Positions 1-64,000 of a stretch of 64,000 nucleotides of DNA are shown here, piece after piece. Location of the stretch: the NCBI GenBank assembly GCA_050613775.1, contig JBODTK010000001.1, positions 930,001-994,000 on the forward strand, read 5' to 3'. Source of the stretch: Neocallimastix sp. 'constans' (taxonomy: Eukaryota). The notes under the pieces were generated by a model. It did not search any database. It was not told the origin of the DNA and saw nothing but the letters and a program-made list of their open reading frames with translations. The position numbers and the translations under genes were made by a program. Numbering within the stretch: position 1 is the stretch's first letter; each line of letters starts with the position of its first letter.

Positions 1-30119: not shown

Positions 30120-30568
30120 AACACTGATAACTGCTACTATCGATATTCTAATAAAATAATTTTACTAAACTATAGCAATTATTTATTTAGAATATAAGAT
30201 AGTGCATTATCAGAGTTTATATTTTTAACACTGATAACTGCTACTATCGATAATCTAATAAAATAATTTCACTTATTTAATGAAATTACTTATTTAGATT
30301 ATAAGATAGTGCATTATCAGAGTTTTTTTTTTGAACACTGATAACTGCTACTATCGATATTCTATTTCAGTAAATTCAAAAAATAGAAATTTACTATTTT
30401 AGAATATTAGATAGTGCATTATCAGAGTTCATTTTTGATTTATTTTACTTTCAGATACTTTTTATCCAAAACACTGATAACTGCTACTATCGATAATCAA
30501 AAGAAATTTTTCTTATTAAACTTTAATATCTAATTCTTTCGACTATAAGATAGTGCATTATCAGAGTT
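30120..30568. ncRNA. Array of four conserved ~98-nt hairpins (candidate structured ncRNA / miRNA-like precursor cluster)
   Basis: Units 30120-30217, 30227-30324, 30334-30429 and 30470-30568. Each starts aacactgataactgctactatcgata and ends agatagtgcattatcagagtt, which are imperfect reverse complements, and the interiors are variable but self-complementary. The repeat and hairpin structure is certain; the RNA function is inferred. Confidence 0.6.
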
Positions 30569-31811
30569 CGTTTTTTCTTTTTTTTTTTTATTATTCTAAC
30601 TCTATTTTTTTATTATTATTTTGTGAGGAAAAAATCATGAAAGGAAATTGCAATCCTTTTTATACTTTTTTTTATTTCATTTCATTTTTAATTAAATAAT
30701 TATATATATTATTTTTTTATATGTTTTTATTTCTAAATAAAAATTAACTTTAATTAATGTACTATAATATATATATATATTTATATTAATTATATATAAA
30801 TTAATACAAAATTTTGATATAAAAAAATTATTAAACTCTTATGAATATGATTGGATATTCATTTAAAGTTCAATTAAAAATGAAAAGTAAAAAAAAAATT
30901 TCATAAATTAAAACTTTTGTATATATCACAATTGAATATAATATATGAAAATTAAGTTTTCCAATTTATAAAAATTTAATAAAAAATTAATTAAAAAAAA
31001 TTATGAGTAATCTGTATAATATGTATATTAATGTATTAAAATTATGTAGTAAATATATTTTATGTAATATTACAATATATAATGAATAATATGTTTTATG
31101 TTAAATGTGAAATTAATATGTACTATATAGATGTGAAGTATTGTGTATTATGCAATATATTATGTAAAATGTATTCTTTATATATTAGAATAATTTGTAA
31201 TATAGAATGTAATAAAATATATTATTTTGTTATATATAATATTCATTATGTTATTATGTTATGTAATAAAGAAAATGTATTATATATTATGTTTTATGTA
31301 TTATTTATATAGTATGTAAAATGTAATAAATACATAATAAATACATAGTGGATTTGATATTGTACATTATATATTATATTTAAAATATGTAATTTACATT
31401 TATAATATCAATATATTGTATGTTTTATCACACAATATAAAATAATTAGTATTAATAATGCATTATGTATTATATATTAATATAATATGAATTAATGTAT
31501 TGTGCATTAATGTATTTAATATATTATGTATTACGTATTATGTATTATGTAGTTAATGTAGTTTAATGTAGTTTTAATTTATAATTATAAATATTTTATA
31601 TATAAAATAATATTTTTCAATTTTCAATGAATTTGCTTGACATACAACTGTTATAAAGTATTCCCTAGAAGGCATTAACTCTAGTAGTTAATAGTTAGTT
31701 ATGTAATTAGTTAATAATTTATTAATTTATTAATAAGAGTATAATAATTTTATATATTTTTAATTAATGCACTTTTTTTTTATGAATTTTTTTTTATTTA
31801 TTTATTTATTA

Positions 31812-32105
31812 CTCCATAAAAATTATTCTTATTTTAATTTTAAATTTTTTTTTTATTTATTTATTTATTACTCCATAAAAATTATTTTTATTTTAATTTT
31901 AAATTTTTTTTTTTGTAATAAAATATTTATTATTATTAAATTTTTTTATTTTTTTTTTAATTGTTATTAAATTAATTGAAATTTAATAAACTAAATAAAT
32001 AAATTATAGTAAAAAAAAAAATAAAATTTTAAAATAAAATTTAATTAAAAAAAAAAAAAAAATTTAAAAATGAAAATAATTAAAGTAAAAATAATTTTTA
32101 TGGAG
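31812..32105. mobile_element. Foldback / Tc1-mariner (Stowaway-like) MITE candidate
   Basis: ta|ctccataaaaattatt (31812, duplicated at 31871) is inverted relative to aataatttttatggag|ta (ends 32105). TA flanks both termini. Confidence 0.5.
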
Positions 32106-32359
32106 TAATAAATAAAAAAATTTTATATATATGTATATGTTTAAATTATTATTAATGACTGTCATAAAATTATGTATATTAAATCACTAATACACGTGAT
32201 TTATATGAATCTAATGTGCCACAAATGATGAATAGTTAAATACATAAAATGCTCAATGTAATATTTACATTAGAATAGAAAAGTTTAATAACAATTATAC
32301 TTTTATTAACATAATAAATATATGTTAGATTATGAAAATTACCTTTGATCTTCAAATTT

Positions 32360-32500
<141 letters not shown>

Positions 32501-33814
32501 TATTTGTTTTTATATTTATTTTTACTCATAATTTTTAATAAAGAATAGATATTTAATATTTATATTGAACCATTTTAACAGGAGTCTTAATATATCACAA
32601 ATTTTCAATCTGCTTTTTTTTTTTTTTTTTTATAATATTATTAATGCAATCATATTATATATATATATATATATATAATTATATTAATAATCTAACATGA
32701 TTTATTTTTCATATTATCATAATATCATAATCCAAAGATTTAATATGATGATGTTGATTCGTTTTAGTTTCTTTTTTATTTTTATTCTCATTAATACCCA
32801 ACATATAAATATGCCCATCAATATAAAATCAATTCCATCAGAACATAATTTTCTTTTACACTAAATTTATTTTTTTATCCTAACAATAATAAAAAGATTA
32901 TATATATTTATTTTAATCTAACAGTATTTAATATAAGTTTTATTACAACATATAACAGTATAATTTTTTTTTTTTTTTTAGATTAATATTTATTAATTTA
33001 AAAATATTAATATTTATATATTTTCTATCCTATTTTCATTCAATTTTAATTAAAAAATGCAACTATTATTTTATTTTATTTTTTTTATTTTTCTAAAAGA
33101 ATTATTAAAATTTATTGATATTTAACGTAACTATTGTATTTAATAATACTTTGATGAAATTTTTAAGGAAGACCTTTTTAAAAAGTTTAATTTGTTAAAA
33201 CTATTTGCCATAAAAGAAATTGACAAAAATGAATAAAACAAAATATATATAATAAAATTTTAAAGTTTATTGATATTTTTTCTTTTTTTTTTTTTTTTTT
33301 TTTTGATATTAATTATTTCATTAATTAACAATAAAGTATAAAATTATTACTATTAAATATTATTATATATATATTAAAAGCTTATTAAAAGATTTAATAG
33401 CTTTAATTCATAAATAAAAATAAATAATAAATTTATTTATTTATTTTTAATAAATATTTGAAAAATAAAATATAATAATATTTATATTAGATTATTAAGG
33501 AATATCTTCATAAAAAGTTTTATTAATTTATGAAAAGTAATTGCCGTAAAAGAAATTGGCAAAACAGATAAGCAATATATATATATATATATATCAATAT
33601 GAAGGGAAATGTTAAATTTTATTGTTTTTTTTTTTTTTTTCTAATTTTTTTATTAATGAAATGGTTAAAATTATAGTATAGATATCAAATTATTAATGAT
33701 AAAATATTCATCATAATGATAACCAGCTATTTATATTAAAGAAAGCTTACAAGTCACCTTTTGAATTTGAGGATTGATTGAAAAAAAGAGAAGATTTAGA
33801 GAACTTGTGACATC

Positions 33815-33859
<45 letters not shown>

Positions 33860-35994
33860 TTTATTTGAAGATATAAATATGGGAAATTTTATAATGCACC
33901 GGATGTAAAAAATTTTTAATTTATTTAAAGATACAAATAAGGGAAATTCTAAAATACACTATAGAAGTCCACCAATATATTAATTATAATTAATTTTATT
34001 TGCGTCAACCTTTTGATTATTAAAATTTATTTTTGTATGTATTAAATATAAATTTTTAAAACGATAAGTTTTTATCAAAGTATATTATGTTTTATTTAAT
34101 TTATAAATATTATAATTTTTTAAAATATTTTTAAATTTGAATTATTAATAAAATTTAAACATTTTTATTTCTGAATAAATATCAAGTAATGTATTTTTAA
34201 AAATTACAGAACTTCAAGATGAAGGTTTTCAATTTCAAATGTTTTTTAAATGGAAAATTTGTTCTTATATCATAATCTAAATCTATATCCATACTTCTAT
34301 AAATGTATATTTATATAATTTTAATATATATTTCCTAAAAATAACAAATATTTAAAAAATATATATTATGTATAAATTTATATATTTATTAGAATAAGAA
34401 AGGTTATTTAAATATAAAAAAAATTAATTAAAGACAAACTATCTAAATGTTCAAAGAAAATACTAAAAGATAATATTAATATATATATATAAAATATTTA
34501 ATTTATATAAATATTATTTCTGTTTTTTTCTGATATTTTATTAGATTAAGTACTTTGTGAAGTACTTCAACAGGATATGACAAATTTTTCTAATACTGAA
34601 TATTTAAAATTAAATTAAAATAATTATAATGTTTTACTTTTTATCTTTTTTTCAAAAATAGATTTTTAAAATATATTTTTTATTTTAATTTTATTTTAAA
34701 AAAGTAAACATTTTTAAATATAATTAAATCCAAAGTAAATATTTATTTATTGTTTTTAAATTGAAAAATAAATTAATTTATAATTTGCTTATTTATTAAT
34801 TTATTTGAAATTAATAAATTCTAATAATCTTTAAAACAAAGTATTATTAAATTTTGGAATTTAAAAGTGCTACGATAGTTAAATTTTTTATATATTATAT
34901 TTTTTTATAAAATTTTGAATTTTAATTTTTATTCCTTGATAATAAATAAATCCAAAAAAAAAAAAAAATATAAAAAAATAAATAGATAAATAAATAAAAG
35001 TTTATTATCATTTTTATTTGATTTATACAAAAATTATTCTATATTTTTAGATAAAAAAAAAAGAAAACATGAAAAGCAATAATCATATTATATTATAGAA
35101 TTTTATTGAATTAGCTTTTTATGAACTCTTAAAATTATCAATAATATTAATCTATTATCATCACTTATTTATTTATTAAACATTCATGAATTTTCTTTTT
35201 TTTTTTTAAAAAAAAAAAAAAATATATAAATATATATTTAAATTTTTAAATGATTTGTAATAATAAAATTTTATTAACACTTTTTTTTTTTTTTTTTTTG
35301 AAATATATAATTAAAATTCCATTAAAGTCTTTTTATAAATTTCTTACGGATAAATTTTTTTGTATATATATTTAATAGTAAATTTCAATATATTTTGATA
35401 TAAATTATTTAATAGTAACTTTTATTAGTTTTATATATTTATTAAAAAATTATAATAATATATATATATATTTAATTATTTTATATTAATATGATATTAA
35501 AGAATTTTTATTTTTTTATTTTTAATGTTTGATATAGATTGATATTTAAGAAAAATATCATGACTAAAAAAATTAAATTTAATGATATATATTAAATACA
35601 AATATGTATATATATATATATATTCCTTTTTTTCCATTACATTTTAAATAAATAAAAATTAACAAACAAAATAAAAGAAAGAATAATTTTTAATTTACTT
35701 TCTTTAAAAAAATTATTAAACAAAAATCTAACCCTAATCTTAAAATATATCGTAAATTTTTTTTTTAAAAATAAAAGTTAAATATATATAAATTGGTAAC
35801 TTATATCATGGAGAATTAAAAATCATTTTATAATTTTATATATATAGAAACTTTAATAATTATCATAAAATTCATATATATTACGTAATGCAAATTAATT
35901 ATTAATGTTATTTGTTTAAATATTAATTAATTTTTATTTAAAAATAATAATATTTTAATATTCAATTTATACAAGATCTATTTTTATATATAAT

Positions 35995-36610
35995 ATGAGT
36001 GAGGTAGTTGAAGGTATTTACAAGTTGAATTTTATACGAACCAATATATTATTAATTATTCATTTTATTTTATCTAATAAAATTATATATTAAATATATT
36101 TCGTATTTTTATTTAATATGATGATTGATGATTAAATTACAAAAAAAAAAAAAAAAAAAAAAAAAAGAAGTAGTAGTTGAAAATCAAGAAGTGGCAAATC
36201 CACCTTTGGATGAAAATCAGAAGGAACTCAACGAAAATGAAGGAAATGAAGGAAATGAAGGAAATGAAGAAAATGAAGAAAATAAAGAAAATAAAGAAAA
36301 TAAAGAAAATGAAGTAATAAAGGAAGAAAACGAAGTAAAAAAAGAAGAAAAAGACGAGGCTAATAAAGATGATAATAAAAATGATAATGATAATGAACCA
36401 GAAAATAAATTACAACAAAAATCAAAAACAGGAAGTGTTCATGGATCGAAGGAAAATAATTTAGATGAAAAAAGTAATTAAATATTATTATTTCGAAATT
36501 TTTTTTTCAAACTAATATAAAAAAATAAAAAATAGGAATGAAATTAATACTTTATTGAATAAATATTAATAATTAATAAATAATTTTTAAATTATTCATT
36601 TCATTCATCA

Positions 36611-36693
<83 letters not shown>

Positions 36694-37438
36694 ACATTTA
36701 AAATTATTTTAAGAATCTCTATGGAATATTGATCAATTTATTCAACAAGGAATTGAATTAAATGGAAATAACAAAAGTGAAAAAAATGATGATGATAAAA
36801 ACCAGAAAACAATAGATCTTGATGAATTTGAAACTACAACTGAAGAAATTGATTATGAAGCTATAGCATTTGCAGACCCAGACATGGATTTATCAGAGGA
36901 TGATGAATTATCCGGGGATATCGATGCATCAGGTTAATAAATTAATTATTTATAATTATATTTATTCCAATATTTTCTATTGAATAAAATAGTGGAAAAA
37001 AAAATCAATAATTGTTATAGGATAATAATATATATTTATTCTCATATATATATATATTTATATATTTTTTAATTATCCATATATATATTTATAAAATTAT
37101 ATAACAGATGTTCCAACTTGTGAGCTCAATAAATTAGATGTATATAAAACTGCATGTAAAATCATTGATGTTATTCCAGTATCATATTATGCAGATAATA
37201 TGGATAAAGATGAATTAATCATGCGTAATCATGGTTTGGGACCAAAAGGGGCTAAAGCAATCTCAGAATCATTGAATGTAATTAGTTTTATATATATATA
37301 TATATATAAAAGATGATAAATATATAAATTAAAAGTATATTGAATAACAATAATAATATGTTATTATTATTATTCTTATTATACCGTTTTAAATTTTAAA
37401 TATATAAATTAAATAAACTAATTTTATTCTTTTTTATT

Positions 37439-37486
<48 letters not shown>

Positions 37487-38242
37487 AAAAAATTTATAGA
37501 AAACTCATATTCAAATTCTTGATTTATCAGGAAATTGGATTGGTAAAATTTAGTAAATAGATTTTAAAAAGAAAATTATATTTCAATAATTAATAGAATA
37601 TATATTTATATTAAATTAAAATATATATATATATATATATATGAATATTATATCTTTTTTAAAGATGCTGGAGGAAAGTATTTAGCTCATACTATTGCTG
37701 ATAATTGTTTCCTAACTGAGTTAAATTTATCAAATAATCATCTTGGTAAATATATGAATTTTTAATTTAAAAGAAAAATAATTAAGAAAAAAAAAATTGT
37801 AAATATAAGTAAATTAAAAAAATCAAATAACTGTTCAATTATTATTTATATTATATTTAAAATAGGTAATAAGGGTGGTGAACCTATGGGTTATATGCTT
37901 GCTCAAAATACTACTTTGAGAATTTTAAATCTTAGTAGTAATGTATTCTTATAACTAAAATTAAAAAATATATGATATATATATATATATATACACTAAA
38001 ACAGTCATATAAAATTTTACTTATTCTTTTTTATAAAAAAATTTTTATAAAAAAAAAAAAAAGGAAATAATTTAACCAACACTGAAATAAAGACAATATC
38101 TGAAGGATTAAAAGAAAATAATATATTAGTGTGTAAGTATTAAGTATTACTATATATGTGTACATATCATATACATAATAATTTATTAATTATATAAGTA
38201 CTATAAATTAAATAATGCATTTATAAATTGTAATTATTATTA

Positions 38243-38319
<77 letters not shown>

Positions 38320-38323
38320 TAAA

Positions 38324-38399
<76 letters not shown>

Positions 38400-38419
38400 T
38401 AATAATAATAATAATAATA

Positions 38420-38454
<35 letters not shown>

Positions 38455-39652
38455 TTAATAAAAATAAATATGAAGCAATCGATTTAAGCTACAATAAAAT
38501 TGGTGATATTGGTGCTTTATATCTAGGAAAAGCATTAATGTCAAATGATAGTATTAAGGTGTTAAATATAGGTATAATGAAAGTTCAATCTATTTATATA
38601 TATATATATATATTTTTTTAAAAAAAAAAATTATATATTAATATAATACATTATATAAAGGATTGTATAATTTATTAATTATTAATTGTTATTAATATTA
38701 TATTTTTAAATTTAAGGATGGAATGAAATTAGAATGAAAGGTATTTCTGCCTTTTTCCAATGTATGAGATCAAATCAAGGAATTACTGATTTAAGTGTTA
38801 ATGTAAGTAATTATCTATTTTTTTTTTTTTTTCAAAAAAAAAAAAAAAAAAAAAAGAAAGTATTAGATGAAAAATTAAATTGATAAGATTAAAATTGTAT
38901 ATATTGATTTCTGATATATTTATTAAATGAAGAATAATGGTGCAGATGATATTGGAGGTACAGCTATTGTTCAATATATTGATAGTAATAGAGTTATCAC
39001 AAGAATTAATCTAAAGTAAAACTTTCACATAATATATATATAAATTTAATATTATTTTTAATGGAATATAAATGAATTCCAAATAATGTGAATTTTAATT
39101 TAATAATTTATTTTATATTTATGTTACAAATAAAATGAATTCAATATATATATATATATATTAATGACTGATGATAATAAATTAAAAAAAAAAAAAAAAA
39201 AGATCATGCCGTCTTTCTGATAATATATGTTCTTCCTTGTTTAGAGCGCTGGAAACAAATAATAATATAGTTGAAATTATTCTTGATTCTAATTGTTTCA
39301 CTGATGCCATTTACCAATCATTAAGTAATTTCTGTCAAAAAACAAGTACCCCCAGAACAATTCATCTTGAGGTTAATATTTATGAAATCAAATTAAATAG
39401 ATACATATACATATACATATACATATTATATTATATTTATTATATTATAATATAATATAATATATAAATATAAGAGACGAATATTTAAATTATATTGATA
39501 ATTATATTTAACTAATTTATATATTTATTATTTTATTTTTAATAAATATTATGTATATATAAATTTTATAGGATATTAAATTCTCTGAGGATATTAGTAA
39601 AAAAATTGAACAATTAAAGGAAGAAAAACCGGAATTCACATTTTATCTTTAA
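35995..39652 (+). CDS. Multi-exon leucine-rich-repeat protein (RNI-like; LRRC74A/B-like) with acidic N-terminus
   Basis: ATG at 35995 (MSEVVE), then Glu/Asn-rich exons. YKTACKIIDVIPVSYY...MRNHGLGPKGAKAISESL is followed by successive LRR exons (LDLSGNWI, LTELNLSNNHLG, LRILNLS, IDLSYNKIGDIGA). Stop TAA at 39650-39652. Confidence 0.85.
38245..38455. repeat. Intronic (AAT)n microsatellite
   Basis: Directly visible. Another run lies at 36611-36689. Confidence 0.97.
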
Positions 39653-40120
39653 ATTTTTCTTTTTTAATTTAAACAAATATGAATTAAATTTATTAATATA
39701 TATATATCATTATTATCATAATTTTTATTTAATCAATAGTGTATCATTATTTGTATATATACTAATTTATATTTAGAATCAACATTAAAAATGCTATAAT
39801 AAAATAAAATAATTTTTTTTTTAAAAAAAAAAAAGTATTACAATTTTATATAAACATTTATACATTTTATATCTATCTTTCTTATTTTAATAATATTATA
39901 TATTTATTTAGTTATTTTTATATAATACTTAAATTTTTCTTATTTTTAATAGTTTATATTTAAGTATATATGTTATTTCCATTAACGTTTTTCCATATAT
40001 TTTTATTTTATTTTATTTTATTTTATAAATATTTTGATTTCTATAATATATATATTATCTAAATACAAAAATAAGGGTTTATTAAACTAATAAAATAAGA
40101 ATTAAATAAAAATTATATAT

Positions 40121-40169
<49 letters not shown>

Positions 40170-40640
40170 CAATAATTTATAAATCATACTTTAAAAAATA
40201 GAAACAAGAAAAAATATATATATACAAAATAATAAAATTTCAAAGTTGAAATATATTATAATTTTTTATTATTATTATTATATAATATTTAATATTGATA
40301 TATATATCATTTATTTAATAATATTTAATTTTTATAAAAATAATTCTAATTCTAATTATATATTCATTAATTATTTCCTATAATACATCTTTTAGAATCA
40401 TTTTATTTTATTTTATATATGCATTCTAATATTTACAAGTCAATATTATACTTTTATTTTATTTTTATGTTTTATGACATATATACTAATATATATAATA
40501 ATAATAATTTACAATTATTTCTAAATTCATGATATATATATATTAGATTTAAAAAATTATTAAATAGAAAAAAAGAAAAAAGTAATAGTAATATTATTAA
40601 TATTATTATTTCGATAAAATAATTTGAATATATATATAAA

Positions 40641-41642
40641 TTAATGTGCATTATCTGGAACGGTTGCAAGTTTAGCAATATCTCTGTTATTTCTGTCACC
40701 ATAAATTTGTATGTTGTTAAGTTCCTTATTCAAAGCAGCATATTCTTCATCAGTGAGCTTAACATTAGCTGCACCAAGATTTTCTTTAATTCTTTCTTCT
40801 TTTCTCATTCCTGGAATTGGTACAATGAAATCTCCCTTTTTAAGTATCCAAGCTAAAGCAATTTGTGCCTTAGTACATTTTTTTTCTTGAGAGTATTTTT
40901 CAATCAAATCTAATAATGGCTGATTAGCATCCATATTTTCTTTCTTAAATCTGGTAATCACCGTTCTTAAATCATTATTAGCAAAATTATCTTTTGAGGT
41001 ATATTTACCACTTAAGAATCCATTACCCATTGGAGCAAAAGCTTCAAAACCAATACCTAATTCTTGACAAAGAGGAATAACATCCTTTTCCCATTTTCTT
41101 TCCATCATAGAATATTCACTTTGAACAACAGAAACAGAAGTAATAGCATGAGCTTTTTTTAATTGTTCAGCAGTTGGAGATGATAAACCCCAACAACGAA
41201 TTTTGCCTTCTTTAATTAACAAACCCATGACTCTAGCAACTTCTTCAAGATGCTCTTCATCCATAGCATGTAAAATATAAATATCAATGTAGTCAGTTTG
41301 TAAACGTTTTAAGGAACCTTCTAAACATTTTCTAATTCCTTCTTCTGAAAGCTTTTCTTCTTCAATATATTCTAATCCAGGAATTTTTGTTGGCCAAAAT
41401 TTATCAGAAATAATAATTTTATCTCTGGGTAAACCTTTTAAAGCTTTTCCAACAAATTCTTCATTTTTTAAATAGGAATACATTTCAGCAGTATCAAATA
41501 AATTACATCCATTCTCAAAGGCATAATGAACTAAACGAATACCTTCTTCTTCACTTGGACCATCACCATAGGCGTGAGTAAAACCCATACAACCTAAACC
41601 AATAGCAGATACTTTAATATTACCAAAGTTTCTAGTTTCCAT
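40641..41642 (-). CDS. Aldo/keto reductase (AKR13-like), intronless
   Basis: VSAIGLGCMG, FDTAEMY (catalytic D and Y), ISDKF (K), SLKRLQTDYIDIYILH (H), VQSEYS and IPGMRKEERIKENL. Confidence 0.95.
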   Translation of the reverse strand: METRNFGNIKVSAIGLGCMGFTHAYGDGPSEEEGIRLVHYAFENGCNLFDTAEMYSYLKNEEFVGKALKGLPRDKIIISDKFWPTKIPGLEYIEEEKLSEEGIRKCLEGSLKRLQTDYIDIYILHAMDEEHLEEVARVMGLLIKEGKIRCWGLSSPTAEQLKKAHAITSVSVVQSEYSMMERKWEKDVIPLCQELGIGFEAFAPMGNGFLSGKYTSKDNFANNDLRTVITRFKKENMDANQPLLDLIEKYSQEKKCTKAQIALAWILKKGDFIVPIPGMRKEERIKENLGAANVKLTDEEYAALNKELNNIQIYGDRNNRDIAKLATVPDNAH

Positions 41643-43716
41643 TCTTGTAATTTTTTTTTTTTTATTTTATTCTTTTTATTTTATTCTTTTTATTTATTTA
41701 TTTATTTATTTTTTTTATAAATATAATAAAACCTCTTAATTATATGTTATTTTATAAAAAAAAAAAATTGATATTTAATTTAGATTAAAAAAAAAAAAAG
41801 AAAAGAAAAAAAAAAGAAAAAAAAATTGCTGTATTTATAAGTAAAAAAATTTAATTAATTTAAAATAAATATATGAATAAAAAAAAAAAAAGAAAAGAAA
41901 AGAATTTATTAATAATCAACCTAAATTAAAACATCGGATATATAAATCCGCATTATGAGTAATATATATAATGTATATATAATGCATGTAATGTATAAAA
42001 GCTGATATAAGTTGTATAATCATTAATTTAAAAGTATTCAATAAATAAAAAATTTTTAATTAAAAACTTTTTTCTTTCAATATTTTTTTTTCTTTAATTT
42101 AGAATAATTTAGTGTTATGTAACTCTTAATTAAAAAATATATAAATAAAGTTGACATAAAAATTAATCATAAATTCCAGACTCTTTGACAGTATTTATAT
42201 TAATATTTATATAAAATGTACAGAATATAATTATTTAAATTTATTTATTTATTTATTTATTAAATATACTTTATGGTGATAATAATTCATGAAATTATTT
42301 ATTCATTTATTTATTTATTAAATATATTTAAATGATGCTAATTTGTAAATAAGAAACTCATTATTAGAATAACATTATTATTATTTTACAAAATATGACA
42401 AAAATAAAAAAAAAAAAAAAAAAAATAGATATTTCTCTTTTAAGTGAATCCCACTAAATCAAAGAACATATCTTATATATTAAAAAAAATATTAAGGTTT
42501 ATAAAAAATAAACATAATATAATAAATATTAAAAATTAAAAGTTCATCTATATTAATTTATATTAAAGCCACAACGATAAAGATTTTTTTTAATATTTTA
42601 TACGTTAATATATTTTACATTAAATTAAATTATTATGCAATATATTCTGGTTTATTAGTATTTTTTAGAAAAGAAATAAACTATATTTAATAATATTTAT
42701 TAAAAAAAAAAAAAAAAAAAAAATACTTGAAAATTAACCGTGTAATTTATTTTACTTCTCATCTTAGTAATAATAGGTACTAAATGAAAATGATTCATTG
42801 AAAGGTATTCTAAGATATAATGAATGAAAAATGATACAATTTCTTTAAAATTTTTTAAAATTAATAACTTTGACAAATAAAATCGATAAAAAACAATTGC
42901 AATAAAGCAATTATACTAAAAACATTCATTTCGAAATGTTCGGATTTATTACCATCACCTTTGGTATCAAGAGAATTAAGATGGTCTTCCTTTAATTAAC
43001 TCTTTAAAAGATGAATCATCAAGAATATAACAATAGGAACCAAAAAAAGATAAACATAAATATTTTTTTATTAAAAAATAAATAAATAAATACATAAATA
43101 AATAAATATCTAAATAAATAAATAATTAAATATTAAACTGATAATAATAATAATATAATAATAATAATAATATTAATAATATAATAATAATATTAATATA
43201 TAATAATAATATAATAATAATATTAATAATATAATAATAATAATAAGAGTCTTGTTTTATATTAATTCAATTATTTAATTTTAATTATTATTATTATTAT
43301 TATTATTACTTTACACATACAACAACAACAACAACAACAAAAAAAAAAAAAATTTTATAAATTTTTTTTTTTTTTTTTTTTTTTTAAGAAATAATAGTTT
43401 TATAATGCTATTAAATAAATAATTTTTATTTTCTTGAACAAATTTTTACTAATAAAAAATAAAATAAAATAAAATAAAATAAAATATTAATAATAATATT
43501 AAAATAAAAAAAAAAAAATATAAATATCATGCATTATTAGATTAAAATTTATAAATTAATGATATAAATAGATAAATATTATAAACCTTAATATGTCAAT
43601 CTTTTTTCCTTATATATATATATATATTATTTTTAATATTAATTGATATTAATTGTATTATAAATCGTTAATGAACATTTATCTTATATTTTAATATTTA
43701 ATTTTTTTTTTTTTAA

Positions 43717-43749
<33 letters not shown>

Positions 43750-43770
43750 GATAAATAAATAAAAATTAAA

Positions 43771-45188
43771 TTATTTTGTATCTGGTGATGATGGTTTATA
43801 TGGTGTTGATGGTAAGGGTGGCTGAGCTGATGAATCATTTGATGTAGTTGGTGGCGGTGGTGGTGAAGTTGATGTAGGTAATGGTGGTGCTGAAGTAGGA
43901 AGTGGTGGTTGATAATAATAGTATGGATTATAATAATATGAATATTGACCTTGTGCACCAGCTGGTGCTTGATAATAAGATTGTGGATATGTTTGAGGTA
44001 CTGGTGGAGTAGCTGTAGTGGTAGCAACCGTTTGGGTTTGTGTTGAACCAGTTGTAGCTGTTGGTAATGGTGGTGGTGGTGCTGCTTGGTAAGCGGAATC
44101 CGCACCTGTTTGAGGAGGTGGTGGTGGTGGATAGGTATAACCAGGATAGGAATATCCTGGAGCTTGATATGGGTTTGTCATATTTAAATTACGATAGGTA
44201 TTACCATATGGATTTTGATTATAAGTATTATAATGTGGTCTTGGATTATTTGGACGGTTTCCTTTATATTGTTTAAATTTCTCATATTCAGCTTTAACTG
44301 TTTTAATTAAATCATCAACTAATTGTTTTGCCTTTTCTAAACCTTCTTCAGTTACAGAACTTTTAATTAATGATTTAATATATATATATAATATATATAT
44401 ATATAATATAATTAAAAATAATAAATAATTAATTAAGTAAGTAAGAAAATAATAGTTTGATGTTATCAATAATACCATAGATATTAAAATCCTATAATGA
44501 TTATGATTAATTGGATTATATTTTTTAAAAATTTATTTATTTACCTAATTTGGAAAAACATTGGTTCAAAGGCTTCCGTACCAGAAGTAGGTTCAATAAA
44601 ACCAGATCCTTTACCACGAAGTTGTAATCTTGCTCCTGTTTCACGATGAATATGTTTGACATTTGCTCCTTGAATACCAATTAATTTGAGTTTTGTATTG
44701 AATGAACGATCATCGATACCAATAAAAACTTTTGCTTGATGAAAACGCTATTTTCATTTATATTAATTTGATTAATATTTATCATTATTTTATTTGAAAT
44801 TGATATTTAAATTATTGTTATTTATTGTTGATATTGTTTTTGTATTATTTATTATATATAAAATAATAGTAATAAAAATAATAAAACCAATTTTTAAGGA
44901 TATATAGTTTCAATATTAAAAAAATTGATATTTAGATAATAGTTATAAATTAAAAAATGTAATAATAATTAAATTAATAATAATGAATATATTGCTTTAT
45001 TATACTTTTGAAGTTTGTCCTGCTGGTTTATGATATGCACTTGTTGTAGTATCTGTATGAACAATAACTGGTGGGGCACTATCAATAATTTCTTGAATTT
45101 TTTCTAAAGCTTTATCTAGTATTTCTTGTGTTTCAGCTGCAACATGAAGATGAAGAGGCTTTATATTTTAATAATTATTAATAATTGC

Positions 45189-45273
<85 letters not shown>

Positions 45274-46106
45274 TAAAAAATATATATAAAAAAAATAATA
45301 ATAAAAGAAATTTTAAAATATCCACAATATGATTTATGTAAACCATGAAATCAATTAATATTTATAATATTTATTTTATTCATTTCTTTTATTTATTTTT
45401 AATAAATATTTACAGGGTCTTTTGGTGTTGCCATAGATTTATTTGGATAATATTTTCCTCTTGTAATGATTTCCGCTTTAGTTTCTTCTTGTAGTTTATC
45501 TAAAAATGAAGCTTTTGTTAACATATAACGATTTTTTACATCATTAATTTCGACATTTTTGAAAAATTTTCCTTTATTAGAACTTTTATCGTTTAAGTTA
45601 TATGAGTCTGAATTTGAATTCACTATTACAGAAGTTGTCGTAGTAGTAGTTGTGGCTGTTGTTGTAGAAGTTAAATTATTATTTTTAATATTAATTCCTT
45701 TAGCTTGTAAATTTGCTGCAATCTTTGCCAATTCTTCATTAACTTGCTGTTGAATTGCTGTATTAATATTTATTTTATTTTATTTTATTTTATTTTTATC
45801 ATTATTAATATTTTAATATCAAAAATTTAATTAAAAAAAAAAAAAAACTATTAATATATTATCTTATTATTACTGAATTTTAAATTTATATTAAATATTT
45901 AAAAAAATAAATTACAATTTGAGTCTTTGGATGTATCAGGTAATGAAGGAGATACTGATGAAGTATTTGAAGCAATAGGATTATTTGTAGTAGGTGTGGT
46001 TGAATTATTGCTTTTAATATTGATTCCTTTGGATTGTAAATTTGCTGCAATCTTCGACAATTCTTCATTAACTTGCTGTTGAATTGCTGTATTAATATTT
46101 ATTAAG

Positions 46107-46139
<33 letters not shown>

Positions 46140-46596
46140 TTAATATCAAAAATTTAATAAAAATAATATTATTAATATATTATCTTAATTTATTATTACA
46201 TTTATATACTACATTTATTTTTTATTATCAAAAAATATTGATAATATCTTTTCTTTAACTTTGATTATATTAAAATTTAAATTTATACTAAATATACAAA
46301 AAAAAAATATTAATTACAATTTGAACCCTTAGATGTATCATTCGGTACTGGAGATGTTAAATTTGAATTTGTGTTTTGAAGTTTAGCAGCAGCAAGTGCA
46401 TCAGAAGGGTTTGGTGGTGTTGCTACTTCATATTCATTTGGACTTCCCTGGTCATCCCATTTTCTCTTACGACTACAATTTTAATATTAATAATATGAAT
46501 ATTTTTTTATCATATAAAATTAGTGTTTATGCTATATATACATATATTATTGATATTTATATTGGTTATTTACATTTTATTATCAACTGTCACCAT
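43771..46596 (-). CDS. KHDC4: KH-domain RNA-binding protein KHDC4/BLOM7-like with Pro/Tyr-rich C-terminus, ~7 exons
   Basis: Exons approx 46596-46574, 46474-46318, 46086-45916, 45757-45415, ~45158-45006, ~44747-44525 and ~44359-43771. Motifs RKRKWD, VEINDVKNRYMLTK...IITRGKY and LIGIQGANVKHIHRETGARLQLRGKGSGFIEPTSGTEAFEPM. Confidence 0.85.
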
Positions 46597-49004
46597 TTTA
46601 AAATAATGTATAATATTTTAATACTTTAAAATTCTATAATATTAAGATAAATAAAACAAAAGTGTAATATTTTAAAGATTTTATTTCAATTGAAAATTTA
46701 AAATATTATTTGTTGATCTATATAATGAAATAAAATTTGATATCTTTTTTTTTTTTTTTTTATTTTTTTATTATTTTTTCTTTTTTTATATTTTATTTTT
46801 TATTATTTTTTATTTTTTCTATTTTTTTTTTTATTTTTTTCGTCTTTTTTGAAAATTTTTTATTAACTAAAAAAAAGAAAAGTAACATTTATTATAAATT
46901 TATTATAAATATTTTATTTATAAATATATAAAATGTATTTTATTTATTGAAATATTGTTAGTTTTAATTTATTTATTTTAAATTAAAATATTTTAAAATT
47001 TAAATATTAAAAGTATTAATTTACTTTTCAGTATATAAAAAAAATAATAAAATTTAACCGAAAAATAAAATAAAATAATAATAATAATAATAATAATAAA
47101 AAATATTGTTATATAATAACAATTATAATAATAAAAGCACTGAAAAACAAAAATTATATATATAACAAAATTATATTCATATACCCATTAAAAATTTCAT
47201 TAAATCATTATATAATTCTTTTATGTAATTTTATAATTTTTATTTTACATTATTTTTTTTTTTTTTTTTTTGTAATACAATATATATTAATATTTAAATA
47301 TTAAATATTATAATTTATATTTTTACATGATTTTTATTTTCTGTCTTTGAATTTATAATTAAATTAAAAGAAGAAAATGTCATTAATTTATATATATTTA
47401 TGTTTTTATGTTTTATTTTTATTTTTATTTTTATTTTTTTTTTTTTTTTTTCTTAATTAAAAAATTTAAATAAAAATTGAATTAATCTAATTACATAACT
47501 GATATTAATAAATATTAAAATAAATTGATTAATGTACATAATATTGGTATTATTATTATTATTATTTAAAATAAAATAAAATAAAATAAAATAAAAAAAC
47601 AATATTAATAATAAATAACTAATTAATGCCTATTATTTATTTTATTTTATTTTATTTTTTTATTTTAAAAATTAATATTATTATAAAATTCTAATAAATA
47701 AAACTTTACTATACTTTTAATTATACTATTATATTTATTATTATTATTATTATTATTTAATTTTAATTTTAATTTTATTTTATTCTATTTTATTTTATTA
47801 TATTATATTTTATTTTATTTTATCTTATTTTTTTATTTTATTTTATCTTATTTTTTTATTTTTATGTTTGAGTTTGAATATATATTTCTTTTATTTATAT
47901 ATATATATATATATATTTTATGTTAATAAAATTGGTAATTATAATTATAAAGTATTTGAAATTTCTTCAAGTTTTAGATTTTAAATTTTACACCAACAAT
48001 AATGTATTTATTCAATTACTATTATATTGTCTTATTTTACTATTTATTTTAAAATTATTCAAGAGAATTAAATTATTAACATTAAAATATAAATTATAAA
48101 AGATTCTTTACCAATTATTAATTATATCATTTCAATGTCGTATCTTTAAAATCAATGTTAAAATAAAATATAAAATTTTTATTTATAATATATAATTTAA
48201 TTATATTAAAAAATATTGATTTATTGATTTATTATTATATTATATTATTTATTTATTTATTATTATTAATTATATTATATTATATTATTTATTTATTATT
48301 TATTATTATTTATTTATTTATTATTTATTATTTATTATTATTTATTATTATTTATTTATTTATTATTTATTATTTATTATTATTTATTATTAATTAAAAT
48401 AAAGTTAAACATTATTTATTTTATTATGATTAATTTATTTTATAATGTAGTGATTTCATAAAACTTATGTAAAATGAGTATTTTACATAAATAATTGTAT
48501 GTAATTGTAGCATGATATAAAATAAAGAACCTTATTTTATAATAAAAAAGTCTTTACTAATATATAGTATTTTTAGCAGTTTATTATGATAATCCTAAGC
48601 TAGTTTATAAAACATCCACAATACAGGAGAGTTGCATATCCCCAAATTGCATTTCGCCAGGTTGCATTTCGCCAAGTGGAGTATTGATATAAATAAATGA
48701 ATAAATAAATAAATATTAATTCAAAAAAAATTTTTTAAAATTGTTTTTATTCGGGAGAGGTCCAAAACGCCAATTTTTTCACGTGATATATCAAATTTTG
48801 AGGCTTTTTAAATTAATAGTTATATGATACTATTTTGTTGTATTATTAATTTGTATTTTTTTTCTTAAAATTTATTAAGTGAATAATTAAATAAATTATA
48901 ATGGTTAGATAAAAATAAATATTTTTTTACAAAAAAAAAAATAAAATAAAATATTCAAACAATTAAAAGGTTTAATATTCAAACAATTAAAAGGTTTATT
49001 TTAA

Positions 49005-49650
49005 AAAAAAAAATATTAATAAAATACTTTAACAATTATATAGATTTATTTATTTAAAAAAAATATTAATACAATACTTTAACAATTATATAGATTTACT
49101 TATTTAAAAAATATTAATAAAATATTTAAACAACTATTAATAAAATACTTTAACAATTATATAGATTTATTTATTTAAAAAATATTAATAAAATATTTAA
49201 ACAACTATTAATAAAATACTTTAGCAATTATATAGATTTATTTATTTAAAAAAAATATTAATAAAATACTTTAACAATTATATAGATTTATTTATTTAAA
49301 AAAAATATTAATAAAATACTTTAACAATTATATAGATTTATTTATTTAAACAACTATTAATAAAATACTTTAGCAATTATATAGATTTATTTATTTAAAA
49401 AAAATATTAATAAAATACTTTAACAATTATATAGATTTATTTATTTAAACAACTATTAATAAAATACTTTAGCAATTATATAGATTTATTTATTTAAAAA
49501 AAATATTAATAAAATACTTTAACAATTATATAGATTTATTTATTTAAAAAATATTAATAAAATATTTAAACAACTATTAATAAAATACTTTAACAATTAT
49601 ATAGATTTATTTATTTAAAAAAAATATTAATAAAATATTTAAACAATTAT
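49005..49650. repeat. ~50-bp minisatellite inside the MULE
   Basis: Repeated aatattaataaaatactttaacaattatatagatttatttatttaaa with variants (about a dozen copies). Confidence 0.9.
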
Positions 49651-49991
49651 TAATAAAATTAATTATAAACATTAATAATAAAATATAAAAATATAAAAAT
49701 ATATTATTGATATTAATAATAAAGTATAAAAATATAGGATTATTTATTTTAAAAAAAATATTAATAAAATATTTAAACAATTATTAATAAAATAAATTAT
49801 AATAATAAAATTATAGAATATTTATTTAAACTACATAAATTTTATCAAGTATATAAACATTTTAACTTTTTAATAATTATAAAATTTTAATTAATAAATT
49901 TAATTATAAGTTTTTGTATGAAAGAATTTTAATGATTTTTTCTTTTGGAAATTCCTCTGTCATTTCATAATTATTTATTATTAAATAATAT

Positions 49992-51413
49992 TTATAAAAT
50001 ATTATTTAAATTAGTTAAACATTCAAACCACAATTTAGTAAGATCACTTCTATCATATTTAATATTAATTAACTTGGCTTCTTTATTTTTGTATTTTTCA
50101 ATTAAGATATTAATTTCATCAGTTTTTGTTTTTGTTTTTTTTTTCATTCTCCAAATTCCTTTTATTTTCATTTGGTAATCATAATATGATAAATGTTCCT
50201 GTTCTTTTAATTTATTTATTAATTCATAAAAATTTGGTTTCATTGGAAATAGTTTATTTAAAGAATTATTGAGTGATTCTGAAGCATTATTGGTTATATG
50301 TTCAATATTATTATAATAATTCCAACTTTTCATATCGTAACCAATTAAATATGTTTCATAAAAATATTCTAAAAATTTTAAAAATTGACAAGAATTTTTT
50401 TCAATGGATTTAGTTTTAATTAATGAAAAAATATCCATTATGTATTCAGGGTTGATAAATGGTAAGTTTGAAATTCCTTTGTAATAATTAAATATTTTTT
50501 CATCATCGTTCACTTCATTACGGCACAATTCATTTTTTTTAATTTCTAATAAATTTTTATAATGCCAAATACAGTATTTAATATTTATATTAGGAAATAT
50601 TTTTTTAACTGCTTTGGATATGCCTTTTTCAAAATCGCAATGTACATTTTTTGGTTCAGTTATAATATTATTATTAGAATTTTGTTTTAATTTATTGAAT
50701 AACATTTTATATGTTTTTTGCTTTTTATTTCTTAATATTGCATAAGAAGTAGTATAAAAACTATTCAATTCTTTAACGTAAGTTCTAGTAATAAACACTT
50801 GTTGACTAAATTTAGGTGCGATATAAAAAGTACCATCCACAAATATATCATTATTATATTTCTTAAATAATTTTGCTTGAAAAGGGGATTGAAAAATTAC
50901 TAAATCAGAATTTTTGAATATCATAAAATCTTCATTTCGTTCAGTTTTATAATATTCAGATTCATTAGGAATTTCATTAAAAGTTGTTACATTGGATGGT
51001 AGTTTTTTATTAATACTTCTTAATATTAGAGTTTTAACTGAAATATATTCTGGACACGGATATATAAATCCCATTTCTTTAGAAATTTCATTATATAGTC
51101 TTTTTCGTTTTATATCAAAAGGATTTGAATGTTTTTTAATTTCATCTTTAATTTTATGTTTCATTACAGATAGGGATACACTATATTCGTTTCCAGGATG
51201 ATTATGTAAACTCTCATATTTTAAGATTTCTTTCTCATTATTTAAAATAATAAAAGATTTACATTTATTATTTTTTTTATATTCGGTACATTTATAAACT
51301 TTTGAATTATCTTTCCTTGAATGTGAAAAATTAAATTTATATTGTTTATTAATAATGATTTGTTCTTCTCCTTTATTAGACTCACTTATATAAATAGTTA
51401 TGTTTTCTTCCAT
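49992..51413 (-). CDS. MULE DDE transposase (473 aa) with N-terminal FLYWCH/WRKY-like zinc finger
   Basis: YKC..C...HNH zinc finger, FVDGTF (D1), HCDFE (D2), CIWH (CxxH) and TNNASES (E). The ORF is uninterrupted. Confidence 0.93.
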   Translation of the reverse strand: MEENITIYISESNKGEEQIIINKQYKFNFSHSRKDNSKVYKCTEYKKNNKCKSFIILNNEKEILKYESLHNHPGNEYSVSLSVMKHKIKDEIKKHSNPFDIKRKRLYNEISKEMGFIYPCPEYISVKTLILRSINKKLPSNVTTFNEIPNESEYYKTERNEDFMIFKNSDLVIFQSPFQAKLFKKYNNDIFVDGTFYIAPKFSQQVFITRTYVKELNSFYTTSYAILRNKKQKTYKMLFNKLKQNSNNNIITEPKNVHCDFEKGISKAVKKIFPNINIKYCIWHYKNLLEIKKNELCRNEVNDDEKIFNYYKGISNLPFINPEYIMDIFSLIKTKSIEKNSCQFLKFLEYFYETYLIGYDMKSWNYYNNIEHITNNASESLNNSLNKLFPMKPNFYELINKLKEQEHLSYYDYQMKIKGIWRMKKKTKTKTDEINILIEKYKNKEAKLINIKYDRSDLTKLWFECLTNLNNIL

Positions 51414-53208
51414 TTATAAATTTTAATATATAGTTTTTAATTATATCTTTTAAATTATTATATTAATTATCTAAATATTATTTTTTAATATTAATTCTGA
51501 ACAATTAAATATTCAATTTTTTTTAAAAGATAAAAAGTATTTTAATTATTTCTTTTTCTTTTAATTTTTTTAAAAAAAAAACAGATACATAAAGTATATA
51601 TGAAAATATTTTAATTTTTATTATTTAAAAATAAATTATTTATTTAATATATATAAAAAAAATTTAATTATTTATTTATTCTAAATTAATATTAATTATT
51701 TTTTTTAATATATACTAATAAAGAATTTATGAATTAATTAATTATTTTATTTATATTATAATCTAATTAAATTATTAACTTTTAAGTCTTTTTAAAACAA
51801 CAAATATATATAGCATTTTTTAGCATATAAAGTAGAACTGGGCTTTCTACTGGTTGTTATGTGACGGACTTAATAATCATCTGGTATCTATTCTTTATCT
51901 GATTTTCCCGATAGGGTTTGGAGAAAGGGTAAAGGGGTTATAATGGCACAATTTCAGGTAAGTATTAATTCCGCTCCTATCATTATTGGATTGCCACGTA
52001 TTTAATTTCTATATTTGATCACCCATGGCATCCTAGTGTAGTTGTATAGCCTATACTGTGAGGGTTACGAGTTCAATTTCTATAGGATAACACGGATGTT
52101 ATTTGGCAAGACATGTCTACTGGAGCTACCTCTGCTTAGGAATTTGGAGCGCCGACGTCGTACTGATATAGTATAAGATATATATACCAAAGTATATATG
52201 TTCTTTACAAGCCCATATATATAATATGGGATAGACATGTGAATTCATATGTGTAAAAAACCTATTTATATATCTCTACAAAACGGTTGCTGTAATATAT
52301 AAATAGTAATTGAAATGCGAACAACAAATTTTAATTTTTGAAATTTCAATTTACAGCTATAATTTAAGTCTTATAAAAATATTATTTTGTAATTTTTATT
52401 ATTATTTAATATTTTATTTATAAATCATATATAAAATAAAAGGTTTAATTCTATTATTAAGATGTTATAATAACAACTAAAGTTTTAGTTATAATATAAA
52501 AAATTAATATTTTAAATAATATTAATTTAAATATAAATTTATAAAATAAAATTTTTTAATAATAAAATATAAAAATATTATATTGATATTAATAATAAAA
52601 TATAAAAATATTATATTGATATTAATAATAAAATATAAAAATATAAAAATATAAAAATATAATATTAATAGAAAAATATAAAAATATAATATCAATAATA
52701 AAATATAAAATATAAAAATATAATATAAATATTAATAATAAAATATAAAAAATAAGGTTATAAAGAAAATAATTATTTATCATTTTCCTTATAACATGAT
52801 TGTCAAAAAAAAAAAAAATTATATAAAAATATTTTATTTTTTATTGACCTTTTTAATTTTTATTTATTTATTTATTTACTTATTTATTTATACATTTATT
52901 TCTTTTTTACTTAAAATTATATTAAATTTTATGGCGTAATAATATAAATTTTAAAAGCCACAAATAAATAGATGGCTTATTAAAATTTCAAAAAAAAAAA
53001 ATTGGCGAAATGGACCACATTCTTTTTATTCGATATTAATAATATTTAATTTTATTTATTGATTTATTTATTTAATAATTTTCAATTTGGCGAAATGCCA
53101 CATTTTTTAATACGCCACATGCTTTCAAAAAAATTGGCGAAATGCCCCACAATACAATTGCCTAAATAATATTTAATTACATCTAAATCTTAATAAATTA
53201 CATAATTT

Positions 53209-53272
<64 letters not shown>

Positions 53273-54105
53273 TTATTTATTATTTATTATTTATTATTTA
53301 TTATTTATTATTTATTATTTATTATTTATTATATTTAATATTTTTTAATAAAAATCTTTTAGTAATATTAATGATGATTAATAAAAATAATAAATAATAA
53401 AATTATATATATATAACCCTATATATAACCCTAAATTGATAATACAAAGATTCGAATAAAAATTTCATATATTTATATTTATATGGCCATTCAATATTCA
53501 TAATATTTATGTTAATCAATAATATTATATTATAGATTGACATTTATATTAAATTTTAATATTCGTACTGTTTTAGTGTTATTATTAAAAATATAAATAT
53601 ATTCGTATTATTGAAAGAATTATTTTTATCATAATTCAAATTTTAAATACATGAATTATTAACTTTTTACCTAAAACTTAATACATTAAGAGACTATATA
53701 AATAATAATAAAAATAGAATAAATTTACTATTCCAATAAATTTTTTAATATTTAAAAATGATTACTATTGGTTATTTAATAACTATATATAAATTAAATA
53801 AAAATTTTTATTATATAAATTATATATAACTATTTATAATGAAATTTTAAGAATATTTAATATTTCAAAAAAAAAAAAAAAATTATAAATATTAATGAAA
53901 ATATATAAAGAATTTGAAATTGAATAAATAAATATATAAATAAAATTAAGGCACTATAAAATTAAAGCAAATTGATAATAAACTTATATAATTTAATTTA
54001 AAACAAATAAATCGATAGTTAATTTTCTGAAAATAAATATCATATATTAAATAAATATATATATAATATATAATAATAATTATATAGTTTATAAATATAA
54101 AATAA

Positions 54106-55368
54106 ATGAGTAATTCAGGTTATATGAAAATTAACACTGAAATTGATATTCAAGAATGTATAATTGAAAATAATATAAATGGTAATTCAAGTAATGATGA
54201 AAATGATATTACCCTAACAGATAATAGTATAACTATAAGGGATAGTCTTGATGATAATGAAGTAAGGTTAGAATCTATTATTAAACAGGAACAAAAACCA
54301 AAAAGAGTTTATTGGGTAGATTGGCTTAGAGTTTTTGCTAGTATGTTAGTAGTTTATATTCATTGTTCCGGAATTGCATTAAAACCTAGGAAACTTTTTT
54401 CATATAATTGGAATGTATTATTTTTCCATAATAGTATACCGAGACCGGCTGTTCCATTATTTTTAATGATTAGTGGAATATTTTTTTTAAATCCAAAGAG
54501 AAAATTATCTTATAAAAAACTCTATAAAAAGAATGTAGTACGTTTAATAAAATGTTATGTAGTGTGGGTTTTATATTATAAAATTATAAATACATATATA
54601 ATCAATTATACCGGTCGTAAATATGTTTTTAATATGGATCTAGTGAAACAAGCATTGAAAAATATTATAACAATAAGAACTCATGAGCATTTATGGTATT
54701 TAAGAACAGCATTATATCTTTATATTCTAACACCTCTTTTCAGAATAATTTCAGCTAGAAAAAAACTTGCTTGGATGATAACAATTTTCTTTATCATATT
54801 TACACAATTTATACCAACTGTTTTTTATTATCCTTTAGACAAAAAAAATTCAGTACATCATATATTAGATATAACAGGAAACATTAGTTTTGGGGTATAT
54901 TTCTTTATGGGTTATTTATTATATGATTATACATTCTCCAAAAGGATTTATGTATACCTTATTGAATTGATAGGATTTGCTAGTATATTTTTAACAATAC
55001 ATTTGAGATTTATGGCTTGTCACCGTAAGAATAAAGAGAATAATGATTTTGGTTCTACTGAATCCTTTAATGTCGCACTTTCAGCTTATGGTATTTTTAC
55101 ATTTTTCCAATACACGGTTAATGATAGAATTGAACCATTAATGAAAAAAAGAAATATCAAAAAAGTTATAATGAAAATGTCTGAATGTTCATTTGGTGTC
55201 TATTTAACTCATATGACAGTTTATCATTTCTTTTATCGTATAGGATTACATTCACAGACTTTTAATCCTGTATGGTGGGTAATTGTTTATTCAGCCTTAG
55301 TTTATGTATTTTCGTTTATTTTAACGTTCCTTTTAAGAAAAATACCATTCGTTAAATCAATTATATAA
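54106..55368 (+). CDS. Acyltransferase-3 family membrane O-acyltransferase (WecH/YiaH/OafA-like), intronless
   Basis: RVYWVDWLRVFASMLVVYIH, AVPLFLMISG, HLWYL, YFFMGY and SFGVYLTH motifs with multiple hydrophobic helices. Confidence 0.92.
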   Translation: MSNSGYMKINTEIDIQECIIENNINGNSSNDENDITLTDNSITIRDSLDDNEVRLESIIKQEQKPKRVYWVDWLRVFASMLVVYIHCSGIALKPRKLFSYNWNVLFFHNSIPRPAVPLFLMISGIFFLNPKRKLSYKKLYKKNVVRLIKCYVVWVLYYKIINTYIINYTGRKYVFNMDLVKQALKNIITIRTHEHLWYLRTALYLYILTPLFRIISARKKLAWMITIFFIIFTQFIPTVFYYPLDKKNSVHHILDITGNISFGVYFFMGYLLYDYTFSKRIYVYLIELIGFASIFLTIHLRFMACHRKNKENNDFGSTESFNVALSAYGIFTFFQYTVNDRIEPLMKKRNIKKVIMKMSECSFGVYLTHMTVYHFFYRIGLHSQTFNPVWWVIVYSALVYVFSFILTFLLRKIPFVKSII

Positions 55369-55914
55369 TTTCATATATAATATTATTATTTTTTTTTAAA
55401 AAAAAAAAAAAAAAAAAAAGAATTATGCATAAAATCAAATATATAAATACATAATATAAACTATTTATAATTTATTTTATATGTGATATACATTTTTTTT
55501 TTTTTTAAAAAAAAAAATAAAAATAAATTATAAATTATTTAAACTATCTATTTAATTTTTTAAATATATATATATATTATATATATTTAAAATAGACGAA
55601 TATCATAAAATAAAAACATATATATTATCAAATCAAGTTACTATCATAAATAAAATTATATTAAATAAAAAATCATAAATATTTATGTATAGTAAAATAA
55701 TAATATGAGAATAAATAAATAAATATATAATATATAATATGTTTATTATTTATTATTAAAATAAACAAATAATAAATAATAAATAATAAATAATTAAATA
55801 AATAAAAATAGATTAATCGATAAATAAAAGGACACTATTTAAGTTATAAATAAATTTTTGAAATTTTGTAATATTATGTTTAGTAAAATAATAATAATAC
55901 AAGAATAAATGAAT

Positions 55915-56212
55915 ATTAAAATAAATAAAGAATAAAAAATAAATAAAGAATAAAAAATAAATAAAAAATAAAAAATAAATAAAAAATAAAAAATAAGTAA
56001 AGAATAAAAAATAAATAAAAAATAAAAAATAAATAAAAAATAAAAAATAAATAAAAAATAAAAAATAAATAAAAAATAAAAAATAAATAAAAAATAAAAA
56101 ATAAATAATGAATAAATAATGAATAAAAAATAAATAAAGAATAAAAAATAAGTAAAGAATAAAAAATAAGTAAAGAATAAAAAATAAATAAAGAATAAAA
56201 AATAAGTAAAGA

Positions 56213-56220
<8 letters not shown>
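55915..56220. repeat. AT-rich minisatellite (aataaaaaataaataaa[g/a])n
   Basis: Directly visible ~18-bp tandem units. Confidence 0.85.
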
Positions 56221-56257
<37 letters not shown>

Positions 56258-56752
56258 AAATAAAAAAAAAAAATAAACTATAAAAATTATATTAAAATAT
56301 TTTTAAAATTACAAATAAAATATTAAAATTTTGGAATTTAATTATATATGAATATAAATTAACAATAAATTGGTTAAGCAATACATTGATTATTCATAAA
56401 ACAAAGACATGCTACTAATTTATATAAATCTATAATTTTAAAATCATTAACAAGTTATTTTAAAATATGTTTTAATTTTTCTAATTATTATTTCTATAAC
56501 AAATAATAGCTACTAAAATAATACTGTAGGAACCTGTAGAAGTTTCTCATATGATTTGGGATAGTATGAGATATTTACTACGCAGTATCTATACACCATG
56601 ATCTTCTCTATTAGTAGTTCATATTAGCAGCTATAGTTAAGAAGAACTACTAACATACACATGCCAATTATTGATTATTGAATAATCTTATTTTATCACT
56701 ATTTAATATATGTAATATAAATAATAATAAATAATAAATAAATAATAAATAA

Positions 56753-57534
56753 GGAAATAGTGCATTTTGAAACGTAGAGTATTTTCGTATGTGGCGTATT
56801 TTTTAATAATTAAATAAATAATAAATATTCTTTTTTATATATAATTTATTAATATTCAATTGTAAAAGTAATTTTTTTAAAAAAAATTTTTTTATAATTC
56901 TTTTTTAATAGAATATATTATTATTTCTTTTGAAATAATTATTTAATAATATTCAGTTGTAAAAATATATTATTATTTCTTTTAAGATAATAATGTATAT
57001 TTAAACTCTTATTTATATAAAAATATTAAAATTTTTAGTTAATTAAAAAATCTTTTTTAAGAATTATTTTAATTAATTGTAATTCGACAAATTACATTGA
57101 TCATTTTCATTTGGTCTTTTTTTTTATCAGTTAGTCTTAATTTTTTTGGTTATTTGTATCTAATAATTTATTCCAATTAATGTGTGTATATAAAAGTAAA
57201 AAATATGTATATTATTATTTTTATAAACATATGTATTTCTTTTTTTTTATTACATACTTAAATATATTTATTTTATTTTATTTTATTATATTTTTTTAAT
57301 TACATATTTAAATATATTCATTACAATTTTTATTTATTATTCAATTATTTTCAATTATATATTTAAATATGTTTTCTACATTTTTTTTATTTATTTAATT
57401 ATATATTTAATTTTTTAATTATTTATATTTTATTTATGATTGTATAGAAAATCTCCAAAATGTATGGCTTTATTTTAAAAATATTATAAGCCATATTTCG
57501 AAATGCACACTCCCCTGCGAAATGAACTACATTC
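56753..57534. mobile_element. Non-autonomous MULE-like element (MITE), 782 bp
   Basis: Imperfect TIRs: ggaaatagtgcattttg...ttttcgtatgtggcgtat versus the reverse complement gaatgtagttcatttcg...gcatttcgaaatatggcttat. The 9-bp flanks aataaataa sit at 56744-56752 and 57535-57543 but are low complexity. It shares catttcg and atgtggcgtatt motifs with the upstream MULE ends. Confidence 0.65.
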
Positions 57535-57874
57535 AATAAATAATAAATAATTGATAACTGCTTAATAATTATACCGTATATTTATTCATATTATTTTATA
57601 TATTTATTTATTATGTAATTTATTAAAATGTACTTGTAATTATGTTTTAGTTTATACGTTTATTTTATATTGTATAAATTTATGTTAACAATCATTTTAA
57701 TTATTTTATGTAATTTTTATATAAATAACAAATGTATTCATGTGATATACGTTCTATAAAATATCATGAATGTAGTATCTACTTCTCTCCTCGTTAACCA
57801 TAATATTTTCGTATTATAATATTAAATAAATAAACAACATATATCAGATTAAGAGTCTAATAGTAACATATACT

Positions 57875-58310
57875 TTAGGTAATTATTTATTAAATGTTTA
57901 TTCGGCTTTTTTATCCCCAAACTTTGATCCAGCATTAGAAATGGATGATGAAGAAGATGATGAGGATGAAGAAGGGTTAATTCTTCCAGTTCATGAGGAT
58001 GATGAATTTAAACTATTTGTTAGAAAACTTCCAAATTTTAAATTTTGGTAAAAACTATTATTTTTTTAAATTAATATTTTAATAATTTATATAATAAATT
58101 AAATATATATATATATATATAATAATGATGATGATGATAATGATAATATGAATAATAATAATAAATAATAAATAATATTAAATAATAATAAATAATAAAT
58201 ATTTAATTTAGGCATACAGCAACTAGAGCTACTCTTTTAGAATTATTTTGTACCATCTTGGAATTTTCAGATATTTCTGTATTTTGGCCAATATGCTTTA
58301 TGAAAAAATA
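57875..58310 (+). pseudogene. RER1: RER1 (Golgi-ER retrieval receptor) internal fragment, two exons plus intron
   Basis: LGNYLLNVYSAFLSPNFDPALEMD...LPVHEDDEFKLFVRKLPNFKFW, then a GT..AG intron, then HTATRATLLELFCTILEFSDISVFWPI and a premature stop. No N-terminal exon was found, and conserved residues are altered (EFRPFIRRLPEFKFW is the usual form). Confidence 0.8.
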
Positions 58311-59220
58311 AAAATAAAAATAAAATAAAAAAATTAAAAAAACAAAATAATTTATTAAATATTAATTTCTAGAAAATAAAAAATAAATATATATATAACA
58401 ATAGTATTGTATACTAACTATAAATTTATTATTTATTTATTCATTCATTTTACATCTTATCTTGAAACATATTATTTTCATTAAGGAATAATTTTTGATA
58501 ATAATAATTATTAAAACTTTATAATTTTATTTAATGAACATTTTAAAATATAATCAAAATATAAAAAAAAAATTAAAATATTTTTATTGAAATTTTAAAA
58601 TTATTATTATTATTGGTTAATATTCGAAGGTTTTATAAAGCGATTGGATATTATTTAATTTTGAATTTTTTAAAATTTTGAAAATTTTTTTATTATATTA
58701 AGGACAACTAAGCAAAAACGTTCAAATTTACTCGTAAATATTCAGGTTATTTTAAAAAATTTTTTTTTCTTAAAATATTATTATTTAAAATTATTATTAT
58801 TAACATTATTATATTACTTTATTATTATTATTTTTTCAAAAAAAAAAAAATTAATTTATTTTTTTTTCCAAAAATTTATTATTTATTTATATTTTTATTT
58901 TTATTTTATTTTATTTTTTTTTTCTTTTTTTTTAAAATTTTTATATAAAAGTATAAAGGTAACATTTCAAAATTTCATGTAAATTTAAATAACTATATGA
59001 AAATATATTCTTATTTTTCCTCTATATTTTTTAGTTTTTAAATTTTATTTCTTTTGTATTACTACATATTTATGTTTTAAAAATATATATATAATAAATT
59101 ATAAATTTTAAATCATTTGAAATCTATTATATTTTTTAAATAAAAATGATTAATCGAAAGTAATTATTAATAAAATTTATTTAATACGATATATTTTATA
59201 AATATGATAGTATTATTAAT

Positions 59221-60087
59221 ATGACTGATACAACCACTGAAAAGATAGTCAATGATGAAAAGCAAGCTCAATTAAATCTTGAACTTGTTAAAGCTTGTGA
59301 AGAAGGAAATATCGAAAAAGTTAAAACTTTAATTGAAAATGGTGCTGACATTTTATATCAAGATGAAAAAGGTAAAACCTTACTTCATGTTGCTTGTGAA
59401 AATGGTCACAAAAATGTTGTTGAATGCTTAATTAGAAATCATTTAGCTTGGTAAATATTATAACATATTATATTATAACAAAATTATAAATTTAGGATTA
59501 AACAATAATTATAAAAAATCAAAATTTTATTATTAAAGCATCAGTTTTATACAACAGAATTTATATTTATTGAAATATAAAACTTAAATAATAAGAAAAT
59601 AAAGAAATATATTTCTCAAATTAATCAATACTAAATAAAAATAAAACAAATCCTTAATTATATAAAAAAAAAAAATTTTTTTTTTAAAGAATTTTGACAC
59701 ACTAAAAAATGATTATTTTTATTAAAAAATTAAATTTATCAAATTTCAAGCAATTTTTTTAAAAATAAAACAAACTATCTTTGAGCTTATTTATCAATAT
59801 AACTTGATATTTTTATTATTTCAAAATTTGATTCGTTTATTAAAAAAAACAAATCCAAAGCATTAATTAAAATTATAATCATGAAAATGTATTAATAATA
59901 GATATAAATTCAGTTGTTCAATTTTAAATTAAAAAAAAAAAAAAATTTAAATTTCAAATTTCAAATTTCAAATTATTTAAACAAAAAAAAAATAAAATTA
60001 AAAATTAAAACAAGCTATATAAATAATTAGTTTTCAATATTCTTTTTTTTTTTTTAATTTTTATTATACATAAAATATTAACAAAAC

Positions 60088-60131
<44 letters not shown>

Positions 60132-61206
60132 TGTAAATTAAAATTTCTTCCAATGAAAATGAAGTATTTTTATTAAAATATTTAAACTATTTCAATGTTA
60201 CACAAACCTAATTAAATGAAAAACTAATTAAATGAAAAAAATTAATTATTTATTTAATTAAATATATTTATTAATTTTTATTATTTTTTATTATAATAAT
60301 TAATTAATTAGGAATTCTGTTGATTTTGATGGTGTTAGTGCCGCTGAATATGCTAAAAAAGCAGGTCATGAAGATATTTACCAAGATTTGGTTGAAGAAG
60401 GTGTAAGAACTGAGGTTCTTCTTGCTTATTTAGTAAGTTTTTTTTTTAAAATAAAAAATAATAATAATTATGTTAATTAGAATTTTTTATTATAGATATC
60501 TTTAATTATAAAAATAAAATTATTGTTATTTATTACTATAATTATTATTATTATTAATATATAAATGTTATTTAAAAACAAAAAATAAAAATAAAAATAA
60601 AAATAATAGGATAATCGTGAAAAAAAACCAGAAGAAAGATTAGCTGCTTCTAATGCTGATTATTTACAACGTCCATTAAAGTATCAAGATGATAAACTTT
60701 TAGATTCCGAATTAAATGCTGTTATGATGGGTTGGGAAGCTCCAATTATGGAAAAAACTGCCAAAATACTTTGTCCAAAAGAAGGTCTTTCTGTTTTAAA
60801 TATTGGTTTTGGTCTTGGTCTTATGGATGAAGCCTTACAAAAATATAAACCAGCTCACCATACTATTGTTGAAGCTCACCCAGATGGTACATATTATAAA
60901 ATATATATATAAAGTTTAAATATAAATATTAAATATTATTATTAATAGTAATAGTAATATTTATTGTATTAATAATAATAATAATAATAGTCATAAGTTA
61001 TTGTATAATAATCATTAATATTAATAATGTTGATTGTAGTTGTTTAAAATAGCTATATAACTTTTAGAAGTAGTTATAGTAATAGTAGTTTTGATTATTA
61101 TGATTATTATAAAAATATAAATGAATTCATATTAGTATTTATTTTTATTTTAATTTATTTTAATATATATATATATATTTTTTATTCATATTATATATTA
61201 ATATAA

Positions 61207-61244
<38 letters not shown>

Positions 61245-61673
61245 GTTAATATAGTTTATAAGCATATGTTAGAACTCGGTTGGGATAAGAGACCAGGTGT
61301 AAGAATTTTATTCGGTCGTTGGCAAGATGTTTTAGATCAAATAAAAGATCGTTTATATGATGGTATTTACTTTGATACTTTTGGTGAATATTATGATGAT
61401 TTACATGAATTTAATGATCATGTTCCAGATATGCTTAGAGATACTCCAGAAGCTACTTACTCTTTCTTTAATGGTTTAGGTGGTACTAATCCATTCTTCC
61501 ATGATGTTTATTGTCGTGTTGCTAGTATTGATTTACGTAATTGTGGTCTTACTACTGAATATATTACTATGCCAATGACAGAACAAGACTCTGAAGTTAT
61601 CTGGCAAGGTGTTAAGAGAAGATATTGGTCCTTACCAACTTATAATCTTCCAATTTGTCATTTTGAACTTTAA
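59221..61673 (+). CDS. RMT2: Protein arginine N-methyltransferase 2 (ankyrin + RMT2/GAMT-like domain), 4 exons
   Basis: Exons ~59221-59450, 60312-60432, 60610-60886 and 61254-61673. N-terminal ankyrin repeats, then VMMGWEAPIM, VLNIGFGLGLMD, HTIVEAHPD, GRWQD, YDGIYFDTF, YSFFNGLG and RRYW. Confidence 0.95.
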
Positions 61674-61788
61674 AATACGTTAAAATCATAGCCTATTAAT
61701 ATATACATATAAGTAACTTTAAGAAAATAATATATATATTATATATAGTTTTTCTTATACTTTTCATTTTAATTTTTTTATTTTTTTT

Positions 61789-61823
<35 letters not shown>

Positions 61824-62899
61824 TTGAATACAAATATTAAAATTTTTTTTATCATATTTTATCATATACAAAATTATCTCCTTTTTTTTTGTATTTTTAA
61901 TACATATATATTTGTAAGAAATGATTAAAAAACTATTTTTTAATTTGTATTAAAATTATTATTATCGAATAGAATATAAATATATGTCAAAAATAAATAA
62001 AAATAAAAATAAAAATAATACGCTTTATTTAAAAATATTATTAATTTGATTATATATTATTATATTAATGAAAAGCTGTTATTGTTGTTTTTCTGACAGA
62101 TTATAACATGTTTTTGAATATTTATATTAAGTAAAAGTAATTTTAATCTTTTTTTTTTTTTTTAGCCATAAAAAATGATAATTTTAATATAATTCTGGGG
62201 AAATAAATTTTATTTATAACTAGATATAATAATGAATATATTAATAGTTATTTGAGTAATAATGAAAGACTCAGTTCCAATATATTTAAATACAATTAAT
62301 ATACCAATTTTATTCATTTCTTAATTAATAATTTAAATTATATATATAATATGTTTTTAAAATATATATATATTTTTGTAACTCATTAAAATTTTTTTAA
62401 TATCCACTCTATCATTAATCAAATTTATAATAGAGTTTATATATAAAAAAAAGTATTTACATATTTTAAAGGTAAATAAAATCAATAAAATCTAAAATGA
62501 TAGATTTTTTTTAGAATAAGATTAATATATTAAAAATATATATATATATATTTGTTTAGCATATTATTATCCATGAAATATTTTGATTATTTTATATTTA
62601 TATTATATTTTAAGAAGAAATATTGAAAACTTTTTAATACATATAACATAATATATATTATTCTGAATATAAAAAAAAATAAAATAAAATAAAATAAAAT
62701 AAATAAGCATACATTATTATATTATATAATTTTTAAATAATTAAAAAAAGGAAATTATAAAAATTAATAGTAATACTATTTATTCTTATTTAATTTATAT
62801 ATATAAATATATAAATTTACATTTAAATTATTTAATATTTTATAATTAATTAAAGCCAATGTAATATTCTTCATATATTTCAATTTAATCAAATAAAAT

Positions 62900-64000
62900 A
62901 ACTTAGTCAATTCCATGTCCTGGAATTGATTAGGGTTAGGACATGAAATTCTCGGATTTTGAAAAGCTCTTCGATACTGTATACCGATAAACAATGGAAT
63001 TACAATGTTCAGAATTCTTCTTCAATTAATACTCTTCTTATGAATCAACTGATCTAAGAGGATCTTTCAAAACGTCCCAATGACAATGATAGTTTGGATA
63101 ATTTAACAAAGGAAAATGAGGATATTTGACAAAAATATAAACGAGTAATGAAGAATGCCAAAGCCAACATTCTCTCAATAAAAATAATGAAATTAGCCAA
63201 TAAATACGATGAAATTAAACTTGATTCTAAGCAAGAAGTCATTGATGTATTCATAAATTTTATCCATTCAAAATACGAAGAATTCCATATGTCAAATATG
63301 AATAGTAGTGAAATAGTCATTACCGCCTTCCAAAATATTTCTTTAGATATTTATTCATATGAATGTTTTAGGATTTTTGGTCATAATAATTCGAGTGAAT
63401 CTAGTAAAAATATATATTATGATGATATAAATTCCACCGAAAGAAAAGGGAAATTAAATTATCCTAAGTTACTATTCTCATGAAGACATCTTGTGAAATG
63501 AATTTAACTTGCTTGAAAATATAGAAATGTTCTTCTATCTTAGTAACTACTCTATAAAGAGACAAAACATATTGCTAAAAAATTTTAATGAGTGTTGACA
63601 TTTAACCAAATATCGCAATAAGATTTTTTATAAATTGAGTTGTGTATACGTTGTAAGTTAAATATCCTGGTTGCTCTCTGCTGCTTCTCTTCTAAAATTT
63701 TTATGAACATTCAACTGGGATCCTTCTGTTCGTAGTTACGTCTTGGATATTATCAAAGTCACCCTTCAAAGTAATAATTCTTCCATGATCTTCTTTATTC
63801 ATTTTATGGGAGAAGTAGAACTCCTAAGTAATTGTATTAATATTATGGTGAAAGATTATATCAAATGTATTGATACTCCGGAACATATAAAGATGAAATA
63901 TGGTAATATGTACATTTTTGATGTTCATACAAACAATAGGCAGGACATTAGAATGAATTCCTCAAGTCCTACAAAATATATATCAAATGAATTGATAATA
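62900..64000 (+). pseudogene. Interrupted coding-like sequence, possibly a decayed retroelement ORF1 running off the window
   Basis: Higher GC than the flanks, intronless, and a long reading frame broken by isolated stops (NQLI*EDLSKR...EDI*QKYKRVMKNAK...). No diagnostic motif was recognised. Confidence 0.35.

What the first reader, a model, noticed from the sequence alone, without database searches (positions are those of the whole stretch)
30120..30568. Tandem array of four ~98-nt hairpins with invariant bulged outer duplex and covarying inner stems: candidate polycistronic miRNA-like/structured ncRNA locus
Seen: four units (30120-30217, 30227-30324, 30334-30429, 30470-30568; 98, 98, 96 and 99 nt) separated by T-rich linkers of 9, 9 and 40 nt. 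The first 26 nt (aacactgataactgctactatcgata) and last 21 nt (agatagtgcattatcagagtt) are identical in all four. They pair as aac/gtt, an a-a mismatch, ctgataa/ttatcag, a bulged C, tgc/gca, a bulged T and actatc/gatagt. The ~50-nt interiors differ strongly yet have near-constant length and all fold back. Perfect arm conservation alongside diverged interiors and linkers is not what neutral tandem duplication produces. Inference: selection acts on a ~22-nt duplex in a fixed-length hairpin, as in miRNA/miRNA* clusters. I know of no such locus described in anaerobic gut fungi. It is intergenic, ~950 bp downstream of the ankyrin gene, with no ORF.
Basis: partly seen in the sequence, partly recalled or inferred. 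Interest (0 to 1): 0.92.

Follow-up and report, generated by a model that had tools for sequence, protein, structure and literature searches.

The report
Four-hairpin microRNA-like gene in gut fungus
A gut fungus carries four back-to-back hairpins that share one unchanged bulged stem and turn up in RNA libraries; they are likely a precursor cut into one small regulatory RNA, which would be a first for this early-branching fungal group.

Summary
There are four 96-99-nt hairpins at 30120-30568 with identical 26- and 21-nt arms, and no further copies in the window. They are 7 of the 8 most stable 100-nt folds in 64 kb (z -5 to -9.9). Only 1 of 51 basal columns varies against 21 of 36 inner columns (p 1e-9), and 3 to 5 inner pairs change on both sides. 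New here: contigs from 4 of 4 metatranscriptome runs laid cover the array without mismatch, so it is likely a non-coding RNA (longest ORF 15 aa). Folding energy, G-U pairs and A-rich linkers lean to the minus strand. The host is Neocallimastix-like; published genomes of this group have Dicer and Argonaute but no RdRP. Best reading (0.58): a polycistronic microRNA-like precursor giving four copies of one ~22-nt RNA from the basal duplex. No small-RNA data, target, genome-wide copy number or relative could be examined, so membership is unproven. No Rfam match. A partial resemblance to integron attC sites fails four defining features. Interest 0.63.

The parts
30470..30568 (-). Hairpin unit 4 (first in a minus-strand RNA), 99 nt, most diverged interior
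   Evidence: covered by RNA contigs in 4 of 4 runs laid
30334..30429 (-). Hairpin unit 3, 96 nt
30227..30324 (-). Hairpin unit 2, 98 nt
30120..30217 (-). Hairpin unit 1, 98 nt; covered from 30121 in one RNA run and only from 30197-30202 in three
30120..30145 (-). Invariant 26-nt arm (also 30227-30252, 30334-30359, 30470-30495); carries the two bulged bases; 3' arm on the minus strand
30197..30217 (-). Invariant 21-nt arm (also 30304-30324, 30409-30429, 30548-30568); 5' arm on the minus strand
30124..30145 (-). Predicted 22-nt guide: begins with U exactly at the inner edge of the invariant arm (also 30231-30252, 30338-30359, 30474-30495). Inferred, not observed
   Evidence: duplex registers with 2-nt 3' overhangs listed
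30218..30226 (.). Linker 1, 9 nt, A-rich on the minus strand
30325..30333 (.). Linker 2, 9 nt; its T run is one base longer in two RNA runs
   Evidence: table 4
30430..30469 (.). Linker 3, 40 nt
   Evidence: spanned by RNA contigs
30569..30644 (-). Possible A-rich leader; RNA contigs run 29-81 letters past 30563 into a stretch the tool skipped, so collinearity is assumed
   Evidence: table 8
30656..30664 (-). TATA-like element 20 nt beyond the longest RNA contig's assumed end; a weak hint of a minus-strand promoter
   Evidence: chance about 0.02 for a 10-position slot; motif recalled
26227..29175 (+). Neighbouring ankyrin-repeat ORF, 982 aa; a neighbour, probably not part of the array's RNA

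Best explanation
The locus is an array of four fixed-length hairpins with one invariant bulged basal duplex, present in RNA libraries, and it is likely a polycistronic microRNA-like precursor that Dicer would cut into four copies of one ~22-nt regulatory RNA. Shown: the four hairpins, the invariant 22-bp basal duplex, compensatory change in the ~20-bp upper stems, no ORF, and presence in metatranscriptome contigs. Inferred: a separate ~500-nt RNA polymerase II transcript from the minus strand, starting near 30640. Inferred: each arm (41-52 nt from base to loop) holds two Dicer lengths, so the upper stem serves as a ruler whose pairing and length matter but whose sequence does not. Inferred: the product is the 22-mer that starts with U at the inner edge of the 26-nt arm, is loaded on Argonaute and silences mRNAs in trans, with four copies raising the dose. 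The target is unknown.
For: Conservation contrast: 1 of 51 basal versus 21 of 36 inner columns vary, Fisher 1.3e-9; 0 of 200,000 permutations give two such invariant runs. It persists for A/T columns alone, 1 of 35 versus 19 of 32, p 2.7e-7. Structure: 7 of the 8 most stable non-overlapping 100-nt folds among 12,780 windows are these units. Minus-strand alignment: 96.5% of cells paired, 5 of 36 pairs changed on both sides, 2 of 500 shuffles reach the covariation score; one pair runs A-U, G-U, G-C across units. RNA: 6 of the 20 runs holding the stretch are on record as RNA; in 4 of 4 laid, from four studies, contigs of 123-444 nt match the array with 0 other letters and read through the T runs between units. 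Strand: minus folds better in 4 of 4 units, 8 versus 1 G-U pairs in the MFE folds, consensus -28.3 versus -23.1 kcal/mol, and linkers A-rich on minus like the 100 nt upstream of the ankyrin and aldo-keto reductase genes. Register: on minus, a 22-nt strand with 5' U lies wholly inside the invariant arm and its 21-nt partner varies only near its 3' end; the 5' U preference of fungal small RNAs is recalled. Host: a 90%-identity cluster mate of a window protein is labelled Neocallimastix californiae. Four Neocallimastigomycota genomes have Dicer, Argonaute and QIP but no RdRP (PMC5796279, passages), so fold-back RNA is a plausible source of endogenous small RNA (inference).
Against: No small RNA was seen; contigs cannot show strand, ends or level, and RNA libraries can hold DNA. 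Four RNA runs from the same samples or studies hold next to none of the words. The strand-neutral count is 4 G-U versus 0 A-C, p 0.125. On the plus strand only 3 pairs covary and 56 of 500 shuffles match that count. Four related paralogues give weak covariation statistics on either strand. Both arms are invariant, whereas passenger strands usually drift (recalled), which points to protein recognition of the whole duplex. The loop-side distance between the predicted strands is about 45 nt, while well-supported fungal loci are usually under 20 nt (PMC9757828 section 11). Only 3 bp plus a mismatch lie at the very base, little room for a basal cut. No site in the window pairs with any of four candidate strands clearly better than shuffled guides do (best -16.5 to -20.5 versus -15.1 to -21.9 kcal/mol).
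Confidence: 0.58

Rival explanations
1. An unprocessed structured RNA whose four identical bulged duplexes are binding sites for one protein (a sponge or scaffold); the upper stems only keep the fold.
For: Both strands are invariant over 22 bp, including the mismatch and two bulged bases. Contigs span several units intact. There is little stem below the duplex for a nuclease.
Against: Arm length of two Dicer registers and near-constant unit length are not needed for a binding site. Loops are not conserved. No Rfam family with this form.
Confidence: 0.17
2. The invariant duplex is a processing handle and the variable upper stems are the payload: four different small RNAs released at a fixed distance from the base.
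For: Constant geometry with a variable inner duplex of about one Dicer length.
Against: The inner stems are very AU-rich, still 50-80% alike and covary like a neutral stem under structural selection.
Confidence: 0.07
3. Single-stranded DNA hairpins that work like integron attC sites (empty cassettes) for an unknown tyrosine recombinase.
For: Units begin with AAC and end with GTT exactly at the edge of invariance. The minus-strand bulges fall at attC positions 16 (G) and 20 (A), on the arm opposite AAC, as in attCoxa2 (PMC5027507). Length is within 57-141. The minus strand is also the more stable as DNA in 4 of 4 units.
Against: The full RYYYAAC and GTTRRRY boxes are met in 0 of 4 units. The central spacer is paired at 4 of 5 positions. 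There is no bulged T at 23/24 and only 3 bp, not 6, between the first and last bulge. Only 9-40 nt lie between sites. No integrase domain among 23 ORFs scanned. No prokaryotic look-alike: 13 of 13 GTDB pattern hits lack the ends and inner stem.
Confidence: 0.05
4. Cis-acting hairpins in a long 3' UTR of the ankyrin mRNA (plus strand).
For: Lies 945 nt downstream of the stop; both are present in the same RNA runs.
Against: Folding and G-U pairs lean to the opposite strand. No joint between the ankyrin contigs and the array is listed (table 5).
Confidence: 0.06
5. Tandem copies of a miniature inverted-repeat transposon, or a neutrally decaying tandem repeat, seen in RNA libraries through read-through or carried-over DNA.
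For: About 100 nt with imperfect terminal inverted repeats. A MULE transposase ORF lies in the window. Genome-wide copy number is untested.
Against: No target-site duplication for 3 of 4 units or for the array; unit 2 shows only T-run matches. The same bulges are kept while the interiors diverge and re-pair. No other copy in 64 kb by covariance model: next best 13 bits versus 93-107 for the training units.
Confidence: 0.07

Closest known systems
Fungal miRNA-like (milRNA) hairpin loci
   Same: Intergenic, non-coding fold-back without secondary stems or large loops in the duplex; host group has Dicer, Argonaute and QIP.
   Different: Four near-identical units in one RNA; about 45 nt between the predicted strands versus usually under 20. 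The words 'polycistronic', 'tandem', 'chytrid' and 'Neocallimast' do not occur in the main text of the 41-species re-analysis, and six zoosporic-fungus names, including 'Neocallimast', are absent from its 9 supplements held as text.
Polycistronic animal and plant miRNA clusters with repeated identical mature RNAs; loop-first plant precursors such as miR319/miR159 (all recalled)
   Same: Tandem hairpins on one transcript, conserved duplex with free loops and linkers; conserved duplex in the basal half of a long stem.
   Different: The duplex sits almost at the base with about 5 bp below it; both strands are invariant; no sequence match to any Rfam miRNA family (best E 4.1, across a unit junction).
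Integron attC sites (attCoxa2, VCR)
   Same: AAC...GTT ends, bulged G16 and A20 on the arm opposite AAC, variable terminal structure, length range.
   Different: No full R boxes, no unpaired central spacer, no T23/24 bulge, no cassette genes, no integrase, eukaryotic host.
Y RNA / nematode stem-bulge RNAs (features recalled)
   Same: About 100 nt, conserved terminal stem with a bulged C on the plus strand, variable interior, T run behind each unit, tandem arrangement.
   Different: No Rfam match; 9-nt linkers leave no room for upstream promoters; RNA contigs read through T runs of 5-10 that would stop polymerase III.

Membership tests
miRNA / fungal milRNA | Fold-back whose duplex has no secondary stems and no large loops (criteria quoted in PMC9757828) | tested here: met
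   4 of 4 units, both strands
miRNA / fungal milRNA | Intergenic, no overlap with CDS or Rfam structural RNA | tested here: met
miRNA / fungal milRNA | Precursor transcribed | tested here: inconclusive
   Contigs in 4 of 4 RNA runs laid; contigs cannot exclude carried-over DNA or give strand
miRNA / fungal milRNA | Discrete 20-24-nt products with 2-nt 3' overhangs, stranded, Dicer-dependent | not testable with these tools
   No small-RNA library among the 24 runs listed; all are kept as contigs
miRNA / fungal milRNA | [quoted passage not shown] | tested here: inconclusive
miRNA / fungal milRNA | Complementary target | tested here: inconclusive
   None above shuffled guides in the 64-kb window; no transcriptome available
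Integron attC site | AAC/GTT triplet and bulged G at 16 opposite AAC | tested here: met
   4 of 4 units
Integron attC site | RYYYAAC / GTTRRRY R boxes | tested here: not met
   0 of 4 units for either box
Integron attC site | Unpaired central spacer of 5-6 nt | tested here: not met
   4 of 5 positions paired
Integron attC site | Bulged T at 23/24, six pairs from the first bulge | tested here: not met
   Position paired; only 3 bp between the two bulges
Integron attC site | Cassette genes between sites; integrase | tested here: not met
   Linkers 9-40 nt; no integrase domain in 23 of 24 ORFs of 100 aa or more scanned; rest of genome not held
MITE | Target-site duplication | tested here: not met
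MITE | Many dispersed copies | not testable with these tools
   No genome held; no other copy in the window
Y RNA, stem-bulge RNA, snoRNA, snRNA, ribozyme families in Rfam 15 | Match to the family model | tested here: not met
   One chance match at E 4.1 in 29500-31500; none at gathering score in the window

The most novel reading that the evidence does not exclude
An independently evolved kind of small-RNA gene in anaerobic gut fungi: a polycistron of ruler-length (~98-nt) hairpins, each two Dicer lengths tall, from whose invariant basal duplex one or both strands are released by a route that differs from animal, plant and Neurospora pathways. It would be the first microRNA-type gene in a zoosporic fungus that lacks RdRP. 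(A bolder but much less likely reading, attC-like DNA sites in a eukaryote, is listed among the rivals at 0.05.)
Probability: 0.42. Interest if true: 0.83.

Novelty: new variant of a known kind. Interest (0 to 1): 0.63.

Why it matters
No endogenous hairpin small RNA of anaerobic gut fungi turned up in the literature searches run here (open-access library only). A true microRNA-type gene in this early-branching lineage would bear on how often microRNA pathways arose and on what Dicer and Argonaute do in fungi without RdRP. It gives an exact, cheap test: one predicted 22-mer at four places. It could also serve as a native scaffold for gene knock-down in fungi that are valued for biomass breakdown and hard to engineer. 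Even if not diced, it is a structured RNA unknown to Rfam and under clear selection.

Tried and rejected
Relatives: two-arm pattern in viral contigs 0 hits and in metagenome contigs 0. The ankyrin protein also found 0 relatives there among 208 candidate stretches, so that collection probably lacks the host and these blanks say little. GTDB genomes: 13 hits, none with the ends or inner stem, about what a 21-base pattern gives by chance. Single-arm pattern in viral contigs: 101 hits, none with both arms; one exact 21-of-21 match to the short arm lies inside an ordinary phage-type reading frame and is taken as chance. Plasmids: 142 records, none covering 80%; the 10 listed cover 10-20% of the query. 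Earlier findings: nothing by sequence, place or words. Flank control for carried-over DNA: the flank pieces listed are 33-40 letters long, and several flank bins are empty (31024-31600 in three runs, 30014-30114 in two), while DNA-type runs hold up to 0.95 of the words of 30040-30680 and RNA runs 0.40-0.69. This fits a separate transcript, but lack of cover proves nothing: only 32 of 241 pieces were shown, repeats were skipped, and the flanks are poorer in G+C (12% versus 22%). Three of four runs stop at 30197-30202, a weak hint of an end or cut in unit 1. No DNA run was laid, so strain and species variation is open. tRNA: none. Polymerase III genes: T runs of 5 or more on both strands inside the covered span. 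Targets in the window: none above shuffles. C/D and H/ACA snoRNA, hammerhead and SECIS motifs were considered by eye from recalled consensus and did not fit. PMC12663654 and PMC7154892 (passages) do not mention the Neocallimastigomycota names searched and add nothing specific.

Full report
Observation. Each arm occurs four times in the 64-kb window, all exact and all in the array, against none in 100 shuffles. Every unit folds into one long stem on either strand with z between -5.0 and -9.9. Seven of the eight most stable non-overlapping 100-nt folds among 12,780 windows on both strands are these units, although they are only 21-27% G+C. A covariance model built from the four units finds no fifth copy in the window.

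Selection. Counting from the ends without gaps, 1 of 51 basal columns varies against 21 of 36 in the next 18 columns of each arm (Fisher 1.3e-9; 0 of 200,000 permutations give two invariant runs this long). The contrast holds for A/T columns alone (1 of 35 versus 19 of 32), so it is no artefact of composition. The single variable basal position is unpaired, so the invariant block is a 22-bp duplex with one mismatch, two single bulges and a 1x2 loop. Interiors are 50-80% identical. In the minus-strand alignment 5 of 36 pairs change on both sides and 2 of 500 shuffles reach the covariation score; on the plus strand it is 3 pairs, with 56 of 500 shuffles matching that count. With four related sequences these counts are suggestive only.

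Host and surroundings. The window is very AT-rich and holds ankyrin-repeat, GDSL lipase, aldo-keto reductase, acyltransferase, PACRG, KH-domain and MULE transposase frames (23 of the 24 frames were scanned). No whole genome is held. The array lies 945 nt past the ankyrin stop and has no ORF over 15 aa.

RNA. Of 24 runs listed, 20 from 19 studies hold the stretch and 6 of these are on record as RNA; four further RNA runs of the same samples or studies hold next to none of its words. I laid 4 of the 6. In all four, contigs match the array with no other letters: 30121-30563 in four overlapping pieces, 30202-30563, 30197-30563, and 30201-30351 plus 30362-30563, each running 29-81 letters further into a skipped low-complexity stretch. 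They read across the T runs between units, which argues against separate polymerase III genes (inference). Contigs give no strand, ends or level, and DNA can be present in RNA libraries; the flank control is given under Tried and rejected. I judge a separate transcript likely (about 0.85), not shown.

Strand. The minus strand folds better in 4 of 4 units, has 8 G-U pairs against 1 in the MFE folds, and gives the better consensus. One column pair runs A-U, G-U, G-C across units. The strand-neutral count is 4 G-U to 0 A-C, p 0.125. Linkers and leader are A-rich on minus (skew -0.47 on plus), like the 100 nt upstream of the ankyrin and aldo-keto reductase genes (+0.51, +0.46); the other three regions tested show weaker skews of +0.06 to +0.16. 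A TATA-like element stands at 30664-30656 on minus, 20 nt beyond the longest contig's assumed end. Together these favour minus at roughly 3 to 1.

Mechanism. Each arm is 41-52 nt from base to loop with 36-41 pairs, about two Dicer lengths. Among the registers with 2-nt 3' overhangs listed, one on minus gives a 22-nt strand that starts with U exactly where invariance begins and lies wholly inside the 26-nt arm; its partner starts with a G-C pair and varies only near its 3' end. That is the pattern expected of a guide and its passenger (recalled). One plus-strand register also lies wholly within invariant sequence (22 and 20 nt, starting with C and G), so the register is a prediction. Four Neocallimastigomycota genomes encode Dicer, Argonaute and QIP and lack RdRP (PMC5796279, passages). 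I therefore propose a polycistronic precursor that yields four copies of one small RNA. Against it: both arms are invariant, the lower stem is short, the distance between strands is about 45 nt where fungal loci usually have under 20 (PMC9757828, section 11 and passages), and no target stands out in the window.

Rivals. A repeated protein-binding RNA explains the invariance of both strands but not the fixed height. The attC resemblance is real: AAC and GTT ends and bulges at positions 16 and 20 match attCoxa2 (PMC5027507, passages and first part of the Introduction). But R boxes, unpaired spacer, third bulge, cassettes and integrase are missing, so it is not a member. A MITE is unlikely for want of target-site duplications, but copy number is untested. 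An ankyrin 3' UTR is unlikely on strand grounds, and no joint is listed.

Novelty. There is no Rfam match, no relative in the collections on hand (they probably lack the host), no earlier finding, and no paper on endogenous hairpin small RNAs in these fungi in searches. The 41-species re-analysis of fungal hairpin RNAs does not name this phylum in its main text or nine supplements. Searches were seen as listings, apart from the papers cited. Subscription papers were not searched. It works most like a microRNA cluster; membership is untested on its defining feature.

Verdict. A real, selected, probably transcribed four-hairpin locus; best read as a microRNA-like polycistron (0.58). New variant of a known kind; interest 0.63.

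Noticed in passing
window 30330-30499 (run X10): Contig breaks fall exactly at the end of unit 3's long arm (30359) and the start of unit 4's (30470), and one record fits two places. This is what a form lacking unit 3 and linker 3 would give: a three-unit allele or a template switch. Inferred from break points only; no such joint is listed.
   Followed up: partly
window 31787-32121: Two to three 59-nt tandem copies, one of which forms a 44-nt, 95% complementary inverted repeat with 32078-32121; looks like a small decayed inverted-repeat element.
   Followed up: no
window 49006-49824 and 49992-51413 (-): About 12 copies of a 50-nt repeat next to an intact 473-aa MULE/FLYWCH transposase frame; no clear terminal inverted repeats found.
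   Followed up: partly
window 22784-23368, 40641-41642, 54106-55368: GDSL lipase, aldo-keto reductase and acyltransferase-3 frames (the last two single long frames of 333 and 420 aa), of kinds often acquired from bacteria in these fungi (origin recalled, not tested).
   Followed up: no
window 45670-45909 and 45999-46237: A 240-nt direct duplication at 82% identity in or near the KH-domain gene.
   Followed up: no
window 6452-6609: Three 49-51-nt tandem copies at 96% identity.
   Followed up: no
window 31000-31600: Stretch rich in short TATG-type repeats with strong G skew (+0.37) and little RNA cover.
   Followed up: no
window 30430-30454 (+): Linker 3 holds a pyrimidine tract ending in CAG that resembles a 3' splice site; RNA contigs read through it unspliced.
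   Followed up: partly
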